Below, one piece after another: positions 1 to 64,000 of a stretch of 64,000 nt of DNA. How positions within the stretch are numbered: position 1 is the first letter of the stretch; each line of letters begins with the position of its first letter. The notes under the pieces were generated by a model. The model was not told the DNA's origin. It saw only the letters and a program-made list of their open reading frames with translations, and searched no databases. The position numbers and the translations under genes were made by a program. Origin of the DNA: Chiloscyllium plagiosum (lineage: Eukaryota); contig NC_057755.1 of NCBI RefSeq assembly GCF_004010195.1, positions 12,397,137 to 12,461,136 on the forward strand, written 5' to 3'.

Positions 1-2230
1 CTATTTCATGTCCCCTTTTTGCCCTCCTGATTTCCCTCTTAAGTATACTCCTACTTTCTTTATACTCTTCTTAGGATTCACTCGATCTATCCTGTCTATA
101 CCTGACATATGCTTCCTTCTTTTTCTTAACCAAATCCTCAATTTCTTTAGTCATCCAGCATTCCCTATACCTACCAGCCTTCCCTTTCACCCTGACAGGA
201 ATATACTTTCTCTGGATTCTTGTTATCTCATTTCTGAAGGCTTCCCATTTTCCAGCCATCCCTTTACCTGCGAACATCTGCCTCCAATCAGCTTTCGAAA
301 GTTCTTGCCTAATACCGCCAAATTTGGCCTTTCTCCAATTTAGGTCATGGAGTTGTGATCTTTATCACCAAAATGCTCCCCCACCAAGAGATCTGACACT
401 TGGCCTGGTTCATTGCCAAGCACTAAATCCAGTATCGCCTCCCCTCTAGTCAGCCTATCTACATGTTGAGTCAGGAATCCTTCCTGGACACATCTGACAA
501 AAACTGCTCCTTCCAAACTATTTGCACTAAGAAGATTCCAATTAATATCATGGAAGTTGGAGAGCCCCATGAGAACAACCCTATTACTTCAGCACCTTTC
601 CAAATCTGCTCCTCTGTGTCTCTGTTGATATTGGGGGGGAGGGGGGTTGGAATGTGTGGGCGAGGGGGGGAGTCAATAGAAATCTCCCATTAATGGGACT
701 GCTCCTTTCCTGTTTCTGACTTCCACCCATAATGACTCATTAGACAAACCTTTCTGAACTCCCTCCCTTCTTGCAGCTATGATACTATTCCTGATTAGCA
801 ATGCCACTGCCCTACCTTTTTACCTCCCTCCCTATTCCCTTGGAAACATCTAAATCCCGGAACATCCAACAACCTTTCCTTCCCCTGTGATATCGTAGCT
901 CCAAGTACTGATCCATGCTGTAAGTTAATCACCCTTATTCCTGACACTTCTTGCGTTAAAATAGACACACGTCAATCCATCACACTGACTGCAACTTCGC
1001 TCTATCAACTCTCTTCCACCCAGACTCTCTGCATGCTGCATCTGCCCGTTCACCAGCTACCCCATTCTCTGATCCATAGCTCTGGTTCCCATCCCCTGCC
1101 AAACTAGTTTAAACACTCCTGAAGAGCAAACCTCCTGTACAGGTCCCACCTCCCTCAGGAGGTATCCCAATGATCCATATATCTGAAGCCCTCCCTCCTA
1201 CACCAGCTCTGCAGCCACGTGTTCAGCTGCACTTGCTCTTTGTTCCTCACCTCACTAGCCCGTGGCACCAGTAGCAATCCTGAGATTACTTCTCTGCTCG
1301 TTCTGCATTTTAGCTTCCAACCTAACTCCATATATTCACTTTTCAGGTCCTCATCCCTTGTCTTAGCTATGTCATTGGTACTGATGTGTACCACGACTCC
1401 TGGCTGCTCTCCATCCCCCTTAAGTATCCTGTGGATTCAATCTGAGATTCAATCCCTGACCCTGGCACCCGGGAGGCAACATACTATTCGGGAGTCTCGT
1501 TCGCGACAACAGAATCTCCTGTCTGTTCCTCTAACCATTGAATCTCCAATCACTATCACTCTCCTATTCTCCCCCTTTCCCTTCTGAGCCACAGAGCCAA
1601 GCTCAGTGCCAGAGATCTAGCCGCTGTGGCTTTCCCCTGATCCAACAGTATCCAAAGAGGACTACTACTCATTATTGAACGAATGGCCACACGGCACTGA
1701 CTGACTATTCCCTTTATAATGGTCACCCAGCCACCTTTTTCCTGTAACTTAGGTGTGACTACCTTCCTCTAACTCCTCTCTATCACCTGAAGATCATCCA
1801 GCACCAGTTCCGTTTCCCTAATGCGGCCTGTGAGGAGCTGGAGTTGAGTGCACTTCTCGTAGGTGAAGTCAGCAGGGACACCAGTGGTGCCCCTTACCTC
1901 CCACATCCTGCAAGAGGAACATGTAACTGCCCTAGCCTCCAAACCCTCTGCTCTAACTTGCCAAAAGAGATTTTTAAAATCCTTACCTTACCAACCCTCC
2001 ACACAGTGTCTTTTTTTTTAGTTGGAGGAAGAAGATAGATGGGAGACACTACATAAGTAGTGTCTTGGGTTTAGCCACAGCCCAAATGTATCAGTTCATT
2101 TGCCCAGCAGTCCCCATGTCCATTTCCACTCCTGTCAGCCTTCACTCTGCTGATTCACAATTCATATTCTAATTTACCTTCCCAGCTGCCTCCTGGCTCC
2201 CCCTCCTTTGACTCCCGCTGCTGAAGAGAT
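1..2230 (-). mobile_element. CR1-type LINE, 5' part (5' UTR, ORF1 SGNH esterase, ORF2 endonuclease), decayed; 1..343 may be a separate younger copy
   Basis: Minus ORFs VHISTNDIAK...VISGLLLVPRASEVRN (esterase) and AILDLVLGNEPGQV...GEHFGDKDHN (APE); 1..343 closely matches about 27419..27745. Confidence 0.85.
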
Positions 2231-3694
2231 TGTCTGTATTTCTCATCAGTCAGGCAGACCAGCATGATTGTATCAAAGAGAAATTTGGTTTGAGTTCCTT
2301 GGGGGTCAACTTGCAGAACGGTAAAAAGGAAACAGTAAGTGTAATTTCCAAATGACGTTTGATAAAATGCCCCATACTAGATGCTCATGGTGTAAGGATG
2401 ATATATTAGCATGGAGAGAGGATAGGCTAATGAATACAACTCAGGGGGCTGGGATAGATGGGCCTCTTTCAGGCTAACAGTTTGTAACCTGTGAAGTGCC
2501 ACAGGATAGTGCATGGGCCACAATGATATACAATCTATCAACGGCTGGATAGTTGGGCAAAAACTTGGCAGATGGAATATTGTGTTGGGAAATCAATGTG
2601 AGCATGTCCACTTTGGTAAGAAGAATAAAGAGCCTCTGAATGTACTGAAAGAACTGGTGTCAGTGCTCCATGAATTGAAACCCCTATTAAACTTTGAATT
2701 TTTGCCCATGATTCAAGTAGTAATCTAAAGACTATTACATTGGAGGTTCTGTGTTTTGATTTAGCTCCTAACTGTTCAAAATCTTTCAGCAGAAGTCCCT
2801 TTCTAGTTCTATTAATGCCATTGCTATCAGCATGTCTGCCAATAACTAAATCCTTCCCCTCCCAATGCAAGTTCCTCTCCAGGCAAGAGGAGTTATCCCA
2901 GACCTTAGCACCGTCTAGATAACACAGCCTTCAGGACATGCTCACAACTACATGGGTCAGTATCTATCCTTCTAATTATATCGCTCTCTACCATCACTTT
3001 TTATTCTCCTTCCCCAACCTTAATTGGCTTCCTGTACCATGATGCCATTGTCAGTTTGCTGCGGGTCTCACTCTTGTCTTTCCAGGCTACAGACTCTAAA
3101 GTGCAAAGAGTTTTAATGATATGTGCAAAAGTCTCCTAAGTACCTATTCCATTTCCCCAAGGTCTCTAAATGGATATCTTGTAAATCACGATCTAGCTAT
3201 TTTTATGCTTCCAAATTCTACCTGAAATATCATGTTTAAAAACATTAATATGAGTAGTTTCATTACTATCAATATTAATTTCACACAGTTAAGTATCATC
3301 TGAAAGAATGAAGACCAATACAAAGTTATTATACTTCACTGGGGTAGTGCGCTGAAATCAAACCCTGCTAATTCCTGGAATCATCTCAAAAGTGAATGAT
3401 TTTACAAAGCATATAGAATTCCTCAATCAACTACCTTTAAAAGACAAGTTGACAGAAAGCATGGACTAGGTTTTAGTACTTAACAAGAAACATTGCTATT
3501 TATTACAGATAAATATATTTAACGGACAATTGTAAGCCACATTGAAATCTACTACTTAAAACTCTATTCCACTTACAAATCCCTCACCTCCACATGCACA
3601 TATCAGCATGCAGACAAAATAACACGGGAGTTAAGGATGAAGGGGAAGACTGGAAAAGCAGTCAGTTGAGTGATCCCTGTCTACAGAGACTTTC

Positions 3695-3993
3695 ATTAGA
3701 TTAGATTCCCTACAGTGTGGAATCAGGTCCTTCGGCCCAACCAGTCCACACCGACCCTCCAAAGAGTAACCCACCCAGATCCATTTCCCTCTGACTAATG
3801 CACCTAGCACTTTGGGCAATGTAGTATGGCCAATTCACCTGCCTGCACGTCTTTGGATGATGGGAGGAAACTGGAGCAAACCCACGCAGACACGGGGAGA
3901 ATGTGCAAACTCCACACAGTCAGTCTGCCCGAGGCTGGAATTGAACCTGGGATCCTGGTACTGTGAGGCAGAAGTGATAAGTACTGAGCCACC
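3695..3993 (-). mobile_element. HE1-type tRNA-derived SINE
   Basis: Reverse complement of tRNA-like head, GTGGAGTTTGCAC core and TAATC tail. Confidence 0.9.
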
Positions 3994-4699
3994 CCACTTT
4001 GAGACAATCCTTTTACTGATTAGAATCTTGTTTCTTGGTCATGCTTCTCCAAGTACTTTCAGTTGCTTGCAGGAGGAACAGGTTGACTAGTTCACATTTT
4101 TACTTTTCTTTCACCTCATTTTATAACACACCTCTGGAGCAGGTGGGACTTGAACCTGGGCCTTCCAGTGCAGGATAGGGGCACAAACACTGCTTCACAC
4201 TTATAAGAGTCTTGCATTATTAATTAAAAGTCATGGCTTACTGTAATTGATAGGGAAGTTGGCTATCTTCAGTCTTGAGATGTTTTTTAATGCTGAGGAA
4301 AAAGCTTCTTCCCTTCTGTAGGTCTGATGATTTCTAACCTGAACATTCACAGGCAAAAACTGTTCAATAACCTGCCAAGCAATCACATTTCTTGGCAGGC
4401 AGGAGACCATAGTCATTGAGCTGTCTAACCTGGTGACCAGTTATCAATCGGCTACTTGTTGCTGGCCAAATCTCCCTTCATGCCCAGCCCCCTGGCTCCA
4501 GTTTGTAACTAGGCTTCCCCTATTGCTTGTACCAACTGTGTAAATAATGCGTGTTATGTAATTTGCTTTTAAAAAGTGCAACAATCCTTGGCTTTTAGAC
4601 TAATACTTTTCCCATTGTAGTCTACAGTCCACTGCTAAGGATGGGATGAGCCAAAGGATTTTTCTCTGTGCTACAAAACCTCTATGATTCTTTAAGTCT

Positions 4700-5730
4700 G
4701 AGGTTATACATTTGGGGAGGACTAAAGTCAAGGAATGCACAATAAATGGGAGGGAAATAAGAGAAGTAGAGGAAGTGAGAGACTTTTGGTATGTCTGTCC
4801 ATATGTACCTGAAGGTGATAGTACAGATAGTGAAGGTAGTAAAGGATATAAGACAATTTTCTTCAATGGGTGAGATATTGAATACAAGAGCATGAAGGTA
4901 ATGCCAAAATATGTTGGGTTACAGTTGGAACTTTGTGTACAATTCTGGCCACCACATCACAAGAAGGACATCATCAATGTAGAGAGACTACAGAGGATAC
5001 AAAAATGTTCATAGAGCTTGAAAATTGTAATTCCAAGGAAAGATTGGATAGGCTAGTGTTGGGTTTTTTTGTAGTTCGGAGAAGACTCAGGGTGACTTTA
5101 ACTGAGGTACACACTGAGCGGCACGGTGGCTCAGTGGTTAGTACTGCTACCTCACAGTGCCAGGGACCTGGATTCGATTCCAACCTCGGGTGACTGTATG
5201 TGTGAAGTTTGCACATTCTCCCCATGTCTACGTGGGTTTCCTCTGGGTGCTCCGGTTTCCTCCCACCGTCCAAAGATGTGCAGATTAATTGAATTAGTCA
5301 AGCTAAATTGCCCATAGTGTTCAGGGATGTGTAGGTTGGGTGCATTAGTCAGGGGAAATGTAGAGTAATAGGGTAAAGGAATGGGTGTGGGTGGGGTACC
5401 TTCACAGGGTTGGTGTGGACTTGTTGGGCCAAATGGCCTGCTTCCACACTGTAGGGATTCCGTGGTTCTATGAAAATGATGAGGGGCTTGCATAGAGGTA
5501 GAAGAATTAGTCATGAGGAAAAATATTTTCACCCAGAGGGTAGTGGTGTCTGTCCAGTTTGGTGGTTGAGACAAAAGCCACAATTCATTTAAAAGGACCC
5601 TGGACACACCCCTGAACCATTGCAAGGCTATGGACCAGTCCTGTTAGAATGGGCAACTAGTTTATTCAGCTGGCACTGGCATGATGAGCTGAATGCCTTT
5701 TTTCATGTGCTGTAACTTTTCATGGCTCCA
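4700..5730 (+). mobile_element. Old CR1 3' fragment interrupted by an HE1 SINE
   Basis: Decayed CR1 C-terminal motifs (VQFWPP, ERLDRL, FTQRVV) either side of the SINE. Confidence 0.65.
5118..5470 (+). mobile_element. HE1-type SINE
   Basis: GCGGCACGGTGGCTCAGTGGTTAG head with A- and B-box, CR1-like 3' tail. Confidence 0.9.
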
Positions 5731-5739
5731 TCTAACATT

Positions 5740-6160
5740 TTGAACCTTTTCCATGAGGTATTTGCTGGGAAGTGATCTTTGGGAGTTTTACTCTGTATCT
5801 AATCCCTTTTGTTTGATAGAGACACTGTAGATGGAGTTTTAGTCTGTGTCTAAATCATGCTATACCTGCTCTGTGTGTGTTTGATGGAACAGTGTAGAGG
5901 GTGCTAATTCTATATCTAACCCCATGCTGTACTTGTGCTGGGAATATGTGATTGGAACAGTGTACTGCAAACTTTATTCCGTATCTCACCATATGTTGTA
6001 CTTGCCCTAGGAGTGTTTGGTCCAGCAAAGAAGAAGGAGTTTCACTCTAGTCCATAACCTTTGTTCTATTTGTCCTGGGAATGTCAAATGGCAATGGCGT
6101 GCAGAGAGCTTTAGTCTGTATCTACCACTATCTAGTCTGTACCTTCTCTGAATAGTTTTG
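5740..6160. repeat. Degenerate tandem repeat, about 68-bp unit, about 6 copies
   Basis: Recurring GGAGTTTTACTCTGTATCTAACC...CTGGGAGTGTTTGATGGAACAGTGTAGA with starts near 5781, 5833, 5899, 5967, 6036, 6106. Confidence 0.75.
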
Positions 6161-6335
6161 ATGAATTAGTCTAATAATGAATGGAGAAGGTACATGTATT
6201 CCACATGCATCACTCACATAGCATAATTTTCATGCATTCCTGCTGCTATTTCTTATGCTATTACAATAAAGTTATTGTGGAAAGTGGAATCCCACACAGT
6301 TTTTCAATTTGCTGAAAATTGTATTGTTTTACTAG

Positions 6336-6435
6336 GATTATGAAGTGGATGTGCTGTCTATAGTGAATGATACCGTGGGAACCATGATGACATGTGCATT
6401 TGACGACCCATACTGTGAGATTGGCGTTGTTATTG
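6336..6435 (+). CDS. HKDC1: Hexokinase (HKDC1-like), exon 6 equivalent
   Basis: tag|GAT...ATTG|gtaat; 100 bp; DYEVDVLSIVNDTVGTMMTCAFDDPYCEIGVVI(G) with the NDT motif; DDPYCE resembles HKDC1. Confidence 0.92.
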
Positions 6436-6515
6436 GTAATAAGGAATTTGCACTCACAATTTGGTTTTTAAACATATGAGATCAAACTGTTAAATCAGCA
6501 ATCTGCTATCTTCAG

Positions 6516-6699
6516 GAACTGGCACGAATGCTTGTTACATGGAGGAATTGAGACACATCCAACCGGTGGAAGGTGATGAAGGACGAATGTGCATCAACAC
6601 GGAATGGGGAGGATTCGGAGATGATGGCTCTTTGGAAGATATCAGGACTGTATTTGACAGGGAAGTGGATGATGGCTCCATCAATCCAGGGAAACAGTT
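6516..6699 (+). CDS. HKDC1: Hexokinase (HKDC1-like), exon 7 equivalent
   Basis: cag|GA...CAGTT|gtgagt; 184 bp; [62 protein letters not shown]. Confidence 0.93.
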
Positions 6700-7030
6700 G
6701 TGAGTTAACACTGAATCTTCCTTTAACTCACTCTTCCTTCAAGTTGCTGCTTTCCTGACTTCTGAAGTTACTTCCTGACGTTACTATGACCTTTCCTTAA
6801 GGTCCTGTTCTTAATCTCTAAGAATCCTCAATACAATTAAAAATAGGAAATGAGGTAATGTTCTGGCTCCTGTCACTATTCATTGGCTGCAATTTGATGA
6901 GGTGTTTGTGTGGATTGAGCCCAAACTAGCTCACCTTGACTATAAGCCTTGTTTAAAAAACTGACATTCACTCCCTTGACTTACATCTGAAAAGTGACCT
7001 CTTAGGCAAAGTTAGCTTTATGCCGTCAAT

Positions 7031-7149
7031 TGATCCATTGAAACCCTATTGATCTACTGACACCTATTAGTTTACTGATACCCATTGGCTCACATTAATC
7101 CATTCATACTTTGATTCACTGGCACCCATTGATCCACTGGAAACCATTA
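7031..7149. repeat. Degenerate minisatellite, about 18-bp unit
   Basis: About 6 units resembling TGATCCACTGACACCCAT. Confidence 0.6.
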
Positions 7150-7239
7150 GGCTTTGTGCAAAAACAGGAAAAGACAAAATGCCCAAAGCATTTATTTTTC
7201 TGAAAGCAACTGAAATCACATTTCCTTGTTGTCTTTCAG

Positions 7240-7395
7240 GTTTGAGAAAATGGTGTCTGCAATGTATTTGGGAGAACTTGTGCGGATTATTTTGGTCCGA
7301 ATAATTCAAAATGGAATGCTGTTCAAAGGAAAGACTTCATCTAAGCTGCTCACCAAAGGATCTATTGATATTGAAGACATTATTGCTATAGAGAA
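7240..7395 (+). CDS. HKDC1: Hexokinase (HKDC1-like), exon 8 equivalent
   Basis: tttcag|G...GAGAA|gtaagc; 156 bp; FEKMVSAMYLGELVRIILVRIIQNGMLFKGKTSSKLLTKGSIDIEDIIAIE. Confidence 0.92.
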
Positions 7396-7699
7396 GTAAG
7401 CATAGAGATCAAATATATACAACTGCCTGCTTCCCTTCCATGGTTACATTTGTGTATGTACTTGGGAAGGGAACTTGTGCTGTCGATCAGATCACTCTGA
7501 TATCAGCAACCATCACAGACACTGACTTGCATAAATCAGCAGCCCTCCCAAAATGAGATTTTAATTTCCTTTTTGATTCAATATTTTACAGTGCCCCTTA
7601 GGGGTTATTAATTTGGTCCATTGTTTTATTTACAATGGCTGAGGTAACACTCAGAACTGAAGCGGAATCGTGATCAAACAGCATTCAAACTGGCACATT

Positions 7700-8065
7700 A
7701 CTGAAGAGGGGGCAGTGAGGGAGACTGGCTAGTGAGGAAGGATGTACAATGAGGGAGGACACTGAAGGGATATACAGGACAGGGAGGGAGACGGAATGGG
7801 GAGGGAGATCAGACAGTGAGGGAGATGGGACGGGAAGGGAAAGAGGACATTAAGAGGGTTGGGAGATGGTGAGGGATTAAGAACAGGGGGAGAAAGCACA
7901 GTGAGGAAGATGGGGCAGGGAGGGGAATAGTACAGTGAGGGAGAGACCACAGTGAGGGACAAGGCAGATGGAGGGGGAGAGAAAGAGAGTACAGTGATAG
8001 GGCTGGGACAATATGGAAGAGGAGTCAGTGTAGGGAAGGGGTCAGTGTGGGGGAGGAGACAGTCC
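7700..8065. repeat. Purine-rich low-complexity tract
   Basis: Repeated ACAGTGAGGG(A/G) words and strong G/A bias. Confidence 0.7.
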
Positions 8066-8199
8066 AGAGCACAGGTTGAGCATGGGAGTATTTGTAAAGT
8101 CTTCTCTTCCTGTTAGTTGTCCACCGCCTTTTATGACTGGAAGCAGCAGGACTGCAGAGCTGAAATCTAATCTGTGGGTTGTGGGCCTACTTAGCTCTG

Positions 8200-8600
8200 T
8201 CTATTGTATGCTGCTTCTATTGAGATGAGGGCCACTGTGTGGTAATGTTTATCTTGCTCATGTCTATCCTGATCCCATGAGAATTCATGTGATCTAAAAT
8301 CAAAGTTGATAACTCCAAAGTAACTCCTTCCTGAGTATATACCTCTGAGGCACTACCTCTGGTAGTGCTGCTGGAATTTTATATTCCTAGGGCTGATGAT
8401 TGTGGTGTCTGGGGCATTAACTATAAGGTTTGAATCAGTGGAAATGGCTGATGATTGTTTATTTTTTGGGTTAGTTCTCCCAAATTTGGCAAGAGCTCCC
8501 AGATAATAGGAAGGAAAACTTCACAGGGTCATCAGAGCTGTGTTTGTCATTGTTATTTCCAATGCCTCGGTCAATGCCAGATGGTCCTATCTGAATTATT
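8200..8600 (-). mobile_element. Old fragment (endonuclease region) of the LINE family at 60096..63303
   Basis: Reverse-complement similarity to about 60450..60900 (e.g. CTCCCAAATTTGGCA vs TGCCAAAATTGGGAG). Confidence 0.55.
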
Positions 8601-8944
8601 CCTGTATTAATCTTAGGTATTTCAGAACCAAATGTTTTTGTGTTCCCGGTCATCATGACATTTAATAAGGAAAGCAATACAGGATGTGGTTCAAGCTCTT
8701 GTTAAAAGCAGCCATGGTCTAGTTACAATCCAAAGGCCATAGCTTTAAGTTACCAGGGCAGCAATGTCATTTAGTGCCCATGAAGAAGGAATTTCACTCT
8801 GTTTGTTGTCCAACATCATCACAACACTAAAAGCAGAACATGACTTTTCATCCATCCCATCGCTGTGTCCCTCCATGCCAACACCCCTCTCAAATTTCCT
8901 GCTTAAATTATTACATTTATCACTTTTCTGATAAAAGGTAATCA

Positions 8945-9200
8945 ATGTGAAACATTAATCATTTCTCTGTCCACAGACCTGCTGAGCATTTCCAACATTC
9001 TATGATTTTAATTCAGATGTTCAGCAACTATCTTGTATTTGTACAAAATGGTAAAATATTCCTGCTGTCTTTTTCATGACAACACCAAGTTCTGAAGAAG
9101 AGTCAGTCACTCGACTTGAAATGTTAACTCTAGTTCTCTCCACAAACACCACCAGATCTGCCAATCTGCCGAGTTCCTCCAGCAATTTCTGTTTTCGTCT
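8945..9200 (+). mobile_element. Penelope-like pLTR remnants with a hammerhead-like motif at 9088..9129
   Basis: AGTT-CTGAAGA-A-GAGTC...GACTT-GAAA-TG-TT-AACT. Confidence 0.55.
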
Positions 9201-9543
9201 ATCAGCCTGTCCTCAGTGTCCAGGAACTGTTAATATTGGCTTTTCCCTGTAGTCATTGCCTGCTCAGGATTCCCCTGAATTGCTGTTACCCAATGTTCAT
9301 GTTCAATAGCTGAAAGGCTATCTAGGGTTTGATTCAAATGCACCTCCTTTTGAGGGTTCATTAGTCATTCTCAGATTTCTAAATTCTTTCTGCTCATTTG
9401 AAAACCTGAATGCGCCCATGATTCTCTTCCTACTGCTGATCCAATGCCCTGTTGTAAAAGCCATGTCCAGCGATTGGATGATCAGGATAGACTGTGACCC
9501 TCTCTGCAGTATACCAGACTCTATCCCTCACTACTATATGGTG

Positions 9544-9765
9544 AAGTTAAAAATCACACAACACAGGTTATAGTCCAACAGGTTTATTTGGAAGTACTAG
9601 CTTTCAGAGCACTGCTCCTTCATCTAGGTAACTAGATGAGATAACTAGTTTTCTCATGTGCTTTTCTGGACTCTGACCTCCACTCACTTTCACCTATAAC
9701 CTGGTGTTGCATGATTTTTTAACTTTGTCCACCCCAATCCAACACCGGCACCTCTACATCATGGC
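9544..9765. mobile_element. Penelope-derived inverted-repeat mini-element (same family as 55269..55477)
   Basis: AAGTTAAAAATCACACAACAC...GTGTTGCATGATTTTTTAACTT inverted arms; decayed hammerhead core on the minus strand. Confidence 0.65.
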
Positions 9766-9969
9766 TACAATATGATGGATCGACAATGCAATATAACTCA
9801 GCAGCAATTAGAACTTTGATAGCAGAGAACTGGTAAAATAAAAATAAACAGACTTCACACCCTCCCACAGTAAAATAGAGGTTATATTTTCCAGCCTGAT
9901 TTGTTTTATTTTTGGCTGGAGGCACAGTTAGTTTTGTAGACATGCAAAGTGTTGCATTTTGCTAAGACT

Positions 9970-11550
9970 AACAAGGGCCCTTTGGTCCAAACTGGTCCAT
10001 GCCAACTAAAATGTCCACACTAACCCCACTTCCCTGCACTTGGCCCATATCTTTCTAAACTTTTCCTATCCATGTATTTGTCCAAATGCCCTTTAAATGT
10101 TGTTAATGTACTTGCCTCAACAACCACTTCCACTGGCAGCTCATTCCATATGCATACCACCCTCTGTATAAAAATGTTGCCCCGCAGCTTCCCTTTTATT
10201 CTTACCCCTCTAACCTTAAACTGATGCTGTCTAGTCCTCGATTCCCCAACCCTGGGAAAAAGACTGAGTGCATTCACCCTATCCATGCCTCTTGGGATCT
10301 TGTACACTTCCATAAGATTCCCCCTCAGTCTCCTACGCTCTAAAGAAAAAAGTCCGAGCTTGTCCAACCTCTCCCTATAACTCAGACCATTGAGTCCTGG
10401 CAACATCTTTGTAAATGTTTTCTGCACTCTTTCCAGTTTAATAACATCCTTCCTATTGCAAGGTGACCAAAACCAAACATAATACTCCAAGTGCAGCCTC
10501 ACCAACATCCTATACAACGTAAACATAACCACTCAACTTCAATACTCAATGCCCTGACTGATGAAGGCCAGTGTGCCAAAAGCCTCCTTCACTGTCTTGT
10601 CCACCTATGACTCTACTTTCAGAGAACTGTGCACCTGAACTCCAAGGTCCCTCTGTTCTACTGCACTCCTTAACCATTCACCATGAAACTCCTACCTTGA
10701 AATGACTTTCCAAAATGCAAGACTTCACACTTATCTATATTAAACTCCACTTCTCAGCCCACTTCCATAGCTGCTCAAAGTTCTGCTGCAATTTCTGATA
10801 ACCTTCCTTACTGTCCATGATACCACCTATTTGAGTGTCATCAGCAACCTTACTAACCATGCCTCATAATTCTCATCCAAATCATTGATATAGCTAACAA
10901 ACAGCAATGGGCTTAGCACTGATCTTGAGGCACTCCACTAGTCACAGGCCCCCAGTCCGACAAGCATCCTTCCACTATTACCTGCTTCCTACCATCAAGC
11001 CAATTTTGTTCCAATTGTCAGCTCCCTGTGGATTCCATGTGATCGAACCTTCCAGAGAAACCTCCCGTGATGAACCTTATCAAAGGCCTTACTGAAATCC
11101 ATATAGACTACTGCCCTGCCCTCATCAATCTTCCTGGTCACTTCATCAAAGAACTCTAACAATGGTGAGGCATGATCTCCCATGCACAAAGCCATGCTGA
11201 CTACTCCTAATCAAACCCTGTCTTTCCAAGTGCATGTATATCTTATCTCTCAGAATCTTCTCAAGTAGCTGACCTATCACAGATGTTAAGCTTACTGGTT
11301 TATAGTTCCCAGCTTTTTCTTTGTGGTCCTTCTTGAACAAGGACACAACACTTGCTACCCTCCTGTCTTCCTTGGCTAACGATGATGCAAAAATATCAGT
11401 CAGGATCTCTGCAATTTCTTCTCTAGCCTCTCGCAGTGTTCTTGAATATATCTGGTAAGGAACAGGAGATTTATCCACCTTCATCCATTCGAATACGTCC
11501 AAGACCTTGACTACTAAGATGTGGACTGTCCCCAAGATATCACTTCTAAC
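9970..11550 (-). mobile_element. CR1 LINE 3' part (RT and C-terminus)
   Basis: [48 protein letters not shown]. Confidence 0.9.
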
Positions 11551-11559
11551 TTCTCTAAA

Positions 11560-12200
11560 TTAATAAGAAATATTTAATCATCTCACGTCCACTGCCTTCT
11601 CAGTCAGAGAGTTCCATGTCACACAGTCCTCTGAGAGAAAATATCTATCTTCTCTGGCTTAATATGTTGGCCCCTATTTTAAAACAGTGCCCCCTAATTC
11701 TGAACTCACCTCACCTCTCCATATTTACCTTATCAACACCATTCAGGATCTTGTACACTTCAGTAGAATCATCCCTCATTCTTCTGAACTCTAGCAGAGT
11801 CCATAGCCTGTCCATAAGACAACCCATTCATTGCAGATATCAACCTAATAAAACCGCTCTAACTCACTCCTACCGCATTTACCTCATACTTAAATATAGA
11901 GCCCAAACTGCACATAGTATTTGAGATGTGGTCTCACTGATGACTGTAAAAGTGAAACATTACCATCCTTACTTTTATATTTAATTCCTCTCATAATAAA
12001 GGAAAACATCTCTTAATGTTCTTCATTATATGCTGTACTGCATACTAACTTCTTGTGACTCATAAACTTGAATTTTGGAATATTGTAATTGTAATCATCA
12101 TTTCAGTAATACTCTGTGTTTTGTCTTCTTCCTACAAAGTGAGCAACTTCACATTTTCTCACATTAAACTCTATCTGCCAGATTTTCTTTCACAGCTAAT
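11560..12200 (-). mobile_element. Highly decayed CR1 3' fragment
   Basis: Residual similarity to other CR1 3' regions in the window. Confidence 0.5.
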
Positions 12201-12428
12201 TATCTACTCATGAACTGAATTTTGTAACATAACAGGTGAAAGTATGGTGTGTAATGGGAATAAATTGTCTTTTTTCTGTCTGTGGGATGTCTGCACTGTG
12301 TTACTGTCATGCCCTGTCATTTTCACTGTGGCATTCAACAAGACAATGGAGATGATGAGCAGAATTAAGTCTCCCACAGTCATGTCATTTGGAGATGAAA
12401 GGTAAAGTGTTTGGGGAGCTGATGATTT

Positions 12429-12725
12429 AGAACATAGAACATAGAACAGTACAGCACAGAACAGGCCCTTCAGCCCACGATGTTGTGCCGACCATTGATC
12501 TTCATGTATGCACCCTCAAATTTCTGTGACCATATGCATGTCCAGCAGTCTCTTAAATGTCCCCAATGACCTTGCTTCCACAACTGCTGCTGGCAACGCA
12601 TTCCATGCTCTCACAACTCTCTGTGTAAAGAACCCGCCTCTGACATCCCCTCTACACTTTCCTCCAACCAGCTTAAAACTATGACCCCATGTGTTAGCCA
12701 TTTCTGCCCTGGGAAATAGTCTCCA
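12429..12725 (-). mobile_element. Young CR1 3' end with (TTCTATG)n tail
   Basis: FFTQRVVRAWNALP; close reverse complement of 59365..59522. Confidence 0.9.
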
Positions 12726-12807
12726 GTGAAGACACCAGTGTTGGACTGGGGTGTACAAAGTTAAAAATCACACAACACCAGGTTATAGTTCATCAGGTGA
12801 TTGTCCT
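12726..12807 (+). mobile_element. Penelope-derived mini-element remnant, split by the preceding CR1
   Basis: Matches 55272..55335; GGGAGCTGAT duplicated at 12414..12423 and 12808..12817. Confidence 0.65.
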
Positions 12808-12904
12808 GGGAGCTGATAGCATGCTTGTGAGGAATCCTTGTCGGATTCACTATTTTCACACAATCGATACCAATATTTCATTATTTCTGTGTCAATTTTG
12901 TCAG

Positions 12905-13138
12905 TTACAATACAGGTCTAAAAAGTACAATGGACATGCTAAGGAATCTGGGACTGGAGCCCTCTGAAGAAGATGGCATTGCTGTTAGACAAATTTGCAA
13001 AATTGTCTCACTTCGTTCAGCCACACTCTGTTCAGCCACTCTAGCTGTTATTCTGCAACATATCAAAAATAATAAGAAAATGAAGCGGCTTCGAACAACA
13101 GTGGGTGTTACTGGGACACTGTACAGAAAAAATATGCA
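12905..13138 (+). CDS. HKDC1: Hexokinase (HKDC1-like), exon 9 equivalent
   Basis: ttttgtcag|T...ATGCA|gtaagt; 234 bp, phase-compatible; YNTGLKSTMDMLRNLGLEPSEEDGIAVRQICKIVSLRSA...NKKMKRLRTTVGVTGTLYRKNMQ. Confidence 0.9.
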
Positions 13139-13289
13139 GTAAGTAACATACATCCAAAATCTTTGTCTCAATGTTGCTTCATAGCAGTTTTACTTTTCTT
13201 GATCACTATGTTGCTGAAGGTGCCAATGCTAGCTGGGATATGGTTTCTTGGGGTACAGTTCCCTGAGTACAATACCATGGGATTAAGTC

Positions 13290-13382
13290 TGAAACTTTAT
13301 TGCTGGAACAGCACAGCAGGTCAGGCAGCATCTAGGATAAAGTTTCAGCTTTGATCTCCAGCGTCTGCAGACCTCACTTTCT
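13290..13382. mobile_element. 93-bp Penelope-derived insertion with 15-bp TSD
   Basis: CCATGGGATTAAGTC at 13275..13289 and 13383..13397; internal inverted repeat TGAAACTTTAT/ATAAAGTTTCA. Confidence 0.75.
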
Positions 13383-14060
13383 CCATGGGATTAAGTCCCC
13401 TTGTATACAGTTCCATAGGTTGCAGTGCCCTGAAATATACCTCCTTGGGAGACAGTTTAATGGGGTGCGGTTCTCTGGGTTACAGTTCCCTGAAATATAT
13501 TTGCTGGGCTATATTCTGGTTAATCACATTATTAAATTTGTTAATGTCTTTATTTACAAGCAAAAGAAACTGGTAGTGGCTATTAATTCTCTGAGCTCCT
13601 CCAATTAGGGAAACACTTGTGTGGAATGAGAGGGACAAGACTGAGGAGGTCAATAAACACTCTCAGCAGCAGAAAAGATATATGTGGATCTTGATTTTAA
13701 TCTCACCAAACGGGTTTGGTATTTATTAACAATAGTAACAGAGGATGATTGCCTAAAGTTAGAGACAGAAGTTTGGAGTTAGTTTGAGTTAAAACGGCAA
13801 TAATCAAATGCAAGGTGTCAGATGTGATTTCCCACCAATGTTTTGTAAAGCTGGACCATACAATCTTTGGAAAGAAAAGTGGATATTTAGTTTTGGGTTA
13901 TGTTGTTACCAAAACAAAAGCAAGGTATGACTATGACACTGTGTCTTCCTATTAGAAGCAAGGTTAGATGTAAAGTATTTTCTGAGTTAGAGGGTCAGCA
14001 ATTGAACACTGAAGAAGGACTTGGGAATTTTGTATAAATATTATGGACAAAATTTATACG

Positions 14061-14255
14061 AAGGATGTGCTGGCTAGGTGAATTGGCCATGCTAAGTTGC
14101 CCATAGTGTTCAGGGATGTGTAGGTTAGATGCATTAGTCAGGGTTTAATATAGGATAATAAGATAGGGGAGTGGGGTTGGGTGCATTGCTCTTCGGAGAG
14201 TCAGTGTGGACTTGATGAGCCAAAGGACCTGTTTCTATGCTGTCAGAATTCTATG
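14061..14255 (+). mobile_element. HE1 SINE, 3' half
   Basis: GGTGAATTGGCCATGCTAA...GGACTTGATGAGCCAAAGG. Confidence 0.75.
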
Positions 14256-14451
14256 AGGGTCACTTTTTAAATGAGGCATAGTCAGACTTGGATAACTTTA
14301 GACACTTGGGTGGATATTCTTTAAGATAATATATAATTGAATTTAATGGCCTACATGTAATTTTGAAAAAAATCTACTTTCCTAAGCTAGTGTTTGCCTT
14401 TAATTTGATGGATTAGACCAGATGTGGAAGCCTTAACAAAAAAAAAGTCCT

Positions 14452-14770
14452 CAGACAGTGCCAGGGACCAAGGTTCAATTCCAGCCTCGGCCGACTGCCT
14501 GTGTGGAGTTTGCACATTCTCCCCGTGTCTGCGTGGGTTTCCTTCCGTGTGTTCCAGTTTCCTCCCACAATCCAAAGTTGTGCATGTTAGGTGAATTAGC
14601 CATCCTAAATTACCCATAGTGTTCAGGGAAGTGTAGGTTAGGTGTATTAGTCAGGGCAAATGTAGAGTAGTAGGGGAATGGGTTTGGGTGGGTTACTCTT
14701 CAGAGGGTCGGTGTGGATTTGTTGGGCCAAAAGGCCTGTTTGCACACTGCAAGGATTCTCCGATTCTATG
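14452..14770 (+). mobile_element. HE1 SINE, 5'-truncated
   Basis: B-box GGTTCAATTCC, core and tail. Confidence 0.85.
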
Positions 14771-14925
14771 AAAACATTCATTCCCAATGGTCTTCATGGC
14801 ACAAAAGGGGCATTGAGCAAAAGCACACAAAAGGGACTCAATGGGAGCAGCATTTTGAGAACTTCCAGAAAAGGGAACAAGCATCAATATGAAAGAAAGA
14901 ACCTGATCAAAGTGGGTTAGGTTAG

Positions 14926-15196
14926 AGAAACAAAAACAGAAATTGCTGGAGAAAGGTTGCAGACACCTTTGGCAGGTATGACAGGAAGTGGAGAAGAACA
15001 AGATAAGAATGAAATACAAACAGAAATTGCTGGTGAAACTCAGCAGGCCTGGCAGAATAAAAGAGGGGTCACCAGATTTGAAATGTTAACTGTGCTTTTT
15101 CCCCACAGATGCTGCCAAATCTGCAAGTTTTGCCAACTATTTGTGTTTTTATTTCAGATCTCCAGAATCCGCAGTTCTTTGTTTTGTTTTCAGATA
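14926..15196. mobile_element. Penelope-like inverted pLTR remnant
   Basis: CAGAAATTGCTGG...CTCAGCAGG arm and its decayed inverse; same family as 8945, 17560 and 57270. Confidence 0.55.
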
Positions 15197-15504
15197 AGAA
15201 TGAATCCTAGGAATGCCTGGGGAATGCTCAACTGATGGTTTACATGTGACTCAATATACCATCGTGCAATGAGTTGTCGGAAACAGAATAACAAGGATAC
15301 AAAACACAGAAGAGAACAGGGCAGTACTGATCAGGCAGAAGGATGTGTACTAGTCACAAGAAGCTTGAACCCAGTAGTGAATGTTCTAATTGCAAATATG
15401 TTCACTTGTGCTGTGGTACAGATGCACGTCAAAGGTGTGTAGAGTTGATTAGTTAAAATGTTACTGAGGATTCTCCAAATAATAAGATCCAAAGAAAGCC
15501 AATA

Positions 15505-15826
15505 GCAAGACCAGAATCAGTTGCCTATCCCTAACTGCCTCTGAACTGACGGCTTGCTAGGACATTGCAGAGATATTTAAGAGTCACCCACATTGCTATG
15601 TGTCTGGAGTCACATGTAGGCCAGACAAGGATGCAGATTTTCTTCTCCGAAGGACATTAGTGAGTGAGATGGGCATACTTTTACAACAATCAATGATAGC
15701 TTCATTGTCATCACTACTGAGACTAGGTTCCTATTCCAGATTTATTAAAATGTGGTAGGATTTGAATCTGAGTTCCTAAAACATTCACCTGGCCCTCCAG
15801 ATCACACATCTACTAACATTAACACT
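15505..15826 (-). mobile_element. Deu-domain SINE (SacSINE1-like), old
   Basis: Reverse complement matches 60110..60410 (CCCATCT..CACTAATGTCCTT..GGCCTACATGTGACTCCAGA) followed by a LINE-type tail. Confidence 0.7.
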
Positions 15827-17559
15827 TTACTGTCAGGACAAGAAATGAAGGTCCCATTATGGTAAACCAGAATAGCTCCAGAGTTGACTGTGAGCAAGTG
15901 ATCTTAATTGATCTTTGAATTTAAAAGCTGGGTTATTTGCCCCTTCCAGCTCTCCCTACCCATTCCTGACTTTGATGGTTTGCATTGCCCGTAATGAGCT
16001 TCGCATGTAAATGTCTAAGTGGCGACATAAGTGACTTCCTGGTGATGATTAATAGTTTAAAAATTGAATGGTGATTTGGTCATGGAAAAGCAGTTCAGTT
16101 GTGAACGATAAACTTTTGGAAAGAAAAAAAGAACAATAAAAAAGTGTTGGGTTTCCTGCATTCATGCCTTGGAGATGGAGCACGTAATGTACGTAATATT
16201 CTTGATACCTTTAGAGAAAGATAAGCACCGTAGGGTGTGGAATGCTTTATTTTCCCTTCCAATTCCGTTTTGATTTACCTCCTTCCTGCTTTCTCTACCT
16301 TCCCCTCACATTTTGATGGTCAGCATTGCCCTGAACAATATTTACATTTGAATATCCACAGTGTTTTAATGTGGTGTTTAATAGATAGAGAAAAAAAGGT
16401 CACGTTGCACGGTGATGGGAGAAACGGTACTTACCCCTCCCCAACCCCCCCAATGCTTCTCTTCCCCACCCATATCCCTGCCCCCAACCCTTCTCACCTT
16501 TGATTGTTTAAATCACCCTTAATGGGCTTTTCACATAAATGAATCAACTGGAAATGCAGGTGATTTACTGGTAGTATTTAATAGGAACAAAAGTACCATG
16601 CTGAAGTGGCTAAAAACGTGTGCAGCAGCACTTCTGGATATATTAAAAAAGAGTTGAGTTCCATCATCTACATTTCCCTTAATGGGCATTTTGCGTAAAT
16701 TGATCAATTGAAGAAAAAGAATGATTTACTGGTGGTGGCTAATGGCTAAATGTAAGAGCACTTCTAAATATAAAAAGGATGATGAATTCTCTGGGGGTGG
16801 GTGTTGTGACTCACAATACCCAGGTTCACATCCCACCTTGCACTAGATACATCTGAACAGGTTGATGTAAGATAAAAAAAAAGCTGGCACACACAATATC
16901 CACCAATGCTCTCAATATCTTTAGGGAGAGATAGGCACCGTAGGGGATACAGTGCGTTATCTCCTCTTCCAACTCCATTTTGATTCAGTGCCCTCCCTCT
17001 CTCCCTCACTACCAGGATGGGATTTGCATGTCAATTTGTAATTGAATCAGAAACATGAGTGGTTTTGTGGTGGAGGATGAGGGAGAAAGGTAAGATGAGT
17101 GGTCTGACGGTGGGAGAAAGAAGTGTTCAGTGGTGCATAAAAGCACTTCTGGAAATAAAGAGGACAAAGGCATTTCTGTGCAGAAGCCTGTGGCCCTGAG
17201 TCTTGGATTGAAGAGGAATTTGACAGTGAGTAGCAGGAAGTCCAAAACATAAACCACAGGGAACAGAAAGCTGTGTATAATTATTGCCCACATGAATCCC
17301 ACAACAAGTATAGGAATAGTCACCCTCTCAGGAAAGGCAACAGAAATTCTCCCAGTGATTCCTCACCACGGGTTTGAGGTGCATATAAAATTGGTGCGAT
17401 GGTTGTGAGAAGCATATTGGAATGGGTGTCCAGTACAACACAACCAAGAAAAAGTAAGGAACTACTACATAACCCCACCTCCAAGTTTTGGATGAAGTCC
17501 CATTTGTGTGTGAAGCACATTGAGATATCGACTGACCCAGCAAACGGTGACTGTGATAA

Positions 17560-17725
17560 TCAAACAAAGAACTGCAAATGCAAAGTGATGGAAAAATTCA
17601 GTCGGTCTGGCAGCATCTGTAGAGCAAAAACAGAGTTAATGTTTTCAGTCCAGCGACCCTTCTTCAGAACTGCAAGTTCAACTGCAACTCCTGCTGATTT
17701 TCTCCAGCACTTTATTTTAGTTTAC
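17560..17725 (-). mobile_element. Penelope-like pLTR remnant
   Basis: Minus strand CAGTT-CTGAAGA-A-GGGTC..GACT-GAAA..TT-AACT. Confidence 0.55.
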
Positions 17726-18254
17726 GATTATAGGATAGTGAGAGAAACATGGCTAGAAGAGGAGAGAAGAACAATGAACATTTCTTAACAGCTGAGTATG
17801 AAGAAAAGTTGGAGACAGATGCATGTATAAGCTGGAGAATGGAGTCAGTGACCAGGGAGGGGCTGAAGATTACCATTCTCACCCTGTCCAACATCCAGGA
17901 ATTGCAGCGTACCGGGAAAGTATCTTTCATTATTAGCATTCTAGTAAGAAATTCCAGGATGAGAAGATGCCCTGTGGATTGTTTAATTGTGCAACACGAT
18001 TCAAGACTGAATGTGGCAGGATTTCAGAGTCTTCTGATCTGTTGGTTGTGGAATCATTTGGCTCTATGCATCACTTGCTGCTTACGCCGCTTGGCATGCA
18101 AGGAACCCTATATTGTAGCTTCACTAGATTAGCACCTCATTTTTAGATATACCTTGCTCCTTGCATACTCCCCTGCAGTCTCTACTGAACTAGAGTGGAG
18201 ACAATGGTATGTGGTTGCAATATAGTTGCCATGAGTTTGAATATAATTTGCTGC

Positions 18255-18805
18255 TAGTGGTTGGACCATTTTTGGAATACTGCATTTACTTCTGGTCTTC
18301 CTGCTATAGGAAAGGCATTGTGAAACTTGAAAGGTAACAGAAAAGATTTACAATGATGTTGCCAGGTTTGGAGGGTTTGAGCCAAAGGGAGAGGCTAAAT
18401 AGGCTGGGGCTGTTTTCCCTGGAGCGTCAGAGGCTGAGGGGTGACCTTACAGAGGTTTATAAAATGATGTGGGGCCTTACTAGGGTGAATAGCCACGGTC
18501 TTTTTCCAAGTAAGGGAGTCTAAAACTAGAGGGCATAGATTTAGGGTAAGAGGGCAAAGATACAAAAGGGTCCCTAAGGACAACTTTTTCACACAGAGGG
18601 TGATGAGTGTATGGAATGAACTGCCAGAGGAAGTGGGGGAGGCTGGTATAATTATACCATTTAAAAGGTATCTGAACAGGTCCATGAATAGGAAAGGTTT
18701 AGAAGGATATGGGCCAAATACTGACAAATGGGACTAGATTAATTTAGGATATCTGGTCAGGATGGACGTGTTAGAGTGAAGGATCTGTTTCTGTATGACT
18801 CCATA
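18255..18805 (+). mobile_element. CR1 3' fragment
   Basis: LEYCIYFWS, FFTQRV; tail TATGACTCCAT. Confidence 0.85.
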
Positions 18806-20364
18806 ACCGTATGTCAAAAAAGGTGGAAGAGAAGGATGAAGCTCTTTGGAGTAACGCATCTCTCAGTACCCTACTGCTTCAGTATTCTAAGGAGGATTAT
18901 CACCTGTCTTCAGTTCTGAAATTCTACCTGAAATTCTTAGGAGGACAAGCAGAGAGTGAAACAGAAGGAAATCACCTCACGGTCCTGACTTGTATCGTCC
19001 TAAGTCACAGGTGGAGAGAAGGCTGGTGAGACCTTAAAAAAAAAACTAAATGCTGTAAATGAATAAAATATCAACAACAGGTCTGAAAATAGCCCAAATA
19101 AATTTGCTGCAAGTATTCTTGGAAAAATCCGATGGATATCGGAAAGCCTAAAACAGCACTTGCTTTTGGTCAGCAGAGAAATAGATTCCAGGCTGGAGAT
19201 CAGAAACAGATTTGATCAAAGCCATCGCGTTCCAGACCGTACAACTGAAGAGAGTACAGTAATTGAGGGAAGAAGCTGATGATTCCCTTCACTCTGAGGC
19301 AGTGATGGACTCTGAATGAGATGCTATCTCCACGTTGCAGATTATTCTGACACCAGTTGAAGCGCAGGTGTTTTCTGTGCTGTGCCTGTATGTAAATAAA
19401 TGCAGATATGTTTTTCTGATCCATAATTCTTTCAAAACATACATTTTGTCTTCAACCTGAGTATTTCTGTGGAAAAAAGAGCTAGAAGTTTGGGGTCTTC
19501 TGACAGATTGCAAGTGTCTCTACCTTTGTGAAGGAGGCCCAGCTCCATGGCTTACTTGCTCCACAGCTGTGTAAAACATTTCTGACCAGGTTGATTTTCT
19601 TTATTAAAAATAAGAGCTAGGTTCTTATATGAGAAGAAAGAATTGGGTTCTTGCTGAGTTGGGGTTTGATTTCTGGCATGGGAAAGGATACTAAAGGGAA
19701 AATGGGAAGTCATATTTGTGCTCAACTATAGATCACAATAAAACCTTTGTGAACCTCTAGAAATATTTTGTTTAGGGATATGTTACTTGGGGGTAAATGT
19801 AGAATAATAGGGTAGGGGAATGGGTTTGGGTGGAATATGTTCGGAGGGTTGGTGTGGACTTGTTGGGCCGAAGGGCTGTTTTCACACTGTAAGGATTCTA
19901 TGATAACTTGTTCAACATATCAATATTTATCTGTGAAAGATGTGACACTGGTCTCCCTGGCTTGGGAAAGAAATACAATTTGCTCCACTTTTTCTGAGTC
20001 CCTGAATGCCTTGCATACAGGGAAAAGGGCATTTATCAAGCCTAAGGTTTTAGAGAAACATGGTGAGTATTGTTTGAGGCCATCAGATATAAATTTTAAT
20101 CCAGGGTACATATATATATACATTATATTGACTCTGATTGTATATTTACAGAGTCTGAAATGCACACTGCATACATGTGGACATTTACAAGGAGCAGGTT
20201 ATGACACACAAGGGCATGACTGACTACAGCTACAGTGATACTGAAGAACAGGATAAGGATATTTGTTGGCACAAGTCACATATGTGCCAAAGGAGCAAGT
20301 GAATGGAGGGATACCACTATTATAGGTAGAGCAGGAAAAGACACCAACAAATACAAAAAAAAAC

Positions 20365-21470
20365 TAAAACAAGAACAAAGAACTGTACAGCACTAAAAGG
20401 ACCCTTTAACCCACCAAGCCTGTGCGGTCACATGATTCCCTTCTAAACTAAAAACATTTTGCCTCTATGTAGTCAACATACTTCTATTCCCTGCCTATTC
20501 ATGTATCTGTCAGAATGCCTCTTAAACGTTGCTATTATATCTGTTTCTACTACCTCCTCTGGCAGTGAATTCCAGACACTTACCATCCTCTGTGTAAAAA
20601 GCCCACCTCTCACGTCTCTTTTAAACTTTACCCTTTTTACCTTAACCGTCTGACTCCTAGTAATAGACGTTTCTACCCTGAAATAAACTCTGACTATCTA
20701 TTCTATCCATACCTCTTATCATTTTGTAAACTTCTATCAGGTTGCCCCTCAGCCTCTGATGTTCAAGTGAAAACAAACTAAGTTTATCCAATCTCTTATC
20801 ATAGCTGATATCCTGGTAAATGTTTTCTGAACCTTCTCCAAAAGCGTGCACATCCTTTTGGTCAAGTGGTGACTAGTGCTGCATGCAATACTCCAAACCT
20901 GGCCTAACTAAAGTTCTGTACACCTGCAACATGACTTACCAATTTTTATTCTCTGTGCCCCAGTTGATGTCATGCACCTTCTTGACCTTCTCCTCTTGTG
21001 TTACCACTTTCAGGGAACTATGGACCTATAAGCCTAAACACCTCTGTATGTTAATGCTATTAAGGGTTCTGCCATTTACTGTATACATCCCTCCTGCATT
21101 ACACCTTCCAAAAAACGTTACCTCACATTAATCTGGTTTAAAATCCATCTGCCATTTCTCAGTCCAAATCTCCAGCCTATCAATTTCCTGCTGTATCCTT
21201 TGGCAATCCTCCTCACTATCTGCATTCCAAACAACAAAGTTCTTGGCACTGATCCTGCAGAACAGCACTGGTCACAGATCTCCAGTCTGAAAAATCCCCT
21301 TCTACTGTTACTGTCTGTCTTCTATGATCATGTCAGTTCTACACTCCCATTAGCTGACCACAGATCCCATGTGTCCTCACCTTTTGTATCAGCCTGCCAA
21401 GATGGACCTTGTCAAAGGCCTTACCAAAGCCCGTGTGGACAACATCCACTGCCCCGCCCTCATCAATCAT
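20365..21470 (-). mobile_element. CR1 3' part, decayed
   Basis: RLDKLSLFSLEHQRLRGNLIEVYK; AFGKAFDKV-like RT segment. Confidence 0.8.
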
Positions 21471-21618
21471 CTAATCATCAAATGTGTAGAGAAGAAAGAA
21501 GGTAGGGACTTAGGATTGTTGTGGGAAGAATTGGAGTGGGAAAAGGTCCTGATCACAATTAATATTCTTTAAAGAAAGCAACTAGAGTACCGAATACTCT
21601 AGGTGTGATCTCATCAAT

Positions 21619-22526
21619 GTCAAAAAGTATGGCCCTGGAAAAGCACAACTGGTCAGGCAGCATCCAGGGAGCAGGAGAGTCAATCTTTCGAGCATAAGCT
21701 GTTCATCAGGAATGTGGAGGGGGAGGGACCAAGGGCAGGTGATAGGTCGGAGTGAAGTGTGGAGTGGGATAAGTGGGAAGGAAGATGGACTGGTGTCGTG
21801 TTGGAAGGTTGGATCTGGGATAAGGTTGGAGGAGGGGTGATGAGGAAACTGGTGAAATTGACATTGATTCTGTGTGATTGCAGGGTCCCAAGGCGGACGA
21901 TGAGGTGTTCTTCCAGGTGTCAGGTAGCTAGGATTCGGCGGTGGAGGAGGCCCAGGACTTGCGGAGTGGGAGGGGGAGTTGAACTGTTTGGCCACAGGGC
22001 GGTGGGGTTGTTTGTAAGGTGTGTCCCAGAGAATGTTCTCTGAAACATTCCGCAAGTGTCCTGTCTTCCCAATGTAGAGGAGACCACATGGAGAGCAACA
22101 GACACAATAGATGTGTTTGAAGGTGCAGGAAAATCTCTGCCAGGAAGGATCCTTTGGGGTCTTCAATGGAAGTGAGGGGGGAGGTGTGGGCACCTTTTGC
22201 GGTGGTAAGGGAAGGTGCTGGGACTGGAAGGTGGGTTGTTGGGGGTGGGGCAGTGTGGACCTAATGAGGGAGTCACAGAGGGAATGGCCTCTGCAGACCA
22301 CTCCAACCTATCATCATCACCCCCCACCTTCATCCACCTATTGCATTCCTAGCTACCTTCTCCTCAGCCCCACCCTCCTCCCATTTATCTCTCAGCCCCC
22401 TTGCCCTCCCCCACCTGATTAGAACTTATGCTCCTGCTTCTCGGATGCTGCCTGAATGGCTGTGCTTTTCCAGCACCATACGTTTTGACTCTGATGTCTA
22501 GCATCAGCAGTCCTCACTTTCTCCCA
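21619..22526 (-). mobile_element. Penelope-like element: GIY-YIG remnant with inverted pLTR and 14-bp TSD
   Basis: IYCVCCSPCGLLYIGKTG; TSD GTGATCTCATCAAT at 21605..21618 and 22527..22540. Confidence 0.8.
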
Positions 22527-22616
22527 GTGATCTCATCAATACCCTGTGCAACAACACTTGCATTCTTTTATACTCCATCCTCCTTGCAACAACTGCCAGT
22601 TACCTCCCAGTCCTTG

Positions 22617-22971
22617 ATTAGATTAGATTAGATTACATTACAGTATGGAAACAGGCCCTTCGGCCCAACAAGTCCACACCGACCCGCCGAAGCGAAACCC
22701 ACCCATACCCCCACATTTACCCCTTACCTAACACTACGGGCAATTTAGTATGGCCAATTCACCTGGCCCTGCACATCTTTGGACTGTGGGAGGAAACCGG
22801 AGCACCCGGAGGAAACCCACGCAGACATGGGGAGAACGTGCAAACTCCACACAGTCAGTCGCCTGAGGCGGGAATTGAACCCGGGTCTCTGGCGCTGTGA
22901 GGCAGTAGTGCTAACCACTGTGCCACCATGCCGCCCACACGGTGGCACAGTGGTTAGCACTACTGCCTCAC
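22617..22971 (-). mobile_element. Young full-length HE1 SINE with an inverted duplication of its 5' end
   Basis: (GATTA)n tail; head ends at 22935; inverted copy 22941..22971; TCCTTG flanks both ends. Confidence 0.92.
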
Positions 22972-23159
22972 TCCTTGTCTCGTATAAACTTTTTTTATGA
23001 CTCATGTACCAGGACATCCCGAGATAGAGTCAAGAGTCATTGGGCTTTCACTGGACTAACTATACTAATCCCACTTTATAGCACTTAGCCCATAGTCTTG
23101 AATATCATGATGTTTCAAGTGCTTACCCAAGTACTTTTTGAAGGTTGTAAGGTTAGTAG

Positions 23160-24315
23160 TGAGAGGGAAGGTCTCAAGTTAGAGGAAGATAGCAAGATTG
23201 GTCAGATGGGCAGATCAGTGGCAGTTTGTGTTTAATCCTAATAAATGTGAGGTGATGCATTTTGCAAGAACTAACAAGGAAGGGAGTACTCAATGAATGG
23301 CAGGACACAAGGAAGCTCAGAGGAACAAAGGGATCTTGGGGTGCTTGTCCACAGATCAATGAAAATGGCAGGACAGGTTAATAGGGTAGTTAAGAAGGCA
23401 CACAGGATGTTTGCCTTTACCAGTCAAGGTATAGTTTATAACAGCAGGAAAGTTATGTTGGAGCTGTACGGACTTTGGTTACGCCACAGCTAGAGTACTG
23501 TGTGCAGTTCTGGTCACTGCACGAAAGGAAGGATATGATTCTATTGGAATGGATGCAGAAGAGATTCACTAGGATATTGTCTGGGATTGAACATTTCAGC
23601 TATGAAGAGAGGCTGGATAAGCTTGGGTTTTCTTCGGAGAAGGTTGAAGGAAGACCTGATAGAGGTGTCCAAAATTGAGGGGCATGGATAGGGTGAAGGG
23701 TCAAGAACAAGGGAGCACACTTTTAAAGTGAAAGGTATGAAGTTTGGAATCCCTACAGTGTAGAAACAGGCCCTTCGGCCCAACAAGTCCACACCGACCC
23801 TCCAAAGAGTAACCCTATCCAGACCTATTCCCCTACATTTACTAATGCATCTAACCTACACATCCCTGAACACTATGGACAATTTAGCATGGCCAAGTCA
23901 CCTAACCTACACATCTTTGGGTTGTGCGAGGAAACTGGAGCACCCAGAGGAAACCCATGCAGTTATGGGGAGAACGTGTAAACTCCACATAGATAGTCAC
24001 CACAGGCTGGAATCGAACCCGGGTCCCTGGCACTATGAGCCACCATGCCACACCCAGGTTTAGATGGGATTTAAGAAAAATTACCTCATCCAGAAGGTGG
24101 TTGGAGTCTGGAATGCACTGTCTGGGGGGGTAGCTGAGGCAGGTAACCTCACAACCTTTAAAAAGTACTTGGATGAACACTTGAAGTATTATAACATTCA
24201 AGACAATGGGCCTTATACAGCAAAATGGGTCCAGTGTAGGTAGTAGTGTATTTTTGGTGGTAGTACAGACTCAATTGACTAAAGGGCCTTTTCTGTACTG
24301 TATGATTCTATGATT
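23160..24315 (+). mobile_element. CR1 3' part containing a minus-strand HE1 SINE
   Basis: QRDLGVLVHRS, PQLEYCVQFWS; tail TATGATTCTATGATT. Confidence 0.85.
23747..24049 (-). mobile_element. HE1 SINE nested in CR1
   Basis: Reverse-complement HE1 consensus. Confidence 0.85.
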
Positions 24316-27300
24316 ACCCAGTCCTAAAGATTCCGAGACATCAAAGGTTCTCTGGGTGTGTTCTTCATATACTTTGTTCTATAGGGATTATATTGGGCCT
24401 CGCCAACTTGTTGGGGCTTCTATATTGATGTAAAATGTTATTCGGAATAATTACAAGAAATCTGCCCCAACTAAACTGTATCCCAATTAATGTTGAAGAA
24501 ATTCAAAACTTTTAATATAATCACCCTATTAGTATTACCTGTACACATCTCATAGTTGCTCCTCTATTCACCATTGACTGTTTGGGGGACTATTAAACAT
24601 TCCCAGCAATGTGATGGTTCCCTTGAATTCCAAAGCAACAGTATCAGAATTCCATGTGTCAATCCAAGCCGTTAACTCATCTGATATACTTATAATACTC
24701 CTAGCACTAGAGGTCATCCTTGTTTTATTCCCTTAAAATTCAACATTACTCAACTCTCTCTGCCTTGATTACTTCACTAAAGTATGCTGCGTTCCTATTG
24801 TACTAACATTGTGTCCTTTCCCCTTGCTGAACGAAATTCCTTCTAATAACACCATCAAACCCACCCACAAAGTTTTCTTAAAAGTTACGTTGTTACGTGT
24901 AAGTTGCTTTGGCAATTTGCTCCAGGATGTTGCCCCTCAAATTAGAGATCTGTGATCAAGATCAAAAGGATGAAACGATAGAAGAGGCAGGTGTGAAAGC
25001 CAGGGATAGCATTTGCCCTTGCAAATGTCAAACAGCTAAAATGATCCTGCAAGCTGTGTGGCCAAGAGTGGGGACTGCAGGGAGGATCAGTGAATTGGCC
25101 ACGGCACCAGGGCACATTGAGATATTCAAGTTGGGGGAGGAAAGAGGATTGTGGTACTGGTAGGATGCAATGTAATTACTTACATAGATAGTGTTATCTA
25201 CGGCCATGAGTACGAGTCCAAAGGCCTTGTTGTCTGCGTGGTGCCAAGTTAAGAGCATCTCTATAGGACTGGAAAGGAACTTGGAATAAGAGATGAGTTG
25301 TCATCATTCACATTGGTACCAGGGACATTGATGGTACCTGAAAGGAGGTTCTGCTGAAAGAATTTGAGAAGTTATGAGCTAAAGTAATAAATACAACCTT
25401 TAAGCATATAATCTCTGGATTACTCGTTAGGTAGATTGGACATGCTGAATTACCCGTAGGGATGTGTAGGCTAGATGGATTGGTCATGGGAAATGCAGGG
25501 TTACAACGATAGGGTAGAGGGGATGAGGTTCTCTTTAGAGGATCGATGTTAACTCAATGGGCTGAATAGCCTGCTTCCACACTTTAGGGATTCTATGATA
25601 TTATGGCCACCAAGGGCTCTTAGAGTCATAAAGTCATTGAGATGTACAGCACGGAGACAGACTCTTTGGTCCAACTCGTCCATGCCGACCAGATATCCAA
25701 ACCTAATCATGTCCTATTTGCCAGCACTTGCCCATATCCCTCTAAACCTTTGCTATTCATAAACCCATTGAGATGCCTTTTAAATTTTGTAATTGTACCA
25801 GCCTCCACTACTTCCTCTGGCAGCTCATTGCATACACGAACCATCCTCTGTGTGAAAAAGTTGCCCCTTAGGTCCCTTTTATATCTTTCCTCTCTCACCC
25901 TAAACCTATGCCCTCTAGTTCTAGACTCCCCCACCCCAAAGAAAAGACATGATTAATTAATCCTATCCATGCCCATCATGGTATTATAAACCTTTTGTAT
26001 AAGGTCACCCCTCAGGGAAAACAGCCCTAACCTATTCAGCCTCTCCCTATAGCTCAAATCCCCTAACCCTGGCAACATCCTTTTCTGAACCCTTTCAAGT
26101 TTCACAACATCCTTCTGGTAGGAAGGGAACCAGAATTGGATGCAATATTGCAGAAGTCGGTGAACCAATATCCTGTACAGCCGCAACATGACCTCCCAAC
26201 TACAATAATCAATGCTCTGACCAATAAAGGAAAGCATACCAAACACCTTCTTCACTATCCTATCTACCTGCGACACTACTTTCAAGGAACTATGAACCTA
26301 CACTCCAAGGTCTCTTTGTTCAGCAACATTCCCCAGGACCTTACCATTAAGTGTATAAGTCCTGCTCTGATTTGCTTTTCCTCGCATTTATCTAAATTAA
26401 ACTCCATCTACCACTCCTCAGCCCATTGGCCCATCTGATCAAGATCTCATTGTACTCTGAGATAACCTTCTTTGATGTCCACCACACCTCAATTTTGGTG
26501 TCATCTGCAAGCTTACTAACTGTACCTCCTATGTTCACATCCAAATCATTTGTATAAATGATGAAAAGTAGTGGACCCAGCACTGATCCTTGTGGCACTC
26601 CACTGGTCACAGACCTCCAGTCTGAAAAACCACCCTCCACCACCACCCTCTGTCTTCTACCTTAGAGCCAGTTCTATATCCAAACAGCGAGTTCTCCCTG
26701 TATTCCATGAGATCTAACTTTGCTAACCAGTCTCCCATGGGGAACTTTGTCGAATGCCTTTCTAAAGCCCATACGTCTACCACACTGCCCTCATCAATCC
26801 TCTTTGTTACTTCTTCAAAAAATTCAATCAAGTTCGTGACACATGATTTCCCACACACAAATCCATGTTCACTATCCCTAATTAGTCCTTTCCTTTCCAA
26901 ATACATGTAAATCCTGTCCCTCAGGATTCCGTCCAACAACTTGCCGACCACCGACTTCAGGCTCACCGGTCTATAGGGCCCTGGCTTTTCTTTACTACCT
27001 TCCTTAAATGGTGGTACCATGTTAGCCAACCTCCAGTCTTCCGACACCTCACCTGTGACTATCGATGATGCAAATATCTCAGCAAAGGGCCTAGCAATCA
27101 CTTCCCTAGTTTCCCACAGAGTTCGAGGGTACACCTGATCAGGTCCTGGAGATTTATTCACTTTTATTCGTTTCAAGAGATCAGCACCTCCTCCTCTGTA
27201 ATATAAAGATTTTTCTCCACCTTCTATATCTTCCATGTCCTTTTTCACAGTAAACACTGATGCAAAATACTCATTTTGTCTCTTTCCCCATATCCTGTGG

Positions 27301-27877
27301 CTCCACACATAGACTGCCTTACTGATCTTTGAGGGGTCCAATTCTCTCCCTAGTTACCCATTTGATCTTAATGCATTTTTAAAACCCTTTGGATTCCCCT
27401 TAATCCTATTTGCCAAAGCTATCTCATGTCCCCTTTTTGCCCTCCTGATTTCCCTCTTAAGTATACTCCTAGTGCCTTTAAGGATTCACTCGATCTATCC
27501 TGTCTATACCTTACATATGCTTCCTTCTTCTTAACCAAACTTTCAATTTCTCTAGTCATCCAGAATTCCCTATACCTACCAGCATTTACTTTCACCCGAA
27601 CAGGAATATACTGTCTCTGGAGTCTCCTTATCTAATTTTTGAAGGCTTCCCATTTTCCAGCCGTCCCTTTACCTGCAAACATCTGCCCCCAATCAGCTTT
27701 TGAATGTTCTTGCCTAATACCGTCAAAATTGGCCTTTCTCCAATTTAGAACTTCAACTTTTAGATCTGGTCTATCCTTTTCCATCGCTATTTTAAAACTA
27801 ATAGAATTATGGTCACTGGCCCCAAAGTTCTCCCCCACTGACACTTCAGTCACCTGCCCTGCTTTATTTCTCAAGTA

Positions 27878-28090
27878 CGTGTATGGAATGAGCTGCCAGA
27901 GGATGTGGTGGAGGCTGGTACAATTGCAACATTTAAGAGGTATTTGCATGGATATATGAATAGGAAGGATTTGGAGGGATATGGGCCAGGCGCTGGCAGG
28001 TGGGACTAGATTGGGTTGGGATATCTGGTCGGCATGGACAGGTTGGACTGAAGGATCTGTTTCCATGCTGTACATCTCTATGACTCTCTA
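27878..28090 (+). mobile_element. CR1 3' end nested in the larger CR1
   Basis: GTATGGAATGAGCTGCCAG...TACATCTCTATGACTCT. Confidence 0.85.
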
Positions 28091-29806
28091 ATAGGTCAGG
28101 TTTTGCACCTTCTCGTCGGTACATCCACATACTGAATCACTTAACAAATTCCTCTCCATCTAAACCCTTAACACTATTGCAATCTCAGACTATGTTTGGA
28201 AAGTTAAAATCCCCCAACAGAGCCACCCTGTTATTCTTACAGATAACTGAAATCACCTTACAAATTTGTTTCTCAATTTCCTGCTGACTGCTATGGGGTC
28301 TATAATACAATTCCAATAAGGGGATCACCCCTTTCTTATTTCTCAGTTCCACCCAAATAACCTCCTGGTTGTATTCCCAGGAATATCTTCCCTAAGTACA
28401 GCTGTAATGCTATCCCTTATAAAAAAAAAGTCACTTCCCCTCTTCTCTTGCCCCCCTTTCTATCCTTTCTGTTGCATTTGTACCCTAGAAAATTAAGTTG
28501 CCAGTCCTGACCATCTGTGAGCCATGTTTCTGTAATTGTTAAGATATCCCAGCCCCATGCTCCTAGCTATGACCTGAGTTCATCTGCCTCCCCTGTTAGG
28601 CTTCTTGCACTGAAGTAAACACAGTTTAATTTATCAGTCCAACCTTGTTCTCTGCTTTGTTCCTGCCTTCCCTGACTGTTTGACTTGCTCCCTTTTCCAA
28701 TTGTACTAGTCTCAAATTGATCTCTTACCTCACTAATTCCCAGGGTCTCCCCCCCCACCCCCACGCCCACTTTACTAGTTTAAATCCTCCCAAGTAGCTT
28801 TAGCAAATCTCCCTGCCAGTATATTAGTCCCCATCCAATTCAGGTGCAATCCATTCTTCTTATACATGTCACTTCCACCCCAGAAGAGATTCCAATGATC
28901 CAAAAATGTGAACCCTTCTCCCATGCACCAGCTCCTCAGCCACGCATTCATCTCCTCTAACCTCCTATTCCTACCCTCACTAGCTTGCAGATCAGGAGTA
29001 ATCCAGATATTACTACTCTCAAGGACTTCCTTTTTAACTACCTGCCTAACTTGCTATATTCTCCACTCAGAATCTCGTCCTTCTCCCTTCCCCTGTCGTT
29101 AGTTCCAATTTGTACCATGACCTCCTGCTGGTCCCTCTCCTCTTTGAAAACATTCTGCACCCTCTCTGAGATATCCTTGATCCTGGCACCAGGGAGGCAG
29201 CAACCATTCTGATTTCTCGCTGCCGACCGCAGAAACGTCTGTCTGTGCCTCTGACTGGAGAGTCCCCTATCACAATCGATAGCTTGGAACCCAACGTACT
29301 CCTCATTTCATTAGAGCCAAACTTGGCTGTTCATTGTTGTGGTTCTGTTCGCCGAGCTGGAAATTTTTGTTGCAAACGTTTCTTCCCCTGGCTAGACGAC
29401 ATCATCAGTGCTTGGGAGCCTCCTGCGAAGCTCTTCTTTGATGTTTCCTCCGGTGTTTATAGTGGTCTGTCCCTGCCGCTTCCGGTTGTCAGTTTCAGCT
29501 GTCCGCTGTAGTGGTTGGTATATTGGGTCCAGGTCGATGTGTTTGTTGATGGAGTTTGTGGATGAATGCCATGACTCTAGGAATTCCCTGGCTGTTCTCT
29601 GTCTGGCTTGCCCTATGATAGTAGTGTTGTCCCAGTCGAATTCATGTTGCTTGTTGTCTGCGTGTGTGGCTACTAAGGATAGCTGGTCGTGTCGTTTCGT
29701 GGCTAGTTGATGTTCATGTATGCGGATTGTTAGCTGTCTTCCTGTTTGTCCTATATAGTGTTTAGTGCAGTCCTTGCATGGGATTTTGTACACTACATTG
29801 GTTTTG

Positions 29807-29916
29807 NNNNNNNNNNNNNNNNNNNNNNNNNNNNNNNNNNNNNNNNNNNNNNNNNNNNNNNNNNNNNNNNNNNNNNNNNNNNNNNNNNNNNNNNNNNNNN
29901 NNNNNNNNNNNNNNNN
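29807..29916. other. Assembly gap (110 N)
   Basis: Run of N. Confidence 1.
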
Positions 29917-30187
29917 TCTTTGATGTTTCCTCGGTGTTTATAGTGGTCTGTCCCTGCTGCTTCCGGTTGTCAGTTTCAGCTGTCCGCTATTTTGGTTGGT
30001 ATATTGGGTCCAGGTCGGTGTGTTTGTTGATGTGTTCATCCACAAACTCCATCAACAAACACATCGACCTGGACCCAATATACCAACCACTACAGCGGAC
30101 AGCTGAAACTGACAACCGGAAGCGGCAGGGACAGACCACTATAAACACCGGAAGAAACATCAAAGAAGCGCTTCGCAGGAGGCTCCC

Positions 30188-30229
30188 AAGCACTGATGAT
30201 GTCGCCTAGCCAGGGGACGAAACGTTTGC
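30188..30229 (+). ncRNA. Minimal hammerhead-ribozyme-like motif in the pLTR
   Basis: GCA-CUGAUGA-U-GUCGCCU-AGCC-AGGGGAC-GAAA-CG-UU-UGC. Confidence 0.6.
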
Positions 30230-31806
30230 AACAAAAACTTCCAGCTCGGCGAACAGAACCACAACAACGAGCACCTGAGCTACAAATCTTCGCACAAACT
30301 TTGGCTGTTCATGCTAAATTCCTCTGAGAGACCATCACCCCCTACATTTTCCAAAACAGCATACTTGTTTGAGATGGGGATAGCCACAGAACACTCCTGC
30401 CTACCCCTCCTACCTTTCCTGGAGGTAACCCATCTACCTGACTGTATCTGTGATTTTTCTCCCTTCCTATAATTGCCATTCATCACACCCCCTAGCTCCT
30501 GTAAATTCCTCATTGCCTCTAACTGCCGCTGCAACTGATCCATGTGATCTGATAGATTCACAACCAAAGACACTTGCTGCAGACATAATCATCAGTAACA
30601 TGGAAACTCTTTCCAAATTCCCACATACAACAGGAGGAGCATAGCACTCTACTGAAGGCCATCTTTGCTCCTTCACAATCTACAGACCTAGAAAATAGCA
30701 CCATATTTTTGCTTTAGATACAGTGCTCCAGGCTAACTTAGTACTTATGGTTTTTTTTTAATTTAATCAAGAGACAGATTTCAATAAAACATATAATCAA
30801 GAAAAAACCCACTTTACAGCAAGATTACATGTTAAAAACTGTGCGTTTATCTGTTCCTGTTCTGTGAACTGTCCCACACAAGTTGCTCCAAGGTCAGCTC
30901 AGCCATGCATTCATCTGCCCTATTCTCCTATTCCTGTACCCACTGGCACTTGGCACTGATTGTGATCCAGAGATTACAACCTTTGAAATTTTAATTTCCT
31001 TTTCATTTTAAACTTTTTTTTGTTTTTTAATCTACTACCTAACTTCCAGATTTCTTCTATATCATTGGTAATAATGTGTGCTATAACTTCTGTCTTATCA
31101 CCCTCCCCTTTCAGGTTGCCCTGCAGCCAAGCATAATGATACTTTGACTCTGGATTCAGGGAGACAACACAATATCCTAGACTCTTGGCTGTATCCATGG
31201 AAACACCTGTCTGTTCTCCTGCCAATCACATTCTTGCTTTCTTTTTCCTCCCTTCATACATAGTCAGACTGCTTATGGTGCCAGAAACTTGGCTCTGACT
31301 ACACTCCTTTCAGAAACCAGCACTCTTATCAGCTTTCAAAATGGAAAACCAATCTGGATAAGCATACCCCAGAGGACTCCTGCATGACCTCTTCGACTGG
31401 TCACCCATTCCCATATTTTCTTCAGTCCCTTGGAGTACAGTGTGACCAAATCTCTAAACCTGATCACAGACTCATGGATGTGCCATAGTCTCCATTCGCC
31501 GAACTAGATCTGAAACCTTTCTACAGTTGGGAGCACTTGCTTTGCAGATCTCTCTGTACTAAAGCATTCTGTGGTCTCACATTTAGATAATATTATATTA
31601 TTTTAATGTTTATTGCAAATTGGAAGTTTACGTTTCCTCAAATTATATATTACATTGCTTATCCTGCCTGTCTCAATTGCAGTCAACAGAGTGTCTATAG
31701 CTGATGAATCATTGAGGAATAAATGTACTTTCTTAAATGCTCAAAATGAAATTTTCAGGCCCCGTACTTTAACATTGGGTTGTAACACTTTGACACTCTA
31801 TGACAG

Positions 31807-32111
31807 GTATGCAAAGACTTTCCATAAGCTAGTTCGAAGCCTGCTTACTGACTGTGATGTGCGATTCCAGCTGGCTGAGGATGGCACTGGGAAAGGGGCT
31901 GCCATGGTGACTGCAGTAGCTCAGAGGCTCGTTTACCAACGTAATTACATAGACAAGACCCTCGCACCATTCAGACTCAATCGAGACCAACTGCTCAACA
32001 TAATGGACAAGATGAGATTGGATATGGAACGTGGATTAAAACAAGAGACCCAAAGCAGTGCCACAGTCAAAATGCTTCCCACCTACGTTTGTAAACTTCC
32101 CACAGGAAATG
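31807..32111 (+). CDS. HKDC1: Hexokinase (HKDC1-like), exon 10 equivalent (end of N-half, linker helix, start of C-half)
   Basis: gacag|G...AATG|gtatgt; 305 bp; YAKTFHKLVRSLLTDCDVRFQLAEDGTGKGAAMVTAVAQRL...ATVKMLPTYVCKLPTGN. Confidence 0.92.
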
Positions 32112-33943
32112 GTATGTCACTACCAGACTTTTAATCTCCAGGTCAATAGTGCAAAGTTACACCACCACCATGTTAGTGATTTAACTAAACAAAGGTTTGT
32201 TGTGCTTCTTCTGCTTACCTGGTCTCAGCTATCAGCATTCCATCTCTTGATGAGGTGCTTGAACCTTCAAGATCCACTCCACAGGTTCAATAATGAACAT
32301 GAATGATGCATTATAATGAGACAGTGCTTTTGTGAGACAGTACTGTGTCAGGGCAGTGTTGCAGAGAGGCAGTGCTGTACCTGAGGCACTGCAGTACAGG
32401 TACCGAACTTATTAATAGGCAACTTCTGCAATCTGTTTAAACATAATTGGTGAGGCCACTGCTAGAACATTCTGTTCAGTTCTGGCCTCCCGACTATAAG
32501 AAGGATGTTGTTAAACTTGAAAGGGTTTAGAAAGGATTTACAAGGATGTTGTAAATATTCCAAAAGCCATCTTTAGCTCGCAACTCCAAATTCACAGCTC
32601 CAAACCAAAATTGATAAAAGAATAAAATAAAAACAATGAAACTTTAGCAAGGACTCTAAAACACTGTTAATTGTGGTGTTAATCATATTGTCACCACTAC
32701 CAGGTGGCTTGGCTTTAGTGAACCAGATATTCTCCAAAGAGTGGTTACAGCAGTGTAAATTGAAGTTGTGCATTGGGATTCATGTGGAATCCCTAATACA
32801 GCTGACTCCAAGGACTGGGAAATAGAAACTTCCAATAGTCAAGTTCCACATGTTTGGGACTCTCCAGAAAAGCCCCTTATCGGGAAAAAATTTGGAGGTT
32901 CTGACTCACTTAAATTTAGTGGCTACCTCGGAAATGTTAGACTATATAAAACTAATTGAACAATCGTAACTATTGAACTGAATTCCAACACACGACCAAC
33001 CTCCCTTCATCCCTCCCTAACCTTTTGGCATCTTCTGACCCAAACCTACGCAGACAGATCCAATGCACACCCCCACAGACCTGACCGTGACAAAATCCTC
33101 TCAACCCCACCCAGCTGGTTTCAACACCTTACCCCACCTCTCCCATGACCATCCCTTGGACCTTATCTGAACAAACAATCCTTCTGCTACACAAAAGCAT
33201 GAATACACTTACCAACCATCATGGACTTCTCATCCACTGGCACCCTACTCTCTTAGACATCAGGTACTCTAGTCCTCCTGCTCCCTCCCATAGCTTATTG
33301 ATATTTCTAATCAACCTGTTTGGAGCATTATGACAAACCCCTGGAACAGGTTGGAATGGATCCCAGGCTTCCTGGCCCAGAGGCAGGGATATTACGAGAA
33401 CCTTAGTCAAATATTAAAGTTTGATTTTTGTGTATTTTTAAAGACCCAGGCCTATTGAATACAAGACTAACTTGTTTTAGATACATTTCAATAGACCACA
33501 GGAGCAGATGGGACCTGAGCCGGGGAATCCTAGCCCAAAAGTAAAGTCACTTACTTACCTTTATATACTTATTGTTCCTCAGTCACTGGCAAAGTTGCTT
33601 TCAGACATTTAAACAATTTAACTGCTGAATGTCTTTTAAAATGTTGAGTGTGTGTTGTTCTACCAAAGTGCTCTTGTGCTGAGTCAATTTCCCCCTGGTT
33701 ATCTCTAATGGATGCTGTTGGGACAAGCCAGACCTGGTATCTTAGCCAGAAAAATTGGCCAGTAAAAGTGTAGTTTTAAAGAGGATTGCCATCAGCCAAA
33801 TCCATTGTAACATAATTGAAATATCTGGACAAATGTGTTTATTTCAATATTTTAATAAGTATTGTGTGATTGGCACATTGTTGTCAAACACATCATGATC
33901 TACTCCAAGAAAAAATCAAACCATTACCCCTTGATATTTAAGA

Positions 33944-34264
33944 GCACGGTGGTACAGTGGTTAACACTGCTGCCTCACAGCGCCAGAGACCCGGGTTCAA
34001 TTCCTGCCTCAGGCGACTGTGTGGAGTTTGCACATTCTCTCCGTGTCTGCGTGGGTTTCCTCTGGGTGCTCTGGTTTCCTCCCACAGTCCAAAAAGAATG
34101 TGCAGGTCAGGTGAATTGGCCATGCTAAATTGCCTGTAGTGTTAGGTGAAGGGTAAATGTAGGGGAATGGGTCTGGGTGGGTTACGCTTCGGCGGGTCGG
34201 TGTGGACTTGTTGGGCCAAAGGGCCTGTTTCCACACTGTAAGTAATCTAATCTAATCTAATCTA
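33944..34264 (+). mobile_element. Young HE1 SINE
   Basis: tRNA-like head, core and (TAATC)4 tail. Confidence 0.92.
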
Positions 34265-34297
34265 AAGCACTTACATTGCTGAATCCCACATCATTCA

Positions 34298-34630
34298 CAT
34301 AGAATCCCAACAGTGTACACACAGGCCATTCTTCCAAGTGGTCCACACCAACTGTCCGAAGAGCATTCCACTCAGGCCCATCCCCCTTCCCTATATTTTC
34401 CATGGGTAACCCACCTAGCCTGCACATGCCTGAACACTATGGATAATTTAGCACAGCCAATCATCATTACCTGCACATCTTTGGATTTGGGATGAAACCA
34501 GAGCACCTGGTGGGCACCCATACAGACACAGGGACAATGTGCAAACTCCATGCAGACAGTTGTCCAAGGATGGAATTGAACCTGGGTCCCTGGCACTGTT
34601 CCACAGCAGTGCTAACAATGAGCCACCGTG
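34298..34630 (-). mobile_element. Older HE1 SINE
   Basis: Diverged reverse-complement HE1. Confidence 0.75.
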
Positions 34631-35124
34631 CAGTCTCAGGGTTTAGCATTGATCAAGCACTGAAAAGATCAGAGGCTGGGAATTCTATGCCAAGTAATTC
34701 ACATACTGACGTCTCAATATCTATCCACCATCTATGAAGCACATTGAAATTGAAGTATAAAATTATGGGCAGAATCAATGGGGTAGATGGGAAGGACCTT
34801 GGTGGAGGGATAAATGCCAGGAACATAAAATTGAGGTAAAGGGAAGGTGGTTTAGAGGGTATGTGGTGAAAAATCTTTTTCATCTAGAAAGTGGTGGAAG
34901 TCTGGAAGTTATTGTCTGTAAGCGTGATAGAGGCAGATAACCTCATAACATTTAAGAGATGTATTTAGGTATATACTTGCAATGCCAAGGCATACAAGAC
35001 GAAGGGAATGTAGGATTAAAATCATTAGGTGGATGTTTTTGACCAGCACAAACTTGAGGGGCTGAAGGCCTTTTTCAGTGCTATGACAGTAAGTCAGGAG
35101 TGTAATGGAATACCGCACTTTCCT

Positions 35125-35308
35125 GGATGAGGGCACCTCTAATAACACTCACGGGGATGAGGGCACCTCTAATAACACTCACGGGGTTGAGTGCACCTCT
35201 AATAACACTCACGGGGATGAGTGCACCTCTAATAACACTCACGGGGATGAGGGCACCTCTAATAACACTCATGGGGATGAGTGCACCTCTAATAACACTC
35301 ACGGGGAT
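35125..35308. repeat. 30-bp minisatellite, about 6 copies
   Basis: GGATGAG(G/T)GCACCTCTAATAACACTCACGG in head-to-tail copies. Confidence 0.97.
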
Positions 35309-35499
35309 TGACGCCACCAAAGCAGCCAGCTTGATTGAAACCAGATTCACAACTTTTAACATTCACACTTGCAGCAACAATGCACAGGAGCAGCAGTATG
35401 TACCATCTACTAGACGCTGCAGCAACTCACCAAGACTCGGTTGACAATACCTTCCAAACCTGTAACCTTTACCACCAAGAAAGATAGGGGTGGTAAACA

Positions 35500-36550
35500 G
35501 ACCCTTTGGTCCAACCCTTTCATGCTGACCAGGTATACTAAACTGAACTAATGCTACTTGCCTGCATTTGGTCCATATCCCTCTAAACCTTTTCTATTCA
35601 TGTACCTGTCCAAATAGCTTTTAAATTTGTAATTTTACCTGCCTCTACTACTTCTTCTGGCAACTCATTCCATCCATGCACCACTCACTGTGTGACGAAA
35701 GTTGCCCCTCAGGTCCCTTTTAAATAATCTTCCTCTTACCTTGAATCTATTCTCTCTAGCTTTGGGCTCACCTATCCTTGGATAAAGACCTTGCTATTCA
35801 CCTTATCTATGCCCCTCATAATTTTATAAACCTCTATAAATTCACCCCTCAGCCTCCAATGTTCCAAGGGAAGAAAGTCCCAGCCTATCCAGGCTCTCCT
35901 TATAATTCAAACCTTCTAACCACGGCAACATCCTTGTAAATTGTTTCTGCACTCTTTCAGAGAAAGTGAGGGCTGCAGATGCTGGAGATCAGAGCTGAAA
36001 ATGTGTTGCTGGAAAAGCGCAGCAGGTCAGGCAGCATCCAAAGAACAAGAGAATCGACGTTTCGGGCATAAGCCCTTCTTCAGGAATCCTGAATGTCGAT
36101 TGTCCTGCTCCTTGGATGCTGCCTGACCTGCTGCGCTTTTCCAGCAACACATTTTCAGCTCTGCACTCTTTCAGTTTAACAACATCCTTCCTATGCAGGG
36201 TGACAAGAATTGGATACATTATTCCTAAAGTGGCCTCATCAGCTGCAACATGATGTTCCAACTTCTATATTCAGTGCTTTATCCAATAAGAGCAAGTGTG
36301 CCAAGTGCCTTCTTCATCACCCTGACTACAAGTGAAGCCACTTTCAAGGAACTATGAATCTGCACCCCTAGGTCCACATTGCATTTATCTAAATTAAATT
36401 CCATCTGCCATTTCTCAGCTCATTGGCTCATCCAATCAAGATCTCTTTGTTCTCTTAGATAACCTTTTTTTGCTGTCCACTATGCCACCAATTACAGTGT
36501 TATCCACAATCTTACTAACCACACCTCCTATATTCACATCCAAATAATTG
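35500..36550 (-). mobile_element. CR1 3' part
   Basis: RKDVVKLK; similarity to 10020..10900. Confidence 0.8.
35961..36163. mobile_element. Penelope-derived hairpin mini-element with hammerhead-like motif and 15-bp TSD
   Basis: 69-bp inverted arms 35990..36058 and 36095..36163; TCTGCACTCTTTCAG at 35946..35960 and 36160..36174. Confidence 0.85.
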
Positions 36551-36871
36551 CTATCAATGCAGTTTGTCAAATCCTGGAACTGCTTTCTTAAAATCATTGT
36601 GAGTGTGCTGATACCAAATGAACTGCAGCAGTTCTTAAAGGCAGTTCATCACCACCATCTCTCAGAAAATTGGGAATGGGCATCAAATGAAGGCCTAGCC
36701 AGATTTACCCACATCTCAATAATGTTTTTTAAATGATTAAGCTTTTAACAGAGAGCAATGGCACATGGATAGTTGCTTCTACCATACTAACATGAAGGTC
36801 CCTCAGACTCTTATGTCTAAATTGAAAGCATTTTTCTGTCAGTAACAACATGAGACAATTTTCTTTTGCAG

Positions 36872-37020
36872 AGAATGGCAAATACATTGCTCTTGACTTA
36901 GGTGGCACCAACCTCCGTATCCTACTCGTTGTGCTACATTCTGGGATGAGGAAATCTCTTCGAATGTACAGCAAAATCTTTCCCATTCCTCTGGAGATTA
37001 TGCAAGGGACAGGTGAAGAG
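36872..37020 (+). CDS. HKDC1: Hexokinase (HKDC1-like), exon 11 equivalent
   Basis: ttttgcag|AG...GAAGAG|gtgtgt; 149 bp; [20 protein letters not shown]...[20 protein letters not shown] with the phosphate-1 motif DLGGT. Confidence 0.93.
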
Positions 37021-37282
37021 GTGTGTATGTAACTGTACAATTTGGGATACTAGTGTAGGAGTGACTTGAGACATGGCCTGGTGAATCTTGTCTATTTGGC
37101 AGGGTCAGGTAATTTTTGGGTACTCAATGCCTAAGTCCAGGTGGTGGTGGAGTGGCGGTGATGAAAACTTGGAGCTTCAAAAGAGGGTCAGCAGCAATGG
37201 CAGAGGGTGTCCTCAGCATATCCCTTACAGCTTCCCTGATGTCGGATCTTGCAAACAGACACTGCTGTTGAATGAAGCACTC

Positions 37283-37485
37283 TGTGGTGCTGGAAAAGCA
37301 CAGCAGTTCAGGCAGCATTCAAGGAGCAGGAAAATTGACGTTTCAGGCATAAGCCCTTCAGGAATTCCTGATGAAGATCTTACACCTGAAACATTGATTC
37401 TCCTGCTCCTCGGATGCTGCCTGACCTGCTGTGCTTTTCCAGCACCACAATCTGATATCCAGCATCTGTAGTCCTCACTTTTTCT
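37283..37485. mobile_element. Penelope-derived hairpin mini-element (same family, opposite orientation)
   Basis: TGTGGTGCTGGAAAAGCACAGCAG...CTGCTGTGCTTTTCCAGCACCACA; CTGATGAAG...GAAACATTG core. Confidence 0.8.
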
Positions 37486-38350
37486 ACTCCTTCCCCAGAA
37501 GTCAAGAGCAATTCCAAAAGACTTTGTTGCACTTCCTGCATGGCATTTCCCATGCTCGCTGCTGGAAGTAGCCCAACAGCAGTGAAATGAGGCTCTTAAA
37601 GGATCACTTAAGGACCTTAATTACCAGTCTTCATCAGCATGGGGCAGGCAAGTGGTAAATTTCTCTTCCACTACCCTACATTCTGATTAAATGGCCCCTA
37701 TACCACCAAATGTATAATGGATGAGCACAAACTTTTGCCCACATTGAATGAACACTTGGTTGTGAACATGGAACACTTCAACATCAGTAGGGAACTATGT
37801 AGTACAATAAAACCAGAGAGTAAGGGGGAATAGCTGAGGACTCAACTAGTTGAATGAGATAAGTGGTATTCCCAGGAATCTACACTGGTGTCTCAGTCTT
37901 TCAATCCATTTCTCAATTTCCTAGATGAAAGAATAAAGAACTCTCTGTTTATAATGTAAACATTTAAAATTCTCAGTCCCAGTCAATATTTTGTCAATTC
38001 ATTCCACTGAGATGACCATAATCACCACACAGTTGAGCACAGTACAGAGGGAGGTAAGATACCAGTTTCAGTCCTGCCTGAAATTTATTTGGAAGGAGCA
38101 TATCATAATGTCAAGTAAAGACAATGCTAATCTTGGTGTAGCCATGTGAAGGAGAAAGTTTTATCTCTGAATAGTTTGTGATGGGGGTGGGGGGGGGGGA
38201 TCTAGCAAGAAGATTAGGAAGTTGACAGGGATGATAGAAGATAACTGATACCTGTGAATTCTTGTCTGTGTGTCTCTATTCTTGGAGGGGAGAAGATTAG
38301 GAGGCAAAAGGATGATTTTATAACTTACTGTGTGACATTCTCATTTCCAG

Positions 38351-38470
38351 TTGTTTGACCACATTGTAGAATGCATCGTTCACTTTCTGGAATATATGGG
38401 AATGAAGGGCATCCGGCTTTCCGTAGGTTTCACATTCTCTTTTCCCTGCGTGCAGAAACAGTTGGACCAG
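38351..38470 (+). CDS. HKDC1: Hexokinase (HKDC1-like), exon 12 equivalent, GC donor
   Basis: tttccag|TTG...GACCAG|gcaagt; 120 bp; [40 protein letters not shown]. Confidence 0.9.
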
Positions 38471-39145
38471 GCAAGTTCCTACAATATTGTGGATGATTGG
38501 ATCCCTTTAGTTATTACAAAAAAGAATTTGTATTGCTATTAATCTAGTATTAAATTATGGAATGACCATTATGAAATAACGAAAGATGGGAAAGTTCATG
38601 AAAGTTATCATATATCATCTATTGTTCACAGCATTCGGCTAGGAATAGCTCCAGGATACATCAACCTTTACAATTCGTTCCAACCATTTCTCGCTTCTGT
38701 CTTCATAAAGGAGACATACCAGAATATGGTATTTCATACCAGAAACGATCGGGAATGTAGGGTTTAGTCTGAGGAAGGAACTGAAACAAATCAGCTATTG
38801 TTCACTCCATACTGCCATGCAATGGGGCTCATGGAAACACAAAAACAGAAGGTAGCTGCAGATTATCTGAGAAACTGGGATGCTGCCTGAAAAAGAAGAT
38901 CCACTAGGCTGCATCTGGGAATAGCTTTGTGAGAAATCTGGAACAATGCATCTTTTGGGTGATGTTTGGTCCTGTGAAACTCATAGATTAGACAGGATAA
39001 CTGGGGATTGGACTCGTTCTTTGAATTGAAAATTCGGGGGTCTGCTCTACGATCATAACAACTAAAAGAGCAAGTGTATTTTGGACACTATTGCTTGGAC
39101 AATGTCACAAGAAAACCAGATGATCTGACAATGCTCAATGTGACG

Positions 39146-39772
39146 TGTGACGATCCTGCTCCTTCAACAAGGTTGTGTTGTCCTTGGCATTTTTCAAAAG
39201 GATTGTATGAAGCAGAGTTGCTAAAATGTCTGCATTCATCTACTTATGAAGCTCTTCAAGTTTAAAAACAAACTTGTACAATGAAAGGGGAGTGGCCGGT
39301 TCTCCCAACTTTTCCCTGGTTTGGTTTGATTTGGTTTGGTTTCAGCAAGCAGTCAGTTTTTGAAGCTGCTGGTCAAAGAAACAGCTACATGAAAGAAAGT
39401 GTTCCATGCTGAATATCTCTGCCCTCTGTCTGTCTCTCTCTCTCTCTCTCTCCCCCTCTCCCCCCAGTAAGACCCTGTGTTTGATTTTACCTTTTTTGTC
39501 AAGGGGTGTTTATGGGGATTGTTGCAGGAATTTGGAACAGCATCATTAAGTTGGATATTCTGTTGGAGGTTAAATTATTCTATATTCTACGCTCTTTTGT
39601 TTCAGTTTCATTCTGTAATCTTGCCAATAAATTCTGATTTGTTTATAACTAAGTGGTTGGGCTAACTGCATCCCTCCTGGAATATCCACTGTACCTCTGC
39701 TTAAAACAACGAGCAAAGTTAGAATTTGGGCTATTTTCATGAAATGTTTTGAGGGTGTCTGTCCTGGTCCAG
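39146..39772 (+). mobile_element. Putative 5' LTR of the gypsy element
   Basis: Starts TGTGAC, contains a (CT)n tract and AATAAA, and lies just upstream of gag-like sequence; no second LTR found. Confidence 0.4.
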
Positions 39773-39827
39773 AATTTGTTCTATAGTTCCAAATTGGGAT
39801 TAGCGTTGTTGGACTTGAAGGCAGTGA

Positions 39828-40148
39828 GCGGCACGGTGGCTCAGTGGTTAGCACTGCTACCTCACAGCATCCGGGTCCTAGGTTCAATTCTAGCCTCGGG
39901 CAACTGCCTGTGTGGAGTTTGCACATTCTCCCTGTGTCTGCGTGGGTTTCCTCTGGGTGCTCCGGTTTCCTCCCACAATAGAAAGATGTGCAGGTCAGGT
40001 GAATTGGCCATGCTAAAATTGCCCATAGTGTTAGGTACATCAGTCAGAGGGAAATGGGTCTGGGTGGGTTACTCTTCGGAGGGTCGGTGTGGACTCGTTG
40101 TGCCGAAGGGCCTGTTTCCACACTCTAGGGAATCTAATCTAATCTAAT
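39828..40148 (+). mobile_element. HE1 SINE
   Basis: Full head, core and TAATC tail. Confidence 0.9.
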
Positions 40149-40770
40149 GTCTTTTGTTCCAGGTGTTGAATTCAGTTGGTTTCAGTGTTTGGGATAGCAA
40201 TGGCTCTCTCAATAACTTAGAGTTTTCTGAGGGTGGAAGAAGTGACTTTGGGGGCCTTAGAACAGTTGAATAAACTGCTCTAATTAGCAAACAGTCTGGA
40301 GTTGGAACTGCCTCATTCCATGAGGAAAGGAGAGATAATGACAGCAATAGCTCAGCATTTAAATTTGCTGGATACACCATCAGAGTCTTTGGAGATGGTT
40401 AAATTCAATTGAAAATGTAACAGCTTGAGTTAGAGGCAACGGGAAAAGAAATGAAACAGTTTGAGTTACGATTAAAAGCAAAAGAAAGAGAAAAAGAACA
40501 AATTGCTTGAACAAAATAAAAAGAAAGAAAGAGAGACAATAGAGAAAAGGAGAGAGAGGAAAGGAAGACAAACAGAGAATTTAAATTTAAGAAGTGCAAC
40601 TTACACAGGAGTTCAAAACTTCACTTCCTGAAGTGGGGAGAACTTCTGTGGAAGAGCAGAGAGTTAAAAACACAAGATTAGCAGCTGACATGGCTGATGA
40701 TTATGAGTTGGTTCATATTTCAAAGTTTGGTTTCCAAATTCAATTTCAATCCATGAGGGATAGAAATTGG

Positions 40771-43700
40771 AAGAAGAAAAATGAACAAAGAAAATTGCAT
40801 TGCAGGAACAGGCCCTTTGGCCTTCCTAGCCTGCGCTGATCCAGATCCTCTATCTAAATCTGACGCCTATTTTCCAAGGATCTGTATCCCTCTGCTCCCT
40901 GCCCATTCATGTATCTGTTTAGACATTACGTTATTGTGCCCACCTCTACCACCTCCATTGGCAACGCATTCCAGGTACCTACCACCCTCTGCGTAAAGAA
41001 TTTTACACGCATATCTCCCTTAAACGTTTCTCCTCTCACCCTGAACTCATGACCCTCATAACTGAGTCCCCCACTCTGGGAAAAAGCTTCTTGTTATCCA
41101 CACTGTCTATACCTCTCATGATTTTGTAGACCCCCCCCAACTCCATCTTTCTAATGAAAACAATCTTAATCTACTCAACCTCTCTTCATAGCTAGTGCCC
41201 TCCATACCAGGCAACATCCCAGTAAACCTCCTCTCCAAAGCATCCACATCGTTTTGTAATGTGGTGACCAGAACTGTACGTAGCAATCCAAATGTCATCG
41301 AACCAAAGTCCTATACAACTGCAATGTGACCTACCAACTCTTGTACTCAATGCCCTGTCTGATGAAGGAAGGTATGCCTTCTTGACCACCCTATCGACCT
41401 GCATTGCCACCTTCAGGATACAATGGACCTGAACACCCAGATATCTCTGTACATCAATTTTCCCAGGACTTTTCCATCTACCATATTATTCAATTTTGAA
41501 CTGGATCTTCCAAAATGCATCATCTGACATTTGCCTGGATTGAATTCCATCTGCCATTTCTCTGCCCAACTCTTGAATCTATACAGATTCTGCTATATTT
41601 TCTGGCAGTCCATTCACTATCTGCTCCTCCACCAATCTTAGCATCATCTGCAAACTTGTTAATCAGACCACCTATACCTTCAATCAGATCATTTTTGTAT
41701 ATCACAAACAACAGTGGTCCCAACACAAATCTTGTGGAAAACCATTGGTCACAGTTCTCCATTTTGAGAAATTCCCTTCCACTGCTACTCTCTGTCTCCA
41801 GTTGCCCAGCCAGTTCTCTATCCATCTAGCTAGTACACCCTCGACCCCATGCGATTTTACTTTCTCCATTAGCCTACCATGGGGAATCTTATCAAATGCC
41901 TTACTGTAGTCAATGTATGTGAGATCTACAGCCCTTCCCTCATCAATCAACTTTGTCACTTCCTCAAAGAATTCTATTAAGTTGATAAGACATGACCTTC
42001 CCTGCATAAAACCATGTTGTCTGTCATTGATAAGCCCAATTTCTTCCAAACGGAAATAGATCCTATCCCTCAGTACCTTCTCCAGCAGCTTCCCTACCAC
42101 TGACATCAGGCTCACCGGTCAATAATTACCTGGATTATTTCTGCTACCCTTCTTAAGCAGGGGAAAACATTCGCAATTCTTCAGTCCTCTGGGATCTCAC
42201 CCGTGTTCAAGGATGCTGCAGATATCTGTTAAGGCCCCTTTCCTTTCCTTCAGTAACCTGGGATAGATCCCATTCAGACCTGGGGACTTGTCCACCTTAT
42301 TGCCTTTTAGAATACCCAACCCTTCCTCCCTCCTTATGCTGACTTGACTTAGAGTAATCAAACATCTGTCCTTAACCTCAACATATCATGTCCCTCTCCT
42401 CGGTAAATACCGATGCAAAGTACTCATTAAGAATCTCACCCATTTTCTCTGACTGCACGCATCACTTTCCTCCTTTGTCCTGAGTGAGATAACTCTTTCT
42501 CTAGTTACCCTCTTGCTCCTTAGATACGAATAAAAGGCTTTGGGATTTTCTTAAACCTATTTACTAAAGATGTTTCATGATCCCTTTTAGCCCTCTTAAT
42601 TCCTCACTTCAGACTGGTCTTACTTTCCCAATATTCTTCCAAAACTTTATTTGTCTTCAGTCACCTCAACCATATATATGCTTCCTTTTCCCTCTTAGCT
42701 AGTATCACAATTTCACCTGTCATCCATGATTCCCTAATCTTGCCATTTCTATCCCCCATTTTTGCGTGGACCTTTCTGTCCTACACTCTAATCAACTTGA
42801 CTTTAAAAGCCTCCCACACATCAAATGTAGATTTACCTTCAAACAGCTGCTCCCAATCTACATTCCCCAGCTCCTGCTGAATTTTGCTGTAGTTGGCCTT
42901 CCTCCAATTTAGACCCTTCCTTTAGGACCTCTCTCGTCTTTGTCCATTAGTATTCCAAAACATATGGAACTGTGATCACTATTCCCAAAGTAATCCCCTA
43001 CTGAAACTTCAACCACCTGTGTGGGCTCATTCCCCAACACCAGGTCCAGTATGGCCCCTTCCCAAGTTGGACTATTTTCATATTGCTCTAGAAAACTCTC
43101 CTGGATATTCCTTACAAATTCTGCTCCATCTAAACCTCTAACACTAAGTGAATCCCAGTCAATGTTGGGAAAATTAAATTCTCCCATCACCACTCCCTGT
43201 TGCTTCTACATCTTTCCATAATCTTTCTACATATTTGTTCCTCTATCTCACACTTGCTGTTGGGAGGCCTGTATTACAACCCCAACATTGTTACCGCACT
43301 CTTCCTATTTCTGAGCTATGCCCATGTTGCCTCACAACTTGAATCCTCCATAGTGCCCTCCTTTAGCACAGCTCTGATATCCTCTCTGACCAGTAATGCA
43401 ACTCTTCTGCCCCTTTTACCTCCCTCTCTATCCTGCCTGAAGCATCAATATTCTGGGATATTTAGTTGCCAATCATGCCCTTCCCTCAACCAAGTCTCAG
43501 TAATAGCAATAACATAATACACCCAGGCACTAATCCAAGCCCTAAGTTCATCTGCCTTGCCTACTACGCTGCTTATATTAAAAAAGCACCTCAGACCACC
43601 TGTCCCTTTGTGTTCATCATCTACTCCCTGATATCTCTTCCCCTTCGTCATGCTGACTTCATTATCTATTTCTTTATCGGCTTTAGATACTACCTCCCTA

Positions 43701-45031
43701 CAGTCCACTTACTACTCATTTGGTTCCCACTGCTGCCACATTAGTTTAAACCCTCCCCAACAATGTTAGCAGAAGCACCCCCAGATCATTGGTTCTAGTC
43801 TGGCCAGGTGTAGACTGTCGAATTTGTAATAGTCCCACCTCCCCCAGAATCGGTCCTAATGTCCCAAAAATCTGAATCCCATCTTTCAAGCCATGCATTT
43901 GTCCTGCCTATTCTTTCATTTCTGCTCTGACTAGCATGTGACACTGGTAGCAATCCTGTGATTAGTATCTTTGAGATCCCACATTTTAGCTTAGCTCCGA
44001 ACTCCCTAAATTCTGCTTGTGGGACTTCATTCTGTTTTTTACCTATATCATTGGTGCCTATATGCACCACGACAACTGGCTGTTCGCCCTCTCCCTTCAG
44101 AATGTTCTGCAGCCGATTTGAGACATCCTTGACCCATGCACCTGGGAGTCTTGTTTTTGACCTATCTACTCCCCTTACAATTGAATCCCCTATGACCAAG
44201 TCCTTCCACTCTTTTCCCACCCTTATGTACAGCAGAGCCAGCCACATAGCCATGAACCTGGCTACTGCTGCCTTCCCCTGGTGAGCCATCTCACCCAACA
44301 CTATCCAAAACGGTAAACCTGTTTTGGAGGGAGATGACTGCAAGGGACACCTGCAATATCTTCCTGCTCTTTCTCTGCCTTTTGATCACCCATTCCCTTT
44401 CTCCATCAGCAATCCTAATCGTGGTGTGACGTGCTATCCACGACCACCTCAGCACCATGGACGCTCAAAAATGAGACCATCCGCAGCTCCAGAGCCGTCA
44501 TGCGGTCTAACAAGAGCTGCAGCTGGACACACTTACTGCACGTGAAGGAGTCAGGGACATCAGCCACGTCCCTGAGCTTCCACAAGAGTAGCATTACACA
44601 GGTCTGAGATCTCCTGCCACTTTTAATCTTAAGCTTACCTTAGTCCAAACATAATATCAAATAATAGATAAATGAAAGGAAAGAAAAGAAAAAAATGTAC
44701 CAATCACATGATAAAAAAGGAATAGAAAACCCTTACCTTTACTGACACAACAGAGTCTTTTTTTTGGTTGGAGGATGAGAACGGGTGGGAGATACTACAC
44801 ATGTACTGTCTCAGGTTTAGCAGCTGCCCAAATATATCAGTTCACTCACCTTCCCAAAGCGACTGCTCTCACTCAGCTCCTCGCTCTCATCACTCCTGCT
44901 CCCACTGCTGCTGCAGCAAATGGAGGCTGTTAACTCTCGAGGTAAGTCCTTTTAAAGGGAAATCTACCTTCCCAGCAGCCCCCTGGTCCTCACTCTCACC
45001 GCTGCTGCTTGCTGCTGCTGCTGCTGCTGCT
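40771..45031 (-). mobile_element. Near full-length CR1 LINE inserted in gypsy gag, 8-bp TSD
   Basis: VIGDSIVRG/VHIGTNDIG esterase, IAITETWL and GNSDH endonuclease, FADD RT; GAAATTGG at 40763..40770 and 45032..45039. Confidence 0.9.
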
Positions 45032-45864
45032 GAAATTGGGGAAATAAGAAATCCTCATGTGGAAAGGGAAAGGTAGATCTCGGTGAAGATCATAAGGATC
45101 TACAGGGTAAAAAGGAAACCCTTGAAGGGGAAAGAGAAGTTAAAAAAACTCCGGTGTTTCACTGCATAAAGTAGGCCATGTGAAATGACAGTGTTGGTGG
45201 GTTAGAAAAAGTACTGGGAAGCCAGATGTAGGAAAACAGGATAAGCCAGTGAATTTTGTTTTGGTAAAGGAAGGCACAGTGGAAGCTAGAAAGCTGAACC
45301 AGAATGTACAACCTGGACAGAGGTTGGTTAAGGAGAAAGTGCCAGATCTTCTTCAACCACACACCTGGGAAGGAAAAGTTTACTTACACAGGCCAGGAGC
45401 AGCAGGTAAAGAGGTTACAATATTAAGACATACAGGATCCTCTCAATTTTTGATGTTGAAAAATGAGGAAATATGTACCTCTGAAGGACTATGCCAGAAA
45501 AGTTGCTTGTAATAGGAATTCGTAGTGCGGCAAGAATAAACTTACAGTGTCCAGTGAAAAATGGAGAAGTCATGGTAGGAGTACTAGACAAACTCTCAGT
45601 TCCAGGAAAAAAAATTGTCCTTGCTAATGATATAGCTGGTTCACAGGTAGGAGTGCTGCCTACTGTGGTTGAAAGGCCAGTAGAAACTCAGGCAACTGAA
45701 CAGGACACATTTTTCCTGACGATGTAGTAACAAGGTCACAAAGTGACCAGTTGCAACAGGAAAGATCAAACAGTACAGATAAGAAAATTGAAGTGGAATT
45801 AGCAGAGACCCTGTTTGATCAGATAGTTAAAACAAACCAGAAGCAGATAGGTGAAAAGCAATGA

Positions 45865-47020
45865 TGAGACAAGCGCTGTAGATGTCATGTACATGGGCTT
45901 CAGTAATGTGTTTGATAAGGTTCCCCATGGTAGGCTGATGGAGAAAGTGAAGTCGCACAGGGTCCAGGGTAGATGGATGGAGAACTGGCTGGGCAACAGG
46001 AGGCAGGGAGTAGTAGTGGAAGGGAGTTTCTCAAAAGGGAGAACTGTAACCAGTGGTCTTCCATAGGGATCTGTGCTGGGACCACTGTTTTTTGTGAATA
46101 ACATAAATGATCTGGAGAAAGGTCTAGGTGATCTGATTACCAAGTTTACAGATGACACTAAGATTGATGGAATAGCATATAGTAAAGGGGACTATCAGAG
46201 AATGCACCACAATATAGATACATTGGAGAGTTAGGGGGAAAAATGGCAGATGAAGTTCAATCCAGACAAATGCAAGGTGATGCATTGTGGAAGATCCAAT
46301 TCAAGAACAATATGGCAAATGGAAAAGCCCTGGGGAAAATTGATGTACAGAGAGATCTGGGAGTTCAGGTCAATTTTACCCTGAAGGTCGATAGAGTGAT
46401 CAAGAAGGCACATTTTCCTTCATCAGACGTGTTTTGAGTATAAGAGTTGGCAGGACATGTTACAGTTTGGTTCGGCCACATATGGAATACTGTGTACAGT
46501 TCTGGTCACCACATTACCAAAAGAATGTGGATGCTTTGGAGAGGATGCAAAGGAGGTTCACCAGGATGTTGCCTGGTATGGAGGGTGCTCGCTTTGAAGA
46601 GAGGTTGAGTAGATTAGAACTTTTTCATTAGAAAGTTGGAGGTTGAGAGGGGACCTGATTGAGGTCTACAAAATCATGAGCGGTATCGGCAAGGTGGATA
46701 GCAAAAAGCTTTTTCCCAGAGTGAGGAACTCAATTTTCAGGGGTCATGAGTTCAAGGTGAAAGGGGAAAAGTTTAAGGGAGATATGAATGGAAAGTTCTT
46801 TACACAGAGGGTGGTGGGTACGTGGAATGCTTTGCCAGTTGAGGTGGTCGAGACAGGCACAATAGCATTGGTTAAGATGTATCTAGACAGATACATGAAT
46901 TGGCAGGGAGCAAGAGGGATTCTTAGAAAATAGGCAACAGGTTTAGATAGAGGATCTGATCAGCGTAGGATTAGAGGGCTGACGAGCCTGTCCCTCTGCT
47001 GTAATTTTCTTTGTTCTTAT
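45865..47020 (+). mobile_element. CR1 3' part nested in gypsy
   Basis: [31 protein letters not shown]. Confidence 0.88.
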
Positions 47021-47512
47021 TCAAACACCTTTAGTTCAGAGAAATTAACTGAATTATAGCAGAAAGATGAGAAACTAAACCAATTGTATCAAAAAGCATA
47101 CAAGGAAGAAGAATCTGAATGTATCCAGTATGCCACTATCTTAGGAGTGATGTCTTAATGAGGAAATGGAAACTATCACATATTCAGGCAGATGAGAAAT
47201 GGGCAGAAGTTCACATTGCCAGTGGGTTATAGAAAGGAGGTGTTGTGGTTGGCGCATGAATTACCAGTAGGGTGTCATTTAGGGGTAAGGAAAACACAGC
47301 CTAAAATACAAAAACATTTTTACTGGCCTGAACTGCACAAGGATGTCATTGAATTTTGCAAGATATGTTAAACATGTCAGGTAATTGGAAAGCCACAAGC
47401 AGTAATAAAATCTGCACCTTTAATACCCATTCCTGTATTTGAGGAACCTTTTATAAGAGTCTTATTTGAGTCTTACCTAAAACAAGAAGTGGGAATCAGT
47501 ATTTGTTAACAA

Positions 47513-47650
47513 TAGGAAGGGTTTGGAGGGATATGGGCCGGGTGCTGGCAGGTGGGACTAGATTGGATTGGGATATCTGGTCGGCATGGACGGGTTGGAC
47601 AGGAGGGTCTGTTTCCATGCTGTATATCTCTATGACTCTATGACTCTATA
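47513..47650 (+). mobile_element. CR1 3' tip nested in the gypsy integrase
   Basis: (CTATGACT)n tail; splits YLLTI from MGVSTRFP. Confidence 0.85.
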
Positions 47651-48406
47651 ATAATGGGTGTGTCCACTAGATTTCCAGAGGCCATTCCATTACACAATAT
47701 CACAGCTAAAAGGATTACACAGGTTACTCAAATTTTTCACTCAATACAGACTACCCACAGAGAAAAATCAGATCAAGGGTTAAACTTCACATCAAAAATA
47801 CTTAAGAAGTTGTGGACAGTGAAGCAATAAAACAATTCAAGTCTACTGCATACCATCCAGAGCCAAAATCAAAAGCTCACAATTTACTATCAGTGTTACT
47901 TCCAGTGATAGGTGAACCTTAAAAGTAAGGTTTAGTAGACCTTTTCAAGCCAAAAGGACATTGAGTGAGGTGAACTATTTGATAAGGACTTCAGACAGGA
48001 AGAAATCTCACATGTCATGTGAATATGCTCAAAAGGTATTTTGACAGCGGAGGAAAGCCAAGGAGACTGTGTTACTGGTTACAACACAGAGTAAAGGACC
48101 AAGTTCAGATGATTCTGAATTGGACATTCCTCAAATTAAGTTGAACAATGAGGAAGTTGTCAAAAATTGGCATAACTTATTCAGTTACCTTCCAGGGGAA
48201 AGTTGAAATCACCTGAAAAAGTGTGGACTATCACAAAGTCAGTGTAGTTCCAAAGACATGTTTGGAAGTCTGTGTTGAGAAGGTGGGACAAGCAATTTAT
48301 ATTCCTAAATTGGACTTGCTAGGAGGATACTAGCAGGTACCTTTATCCAAAAGAGCAAAGTCAATTTCGGCTTTCAAAACGCCAAATGGACTGTATCAAT
48401 TTAAAG

Positions 48407-48533
48407 ATGAAGAAGGGCTTATGCCCGAAACATTGATTCTCCTGCTCCTCAGATGCTGCCTGGCTTGCTGTGTTTTTCCAGTAGCACATTTTTCAACTCT
48501 AGTACTCCAGCATCTGCAGTCCTCACTTTCTCC
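48407..48533 (+). mobile_element. Penelope-derived pLTR fragment with 16-bp TSD in the gypsy RT
   Basis: CTGTATCAATTTAAAG at 48391..48406 and 48534..48549; TGAAGAAGGGCTTATGCCCGAAA. Confidence 0.85.
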
Positions 48534-49664
48534 CTGTATCAATTTAAAGTCATGCTAAGTTCAGAGGATTCTGAATGGGGCATTCCTCAAATTAAATTGG
48601 AAAATGAGGAAGTTGTCAAAAATTGGGTTTAATTATTGAGTTACCTTCCAGAGGAAAATCGAAATGACCTGAAAGAGTCATGAAAAATGTGCCAGCCCCA
48701 TTTCAAAGACTAACCAATAAGATCATTCTGGATTACCCAATTGTATGGTATACATAGATTACCTGGTCACACATGGAATTTAGCAGAATTGTTCGGGAGG
48801 CAAGCTTGGTGGTAAACCTGGCTCAAAGTTAATTTGCCAAAGCCAAAGTCAGCTTCTTGGGCCATGTTATTGGACAAGGACAAACAGCCCCACAGAATGA
48901 AAAAGCAAAGATAATTGAGGAGTTTGCTAAATCATCTACAAAAAACAGTAGTATGATTCCTGGGGTTGTGTGGATTTTGACAAAAGTTAGTACAAAATGT
49001 TTAGCTGTCTGGCTGCTCCACTCACTGAATTGCTAAAGAAAGGCAAGATGTTTCAGTAGACAGCGGACTGTCAGAAGGTATTTGACAGCCTGAAAGCTAA
49101 CCACTGCCCCAGTATTAGACACGCCTAATTACGCACAGCCATTCAAGGTGGCTATCGATGCGAGTGGTGTGGGTGTTGGGCCTGTGCTCTTCCAGGAAAA
49201 TGAGGAGAAGATAGAAAGACCTATCGGGTATTTCTCCAGGAAATTGAACATTATCAGCAGAAATATTCAATGGTTGAGAAGGAGACTTTGAACTTGGTGT
49301 TGTCGTTACAACATTTCAATATTTATGTTACCATATTGTTACCGTAATCATAAATGTTGATCATAACCCACTGAAGTTTGTGGAGAAATTTAAGGACAAA
49401 AACTCCAGACTGTTTAGATGGAACTTGTTGTTACAGGAATTCGATTTAAAATTGGGCATGTGATAGAATGAGAAAATGTGATTGCTGACGTATTGTTGAG
49501 ACTTGGGTGAGAAATGTGCTCGTTAGGTGACAGGAGTAAAACAGACTGTAATTGAATTTAGTGTGCATGTTTACATGTTTATATCCAATGTAATGTATAT
49601 GGGTGTTGTAGTGTACTAACAATCTAAGATTACGGGATTTTAAAATTAAGCCATTTTTGGATGG

Positions 49665-52600
49665 GTAGAAGAAGGGTAGCAGAAATAATCCAGGTATTTA
49701 AAGACTGGTGAGCCTAATGTCAGTAGTAGGAAGCTGCTGGAGAAGATACTGAGGGATAGGATCTATTCCCATTTGGAGAAAAATGGGCTTATAAGTGATA
49801 GGCAACATGATTTTGTGCAAGGAAGGTCTTTGAGGAAGTGGCAAAGTTGAATGATGAGGGAAGGGCTGTAGATGTCGTACACATGGACTTCAGTAAGCCA
49901 TTTCATATGGTTCTCCATGGTAGGCTGATGGAGAAAGTGAAGTCGCATGGGGTCCTGGGTGTAATAGCTAGATGGATAGAGAACTGGCTGGGCAACAGGA
50001 GACAGAGAGTAGTAGTGGAAGAGAGTTTCTCAAAATGGAGATCTGTGGTCCGTGGTGTTTCACAGGGATCCATGCTGTTGTTTGTGATATACATAAATGA
50101 TCTGGAGGAAGGTATAGGTGGTCTGATTAGCAAATTTACAGATGACACTAAGATTGGTGGAATAGCAGATAATGAAGGGGACTGTGGGAGAATGCAGCAC
50201 AGTATAGATAGATTGGAGAGTTGGGGGAGAAATGGCAGATGGAGTTCAATCTGGACAAATGTGAGGAGATACATTTTGGAAGATCCAATCCAAGAGCGAA
50301 CTATACGGTAAATGGAAACGCCCTGGGGAAAATTAATGTACAGAGGGATCTGGGTGTTCAGGTCCATTGTATCCTGAAGGTGGCAATGCAAGTCGATAGA
50401 GTTGTCAAGAAGGCATAAGGCATGCTTTCCTTCATCTGACGGGGAATTGAATACAAGAGTTGGTAGGTCATGCTACAGTTGTATAGGACTTTGGTTTGAT
50501 CACATTTGGAATTCTGCGTACAGGTTTAGTCACTACATTACCAAAAGGATATAGATGCTTTGGAGAGGGTGCAGAGGAGGTTCATCAGGATGTTGCCTAG
50601 CTATGAAGAGAAGTTGAGTAGATTAGGATTATTTTTCTTAAAAAGATGGAGGTTGAGGGTGGACCCTGAGGATCTACAAAATCATGAGAGGTATAGATAA
50701 GGTAGATAGCAAGAAGCTTTTTCCAAGAATGGGGGACTCAATTACTCAGGGTCACCAGTTCAAGGTGAGAGGGGAAAAGTTTAAGAGAAATTAGATTCCC
50801 TACAGTGTGGAAACAGGCCCTTCAGCCCAACAAGCCCACACAGACCCTCCAAAGAGTAAGCCACCCAGACCCATTTCCCTCTGACTGATGCACCTAACAC
50901 TATGGGCAATTTAGCATGGCCAATTCACCTGACCTGCAAATCTTTGGACTGTGGGAGGAAACCAGAGCACCCAGAGGAAACCCACGCAGACACAGGAGAA
51001 TGTGTAAACTCCACACAGGCAGTCAACCGAGGTTGGAATCGAACCTGGGACCCTGGTGCTATGAGGCACTGAGCCACCGTGCCGCCGTGGAAAGTTCTTT
51101 ATGCAGCGGTGGTGGTTACCTAGAAAGCATTGCCAGCAGAGGTGGTAGAGGCGCACACGATAACGTCATTTAAGATGTATATAGACAGATACGAGAAGGG
51201 ACAGGGAGCAGAGGGGTACAGATCCTTAGAAAATGAGTGAAGGTTTAGATAGAGGCTTGGAGGGCTGACAGGCCTGTTCCTGTGCTATAATTTTCTCTGT
51301 TCTTCATTGTTCTTTGTTCTAACTTGAACAAAAAGTGTGATATTCTTGATAGTGTAGATGAGCAGAGAGATCTCGGTGTTCAGGTACACAGATCCTTGAA
51401 AGTTGCCACCCAAGTTGACAGGGTTGTTAAGAAGGCATACAGTGTTTTAGCTTTTATTAATAGAGGGATTGAGTTCCAGAACCATGAGGTTATGCTACAG
51501 CTGTACAAAGCTCTGGTGCGGTCGCACTTGGAGTATTGTGTACAGTTCTGGTCACCACATTGTAAGAAGGATGCGAAAGCTTTGGAAAGAGTGCAGAGGA
51601 GATTTACTAGGATGTTGCCTGGCATGGAGGGAAGGTCTTATGAGGAAAGGCTGAGGAACTTGAGGCTGTTCTCGTTAGAGAGAAGAAGGTTGAGAGGTAG
51701 AGAGACTTATAAGATAATCAGATATATAAGATAATAGAGACATATAAGATAATCAGAGGGTTAGATAGGGTGGAAAGGGAGAGCCTTTTTCCAAGAATGG
51801 TGACAGCGAGCATGAGGGGGCATAGCTTTAAATTGAGGGGTGATAGACATACGACAGATGTCAGATGTAGTTTCTTTACTCAGAGAGTAGTAAGGGTATG
51901 GAATGCTTTGCCTGCAACGGTAGTAGATTCGCCAACTTTAAGTCGTCATTGGACAAGCATATGGACATACATGGAATAGTGTAGGTTAGATGGGCGTCAG
52001 ATTGGTATGACAGGTCGGCGCAACATCGAGGGCCGAAGGGCCTGTACTGCACTGTAATGTTCTATGTTCTATACAGAAATGGCGGAATGTATAATAGGGA
52101 CAAAGAAATGGCTGAGCAACTGAATGCATATTTTGGCTCTGTCTTCATAAAAGATGACACAAATCAGATACCAGAAATGTTGGAGAATGCAAGATTTAGT
52201 GAGGGGGAAGGCCTGAGGTAAATTAATATTAGTAGGGAAAAGTTGCTAGGACAATTGAGGGGATTGAAGGTAGATAAATCCCCAGGGACTGATAATCTAC
52301 ATTCCAGAGTACTTAAGGAAGTGGCTCTAGAAATAGAGGATGCATTGCTGGTCATATTCCAGGATTCGATAGATAATGGAAGAGTCCCTGCAGATTGGAG
52401 AGTAGCTAATGTTACTCCAATATTCAACAGGGAAGTTGAGAGAAACCAGTGAATCATAGACCAGTAAGCCTAACATCGGCAATGGTACAATTCTCAAATC
52501 CATTATCAAGGACTTTATAGTGGAGCATTTAGAAAAGGGTGGCAACATCAGACAGAGTCAGCATGGATTTATGAAGGGGAAATCATGCTTGACAAACCTG

Positions 52601-54890
52601 TTGGAATTCTATGAAAATGTAACTAGTAGAGTTGACAAGAGGGAGCCAGAGGGTGTGGTATATTTGGACTTTTAGAAAGCATTTGACAAAGTCCTGCATA
52701 AGATATTGTTGTGCAAGATTGGGGGAAGTGTATTGAGATGGATAGAAAACTGGTTGGCAAAGAGGAAATAAAGATTAGGAATTAATGGGTCTTTTTCAAA
52801 TTGGCAGGCAAGCTATCCACAATATATATTAATGATTTAGATGAGGGGACAAAATGTAACATCTCAAAGTTTACAGATGATACCAAGTCGGGTGGGAGGG
52901 TGAACTGCGATGAGTATGCAGAGATCGTCCAGCATGAACTGGACAGGTTGGGCGAGTGGGCTAATCAATGGCAGATGCAGGATAATTTGGATAAATTAGA
53001 GGTTATTCACTTTGAAAACAAAAACAAGGCAGATTATTACCTGAATGGCTGTAAGTTGGGAGAGGGCACCTGGGTGTCTTTATGCACCAGTCGCTTGAAG
53101 GCAGGTGCAACAGGTGGTAAAGAAGGCAAATGGTAGGCTGGCCTTCATTGCAAGACGTTTCGAGTACAGGAGCAGGGATGGGTTATTGCAGTTATACAGG
53201 GCCTTGGTGAGGCCACACCTACAATATTGTGTGCAGTTTTGGTCTCCTCTTCTAAGAAAGGATGCTCTTGCTCTTGAGGGAGTGCAGCTAGAGTTTACCA
53301 GGCTGATTCCAGCAATGGTGGGACTGACATACGAGGAGAGATTGACTAGGTTAGGATTGTTTTCACTGGAGTTCAGACGAATGACGGGGATCTCATAGGG
53401 ACTTATAAAATTGTAACGGGACTAGACAGGGAGGATGTTCCCAATGTTCCCGACGGTGGGTGCATCCAGGGGTCACAGTCTGAGGATTGCGATTGGACCA
53501 TTTAGGATAGAGATGAGGAGACATTTCTTCACCCAAAGGACAGTGAGCCTGTGGAATTCATTGCCAGAGGAATTAGTTGATGCCAAAACATGTATTCAAG
53601 GGGCAGCTAGATACAGCACTTAGGGTGAATGGGACCAAACGTTATGAAGAGAAAGCAGGATTAGGCTATTGAGTTGGACGATTAACCATGATCGCAATGA
53701 ATGGTGGAGCAGGTTCGAATGGCCGAATGGACCCCCTCCTGTTCCTATCTTCTATGTTTCTATGTATGGAAAGCTTTATGAAAGGGAAATAAAGTTTAAC
53801 ACACCGACTGGAGTCTTTTGAGGATGTAACTAGCATAATAGAAAAAAAAGAGAAACAGTGGATGTATTTGAATTTTCAGAAAGCTTTTGATAAAATCTTC
53901 GACAAGAGCTACATACACATGGAATTGGGAATAATGTACTGGAATGGATTGAGAATTGATTAGTAGACAGTGGTGATTAGTGTGTACTGCAGGGTTCAGT
54001 GCCTGGACTCCAGCTATTCACAATATATATATGAGTGTTTTGGATGAAAGAACCAAATGTAATATTTCCAAGTTTGCTGACGATGCAAAAGTAAGAGAAA
54101 CTGTGACTAATAAGGAGTAAGTAAAGAGGCTTCCAGGTCATTTGGACAAGTTGTGAGTGCACAAATGCATGACAGATATAGTATAACATGGATCAATGTG
54201 AAGTTATCCAATTCAGTAGGTAACACAGAATAGCAGCATATTATTTAAACAGTGATAGATTGAAAAATGCACTGAAAGCAAACAAGCAAGTATATTAGCA
54301 AGACAAATGATATGTTGGCATTTAATCTTTCCTTTATTGATTTGAACACAGGAGCAAGGAAGTTAGCTTTGCTACACAGGACCTTAGTGAGATCACACCT
54401 GGATTACTATGTGCAGTTTTGGTCTCCACATCTAACAAAAGGTACACCAGGCCTGTACTTACTGGAATCTCAAAGAATGACAGGGGACCTCATTGAATTG
54501 TATAAAACTTTGACAGGGCTGGACAGACTGGATATAGGGATGATGTTCCACCTGTCTTGGGGGCAGGGATTGGTGGTAGTGATGAAGGTTTAGATCAAGA
54601 GGCTATGGTCTCAGGAAATGCATCAAACCATTTCAGTTTGAGATGAGGAGACGTTTCTTTTTAGAGGGTGGTGAACCTGTGACATCCTCTACTATATAAG
54701 GCTGTGGATGCTTAAAGAAAATATGAACAAATTTCTAGACACCAAATGCATCAATGGATATCAGGAAAGAGTGGGAGTATGGTACTGAGATACAGGATTA
54801 ATCCTGATCATAATGAATGGCGCAGCAGGCAGAATGGGCTGAATGGCCTATTCTTATTCCTTTTTTCTGTCTTCCACATTTCCATGTTTT
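49665..54890 (+). mobile_element. Stack of four same-strand CR1 3' parts (about 49665-51320, 51325-52072, 52075-53766, 53770-54890)
   Basis: Repeated RT and C-terminal motifs and separate TTC/TATG-type tails. Confidence 0.85.
50791..51087 (-). mobile_element. HE1 SINE nested in CR1
   Basis: Reverse-complement HE1 consensus. Confidence 0.88.
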
Positions 54891-55268
54891 AAACCTCAGC
54901 TTATCCAGCTACTTACAAATATTTGTTACATATCCCTAGATCTCTCCTGCGCTACCCTTTATTCGCACAATGAGTGGCTTAGGTCTTGAATCCACTATCT
55001 GAAAGAATAGTAGAGGTAGGTTCAATTAAGGCATTCAAGAGAACATCAAGTGATTGTTTAAATAGAAGAAACTGTAAAGGGTATTGGGATATGGTAGTAA
55101 TTTCTAATTTTCACTGGATAGCCACGTAGGCATTTGAAATGGCTTTTTTCCGTGATATAATGCTTCCATCTCTCCTTAATCTTCCTTTCAAAATCAATCA
55201 CTTCACTACTTCTGTGTTAGTTTTTTTTTCTATCATATTCTCTGTTCACTACATGGATGACTTTTATG

Positions 55269-55477
55269 ATTTGGAGATGCCGGTGTTGGACTGGGGTGTA
55301 CAAAGTTAAAAATCACACAACACCAAGTTATAGTTCAATATAGGTTTAATTCGGAGCACTGCTCCTTCATCAGGTGGTTGATAAAGGAGGACCTGATGAA
55401 GGAGCGGCGCTCCGAAAGCTAGTGCTTCCAATTAAACCTGTTGGACTATAACCTGGTGTTGTGTGATTTTTAACTTT
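55269..55477. mobile_element. Penelope-derived hairpin mini-element with a well-preserved hammerhead-like core
   Basis: Inverted arms; CTGATGA-A-GGAGC-GGC-GCTCC-GAAA-GC-TA at 55393..55421; TSD GATGA(C/A)TTTTATG at 55256..55268 and 55478..55490. Confidence 0.82.
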
Positions 55478-56014
55478 GATGAATTTTATGTCATTTACAC
55501 CTATTGATACATATTAAAGGAGAAGAGATCCAACGCTAATCATTGGAGAAGCACCTATCTATGACACATTTCAATCTGAGAAACAACCATCAATTACTGC
55601 ACTCTGCTTTTTGCCCTTTCATACCCACACTGCCGTTGCCCCATTAATTTCAAGGAATTAACTCTGAACAAACTTTGAGGATACAAGGCGAAGTGAGAGA
55701 GAGAGAGTGCAGGACCTGGATCAGAACAGGACAAAGAGCAAGGACACCAGAAGGAGAGTCACCGTGGCCATCAGAGAGCCTGCAGATCGTGAGGTTGAAA
55801 CTGATTAAAAGTTGGCATCAGCAAAAGGAGAGGAATTGATTGTCCATCAGCCTAATGCTGTGGGAGCAATGAGTCTTTGCTAATATCATGGGAGCTGATT
55901 GATGGTTAATACCTCTTGCTTTGATACCAGCCAACATGACTGAAGGCTCCTAGGATATGAGCTGTGTTGTGGATTAGGAGCAACAACATGTGTGTTTTTT
56001 TAAATATAAAATTC

Positions 56015-56270
56015 TGAAGATGTAGGCATTGTTGGCTAGCCCAATATTTATTGCCCATTTCTGTGGGTCTGCAGCCACGCATAGATTAAGCAAGGAGAGA
56101 GTTCCATCCTTAAATGATGTCAGTGATGGATTTTTGCAACAATCAACAGGGATCACCATTAAGTTATTAAATTCAAATGTCATCATTCGCCATGGTGGGA
56201 TTTGAACGCATTTCCCCAGAGTATTGGCTGAGGGTTCTGGATTGTTGGTCCAATGACATTGCCACAACAA
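56015..56270 (-). mobile_element. Deu-domain SINE (SacSINE1-like), old
   Basis: Reverse complement has a tRNA-like head (GTTCAAATCCCACC), a shortened Deu-like body and a GGGCAATAAAT..GGCTAGCCA tail. Confidence 0.65.
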
Positions 56271-57269
56271 CACTTCCTACCCACAGAATATATGAGAGTG
56301 TTATGTGTGTGTCACTCCCAGCTCATGCAGTGGTACCTGGTCTCCAATCGTCTGAGCATTGGACAAAGATCCTGCTGTGCAAGGACCGTGTGATAGTTGA
56401 TGTGTAACGGCCTTCACTGCAGGAAGGGAAAGTGGATTTTGGATGCTTTTGGCCAAACCCCTTTTCAGCCTGCAGGAATTAGTTCCTGTTCTGCTTCAGC
56501 AGAAGAAGCTGTTTATTAGTGGTACCACCTTTCCAAGGGAAAAATTGGCATGGGGCAGATAAAGTCAAGGATGCAAATGCATGACTTGGTGTTGGAGAAA
56601 TGTTTATGGTGCACTGGCACCTGGATTGGAATAGGTATGAGCTGTTATGGTAGGATGAACATCATTTGAACTATATTGGGAGCAGTGTCCTGACAAATCA
56701 AATACTGGAGCTACAGAGAGGCCTTTAAGATTCCATAAATTAAATAAAGTGAGGCATCTATTTAAGTAATGGTACTCTGGGACAGGAAGGGACAGCGTGT
56801 GCAAACATTAAAAGAAGTCAAATAGGGTTAAAGAGAAAAAAAAGTGGCAAAAAGGTAAATTTGATGGCTTTTTACTTAAATGTCCATCATAGATGTAACA
56901 AAATAAATTAATCAGCTACACAGAAGTGGTATGATGGTGGTATGATTTTATGGCCATTATAATGGTATGATTACAAGGAGATAAAAACTGGAAACTAAAT
57001 GTTCATGAGTGTGCGACATTTCCAAATGACAGACAGGAATCAAACGTTGGGGTGACTTTGTTAGTATAAGATGGAGTAAGTACAATAGTAAAAACTGAGC
57101 TTGGATCAGAAGAAGTAAAATCCATGTGGATAGAGGTAAAAAAAGAAATCACATGGGGAATCACTGGTGGAGTAGTTATAAACCTCTTGACAGGAGCTAT
57201 ACTGTAGGACAGAGAAAAGCAATCTGGAGATAATTAATGGATGCAAAACAGTCAGTACATTAATTATGA

Positions 57270-58135
57270 CCAAAAACAGAAATTGTTGGAAAAACTCGTG
57301 GGCGGCACGGTGGCACAGTGGTTAGCACTGCTGCCTCACAGCGCAGAGACCCGGGTTCAATTCCCGCCTCAGGCGACTGACTGTGTGGAGTTTACACATT
57401 CTCCCCGTGTCTGCGTGGGTTTCCTCCGGGTGCTCCGGTTTCCTCCCACAGTCCAAAGATGTGCAGGTCAGGTGAATTGGCCATGTTAAATTGTCCGTAG
57501 TATTAGGTAAGGGGTAAATGTAGGGGTATGGGTGGGTTGCGCTTCAGTGGGTCGGTGTGGACTTGTTGGGCCGAAGGGCCTGTTTCCACACTGTAATGTA
57601 ATCTAATCTAAACTCAGCAGATCTGGCAGCATTTGTGTGGAGAATTCAGAGTTAACATTTCAGGTCAAGTGACCCATCCTCAGAAATGATGGCAGCTGGG
57701 AATAGAGCCCAAAGGTAGAAAGAAGAGCAGTTTAACAGACAAAGAGTGGATAGGATCTGGCGAGGAGGGTGACTAGCTATTATTGGGGACTGTTCATGGC
57801 TAACAAGGCCTGGTGTGTGGGAGTTCGAGCAATGACATGGGAGAGCTCAAGCCCTAAAATTATTGAACTCAATGTTGAGTCCAGAAGGCTGCAGGTCTCC
57901 AAGTGAAAAATGAGGTGCTGTTCTTCCAGGTGGCACTGAGCTTCACTGGAGCACTGAGGCAAGCCTGAGACAGAGATGTTGGCCAGGAAGCAGGGTGGTG
58001 TGAAGTGGCAGACAACTGAGAGCTTAGAGTTTTTTTTGTGGACATAACATAGGCGTTCTATGAAGCAGTCACCCAGTCTATATTTCAATTCTCTAATGTT
58101 AAGGAGACAACATTGTGACCAGTGAATGCAGTAAA
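57270..58135 (-). mobile_element. Penelope-like remnant (GIY-YIG C-terminal part and pLTR), with nested HE1
   Basis: SVSGLPQCSSEAQCHLEEQHLIFHL. Confidence 0.65.
57298..57609 (+). mobile_element. Young HE1 SINE, TSD AAACTC
   Basis: Full consensus; AAACTC at 57292..57297 and 57610..57615. Confidence 0.92.
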
Positions 58136-58389
58136 CATTAATTGTGAGTGCTTTTCAATTTTCTATAGATTGGGTGATATTTTATTGACAGGGAAGAATA
58201 TGTGGGTGTGTAGGTAGCCACAGGGAAGATTATGTGGGTGTGTTGGCACAAATTCCTAGAGCAACATGTGTGGATCCAACCAAGGGTCTGGTATTTTTGG
58301 ACCTGGTAACATGCAATGAGACAGGTTTAATAAATGGTCTCAGACTGAAATATCCTATTGGAAACAGTGAATATAACATCTAGCATTCA

Positions 58390-59522
58390 GTTGAATAAGA
58401 GAATGGTCAAAGAAAGAGTAGGGCCGATCAGGTATAGCATAAGGAACTTGTGTGTGGAGTCTGAGGAGATAGGGGAAGCCCTAAATGAGTTTTTTGCTTC
58501 TGTCTTTACGAAACAAACAAACTTTGTAGTGAATGAAAACTTTGAAGAGCAGGTGTGAATGCTGGAATGGATAGAGATAGAGGAAGCTGATGTGCTGAAC
58601 ATGATGTGCTGGCCAGGCCCAGACCAGATTTGTCCTCGGCTGCTTTGGGAAACGAGAAATGCAATTGCTTCGCCACTTGTGAAGATTTTTGCATCCTTGC
58701 TCTCCACTGGAGTCATACCTGAGGACTGGAGCGAGGCAAATGTAATTCCTCTCTTCAAGAAAGGAAATAGGAAAATCCCCGGAAATTACAGACCAATAAG
58801 TCTCATGTCTGTCGTCTGCAAGATGTTAGAAAGGATTCTGAGGGATAGGATTTATGACCATCTGGAAGAGCATGGCTTGATTAAATGCAGTCAACACGGC
58901 TTTACGAGGGGCAGGTCATGCCTCACAAACCTTATCGAGTTCTTTGAGGATATGTCTAGAAAAGTTGATGAGGGTCGAGCTGTGGATGTGGTGTATATGG
59001 GGACTTCAGCAAAGCATTTGATAAGGTTCCCCATGGTAGGCTCATTCAGAAGGTCAGGAGGAATGGGATACAGGGGAACTTAGTTGTCTGGATACAGAAT
59101 TGGCTGGCTAACAGAAGACAGCGAGTGGTAGTAGAAGGAAAATATTCTGCCTGGAAGCCAGTGGTGAGAGGTGTCCCACAGGGCTCTGTCCCTGGGCCTC
59201 TACTGTTTGTAATTTTTATTAATGACTTGGATGAGGGGATTGAAGGATGAGTCAGCAAGTTTGCAGATGACACAAAGGTTGGAGTGTCGTTGACAGTATA
59301 GAGGGCTGTTGTAGGCTGCAGCGGGACATTGACAGGATGCAGAGATGGGCTGAGAGGTGGCAGAAGCAGTTGTGGAAGCAAGGTCATTGGGGACATTTAA
59401 GAGACTACTGGATATGCATATGGTCACAGAAATTTGAGGGTGCGTACATGAGGATCAATGGTCGGCACAACATTGTGGGCTGAAGGGCCTGTTCTGTGCT
59501 GTACTGTTCTATGTTCTATGTT
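58390..59522 (+). mobile_element. CR1 (RT region) with an internal deletion joining it to the 3' tip at about 59365
   Basis: NYRPISLMSV, QHGFTRGRSCLTNL, GVPQGS, FADD; (TTCTATG)n tail. Confidence 0.88.
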
Positions 59523-59869
59523 TGTGAGAAACCTGAGTCAGAAATAACTGTGATAAACTTAAAGAATTACAATGGAATGAGAGAAGAGTTGGCTGAAGTG
59601 AACTGGGAAAGGAAATTGGCGGAAAAACCAATTGATGAACAGCGGCAGATGCTTAGGACAATTGTTGTGACTCAAAACAAAGATTTATCCCAGGGCGAGA
59701 AGGATCCTAGGATGGGGAGAAAAACCAACCATTGCAACATAGCAGAGAACAGAACTAATCCAGAGTCATAGCCACAGGGAAGAATACATGGGTGTGTTGG
59801 GAATGTTTTAAAAATCTAAATGAAAGAAAAAGAGTGTGTGGTGATCATAAACCATGAGGGTCATCATGG

Positions 59870-60090
59870 AGTCACAGGTCATAGAGATATACAGCATGGA
59901 AACAGACCCTTCAGTCCAACTCGTCCATCCTGACCAGATATCCCAACCTAATCTAGCCCCATTTTCCAGCAGTTGGCCCGTATCCCAATAAATCCTTCCC
60001 ATTCACATACCCATCCAGATGCATTTTAAATGTTGTAATTGTACCAGCCTCCACCATTTCCTCTGGTAGCTCATTCCATACACACACCAC
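59870..60090 (-). mobile_element. CR1 3' tip
   Basis: Matches 25620..25840. Confidence 0.85.
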
Positions 60091-60095
60091 AAACA

Positions 60096-63000
60096 GGGAG
60101 GCGATGGCCTAGTAGTATTTTTGCTCGACTATTAATCCAGAAATCCAGAATTATGTTCTGAGGACTTGGGTTCAAATCCTGCCACAGCAGATGGTGGAAT
60201 TTGAATTCAATAAAAAAAATCTGGAATTAAGAGTCGACTGATGATCATGAAATCATTGTCAATTGTCAGAAAACCCATCTGGTTCACTAATGTCCTTTAG
60301 TGGAGGAAATCTGCCATCCTTACCTGGTCTGGCCTACATGCAACTCCAGAGCCACAGCAATGTGGTTGACTCCTAACTACCCTCTGAAATGGCCTAGTAA
60401 GGCACTCAGTTGTATCAATCGATAGAAAGTCACAACAAAACAATGAAACCGGACAGACCACCTGGCATCAGCCTTGGAACTCGAAAAGACAACGGCAAAA
60501 ACACAAACAGCCCTGTTGCCCATGTAAAGTCCTCCTTACCAACATCGGGAGGCTAGTGCCAAAATTGGGAGAGCTGTCTCACAGACTAGTCAAGGAACAG
60601 CCTGCCATAGTCATTCTTACGGAATCGTACCTTACAGATAACACCCCAGACACCACCATTACCATCCCTGGATATGTCTTATCCTACCGACAGGACAGAC
60701 CCAGCAGAGGTGGTGGCACAGTGGTATGTAGTCGGGAGGGAGTTGCCCTGGGAGTCCTTGACATTGACTCTGGATCCTATGAAGTCTCATGGCTTCAAGT
60801 TAAAAGTGGACAAGAAAACCTTACTGGTTACCACGTACTGTCCTCCTTTGGCAGATGAATCAGTCCTCCTCCGTGTTGAACAATTCTTGGAGGAAGGACT
60901 GAGGGTGGCAAGGGTGCAAAATGTCCTCTGGATGGGGATTTCAATGTCCCACCACCAAGAGGGGCTCGGCAGCAGGTCGATTCCTATAGGTTATAATTGC
61001 TAGATTGGGTCTGCAGCAGGTGGTGAAGGATCCAACAAGAGGATAAAAACATACTTGACCTCATCCTTACTAATCTGCCAGCTGCAGAAGCATCTGTCCA
61101 TACAGTATAGGTAAAAGCGACCACTGCACTGTCCTTGTGGAGATGAAGTCCTGTCTTCACATTGAGAATAATCTCCATCGTGTTGTGTGGCACTATCACG
61201 GTGGTAAATGGGACAGACTTCAAACCGATCTAGCAGCTCAGGACTGGGTATCCATGAGGCACCGTGGGCCATCAACAGCAGCAGAACTGTACTCCAGCAC
61301 AATCTACAGCCTCATGGCCTGGCATATCCCCCACTCAACCATTACCATTAAGCCAGGGGATTAACCAGGAGCAACATCAGGCATACCTAAAAATGAGGTG
61401 TCAACCTGGTGAAGCTACCAAACAGGACTACTTGTGTAGTAAGCAGCATACACAGCAAGTGATAAACAAAGCTAAGCGATTCCACAATCAATGGATCAGA
61501 TCTAAGCTCTACAGTCCTTCCACATCCAGTTGTGAGTGTTGGTGGACAATTGGTGGCACGGTGGCTCAGTGGTTAGCACTGCTGCCTCACAGCACCAGAG
61601 ATGCGGGTTCAATTCCTGCCTCAGGTGACTGACTGTGTGGAGTTTGCATGTTCTCCCCGTGTCTGCGTGGGTTTCCTCCGGGTGCTCCGGTTTCCTCCCA
61701 CAGTCCAAAGATGTGCAGGTCAGGTGAATTGGCCATGCTAAATTGCCCGTAGTGTTAGGTAAGGTGTAAATGTAGGGGCATGGGTGGGTTGCGCTTTGGC
61801 GGGGCGGTATGGACTTGTTGGGCTGGAAGGGCCTGTTTCCACACTGTAATGTAATCTAATCTAATCTAAACAACTCACTGGAGGAGGAGGCTCCACAAAT
61901 ATTCCCCTCCTCAATGACGGAGGAGCCATCAGTGCAAAAGATAAGGCTGATGAATTTGCAACAACCTTCAGTCAGAAGTACTGAGTGGATGATCCATCTC
62001 GGGCTCCTCCAGTGGTCCCCAGTTTCACAGATACCAGTCTCCATCCAATTCAATTCACTCCACATGATATCAAGAAGCGACTGTGGGCACTGGATACTGC
62101 AAAGGCAATAGGCCCGAAGACGTGTGTGCCAGAACGTGCCCCTCCCTTAGCCAAGCTCTTCCAGTACAGTTACAGCACTGGCATCTACCCAACAATGTGG
62201 AAAACTACCCAGGCATGTCCTGTACACAAAAAGCAGGACCAATCCAACCGAGCCAATTACCGCCCAATCAGTCTACTCTTTACCATCAGTAAAGTAATAT
62301 AAGGGGTCATCAACAATGATATCAAACAGCACCTGCTCAGCAATAACCTGCTCAGTGATGCCCAGTTTGGGTTTCACCAAGATCACTCAGCTCCTGATCT
62401 CATTACAGCCTTGGTTCAAACATGGACAAAACAGCTGAATTCCAGAGGGGAGGTGAGAGTGACAGCCCTTGACATCAAGGCCATAATCAACTGAGTATGG
62501 CATCAGGGAGCCCTGGCAAAACTGGAATTAGTGGCTATCACGAGGCAAATACTTCACTGGTTAGAATTATACCTGGAACAAAGGAAGGTGGTTGTGGTTG
62601 TGGAGGGTCAGTCATCTCAGCTCCAGGACACCTCTGCAGGAGTCCCTCAGGGTAGAGTCCTAGACCCAACAATCTTCAGCTGCTTCATCAACGACCTTCT
62701 CTCTGTCATAAGGCCAGAGGTCAGAATGTTCGCTGATGATTGCACCATTCGTGGTTTAGCACCATTTGTGGTTCTTCAGATACTGAAGCAGTCCGTGCTC
62801 AAATGTAACAAGATCTGGACAATATCCAGGCTTGGGCCACAAGTGGCAAGTAACATTCGTGCCACACAAATACCAGACAATGAAAAGCACTCTAGCCACT
62901 GTCCCTTGACATTCAACTGTATTACCATCACTGAATCCCCCACTGTCAACATCCTTGGGGTTACCATTGACCAGAAACTCAACTGGACTCACCACATAAA

Positions 63001-63303
63001 CACAGTGACTACAAGAGCAAGTCAGAGACTAGGGATACTGTGGCGAGTAACTCACCTCCTGACACCCCAAAGTCTATCCACCATCTACAAAGCACAAGTC
63101 AAGAATGTGATGGAAACTCCCTACTTGCCTGGATGGGTGCAGCTCCAACAACACTCAAGAAACTTGAAACCATCCAGAACAAAGCAACCTCCTTGACTGG
63201 CACCATATCTACAAATATTCAATTCCTCCACCACCGGCGCTCAGTAGCAGCAGTAGATGCACTGCAGAAATTTACCAACGATCCTTAGACAGCACCTTCC
63301 AAA
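60096..63303 (+). mobile_element. Single-ORF LINE (APE endonuclease + RT, CR1/L2-group-like) with a tRNA-derived and Deu-like 5' UTR; decayed and 3'-interrupted
   Basis: A-box TGGCCTAGTAG 60105, B-box GGTTCAAATCC 60169; ORF from about 60443: LTNI..IVILTESYL, RGGG, GDFN, LDLILTN, SDH, NYRPISLL, QFGF, GVPQG, FADD. Confidence 0.85.
61553..61868 (+). mobile_element. Young HE1 SINE nested in the LINE
   Basis: Full consensus with (TAATC)n tail; splits the LINE sequence WWTI|KQLTG. Confidence 0.92.
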
Positions 63304-63830
63304 TGGCAGAGTTGATTACATACCTTGCGTCAGTTTTATGGTACAACACACTAATAGCATTCCAAAAATACGAAAGAGAGGAGGAGATAAACAAAAACTT
63401 GCATAAGAGAAAACCTACTGGGAAACTGGTGGGGCTAAAGGCTGATTGGTCTCCTGGAAATGATAGGTTGCATCCTTGGACATTTAAGGAAGTAGGTACA
63501 GAGGTAATAAGTGCGCTGGTAGTAACATTCCAAGAATCATTAGATTCTGTGAAAGCCCCAGAGGATTGGAGAACAGCAAATTAAACTGCCTTCTTAAAAA
63601 AAGGAAAGAGGCAAAAACAAAATGTGTCATTATGGAATTCTTGGTCACAGATGGTTGTAAAGATTGTATTGTTAAGTATATTGAGGACTGAGATAAATAG
63701 ATTTTTACTTAGTAAGGGAACCAAGGGTTATTGGAACAAGGCACAGAAGTGGAAATGATCAACTATGATCTCACTGAATGGCAGAGCAGACTTGATAGAC
63801 TCAAATACCTGCTTCTGTTCCTCTCTCTTA
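63304..63830 (+). mobile_element. Old CR1 fragments
   Basis: LKADWSPGNDRLHP..PEDWRTAN. Confidence 0.65.
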
Positions 63831-64000
63831 TGAACTCATTAAAAGATCCCACATGTGCGTTTCCCACCTCCTGATGTGAAATTAGATTAATGTATTGCTA
63901 CATTCCAAATTGGTACAGCATTATTGTTATTTTACACAAACGTGTATTTTATTCCTATATATCCACAGACAGTTTGTGAAATGAATGTATTGTGATTTTA

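What the first reader, a model, noticed from the sequence alone, without database searches (positions are those of the whole stretch)
60096..63303. Candidate Pol III-transcribed protein-coding LINE: tRNA/Deu head, no ORF1, no TTTT on the sense strand
Seen: the element starts with a tRNA-like head (A-box 60105..60115, B-box 60169..60179), then a Deu-like block (about 60270..60412), then runs straight into one EN-RT frame from about 60443 with no ORF1. Reading by eye I find no run of 4 or more T on the + strand from 60123 to 63303, although AAAA runs are frequent and neighbouring CR1s have many sense TTTT runs (e.g. about 58490, 58686, 59213). If T is roughly 22% (estimated, not counted), about 5-6 runs would be expected. 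The only T5 (60118..60122) is in the head and is absent at the equivalent position of the related SINE copies, so it looks like later decay. Established: Pol III uses internal A/B boxes and terminates at T4 or longer. Inference: the family was selected to be fully transcribable by Pol III, so an uncapped transcript of over 3 kb must be translated, perhaps helped by the Deu domain. Novelty is unchecked.
Basis: partly seen in the sequence, partly recalled or inferred. Interest (0 to 1): 0.85.

Follow-up and report, generated by a model that had tools for sequence, protein, structure and literature searches.

The report
LINE carrying a SINE promoter head
This is a decayed copy of an abundant 3.3-kb jumping gene whose front end is the polymerase-III promoter module normally seen only on short non-coding SINEs, and whose coding strand is almost free of T-runs, so it may have been copied by an enzyme not thought to make protein-coding retrotransposon RNA.

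Summary
Observation confirmed. Window 60096-63303 is one decayed copy of a large, extinct family of about 3.3-kb single-ORF (endonuclease + reverse transcriptase) non-LTR retrotransposons. This copy lacks the last ~280 nt and is split by a nested SINE (61552-61866).

The tRNA-like head (perfect A and B boxes in the family majority), the Deu-like block and the ORF are one unit. The junction is contiguous in 63 other loci, including 35 of 35 picked by ORF sequence alone, with an ordinary 5'-truncation series running into the head. No ORF1 or alternative 5' end was seen.

A co-resident SINE equals this LINE minus its ORF. It has no fixed differences and the same age.

The family majority has 0 T4+ and only 6 T3+ runs on the sense strand (A 56, C 42, G 41). 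Codon-aware shuffles expect 13 T3+ in the ORF against 4 observed (0 of 2000 shuffles as low). T4+ alone is not significant (0 against ~2.1). Eleven other LINE sequences of the same genome show no depletion.

Pol III transcription of the whole element is the best reading, but it is inferred. The long ORF has no in-frame ATG, so translation and autonomy are open. I found no description in print.

The parts
60096..60195 (+). tRNA-like head (5' end of the element); A box 60105-60115, B box 60169-60179; private T5 at 60118-60122
   Evidence: Copies begin at 60092-60108 in 20 of 20 loci. The majority has TGGCCTAGTGG and GGTTCGAATCC. ARAGORN finds a cloverleaf only at a relaxed threshold. No Rfam tRNA hit.
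60196..60237 (+). linker with A8 run (60212-60219)
60238..60412 (+). Deu-like conserved SINE body block
   Evidence: Shared with a second, otherwise different SINE at window 15544-15713 (75% over 178 nt; alignment). Contig depth from four other organisms peaks at 60292-60389. Not compared with a published Deu consensus.
60413..60442 (+). rest of the 5' untranslated region, also present in the SINE-type deletion derivatives
60443..60556 (+). 37-codon short frame from the only nearby ATG, overlapping the EN-RT frame in another phase
   Evidence: Spacing to the EN domain matches the majority in 18 of 26 copies.
60388..61551 (+). EN-RT frame, first part (endonuclease and linker), decayed; no in-frame ATG
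   Evidence: The majority protein aligns with P0001 (Pfam PF03372 + PF00078) over residues 48-956.
61552..61866 (+). nested unrelated tRNA-type SINE with a (TAATC)n tail; not part of the family
   Evidence: Skipped in the 15 other copies that extend across this point. Weak Rfam tRNA match at 61561-61620 (20.5 bits, E 0.74).
61867..63303 (+). EN-RT frame, second part (reverse transcriptase and C-terminal region), decayed; the copy breaks off here
   Evidence: RVT_1 E 9.8e-08, 32.4 bits against a cut-off of 29.6 on 62495-63196. Other copies continue about 280 nt to ...CCCACAAATGAAT plus T(1-7) and a short A run.

Best explanation
The stretch is a dead copy of a CR1/L2-type, single-ORF LINE family. 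The family's own 5' end is the promoter module of a tRNA-derived Deu SINE: a head with internal A and B boxes, followed by the Deu block.

Full-length copies start at the same nucleotide as the SINE copies, 9 nt before the A box. This is where Pol III starts on such promoters (established knowledge). The co-resident SINE is this LINE with nearly the whole ORF removed.

Most likely mechanism (inferred): master copies were transcribed from the head by RNA polymerase III through the whole 3.3 kb. This was possible because the sense strand carries no T4+ terminator and is purged even of T3 runs. Transcription then ended at or just past the 3' end, where copies carry a variable T(1-7) run followed by a short A run. 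The RNA was the retrotransposition template.

Open: whether the same RNA was translated, or whether the element rode on protein made elsewhere.

Shown: the architecture, its family-wide junction, the shared ends with the SINE, and the T-run depletion. Inferred: the polymerase, the terminator use and the translation.
For: Junction
- Head to ORF is contiguous in 20 of 20 loci found with the junction query.
- Of 16 loci found with head + Deu alone, 8 are LINE-type, 1 (L029) lacks ref 319-693, 6 (L032, L033, L036, L040, L041, L043) are SINE-type, 1 (L035) is SINE-like with a shorter 5' part, and 1 (L031) has the 5' part only.
- 31 of 31 loci picked by ORF sequence 60450-60950 alone have the SINE-type 5' region upstream. 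Nine start at position 1-8. Twenty-two are truncated inside the head or Deu block; 4 of these show split alignments (L059, L061, L067, L072), of which L061 and L067 are rearranged.
- 4 of 4 lower-identity copies also have it.

Promoter: A box TGGCCTAGTGG and B box GGTTCGAATCC in the majority.

SINE relation: the SINE equals LINE 1-~374 plus ~3177-3295. Only 4 columns differ in majority, 2 at CpG-decay sites and 2 with near-tied counts. Divergence is 6.5-11% for the 8 SINE-type or 5'-only copies against 7-10% for 23 of the 24 long LINE copies (L044 is 14%).

T runs
- Majority of 21 copies (3295 nt): T3+ 6 and T4+ 0, against A 56/15, C 42/11, G 41/8.
- ORF, codon-order permutation: T3+ 4 observed against 13.1 expected (0 of 2000 as low).
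- ORF, synonymous-codon shuffle: 12.9 expected (0 of 2000). A, C and G runs are as expected.
- Copies: T4+ 0.51 per kb against A4+ 5.21 per kb over 51.4 kb.
- Controls: 6 other LINE ORFs of this genome (partly masked with N) show T3+ and T4+ at or above expectation. Of 5 other LINE fragments in the window, none shows a comparable deficit; the largest shortfall is T4+ 3 against 4.1 expected, and the 297-nt fragment is too short to weigh.

3' end: T>=4 directly before the A run in 7 of 18 intact 3' ends, with variable length.

Open frame: with the larger sample, the majority frame is open from position 294 to its stop at 3192-3194.

Other organisms: contigs from runs of four other coded organisms cover all 30 bins. 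Some bridge the junction: X6 records 10 and 11, X9 record 26.
Against: - No transcript evidence exists. No listed run is on record as RNA for this stretch.
- As far as I recall, Pol III is not known to make kb-long natural RNAs, and its products are uncapped.
- T4+ alone is not significant under codon-aware nulls: 0 against 2.1-2.2 expected, with 11% and 7% of shuffles giving 0.
- The controls are CR1-like or L1-like. No headless close relative (L2-2_CM type) could be examined, so T-run poverty could be a clade trait.
- The head is not recognised as tRNA by Rfam in the window or in any of 17 loci scanned, not all of which carry a complete head. ARAGORN finds it only at a relaxed threshold.
- The long ORF has no in-frame ATG.
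- The sampled copies are one star-like burst. Shared variants show no synonymous excess once transitions and transversions are separated: 0.377 against 0.362. Selection on the ORF in a head-bearing lineage is therefore not shown.
- The A run after the terminal T run is part of the copies. Simple termination in that T run does not explain it.
Confidence: 0.45

Rival explanations
1. Pol II LINE with a borrowed 5' UTR. The family replaced its 5' end with SINE sequence (5' switching). It is transcribed by Pol II from a start at the head, or from promoter activity in the Deu or UTR region. The T-run poverty is a compositional or clade trait unrelated to Pol III.
For: 5' end replacement is documented for LINEs (plant RTEs, bioRxiv 10.1101/2022.11.04.512097: abstract and passages read). 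T4+ absence alone is within chance. Rfam does not score the head as tRNA. No close headless relative was available as a control.
Against: A Pol II element has no evident reason to avoid T3 runs across codon junctions while A, C and G runs are normal. Eleven other LINE sequences of the genome show no such depletion. LINE and SINE copies share the same first nucleotide and intact A and B boxes.
Confidence: 0.3
2. Long non-autonomous rider. A single template switch joined a 5'-truncated LINE cDNA (native start lost) to SINE RNA. The chimera is transcribed like the SINE and mobilised in trans through the shared 3' tail. Its ORF is a passenger that was never translated from this RNA.
For: No in-frame ATG for the EN-RT frame. 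One star-like burst with no synonymous excess among shared variants. SINE-type and other internally deleted copies (L026, L017, L018, L038) spread alongside. In other organisms the commonest SINE form joins the Deu block (about 60386) directly to the tail (loose ends). This fits a SINE that pre-dates the chimera.
Against: No headless partner of the same ORF was seen among 35 of 35 loci picked by ORF sequence, though only the best-scoring candidates can be sampled. A one-off chimera does not explain a three-fold T3 depletion beyond codon usage. The frame is open over about 966 codons in the majority.
Confidence: 0.2
3. Chance juxtaposition: a SINE happened to land just upstream of a 5'-truncated LINE at this locus.
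For: None after testing. A similar idea on another genome turned out to be nesting (earlier scan note listed, not tested here).
Against: The same junction is contiguous in 63 other loci on many contigs, with 5' truncation points spread through the head and Deu block.
Confidence: 0.01

Closest known systems
SacSINE1 / LmeSINE1 Deu SINEs and their L2-2_CM (CR1-4_DR-like) partner LINE
   Same: tRNA-derived head with A and B boxes, a Deu body, and a 3' tail shared with an L2/CR1-type LINE in cartilaginous fishes (PMC5499810 abstract and passages; PMC3747384 table passage). The 5' ~350 nt and last ~120 nt here have that layout.
   Different: In those reports the LINE shares only its tail with the SINE. 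Here the coding LINE itself carries the head and the Deu block. I could not align against the published consensuses: the supplements of PMC5499810 were not readable and Nishihara 2006 is not held.
SINE bodies derived from bipartite (5' + 3') LINE remnants, Kojima 2018 and 2020
   Same: A SINE made of a small-RNA head plus the 5' and 3' ends of a LINE (PMC5786205 abstract and passages; PMC7245038 passages). The SINE-type copies here are exactly LINE 5' + LINE 3'.
   Different: There only RTE and Vingi 5' regions were found to contribute. The autonomous LINE has no head and is assumed to be Pol II-transcribed, and the origin of Deu is left open. Here the head sits on the full-length L2/CR1-like LINE.
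LINE 5' end switching (plant SolRTE; mammalian L1 5' UTR replacement, the latter recalled)
   Same: A conserved body and 3' end with an exchangeable 5' promoter region (bioRxiv 10.1101/2022.11.04.512097).
   Different: The acquired 5' ends described there are not small-RNA-derived Pol III promoter modules. That text has no occurrence of 'tRNA' or 'polymerase III'.
Single-ORF L2 LINEs such as eel UnaL2 (recalled; listed as UnaSINE partner in PMC3747384)
   Same: Endonuclease + RT in one ORF, no ORF1, a stringent 3' tail shared with SINEs.
   Different: No SINE head at the 5' end as far as I recall. Not tested here.
T+ SINEs (e.g. B2) with a Pol III terminator followed by an A tail
   Same: A T run directly before a terminal A run at the 3' end (PMC12101331: only the abstract in the search listing was seen). 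7 of 18 copies here have T>=4 then A4-8.
   Different: Those are L1-mobilised mammalian SINEs with AATAAA signals. Here the resemblance is only a pattern at the end of an L2-like tail.

Membership tests
Non-LTR retrotransposon (LINE) with APE endonuclease and RT | Reverse transcriptase domain | tested here: met
   RVT_1 E 9.8e-08, 32.4 bits against a cut-off of 29.6 on window 62495-63196.
Non-LTR retrotransposon (LINE) with APE endonuclease and RT | N-terminal apurinic-type endonuclease domain | tested here: inconclusive
   No Pfam hit on the decayed window piece 60388-60858. The family majority protein aligns over residues 48-956 with P0001, which carries PF03372 + PF00078.
Non-LTR retrotransposon (LINE) with APE endonuclease and RT | Common 3' end with variable 5' truncation among copies | tested here: met
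   Common end ...CCCACAAATGAAT. 5' ends lie at 1-8 in 9 loci and between 33 and 295 in 22 loci, out of 31.
L2 / CR1 clade | RT phylogeny with named references | not testable with these tools
   No labelled reference RTs were on hand. The best similarity in hand is to a CR1-like ORF of this genome (L080, 30.7% over 489 aa), against about 25% to three other LINE ORFs. The link to L2-2_CM rests on the published SINE tail relation.
tRNA-derived SINE head (SINE2) | Internal A and B boxes at tRNA-like spacing | tested here: met
   TGGCCTAGTGG at 10-20 and GGTTCGAATCC at 74-84 of the majority. The consensus motifs TRGCNNAGTGG and GGTTCGANNCC are recalled, not from a call.
tRNA-derived SINE head (SINE2) | Recognisable tRNA cloverleaf | tested here: inconclusive
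   No Rfam tRNA match on the head in the window or in any of 17 loci scanned. ARAGORN finds nothing in the window. On the majority head it finds an 89-nt long-arm cloverleaf only at -ps90.
SINE | Short and non-coding | tested here: not met
   3.3 kb with a frame of about 966 codons. Only the deletion derivatives of about 470-490 bp qualify.
Deu SINE superfamily | Similarity to the published Deu-domain consensus | not testable with these tools
   No reference sequence was obtainable. Indirect support: the block is shared with a second SINE in the window, and it has by far the highest contig depth in four other organisms.
Pol III transcription unit (type 2) | No T4+ terminator between start and end on the sense strand | tested here: met
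   0 T4+ in the 3295-nt majority. 26 T4+ in 51.4 kb of decayed copies.
Pol III transcription unit (type 2) | Terminator at the 3' end and Pol III-dependent transcripts | tested here: inconclusive
   T>=4 at the terminus in 7 of 18 copies, followed by an A run. Transcripts are not testable here (one search lists no RNA holder).
RTE clade | About 3.3 kb, a very short overlapping first ORF, a very short 3' UTR (recalled features) | not tested
   The length, the 37-codon overlapping frame and the ~100-nt 3' UTR resemble RTE. No RTE reference was compared, and the published SINE tail link points to L2.

The most novel reading that the evidence does not exclude
An autonomous retrotransposon that is a Pol III gene. 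A LINE lineage adopted a SINE's tRNA-type promoter, purged its 3.3-kb coding strand of oligo-T, and was both copied and translated from an uncapped Pol III transcript. Translation would begin without a conventional start, either by a shift from the 37-codon overlapping frame or by internal entry near the Deu block. This would also give the deeply conserved Deu domain a first proposed function, as part of a LINE leader.
Probability: 0.2. Interest if true: 0.92.

Novelty: new variant of a known kind. Interest (0 to 1): 0.72.

Why it matters
LINEs are taken to be Pol II genes and SINEs to be Pol III parasites that borrow only the LINE tail. Here the coding element and its SINE share both ends, including the Pol III promoter, and the coding strand looks shaped for Pol III read-through.

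If confirmed, this blurs the LINE/SINE divide. It offers a natural case of a long protein-coding Pol III transcript. It gives a concrete route by which SINEs arise (or LINEs renew their promoters), and it ties the ancient Deu domain to a LINE leader.

Even under the Pol II reading, this is a clear case of a LINE taking a SINE module as its 5' end. It is also a trap for repeat annotation, which would split such elements into a SINE plus a truncated LINE.

Tried and rejected
- Chance SINE insertion: rejected.
- Upstream ORF1 or another 5' UTR: not found in any of 35 loci picked by ORF sequence. Only the best-scoring candidates of 7,756 and 17,660 first-look candidates could be sampled.
- Rfam tRNA on the head: no match. 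ARAGORN on the window: none.
- Clade naming by protein search: one hit only (P0001, 30% identity, unnamed).
- Search for related headless LINEs in the DNA already fetched: the apparent low-identity hits in loci were the same copies in raw orientation. The window hits were all 45% identity or less, that is, other families.
- Purifying selection on the ORF from shared variants: the raw synonymous excess (36% against 25%) vanished after splitting transitions and transversions.
- Intact young LINEs as controls: their RT regions are withheld as N, so the controls are partial. L022's '786-aa frame' was N.
- RNA evidence: no RNA holder listed. The laid runs were contigs of uncertain kind, so nothing can be said on expression.
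- Target-site duplications: none clear in the 11 copies printed with both ends, though several 3' ends were only partly matched.
- Earlier scan notes: nothing on this stretch.
- Literature: seven full-text searches found no LINE described with a tRNA-derived head. Repbase and Dfam cannot be searched here.
Full report
WHAT IS THERE

The window lies in a 3.56-Gb assembly. From 60096 the + strand reads as follows:
- A head with A-box-like TGGCCTAGTAG (60105-60115) and B-box-like GGTTCAAATCC (60169-60179).
- An A8 linker.
- A conserved block to about 60412.
- An ATG at 60443.
- Decayed endonuclease and reverse-transcriptase coding sequence to 63303.

Pfam finds RVT_1 on 62495-63196 (E 9.8e-08). 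From 60123 to 63303 there is no T4+ run on the + strand, against 18 A4+, 8 C4+ and 8 G4+.

IS THE HEAD-ORF JUNCTION A FAMILY FEATURE?

Yes.
- A search of the window's own genome with 60096-60520 gave 40 scored matches, most covering nearly the whole query, out of 12,121 first-look candidates.
- I fetched 20 of them with long flanks. All 20 align from 60092-60108 through the junction to at least 60640. The 15 that extend across 61552-61866 skip it, so that stretch is a nested SINE private to this locus.
- Sixteen further loci were found with head + Deu alone. They split into 8 LINE-type, 1 (L029) lacking ref 319-693, 6 SINE-type, 1 (L035) SINE-like with a shorter 5' part, and 1 (L031) with the 5' part only.
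- The fairest test used loci picked by ORF sequence only (60450-60950). All 31 newly fetched upstream pieces carry the Deu and head sequence in continuity with the ORF. Nine start at position 1-8. Twenty-two are truncated at scattered points from 33 to 295; 4 of these show split alignments, of which L061 and L067 are rearranged. This is the ordinary 5'-truncation series of a LINE, running into the head.
- Four lower-identity copies (61-64% at protein level) behave the same way.
- No ORF1 and no other 5' end was seen.
Sampling is therefore limited to the best-scoring candidates.

FULL ELEMENT AND ITS SINE

Other copies run about 280 nt beyond 63303 to a common end...CCCACAAATGAAT, followed by 1-7 T and a short A run. 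The window copy is therefore 3'-truncated.

A majority sequence from 21 copies is 3295 nt long. Its long frame is open from position 294, inside the Deu block, to a stop at 3192-3194, about 966 codons. The one internal stop in the first majority is a sense codon in 15 of 25 copies of the larger sample, against 8 that read the stop.

The SINE-type copies (L032, L033, L036, L040, L041, L043; in L035 the 5' match ends near 305) are the LINE's first ~374 nt joined to its last ~120 nt. Only 4 columns differ in majority from the LINE copies, 2 at CpG-decay sites and 2 with near-tied counts. Divergence is 6.5-11% for the 8 SINE-type or 5'-only copies, against 7-10% for 23 of 24 long LINE copies, the other being 14%. 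Other internally deleted copies exist: L026, L017, L018, L038.

LINE and SINE thus amplified together from near-identical masters.

THE HEAD

The majority has TGGCCTAGTGG at 10-20 and GGTTCGAATCC at 74-84. Both fit the textbook A and B boxes, which I recall rather than take from a call. The first nucleotide of full-length copies lies 9 nt before the A box.

The window's T5 needs a T at column 25, which only 2 of 37 copies have.

tRNA likeness is weak:
- Rfam's tRNA model does not match the head in the window or in any of 17 loci scanned.
- ARAGORN finds nothing in the window.
- On the majority head, ARAGORN finds a long-arm cloverleaf only at a relaxed threshold.

T RUNS

The majority has 6 T3+ and 0 T4+ runs, against 56/15 for A, 42/11 for C and 41/8 for G, with T = 20.6%.

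| Null model (ORF) | T3+ expected (observed 4) | Shuffles as low | T4+ expected (observed 0) | Share of shuffles giving 0 |
|---|---|---|---|---|
| Codon-order permutation | 13.1 | 0 of 2000 | 2.1 | 0.11 |
| Synonymous shuffle, protein kept | 12.9 | 0 of 2000 | 2.2 | 0.07 |

A, C and G runs are as expected under both nulls.

The real signal is a three-fold shortage of T3 runs that codon usage and protein sequence do not explain.

Decayed copies still show it: 0.51 T4+ per kb against 5.21 A4+ per kb over 51.4 kb.

Controls:
- Six other LINE ORFs of this genome have T3+ and T4+ at or above codon-permutation expectation. They are partly masked with N.
- Of five other LINE fragments in the window, none shows a comparable deficit on the sense strand; the largest shortfall is T4+ 3 against 4.1 expected, and the 297-nt fragment is too short to weigh.
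- All of these are CR1-like or more distant. A close headless relative could not be examined. That is the main gap.

START OF TRANSLATION

The ATG at 60443 (majority 349) opens a 37-codon frame that overlaps the EN-RT frame in another phase. The EN-RT frame has no ATG between its upstream stop and the endonuclease. The spacing matches the majority in 18 of 26 copies, so this is the family state and not a local frameshift.

Three readings remain open: a shift between frames, a non-AUG or internal start, or no translation at all from this RNA.

AGE AND SELECTION

The long copies lie 7-10% from the majority (one at 14%), and their pairwise distances are close to the sum of their distances to it (median ratio 0.9). 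This is a star-like burst.

Shared variants show no synonymous excess once transitions and transversions are separated. The open majority frame therefore shows a coding-competent founder. It does not show long selection on a head-bearing lineage.

OTHER ORGANISMS

No listed run is on record as RNA for this stretch.

Contigs from runs of four other coded organisms, laid at 80% likeness, cover all 30 bins. Some bridge the Deu-ORF junction: X6 records 10 and 11, X9 record 26. Depth is tens to hundreds of times higher over 60292-60389 than over most of the ORF bins. The commonest loose end after about 60386 continues straight into the tail sequence.

The element is therefore not confined to this genome. 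A shorter, classical SINE form (Deu joined directly to tail) is the abundant one elsewhere. These are contigs of uncertain kind, so they say nothing on expression.

WHAT IT IS AND HOW IT LIKELY WORKS

Shown: a CR1/L2-like single-ORF LINE family whose own 5' end is a SINE promoter module, with a SINE that is its deletion form, and with a sense strand depleted of T runs.

Inferred, about 45%: Pol III started at the head and read through the whole element, and the T-run purge is the trace of selection for that.

Rivals:
- A Pol II LINE that merely borrowed a SINE leader, about 30%.
- A long non-autonomous rider born from one template switch and moved in trans, about 20%. This rival is also Pol III-driven.
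- Chance juxtaposition is excluded.

COMPARISON WITH PRINT

- Shark and coelacanth Deu SINEs (SacSINE1, LmeSINE1) are described with a tRNA head, a Deu body, and a tail shared with L2-2_CM or CR1-4_DR-like LINEs (PMC5499810 abstract and passages; PMC3747384 table passage).
- Kojima showed that SINE bodies can derive from the 5' ends of RTE and Vingi LINEs. He assumed that LINEs and their bipartite derivatives are Pol II-transcribed, and left Deu unexplained (PMC5786205 abstract and passages; PMC7245038 passages).
- LINE 5' switching is known (bioRxiv 10.1101/2022.11.04.512097).
- Seven full-text searches found no LINE described with a tRNA-derived head or as a Pol III unit.
- Repbase and Dfam, the supplements of PMC5499810 and Nishihara 2006 could not be consulted. 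Prior description there cannot be excluded.

VERDICT

The architecture is unusual and, as far as I could search, undescribed. The Pol III reading is the best-supported mechanism but rests on sequence inference alone.

Noticed in passing
window 61552-61866 (+) and about 57238-57489 (+): Two copies of a different tRNA-type SINE with a (TAATC)n tail. One is nested in the LINE copy. Both translate to the same GTVAQWLALLPHS... string in one frame. There is a weak Rfam tRNA match at 61561-61620. It may be the elasmobranch HE1/V-SINE type; that name is recalled and was not tested.
   Followed up: partly
window 59878-60090 (+); L025 (G000:C11:3232500-3240020): A ~213-bp abundant repeat lies 5 nt upstream of the head, both in the window and in L025. 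In L025 the alignment runs unbroken from 59878 to 61551 at 80%. The repeat occurs elsewhere in at least 9 of the 20 long loci. Possible readings are chance, a landing preference, or 5' transduction of repeat plus LINE.
   Followed up: no
3' ends of 18 family copies (loci L013-L043): After ...AAATGAAT the copies carry 1-7 T and then 4-8 A. T>=4 occurs in 7 of 18: 4 of 7 SINE-type and 3 of 11 LINE-type or deleted copies. The variable oligo-T length is what heterogeneous Pol III termination would leave, but the A run after it is unexplained.
   Followed up: partly
window 15440-15860 (-): A second Deu-type SINE. It shares the 140-320 block and a B-box-like stretch with the LINE head region, but has a different 3' part.
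   Followed up: partly
window 12831-13139 (+) and 31607-32131 (+): Hexokinase exons (Pfam Hexokinase_2 E 7.3e-13; Hexokinase_1 E 9.1e-11). At least the first half of the window lies within a hexokinase gene on the + strand; whether the gene reaches the element at 60 kb was not checked.
   Followed up: no
window 41705-44385 (-): Another LINE with RT (E 3.5e-13), an endonuclease piece (Exo_endo_phos_2, E 1.5e-07), and an upstream frame with a weak GDSL-lipase/esterase match (28.2 bits, below the cut-off of 32.9). This recalls the esterase-type ORF1 of some CR1/L2 elements (recalled).
   Followed up: no
L026, L017, L018, L038: Several independent internally deleted LINE copies that keep the head and tail, for example L026 = positions 1-799 joined to 2997-3192. 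The family readily spawns shorter riders.
   Followed up: partly
window 63304-63600 (+): Directly after the break of the LINE copy comes a fragment that reads like the start of a CR1-type RT region (frame 63168-63584). This may be the insertion or rearrangement that removed the last ~280 nt. The missing tail was not found before the window ends.
   Followed up: no
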